Below are positions 1 through 6,350 of a stretch of 6,350 bases of DNA, piece after piece. Location: positions 1-6,350 of IMG/VR virus record IMGVR_UViG_3300014922_000002; one strand, 5' to 3'. Each line of letters opens with the position of its first letter. The first letter of the stretch is position 1. The notes below the pieces were generated by a model, which saw nothing but the letters and a program-made list of their open reading frames with translations, had not been told where the DNA came from and searched no databases. Origin of the DNA: a virus. The translations under genes were made by a program, and so were the position numbers.

Positions 1-92
1 ATTCTGGAACTTTCCACCAGTTTAAAACTAGAACCGAATCTGTTAATACCGGTGCTACTTCTACCGAAAAAAGTACTGAAATCTTTCCAAGA
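1..92. repeat. Terminal redundancy copy 1 (identical to 6259-6350); an assembly or permutation signature of a circular molecule, not a biological repeat
   Basis: Base-by-base comparison: attctggaactttccaccag...atctttccaaga is identical at both ends. Confidence 0.95.
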
Positions 93-959
93 AATCCGGA
101 TTCTATTTCTGTTCGAGAAAATTCTAATTTATGGGCTATTCTTGGAGACTCTCCGAACTTAAGTTTAAAATTCTCCGTTCTTGCTCTTCGTCAGGCTGAA
201 GCTCTTCAGAAATGGAAAGAAATTACTCAGTCTGTAGATACGAATTATAGAGACCAGATTAAGGCTCATTTTGGAGTAAACGTTCCGCAGTCTGAATCTC
301 ATATGGCTAAGTATATTGGAGGTATTGCCCGCAATCTTGATATTTCTGAGGTTATTAATCAGTTTTTGCCTGCTGATTCAGATTCTCAGGCTTACATTTA
401 TGGTAAAGGCGTCGGCTCTGGTCAAGGTTCTATGATTTTTAACACTGATTCTGGATATTATATCCTTATGTGTATTTATCATGCTGTTCCTCTTTTGGAC
501 TATGCATTGAGTGCTCCTGACGGTCAGCACCTTGCTACTTCTGTTGAAGACCTTCCTATCCCGGAATTTGATAGTATTGGTATGGAGTCTGTCCCCGCTG
601 TTGAATTGATGAATTCTTCTTTGTATTCTAATGTGAATTCTGCTGATAAGATTCTTGGTTATAATCCTAGATATTATAATTGGAAAACTAAGATTGATCG
701 CATTCATGGTGCATTTACTACAACTCTTAAAGATTGGGTCGCTCCTATTGATGATTATTTCTTGTATTCTTTGTTTGGAGGAAAACTTTCAACATATAAA
801 GGTGTTACTTGGCCTTTTTTCAAAGTGAATCCGAATACTCTTGATGACATTTTTGCTGTTAAGGTTGATTCTGTTTGGGATACCGACCAATTGTTGGTCA
901 ATGCTAATGTTGGTTGTTATGTTACCCGACCCTTGTCTGCTGACGGAGTCCCTTATTAA
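1..959 (+). CDS. VP1: Major capsid protein VP1, C-terminal part (continuation of 5295..6258); stop TAA at 957-959
   Basis: The frame with codons starting at position 3 is open from the window start. Upstream of the track's first Met it reads ...FSVLALRQAEALQKWKEITQSVDTNYRDQIKAHFGVNVPQSESHMAKYIGG.... The joined length is 964 + 959 = 1923 nt, i.e. 640 aa. The track ORF 303..959 is just the Met-to-stop tail of this gene. Confidence 0.93.
   Translation, partial: SGTFHQFKTRTESVNTGATSTEKSTEIFPRNPDSISVRENSNLWAILGDSPNLSLKFSVLALRQAEALQKWKEITQSVDTNYRDQIKAHFGVNVPQSESHMAKYIGGIARNLDISEVINQFLPADSDSQAYIYGKGVGSGQGSMIFNTDSGYYILMCIYHAVPLLDYALSAPDGQHLATSVEDLPIPEFDSIGMESVPAVELMNSSLYSNVNSADKILGYNPRYYNWKTKIDRIHGAFTTTLKDWVAPIDDYFLYSLFGGKLSTYKGVTWPFFKVNPNTLDDIFAVKVDSVWDTDQLLVNANVGCYVTRPLSADGVPY
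854..921 (+). repeat. Degenerate direct repeat, copy A (inside the VP1 3' end, encodes AVKVDSVWDTDQLLVNANVGCY)
   Basis: Ungapped hand alignment with 966-1033 (offset 112 nt) gives 45/68 identical positions, with identical blocks tgctgttaaggtt, attct, caattgttg and gttatg. Confidence 0.8.
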
Positions 960-965
960 TAGTTC

Positions 966-1033
966 TGCTGTTAAGGTTAATTCTACGTATAACGTTAATC
1001 AATTGTTGATTAGTACAAACATTGTAAGTTATG
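966..1033 (+). repeat. Degenerate direct repeat, copy B (fills the VP1/next-gene spacer; in frame 1 reads AVKVNSTYNVNQLLISTNIVSY)
   Basis: Same alignment as copy A. The copy ends exactly on the ATG (1031-1033) of the downstream 170-aa gene. Confidence 0.8.
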
Positions 1034-1543
1034 AAGGAAAAAAATGCTTTAAAAAAATTCGGACCTGGTTATAGGTATTTTGATTCTGTCCGTGAAGTTC
1101 GGACTTGTCCTATTTGTGCGTCTTCTGAACCTGATATTGTTGTCGAGGAACTTCCTACTGAACGGTTTCGTTTTGAATATTGTGGAGAACCTGATGACCC
1201 TAATGTTCCTGTTCGTATTCGTTCTGATGTATCTATGCTTCTTCATGCTGTCGATATGGCTAATAAATATGGCCAGAATTTCGTTCAGTCTATGATTGAT
1301 TTAAGAAAACCTAAGTCTTCGGCTCTTCAAGAGGCCATGGATAAGATGAGTGATGCTCAAATTCTTGATACTATAAAATCTCGGCACTTACAGTCTCCCT
1401 CTGAATTAATTGCGTGGAGTGAATATTTGACCGAACAGGCTAAGTCTATTGAACAGGAAGCTGAGCGTATTATTCTTGAAAAAGAAGCTTCTGCAGAGGC
1501 ATCTTCTGCTGAAACTCAATCTGTTGAATCTCAAACTGTCTGA
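1031..1543 (+). CDS. 170-aa protein with an acidic, Ser/Glu-rich C-terminus; a possible internal scaffolding (VP3-like) protein by position between VP1 and VP2, but function not established
   Basis: ORF with the same T-ending codon bias as the recognisable genes. Its +1 and codon-register antisense shadow ORFs (1080..1295, 1049..1246) are typical of real coding frames in this genome. Start context is aagttATG. Its stop lies 2 nt before the VP2 ATG. The segment SDAQILDTIKSRHLQSPSELIAW resembles a motif I associate with conserved microvirus accessory proteins, from memory only. Confidence 0.75.
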   Translation: MKEKNALKKFGPGYRYFDSVREVRTCPICASSEPDIVVEELPTERFRFEYCGEPDDPNVPVRIRSDVSMLLHAVDMANKYGQNFVQSMIDLRKPKSSALQEAMDKMSDAQILDTIKSRHLQSPSELIAWSEYLTEQAKSIEQEAERIILEKEASAEASSAETQSVESQTV

Positions 1544-1545
1544 TT

Positions 1546-2664
1546 ATGGGCTTTCTTGACTTTATTCCTGTTGTTGGTCAGGTTGCTTCTGCTATTGGTG
1601 ATGCAGCTAGTGTGAATAGCTCTAACCGCACTAATATGCGTATTAACCAGATGAACAATGAATTCAATGCTGCGGAAGCTGAGAAGTCTCGGCAATTTCA
1701 GCTTGATATGTGGAATCGTGAAAATGAGTACAATAGTGCATCTGCACAGCGTTCTCGTCTTGAATCTGCTGGATTGAATCCTTATTTGATGATGAACGGA
1801 GGTAACTCCGGTATTGCTAGCTCTGTTGGTTCTTCTTCTTCTGCGTCTGCATCCTCTCCTTTGGCTATGCAGCGTCAGGATTTCTCAGGTCTTAGTAATG
1901 CTTTGTCTTCTGCTCTTCAGATTGCTAATCAGACTAAGGAAACAAATGCTAATGTTCAGTCTCTTCAGAGTCAAAAGTCTCTTTATGATGCTCAGGCAAA
2001 TAGTATTTTATCTAATATTGATTGGTGGAAATTAGGTCCTGAATATAAACACTGGTCTCAAGTGACTGGTCTTGCCCGTGCTGGTTTACAGTTTCAGACT
2101 GATAGACAAAATCTTCGCAATCTAAGTTGGTCTGGTCATTTGGTTCAGGCTCAACGTATTGGAGTTCTATTGGACAATAAGAGTAAGTCGGTTCTTAATA
2201 AGTATTTGGATGAAGGTCAGCGTCTTCAATTGGACTTAATGGCAGCTCAGTATTACGATTCTATGGCTTCTGGTCATTTGAAATATCAACAGGCTAAATC
2301 TGAGATTACTAAGCGTATTCTTATGTCAGCTGAAGCTAATGGTTTGCATATTAGTAATGATATCGCAGCTAAAACTTCTGAAGGTTACATAAAGGCTCTT
2401 AATGCAGAGTATGCTGCGTCTTATGATGTTAATTCTCCGTTTTCCGAAGGAAAGGATTCTTATGTCCCGGCTTCTGTATTGAAGGCTCGTATGGATGCCC
2501 TTAATTCTAAGTGGCAATTTGACAAGCGTTATTGGTCTGAAGGTCTTAATGCTCTTGGTGTCATTGGAAATGCTGTTGGTAACGTAAGTAATCTTCGTAA
2601 GCCCGCTTCTCGTAGTACTTCCGTGCCCGGCAATAGGTCTTACAATCGCTATGATAGTCGGTAG
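1546..2664 (+). CDS. VP2: DNA pilot / minor capsid protein VP2 (phiX174 H analogue)
   Basis: 372 aa. It has a Gly/Ala/Ser-rich N-terminus (MGFLDFIPVVGQVASAIGDAAS), then EKSRQFQLDMWNRENEYNSASAQRSRLESAGLNPYLMM. The R-x-x-x-AGLNP segment is the hallmark I recognise in microvirus VP2 proteins. The remainder is Gln/Ser/Ala-rich and predicted helical. It sits downstream of the capsid module. Confidence 0.85.
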   Translation: MGFLDFIPVVGQVASAIGDAASVNSSNRTNMRINQMNNEFNAAEAEKSRQFQLDMWNRENEYNSASAQRSRLESAGLNPYLMMNGGNSGIASSVGSSSSASASSPLAMQRQDFSGLSNALSSALQIANQTKETNANVQSLQSQKSLYDAQANSILSNIDWWKLGPEYKHWSQVTGLARAGLQFQTDRQNLRNLSWSGHLVQAQRIGVLLDNKSKSVLNKYLDEGQRLQLDLMAAQYYDSMASGHLKYQQAKSEITKRILMSAEANGLHISNDIAAKTSEGYIKALNAEYAASYDVNSPFSEGKDSYVPASVLKARMDALNSKWQFDKRYWSEGLNALGVIGNAVGNVSNLRKPASRSTSVPGNRSYNRYDSR

Positions 2665-2737
2665 GCCTCCGTGGCCTGAACGGCTCTCAGGCAACAGGAC
2701 GCGAGTAGCGTCCCTTAGTGACTAACACCTTGATATC

Positions 2738-2781
2738 GGCAGAGCCGCACACCACGCTCATAGAGCGGGTGCAGCTCTGTC
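2738..2781 (+). other. Long imperfect hairpin (about 15-16 bp, loop ATA); possible terminator of the VP1-VP2 transcription unit or a Rep/primase recognition structure
   Basis: Pairs are 2740-2745 with 2774-2779 (cagagc/gctctg), 2747-2750 with 2769-2772 (gcac/gtgc), and 2755-2759 with 2763-2767 (cgctc/gagcg). It is followed by a T/C-rich stretch but not a clean T-run. Confidence 0.5.
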
Positions 2782-2864
2782 CTTATCCTCTTTCATTAGG
2801 ATGCTTCTCTTCTGATTGACAACTGTCGTTCCTTCCCTTTATACCCCTTAAAATATATATCACT

Positions 2865-2874
2865 GGCGAAAGCC
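2865..2874 (+). other. GGC-GAAA-GCC mini-hairpin containing the exact octamer GCGAAAGC
   Basis: Read directly: ggcgaaagcc. d(GCGAAAGC) is the classic extraordinarily stable ssDNA mini-hairpin. The loop is GAAA only on the + (packaged, mRNA-sense) strand. Confidence 0.6.
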
Positions 2875-2886
2875 TATTTCATTTAT

Positions 2887-2920
2887 CCCGAAAGGGTTTT
2901 CGGTTAATCTCCGCCGAAAA
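2887..2920 (+). other. CCC-GAAA-GGG hairpin immediately followed by a 7-bp hairpin ttttcgg(10 nt)ccgaaaa, with alternative pairing
   Basis: cccgaaaggg lies at 2887-2896. ttttcgg (2897-2903) pairs with ccgaaaa (2914-2920). tttcgg (2898-2903) can alternatively pair with ccgaaa (2888-2893). Confidence 0.55.
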
Positions 2921-2982
2921 CTCTCTTCCTCTTGCCTTATTTTAGATAAATGACAGTGTTTCTTCAAAAAAAAATCTAATTG

Positions 2983-3014
2983 TTTGCATTTAAAAAAAAT
3001 AATTCTTTTATTTG
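2983..3014 (+). promoter_or_regulatory. Candidate Bacteroidota-type promoter: -33 TTTG (2983-2986), 20-nt spacer, -7-like TTTATTTG (3007-3014; consensus TAnnTTTG)
   Basis: It is the only extended A/T-rich non-coding segment (2941-3037), directly upstream of the small-ORF/Rep gene block. TTTGCA occurs at 2983 and 3011, and TTTGAC at 3032. The match to the -7 consensus is imperfect. Confidence 0.35.
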
Positions 3015-3037
3015 CACTGTATTTTAAATGATTTGAC

Positions 3038-3238
3038 ATGTTCGTATCTTCTGTTATAGTTGTGTTCTCTTCTGAGGATGACTCTTCGTTGCAGTCTGCC
3101 TCTATTCATCTTACTCCTTCTGTAGGATGTACTCTTTCTCATACTATCGAATTCGTTAGTAAGAATCCTATAGTAAAGTCTTATTTAAGGAATAAATATC
3201 GTATTATTAATTTTACTTTTAAATATTCGAAGTTATGA
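3038..3238 (+). CDS. Hypothetical 66-aa protein (hydrophobic N-terminus, basic C-terminus)
   Basis: Third-codon-position T is 38/66 by hand count, matching the coding bias of the recognised genes. Its stop overlaps the next start (ATGA at 3235-3238), suggesting translational coupling. It is the only gene lacking the TTATG start context, so its start or reality is less secure. Confidence 0.5.
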   Translation: MFVSSVIVVFSSEDDSSLQSASIHLTPSVGCTLSHTIEFVSKNPIVKSYLRNKYRIINFTFKYSKL

Positions 3239-3432
3239 AAATTACACCTCAACAATGGATTGAAGTGGTTAAATTGATTTCCACTTTTATTATTGGTCTT
3301 ATTACGGCTTTGTACATTCAGTCTTGTACTGCCTCTATGTCTATTTCTAAGTATAACAGTAATTCTACTCAGAATACTGAGCAAACTTCTTCTTCTTCTG
3401 TGGATTCGACTAAAATAAATATTAACCGTTAA
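3235..3432 (+). CDS. Hypothetical 65-aa membrane-anchored protein (one N-terminal transmembrane or signal-anchor segment, possible lipobox-like IQSC, Ser/Thr/Asn-rich tail)
   Basis: Translation is MKITPQQWIEVVKLISTFIIGLITALYIQSCTASMSISKYNSNSTQNTEQTSSSSVDSTKININR, with hydrophobic stretch about aa 11-29 (nt ~3265-3321). Start context is aagttATG. The codon-register antisense shadow ORF 3181..3384 indicates NNT codon bias in this frame. Confidence 0.6.
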   Translation: MKITPQQWIEVVKLISTFIIGLITALYIQSCTASMSISKYNSNSTQNTEQTSSSSVDSTKININR

Positions 3433-3444
3433 AATTATTTTGTT

Positions 3445-3633
3445 ATGGAAAAGAAAATATCTCCTAAATCTGAAAGTGTGTATCTTGTATCTGTTAGACC
3501 TAAGGCTTCAAATGCTCAAGGACAGGTTTTTGTTGTATCTTCGTCTTCTCTTGATTCGTTTATTGATACGCATCTTACCCCTGATTCCGTGTTATTGATT
3601 GATACCGTTGACACTTATGGCATAGATGTATAG
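3445..3633 (+). CDS. Hypothetical 62-aa protein (acidic C-terminus)
   Basis: Third-position T is 33/62 by hand count. Start context is ttgttATG. Its stop TAG lies 2 nt before the VP4 ATG (tagttATG), the same junction geometry as the 170-aa/VP2 pair (tgattATG). Confidence 0.55.
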   Translation: MEKKISPKSESVYLVSVRPKASNAQGQVFVVSSSSLDSFIDTHLTPDSVLLIDTVDTYGIDV

Positions 3634-3635
3634 TT

Positions 3636-5288
3636 ATGATTAATCAGGAAGTCATAGATAAGTATCTTCGCGCTGATTGTCTTAACCCTGTTAAGGTATA
3701 TAATAAGTACACTCACGAACTATTGTATGTTCCTTGTGGACATTGTTATTCGTGTTTGAAAAATAAGTCGAATCGTGATACCTCCCTTGCCATGAATATC
3801 GCTTCTAATTTTAAATATTGTTATTTTGTCCTGCTTTCCTATTCGGAAGATTTTCTTCCTCGTATGGAAATGATTAAAGAGGATGACCTTGGTAATGGTC
3901 GGATTAATTACACATTCCGTTCCGTTAATCGCAATATGGTTGTTTTAGGTAATAAGAAAGGTAACCGTGGTAGTAACATAGTCCTTAACGATGAAGAGTT
4001 CGAGTTTACTCATTCTATGACTCCTACTGACTATCGAGATATTATTGTTAAATCTCATGGTCGTTTTGATTTTTCTCATAAGTGCGTTACTTACCCTCTG
4101 TTTGAAGATTGTGACAACCTTATCCCTTGTTGCAATACTTCTGATTGCCAGAAGTTTCTTAAAAGATTACGGTTTCATATTAAAGCTAAATATAATGAAG
4201 AAATTCGTTTTTACGCTGTTTCAGAGTATGGTCCTCGGTCATATCGTCCGCATTGGCATCTGCTATTATTCTTTAACTCGGAACAAGTCGCCAAAGTTAT
4301 ATCACAGCATGTATCTGAGAGTTGGAGCTACGGTAATACAAATTGTGAACTTTCGAGAGGAGGCTCTGCTTCCTATGTTGCGTCTTACGTTAACAGTAAT
4401 GTATGCCTACCTTCACTATATATCGAGCACAAGGAGATTAAGGCGCGTTCCCTCCACTCTAAAGGATATGGAAACAATCATGTGTTTCCCAAAGAAGGAA
4501 AGATATATGATATTGAACAAATGTCCTCTGTCCTCCTTAATGGAGAGAGCATTTCTGTTAATGGTAAAGCTCAGACTATCTTCCCTTCACGGTCGTATAA
4601 ACATACCGTATTCCCCAGATTCTGCAACAATGTTTGTAAATCTCCACGTGGGAGTGCTCTCTTATTTTCAGCAGCGTTCTTTGCACCCGAAAGGCTCGTT
4701 TGTCTCGGATATTTGGACATAACTTATAATAAAAAGGATTCCCCTGTATCTGAGCTCGCTCATGCTTATACAGACTTCTTTTTGGACCGCGAGGACAAAG
4801 GTTTTATTCATTCTGATGATGAACTTATAGTTGCTTCTGTTCGTCTTGATGCTCCTAATCGCCGGTATTGGCATTGTCTTACTTATAATCAGATTTATAG
4901 CAAATTCTACCGTTTGTTTAATATGGTAATCCGGTCTGCTAGATTTTGGAATCTTTTTGCTTATGCTGATTTATATCGTCGAGGTGCTATTTATAATCTT
5001 ATGGAAGCTTCTGATAACTATTGGAATGAATATGCTCGACGTCGTCTTCATGATTATTTCGAGTTTCTTGAAAATTGTAACGATAAGCAGCGTTCGTTCT
5101 TGTTTCATCGTACTACGTCTCATGAAATCTTTAATTCTACTGAAGATATTAAACGTGATTATTCTTATGACCCTGTTTTATCTCAAAAATTCCTTGATGA
5201 GTTAACCGCTGACAATCGGAAGGCGTGCGTAGATAAGGTTAAACATAAGGAATTTAATGATTTATCAGGATTATTGTTAACTAATTAA
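3636..5288 (+). CDS. VP4: Rolling-circle replication initiation protein VP4 (HUH endonuclease, phiX174 protein A homologue)
   Basis: 550 aa. It has an N-terminal C-x2-C-x2-C (PCGHCYSCL, nt 3735-3755), motif I YFVLLSY (3822-3842), the HUH motif RPHWHLLLF (His codons 4251-4253 and 4257-4259), and the two-tyrosine catalytic motif SYVASYVNS (Tyr codons 4374-4376 and 4386-4388; compare phiX174 A YVAKYV). A double stop TAA TAA lies at 5286-5291. Confidence 0.93.
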   Translation: MINQEVIDKYLRADCLNPVKVYNKYTHELLYVPCGHCYSCLKNKSNRDTSLAMNIASNFKYCYFVLLSYSEDFLPRMEMIKEDDLGNGRINYTFRSVNRNMVVLGNKKGNRGSNIVLNDEEFEFTHSMTPTDYRDIIVKSHGRFDFSHKCVTYPLFEDCDNLIPCCNTSDCQKFLKRLRFHIKAKYNEEIRFYAVSEYGPRSYRPHWHLLLFFNSEQVAKVISQHVSESWSYGNTNCELSRGGSASYVASYVNSNVCLPSLYIEHKEIKARSLHSKGYGNNHVFPKEGKIYDIEQMSSVLLNGESISVNGKAQTIFPSRSYKHTVFPRFCNNVCKSPRGSALLFSAAFFAPERLVCLGYLDITYNKKDSPVSELAHAYTDFFLDREDKGFIHSDDELIVASVRLDAPNRRYWHCLTYNQIYSKFYRLFNMVIRSARFWNLFAYADLYRRGAIYNLMEASDNYWNEYARRRLHDYFEFLENCNDKQRSFLFHRTTSHEIFNSTEDIKRDYSYDPVLSQKFLDELTADNRKACVDKVKHKEFNDLSGLLLTN

Positions 5289-5294
5289 TAAATT

Positions 5295-6350
5295 ATGGCA
5301 CATTTTACTGGTTTAAAGTCTTTGCAAAATCATGTTCATAAATCTGGTCATGATTTGTCTGCTAAAAATTGTTTTACAGCGAAAGTTGGTGAATTACTTC
5401 CTGTATGGTTTGATTTTGGTATCCCGAATTCTACTTACAAGTTTGACCTTGAGTATTTTACTCGTACCCGGCCTGTCCAGACTTCTGCGTACACCCGTAT
5501 TCGTGAGTATTTTGATTTCTTTGCTGTACCTTGTAATTTGATTTGGAAATCATTTGATTCTGCTGTGATTCAAATGGGAGAAAAAGCTCCTATTCAGTCT
5601 AAGGATTTATTGACTAATCTTTCCATTAAAGGTGATTTGCCTTACTGTTCTTTGTCTGACCTTGCTACAGCCTTGTTTTCTGCCGGAGGTAATACTCCTT
5701 TAGGTAAAAGTGTTCACGTCGTTAGAGATTTTGCTAATATCTTTGGATATAACCGTGGTGATGTTAACCATAAATTGTTATCCATGTTGGATTATGGTAA
5801 CGTTGTCGTTAAAGGTTCGACCAACATTGGAACTTCAGCGAATCGTTGGTGGAATTGCTCGGCTGCTCCTACTAGTTCTGACTTGATAACATATTCTCAA
5901 GCGTACAATGTAAACCTTGCTGTTAATCTTTTCCCGCTTGCTGCTTATCAAAAGATTTATCAGGATTTTTTCCGTTGGTCTCAATGGGAAAACGCAGACC
6001 CTACTTCCTATAATTTTGATTGGTATACCGGTTCTGGTAATCTTTTTGGTTCTTCAGGTATTTCTTCTATAATTCCTCCTACTAATGATTATTGGAAACG
6101 AGATAACCTGTTTTCTCTTCGTTATGCTAATTGGAATAAGGATAAATTCATGGGAATTCTTCCGAATTCTCAGTTTGGTGACCTTGCTGTAGTTGACCTT
6201 GGTACAGTATCTACTTCTGGTTCTAAGATTCCCGTAGGTGCTTATGACGGAATTAATGATTCTGGAACTTTCCACCAGTTTAAAACTAGAACCGAATCTG
6301 TTAATACCGGTGCTACTTCTACCGAAAAAAGTACTGAAATCTTTCCAAGA
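5295..6350 (+). CDS. VP1: Major capsid protein VP1 (phiX174 F homologue), N-terminal part; the ORF is open to the window end and continues at position 93 (equivalent to 1..959)
   Basis: ATG at 5295 is followed by 352 sense codons with no stop to 6350. Translation is MAHFTGLKSLQNHVHKSGHDLSAKNCFTAKVGELLPVWFDF...RPVQTSAYTRIREYFDFFAVP...LFSLRYANWNKDKFMGILPNSQFGD, which I recognise as microvirus capsid signature segments. It is missing from the ORF track only because it has no stop within the window. Confidence 0.93.
   Translation, partial: MAHFTGLKSLQNHVHKSGHDLSAKNCFTAKVGELLPVWFDFGIPNSTYKFDLEYFTRTRPVQTSAYTRIREYFDFFAVPCNLIWKSFDSAVIQMGEKAPIQSKDLLTNLSIKGDLPYCSLSDLATALFSAGGNTPLGKSVHVVRDFANIFGYNRGDVNHKLLSMLDYGNVVVKGSTNIGTSANRWWNCSAAPTSSDLITYSQAYNVNLAVNLFPLAAYQKIYQDFFRWSQWENADPTSYNFDWYTGSGNLFGSSGISSIIPPTNDYWKRDNLFSLRYANWNKDKFMGILPNSQFGDLAVVDLGTVSTSGSKIPVGAYDGINDSGTFHQFKTRTESVNTGATSTEKSTEIFPR
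6259..6350. repeat. Terminal redundancy copy 2 (identical to 1-92)
   Basis: Same 92-nt string as 1-92. The reading frame of the capsid ORF is continuous across the join (codon 6258-6260 corresponds to 6258 + positions 1-2). Confidence 0.95.

Follow-up and report, generated by a model that had tools for sequence, protein, structure and literature searches.

A covarying fold around a phiX174-like nick motif points to a probable replication-origin region in an uncultured microvirus

The DNA analyzed here, referred to as the window, is a stretch of 6,350 nt (positions 1 to 6,350 of IMG/VR record IMGVR_UViG_3300014922_000002) that contains a microvirus genome unit of 6258 nt. According to our ORF list, VP2 ends with a TAG stop codon at 2662-2664, where the region of interest starts, and the gene for Rep (VP4) lies farther downstream on the plus strand (3636-5288). 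A first-pass annotation, made from the letters alone, had singled out 2663-2936 as a G+C-rich, ORF-free, and hairpin-dense block with polypyrimidine tracts. Its hand count of ~60% G+C for 2661-2780 proved exact (72/120, i.e., 0.60, versus 0.377 for the genome unit), the value for 2663-2936 taken as one block being 0.496. Likewise, no ORF of ≥40 aa lies inside 2663-2936, the minus-strand ORFs at 2326-2694 and 2860-3039 merely overlap its edges, and pyrimidines make up 69% of 2772-2862.

Folded both as ssDNA and as RNA, as that annotation had proposed, the segment 2655-2945 reached -42.7 kcal/mol (z = -4.0) as DNA and -99.9 kcal/mol (z = -6.1) as RNA, and in neither case was any of 200 shuffles equally good. 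The region contains at least eight stems (two pseudoknot stems, P3, P4, P5, two mini-hairpins, and H3), so that the earlier count of at least seven stem-loops holds, but comparative support for stems is confined to 2664-2771 (module 1) and 2865-2920 (module 2). No consensus fold was found in the pyrimidine-rich middle (2772-2860), although motifs are conserved there: the spacer at 2772-2847 (plus strand) carries TCCTTAT, TTAGGA, and a terminal CCCTTTATACCCC (2835-2847), which are kept in three alignments (A1, A3, and A5). Several candidate structures were discarded. A closing helix P1 (2655-2660/2719-2724) forms 6 bp in the window and performed no better across relatives than shuffled controls; RNAalifold, run on a MAFFT alignment of all types, returned fragments only, together with a proposed long-range GGG/CCC helix that we rejected because it clashes with the covarying base of the P5 stem; and all-against-all column covariation was swamped by clade structure.

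Exact-core pattern searches recovered module 1 in 140 distinct microvirus contigs, and its pairing was evaluated in 52 sequences. In these, 90.8% of the cells were paired, versus 38-43% with slid partners, and 16 pairs, a pseudoknot stem included, showed two-sided changes; the covariation score, which by its nature cannot separate DNA from RNA, was matched by none of 500 shuffles. All elements of the module lie on the plus strand. An H-type pseudoknot (2664-2683) comes first, composed of stem S1 (GGCC 2664-2667/GGCC 2673-2676; conserved core 2665-2667/2673-2675), which is 90% paired with CG/GC covariation, and stem S2 (CCGT 2669-2672/ACGG 2680-2683), which is paired in 100% of the sequences with two-sided changes at 2669:2683 (CG/GC) and 2672:2680 (UA/CG). 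It is followed at 2689-2716 by P2 (AGG 2689-2691/CTT 2714-2716; 95% paired, all changes being one-sided [wobble]) and the hairpin P3 that P2 encloses (GGACGC 2697-2702/GCGTCC 2708-2713, loop GAGTA; 98% paired, with two-sided changes in 5/6 pairs). Beyond a linker (2717-2736) stands P4 (2737-2747), a triloop mini-hairpin of the form CGGC-AGA-GCCG that is paired in 100% of the sequences and whose pair 2739:2745 occurs as GC, AU, CG, and UA; relatives have GAA, GGA, or AAA loops, and contigs L178 and L179 carry a 5-bp version, CGATCGGAGATCG. Hairpin P5 (2750-2771) completes the module with CACC 2750-2753 and CGCTC 2755-2759 paired to GAGCG 2763-2767 and GGTG 2768-2771 around a bulged A2754; it is 98% paired with two-sided changes in 6/9 pairs, and the closest relative (L076) shows a CACGCC/GGGCG compensation.

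Within the linker between P2/P3 and P4, which is unpaired in the comparatively supported structure, lies the invariant core CACCTTGATATCG (2726-2738, plus strand); positions 2729-2737 are also unpaired in the DNA MFE fold. This core, CACCTTG|ATATCG, is identical at 11 of 13 positions to CAACTTG|ATATTA of phiX174, where rep_origin is annotated at 4306, and it contains CTTGATAT exactly; the G4 genome has the same 30-mer origin as phiX174. By this likeness, the predicted Rep nick falls between G2732 and A2733, and P4 begins 4 nt 3' of it. Independent BLAST matches revealed the core to be invariant across six divergent microviruses. Pattern searches retrieved exact copies from 18-55 contigs of IMG/VR and from 101 metagenome stretches, almost all of which had the size of a microvirus, the core sequence of these pattern-derived contigs being fixed by the search patterns. 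Two genomes, Dulem virus 257/236, have a module 1 of another type, with CTTGATGT or CTTGACGT, so the core motif is not universal. A second CTTGATAT occurs in the VP1 coding sequence (339-346), where it is conserved in the lineage because the peptide RNLDISE is conserved, and it is not found at that position in the antisense lineage described below. Separately, a bacterial type II CRISPR array was found to hold a spacer against the core.

The match to the phiX174/G4 viral-strand origin covers the nick heptamer with its flanks, on the T-rich strand in both cases, yet the full 30-nt phiX origin is not present in the window. Just its first 13 nt are common to both; past ATAT, the window has P4 (CGGCAGAGCCG) instead of TAATAACACTATAGACCAC, so that the AT-rich spacer and the distal part of the 30-mer are missing. 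Moreover, the phiX origin is situated inside gene A and needs no hairpins, whereas the candidate nick site of the window is located in a noncoding, GC-rich region and is surrounded by a covarying fold that includes a pseudoknot and three hairpins. We know of no precedent for a conserved DNA pseudoknot at an origin.

The presumed nuclease for the core is Rep, an HUH endonuclease, which matches Pfam REP_ORF2-G2P at 3.4e-15 and Phage_GPA weakly. Its HUH motif reads PHWHLLLF and its tyrosine motif SYVASYVN, the counterparts in phiX gpA being HFHAVHF and Y343-VAK-Y347-VNK. Both the HUH motif and the two catalytic tyrosines (Y-x3-Y) are therefore present, the latter in a near-identical setting (YVAKYVN in phiX versus YVASYVN in the window). 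A protein-based search for relatives with this Rep yielded one near-identical genome only, and phages that share the module 1 fold have Reps that are barely alignable.

Wobble cells in the fold (85 G·T versus 3 A·C) place it on the strand presented here as the element strand; the G·T excess is possibly inflated by C-to-T mutation pressure on that strand. T exceeds A on the element strand in 140/140 contigs, including 98 contigs of a second lineage in which the element is antisense to all genes. Four-fold sites are mirrored accordingly, with the gene strand having A at 0.62 in the 98 antisense contigs versus T at 0.64 in 24 sense genomes. The annotated gene strand is T-rich in phiX174, Chp2, and SpV4, which we take to be reference phages of established polarity. 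From the mirrored four-fold sites it follows that the fold tracks the strand with the ssDNA-type T bias, as seen in these three phages. On the element strand of the antisense lineage, no Bacteroidota-type TAnnTTTG promoter was found at a fixed position or distance. As deduced from the T bias, these data suggest that the element resides on the packaged strand and that the second lineage is negative-sense, packaging the strand opposite to its genes. A cassette opposite to all genes, together with the mirrored four-fold sites, implies that a large human-gut clade would package the antisense strand; microviruses have been described as positive-sense, with "no complementary-strand genes" (PMC3394797).

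Module 2 comprises two mini-hairpins and H3, all on the plus strand, and all of its cells (338/338, 100%) are paired. The mini-hairpin MH1 (2865-2874; GGCGAAAGCC, GGC-GAAA-GCC) is a 10-mer identical to G4 3976-3985, the core of hairpin I, which falls within the feature annotated as [quoted passage not shown] and it is kept in 26 relatives with either a GAAA loop (12) or a GAA loop (14). MH2 (2887-2896; CCCGAAAGGG, CCC-GAAA-GGG) has an invariant stem, and its loop is GNA or GNNA in 25 of the 26 relatives; loops in module 2 thus alternate between GNA and GNNA, and stable DNA mini-hairpins take these two forms (PMC13037366). H3 (2897-2920; TTTTCGG 2897-2903/CCGAAAA 2914-2920) is paired in 100% of these relatives with two-sided changes in 7/7 pairs, and its loop contains a conserved TTAATCTC motif. 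Downstream, a conserved tail CTTGCCTTATTTTAGATAAATGACA (2931-2955, plus strand) is kept across 26 sense-lineage genomes, Dulem virus 257/236 included. Outside the hairpin module, a promoter of Bacteroidota type (2983-3014, plus strand; TTTG 2983-2986, 20-nt spacer, TTTATTTG 3007-3014), assigned to the small ORFs and Rep, bounds the candidate origin region; the corresponding consensus, TTTG/TAnnTTTG, was reportedly defined by Bayley and colleagues in 2000. Relatives carry TATATTTG in this promoter, and in the antisense lineage the same arrangement occurs on the gene strand beside the element.

The G4 oric, which is primase-dependent and carries GCGAAAGC in its hairpin I, resembles module 2 in being an intergenic hairpin cluster with an identical GGCGAAAGCC on the packaged strand, which for the window is the presumed one, and in using a mini-hairpin class known to resist SSB: GCGAAAGC/GCGAAGC are extraordinarily stable DNA mini-hairpins with poor SSB binding (PMC13037366). 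It differs in that the MH1 stem has 3-4 bp versus 8 bp in G4, and in that the CTG start site, located at 3996-3998 in G4, is absent 3' of MH1, where TATTTCATTTAT stands instead. Although three hairpins (MH1, MH2, and H3) are present, none of them resembles G4 hairpins II and III, so that the other G4 hairpins are without counterpart, and the host belongs to the Bacteroidota, that of G4 being E. coli; a priming role for module 2 is accordingly put forward by analogy. The dso/sso of rolling-circle plasmids, together with RSF1010 ssiA/ssiB, offers a further parallel: a Rep nick site beside hairpins is accompanied there by a second, distinct signal in folded ssDNA that serves lagging-strand priming, is specific to one strand, and depends on orientation. 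RSF1010 ssiA contains CCGAAGG-type mini-hairpins (PMC13037366), the sequence comparison being limited to mini-hairpin motifs. In phiX, CCCCGAAGGGG sits just 3' of the ori. Near the predicted nick, TAGCG(T/A) resembles what we take to be the CS-6 element of ssoA, as a lead only. Mini-hairpin motifs overall are modestly enriched on the element strand (58 versus 17 on the other strand).

We consider it probable that 2664-2955 is a replication-origin region acting mainly as folded ssDNA on the packaged (gene-sense, T-rich) strand, with module 1 as the viral-strand origin and module 2 as a candidate complementary-strand start. Since the best-conserved part (2664-2771) is built around the invariant nick motif, the region would primarily be a viral-strand origin, which the first-pass annotation had not considered. 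Its comparison to a G4-type complementary-strand origin survives for the 3' module, where GGCGAAAGCC equals the G4 mini-hairpin core. Relatives show compensatory changes in both modules, and its broader view of functional, conserved, and structured DNA, neither spare nor captured, that would act on the packaged strand is upheld.

The motifs, their conservation, the base-pair covariation, and the strand assignment are what the comparisons show, and from them we propose the following biochemical steps. Rep would nick CACCTTG|ATATCG between G2732 and A2733, with the motif held unpaired in the linker by the pseudoknot/P3 domain on one side and hairpins P4 and P5 on the other. The resulting 3'-OH would prime rolling-circle synthesis, and after one round the regenerated site, single-stranded between the hairpins, would be cut and rejoined, thereby freeing a circular viral strand. 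On incoming ssDNA, the two very stable GNA/GNNA mini-hairpins and H3 of module 2 may stay free of SSB, as in G4 oric and the plasmid ssi signals, and could recruit host primase or RNA polymerase to a complementary-strand start site. The element was found almost exclusively in microvirus-sized contigs. Phages whose Reps can hardly be aligned share the fold nearly unchanged; it is therefore probably recognized by host factors, or mobile as a cassette, with the short nick motif alone being read by Rep. In the window's lineage, where element and genes point the same way, the element could have a further role within the VP1-VP2 transcript. We see an even chance of a portable origin cassette (a nick site in folded ssDNA that includes a pseudoknot) that is largely host-read, moves between unrelated lineages, and always marks the packaged strand, with the 98-contig clade being the first negative-sense Microviridae.

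Other readings account for parts of these data. Module 2 and its flanks could be expression signals, i.e., intrinsic terminators of the late operon (short GC hairpins with T runs, plus H3) with the next operon's promoter behind them, which we regard as unlikely. T-rich sequence follows both GGCGAAAGCC and CCCGAAAGGG, the Bacteroidota-type promoter comes next at 2983-3014, and a terminator scan called one terminator-like site at 2893-2924 (H3); that call was not significant, however (0.5 expected in shuffles), the stems have just 3 bp, the exact 10-mer is that of the G4 oric hairpin core, and module 1 would be left unexplained. Terminators and promoter would in any case be compatible with an origin rather than exclusive of it. 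It is quite improbable, in our estimation, that the region is a complementary-strand origin only, with its CTTGATAT likeness to phiX coincidental and the true nick elsewhere, for example at 339-346 in VP1. The stretch that agrees with the phiX/G4 nick site at 11 of 13 positions is also the element's sole unpaired stretch that is absolutely invariant, and all rolling-circle phages require a nick site, for which no better candidate was found; the conserved second CTTGATAT in VP1, which would suit this reading, is explained by its conserved peptide and does not recur at that position in the antisense lineage. A fold kept across barely alignable Reps, as expected of a host-recognized signal, the G4-like mini-hairpins, and the placement of the fold on the T-rich strand in every case agree with it.

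A structured RNA, also raised by the first-pass annotation, now appears very unlikely, whether as a 3'-UTR element of VP1-VP2 or as a small noncoding RNA gene, serving phage gene expression or acting against host defense. The RNA fold is strong (z = -6.1), covariation and G·U pairs would suit an RNA, and the window has the element directly behind the VP2 stop, co-transcribed in sense. With its pseudoknot, covariation, and GNRA-like loops, it also resembles structured noncoding RNAs of phages and gut bacteria in Rfam (~110-260 nt). Nevertheless, a covariance-model scan of 2600-3000 against Rfam 15 gave no match at E ≤ 10, ARAGORN found no tRNA or tmRNA, and the invariant core matches a DNA nick site. 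The loops switch between triloops (GNA) and tetraloops (GNNA), a behavior characteristic of DNA mini-hairpins and not of RNA (PMC13037366). In the 98 contigs, the element is antisense to all genes and has no Bacteroidota-type promoter at a fixed position, its orientation being set by the T-rich strand, not by transcription. An independent RNA gene, first suggested by the orientation flips relative to the genes, was dropped because the strand bias is mirrored and an element-strand promoter is lacking. A lysogeny attachment site or captured host DNA, which the unusual composition might evoke, we hold to be extremely improbable: a search with the core pattern of 185,579 bacterial and archaeal species, each represented by a single genome, gave six chance matches without flank similarity, and base-pair covariation is unexpected for a duplex recombination site. 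Some Bacteroidota microviruses are said to be known as proviruses (attributed to Krupovic and Forterre, 2011), and contig L086, which joins bacterial genes to a microvirus, was considered as a prophage-like case; its junction lies inside VP1, outside the element, and is therefore uninformative for an attachment site. The region 2663-2936 may also act as a packaging signal.

In the searchable literature, origins are defined for phiX174-like coliphages only, with none described for the microviruses that dominate gut viromes, and we found nothing relevant on the origins, structured RNAs, or negative-sense members of microviruses. A nick-site prediction, a covarying fold, and a candidate priming module make the replication of these uncultured phages testable, and the nick site is a natural landmark from which to number and orient thousands of metagenomic genomes. 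An origin cassette common to phages with unrelated Reps and targeted by CRISPR would bear on phage recombination and host prediction. If the strand assignment is true, the positive-sense rule of the family (PMC3394797) would fail for a common gut clade, with consequences for the start of infection and for strand-aware virome methods.

The window covers one circular microvirus genome, 6258 nt in length, with positions 1-92 recurring at 6259-6350. All of its genes are on the + strand, namely, VP1 (from 5295 through the junction up to 959), a scaffold-like ORF (1031-1543), VP2 (pilot; 1546-2664), three small ORFs (3038-3633) and Rep (VP4; 3636-5288). The latter matched Pfam REP_ORF2-G2P (3.4e-15) and, weakly, Phage_GPA; it carries the HUH motif PHWHLLLF and a two-tyrosine motif, SYVASYVN, close to Y343-VAK-Y347-VNK of phiX174 gpA. 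A near-perfect sigma-70-type promoter (TTGACA, 16 nt, TATAGT, with TG; 11/12) at 3033-3060 overlaps the start of the first small ORF (3038); it is odd beside Bacteroidota-type signals and may have arisen by chance (2 found, 0.7 expected). Directly 3' of VP2 lies a gap of ~370 nt, for which the first-pass annotation had described a GC-rich, non-coding, hairpin-dense stretch. Our analysis bore out this description: G+C over 2661-2780 is exactly 72/120 versus 0.377 genome-wide, the region holds no ORF of ≥40 aa, and 2655-2945 folds with z = -6.1 (RNA) or -4.0 (DNA), as good a fold being found in none of 200 dinucleotide shuffles. The Rfam scan suggested in that annotation returned no match in the region at E ≤ 10, and ARAGORN found nothing there.

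The hairpin region is real and functional. It is kept as a whole at ~81% in Dulem virus 244/245 and MT837631 (genomes ~77% identical), and distant microviruses also match its 5' part (2662-2790), among which CACCTTGATATCG-hairpin-CGCACACCACG is unchanged and the intervening stem shows compensatory variants (GGC/GCC, GAC/GTC and GCC/GGC). Pattern searches with this invariant core recovered 18 to 55 IMG/VR contigs, nearly all microvirus-sized, and 101 metagenome stretches, the majority microvirus-sized contigs and several labelled as human-gut assemblies; pooled, these searches gave 140 distinct copies of the element. The same pattern occurred six times in 185,579 bacterial and archaeal species (one genome each), and we regard these matches as chance because their flanks share no similarity.

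For module 1 (2664-2771), a structure was mapped onto an alignment of the 52 copies having the 5' domain of the window. It comprises an H-type pseudoknot (S1, 2665-2667/2673-2675; S2, 2669-2672/2680-2683), a 3-bp helix P2 (2689-2691/2714-2716), and hairpins P3 (2697-2702/2708-2713), P4 (2737-2740/2744-2747) and P5 (2750-2759/2763-2771). Standard pairs filled 90.8% of cells, versus 38-43% when the 3' partners were slid by 1-3 columns. Covariation, which the first-pass annotation had proposed examining, was evident: 16 pairs changed on both sides, with a score matched by 0/500 shuffles. More specifically, S2 was 100% paired with two covarying pairs, and P3 and P5 contributed five and six covarying pairs, respectively. 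A closing helix (2655-2660/2719-2724) forms in the window and is unconserved in relatives. For the pyrimidine-rich 3' part (2772-2847) we found no consensus fold; it retains sequence motifs, the terminal one being CCCTTTATACCCC at 2835-2847. Two relatives (L178 and L179) retain the core with a P4 of 5 bp. In the minimum-energy DNA fold of the window, CGGCTCT (2681-2687) pairs with AGAGCCG (2741-2747), in competition with S2 and P4; since this pairing is conserved only in part among relatives, it may be due to chance or represent an alternative conformation.

The core, CACCTTGATATCG at 2726-2738, is an unpaired stretch with P2/P3 on one side and P4 on the other. In the phiX174 record, the origin of viral-strand synthesis is annotated at 4306, within CAACTTG|ATATTAATAAC; 11 of 13 positions agree with the window core, including an exact CTTGATAT, and G4 has the same 30-mer as phiX174. 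The window does not share the remainder of the 30-nt phiX174 origin; its putative nick is followed by 4 nt and then by P4. From the agreement at the core, and because the catalytic tyrosine motif of Rep is nearly identical as well, we predict a Rep nick at G2732|A2733. A formal alternative would place the nick at a second + strand CTTGATAT within VP1 (339-346; AATCTTGATATTTC), which is kept in sense-lineage genomes (those with element and genes co-oriented); its conservation is explained by coding constraint, because it encodes the conserved peptide RNLDISE. Dulem viruses 257 (L180:3540-3640) and 236 (L181:3550-3650) have module 1 swapped for a different GC-rich structured segment, in which CTTGATGTTTGC or CTTGACGTTTGC is possibly a variant nick site. 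In Chlamydia phage Chp2, TTGATATTAA (~4323-4332, +) is identical to the ten phiX174 origin bases surrounding the nick; its single occurrence falls within ORF5, and it is a candidate gokushovirus origin. A CRISPR array with 47-nt repeats (IMGVR_UViG_3300008060_000094, ~8400-8700) holds a 30-nt spacer, GAGCGTTAGCACCTTGATATCGCCAGAGGC, matching the invariant origin core; as this contig also encodes a Cas9 fragment (HNH_4, RuvC_III) and Cas1, we take it to be of bacterial origin and to encode a type II system directed against the phage origin.

Module 2 (2865-2920) consists of mini-hairpin MH1 (GGC-GAAA-GCC, 2865-2874), a conserved linker, mini-hairpin MH2 (CCC-GAAA-GGG, 2887-2896) and hairpin H3 (TTTTCGG/CCGAAAA, 2897-2920), the last being also terminator-like. 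We identified 26 distinct copies; each belongs to the sense lineage and has the same strand orientation, and those of Dulem virus 257/236, with their different module 1, are among them. Pairing was complete (338/338 cells), with compensatory changes in 7/7 H3 pairs, and the loops switch between GNA and GNNA: MH1 has GAA (14 copies) or GAAA (12), and MH2 has GAA, GGA, GTA, GAAA, GCAA, GTAA or GGAA. According to the discoverers of "mini-hairpin DNA" in their 2026 review (PMC13037366), GCGAAAGC and GCGAAGC form extraordinarily stable DNA hairpins, G4 complementary-strand synthesis is begun by primase at a site holding GCGAAAGC, SSB binds poorly to tandem CGGCGAAAGCCG, and RSF1010 ssiA contains CCGAAGG. 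In agreement, the G4 record places GGCGAAAGCC (3976-3985), identical to window 2865-2874, within the feature annotated as "RNA primer of replication" and adjoining the "origin of compl. strand synthesis"; the CTG start site and long hairpin I stem of G4 are missing from module 2. The complementary-strand origin of phiX174/G4 type put forward in the first-pass annotation gains specific support from the G4 comparison, although for module 2, and the match is incomplete. Located 3' of module 2, a tail, CTTGCCTTATTTTAGATAAATGACA (2931-2955), is kept in 26/26 sense-lineage copies, also where module 1 differs; by eye, it is not dif-like.

In the lineage of the window (Rep ~550 aa), genes and element share one strand. 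In the other, antisense lineage (Rep ~330-350 aa), to which 98 of the 122 contigs long enough to judge belong (L009-L070 and many of L077-L177), the element lies just past the rep stop, opposite to every gene; in L058, for example, the core is at 4604-4633 on + and all genes are on -. This flipped orientation was initially read as an independent RNA gene, a reading countered by wobble pairs, strand composition and promoters. Wobble cells were G·T in 85 cases versus A·C in only 3, and therefore selection on the fold acts on the element strand, whichever the lineage. T exceeds A on that strand in 140/140 contigs, and gene-strand four-fold degenerate sites are exact mirrors: A 0.14, C 0.13, G 0.09 and T 0.64 in sense genomes (n = 24), and A 0.62, C 0.12, G 0.13 and T 0.14 in antisense genomes (n = 98). 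Gene-strand T is 0.52 in phiX174, 0.51 in Chp2 and 0.66 in SpV4, all of which package the gene strand. In the antisense lineage, the element strand showed no Bacteroidota-type promoter at a constant distance; a canonical TTTG-N20-TATATTTG adjoins the element on the gene strand, mirroring what is seen in the window at 2983-3014. Thus, the element tracks the strand with ssDNA-type mutational bias rather than the direction of transcription, which fits an element working in single-stranded viral DNA and suggests that, in the second lineage, the packaged strand is the complement of the one bearing the genes. We found no mention of such microviruses in the papers searched, and, as stated by Roux et al. 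(PMC3394797), the family has essentially no reported genes on the complementary strand. The cultured gokushovirus phiMH2K of Bdellovibrio (NC_002643) has A-rich, G-poor gene-strand four-fold sites (A 0.45, G 0.07), in contrast to T-rich phiX174, Chp2 and SpV4, and 8/8 of its TTGATA/CTTGAT motifs are on the minus strand; its virion DNA polarity may be worth checking.

The Reps of the two lineages are alignable at catalytic motifs only. Between L043 (sense) and L058 (antisense), VP1 is ≤23% identical over part of its length and Rep gives no match, and the origin 5' domain plus core is identical at 77/85 positions (L043:2848-2932, L058:4549-4633). Both gene polarities were found for each 5'-domain type. 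These sequence comparisons suggest that origin cassettes have been exchanged between unrelated microviruses; either the cassette is passed on when phages co-infect, or something other than Rep maintains it, in which case we infer a host factor, fitting a role in complementary-strand priming. On one contig (L086, 1-10289; OGMW01001653.1), bacterial genes encoding Hsp33, a methyltransferase and a PLD-family protein directly adjoin the sequence of an antisense-lineage microvirus, which begins at ~VP1 codon 105 (position 5806) and is cut off within the origin fold by the contig end; this arrangement reflects either a chimeric assembly or a defective insertion.

Taken together, the region is best described as that of the replication origin, structurally a novel version of known microvirus origins in which phiX-like and G4-like hallmarks are joined. 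The earlier interpretation is supported in part. Building on the observed motifs, conservation, covariation and strand assignment, and inferring the enzymology, we propose that the viral strand would fold upon entry, and that SSB-resistant mini-hairpins, perhaps with the module 1 fold, would recruit host primase or RNA polymerase, leading to the replicative form. Rep would then nick G2732|A2733 on the element strand, priming rolling-circle synthesis, and the site, once regenerated, would be cut and rejoined where the displaced strand exposes it between hairpins. The most novel consequence lies outside the window, in a common clade of gut microviruses that is apparently negative-sense.
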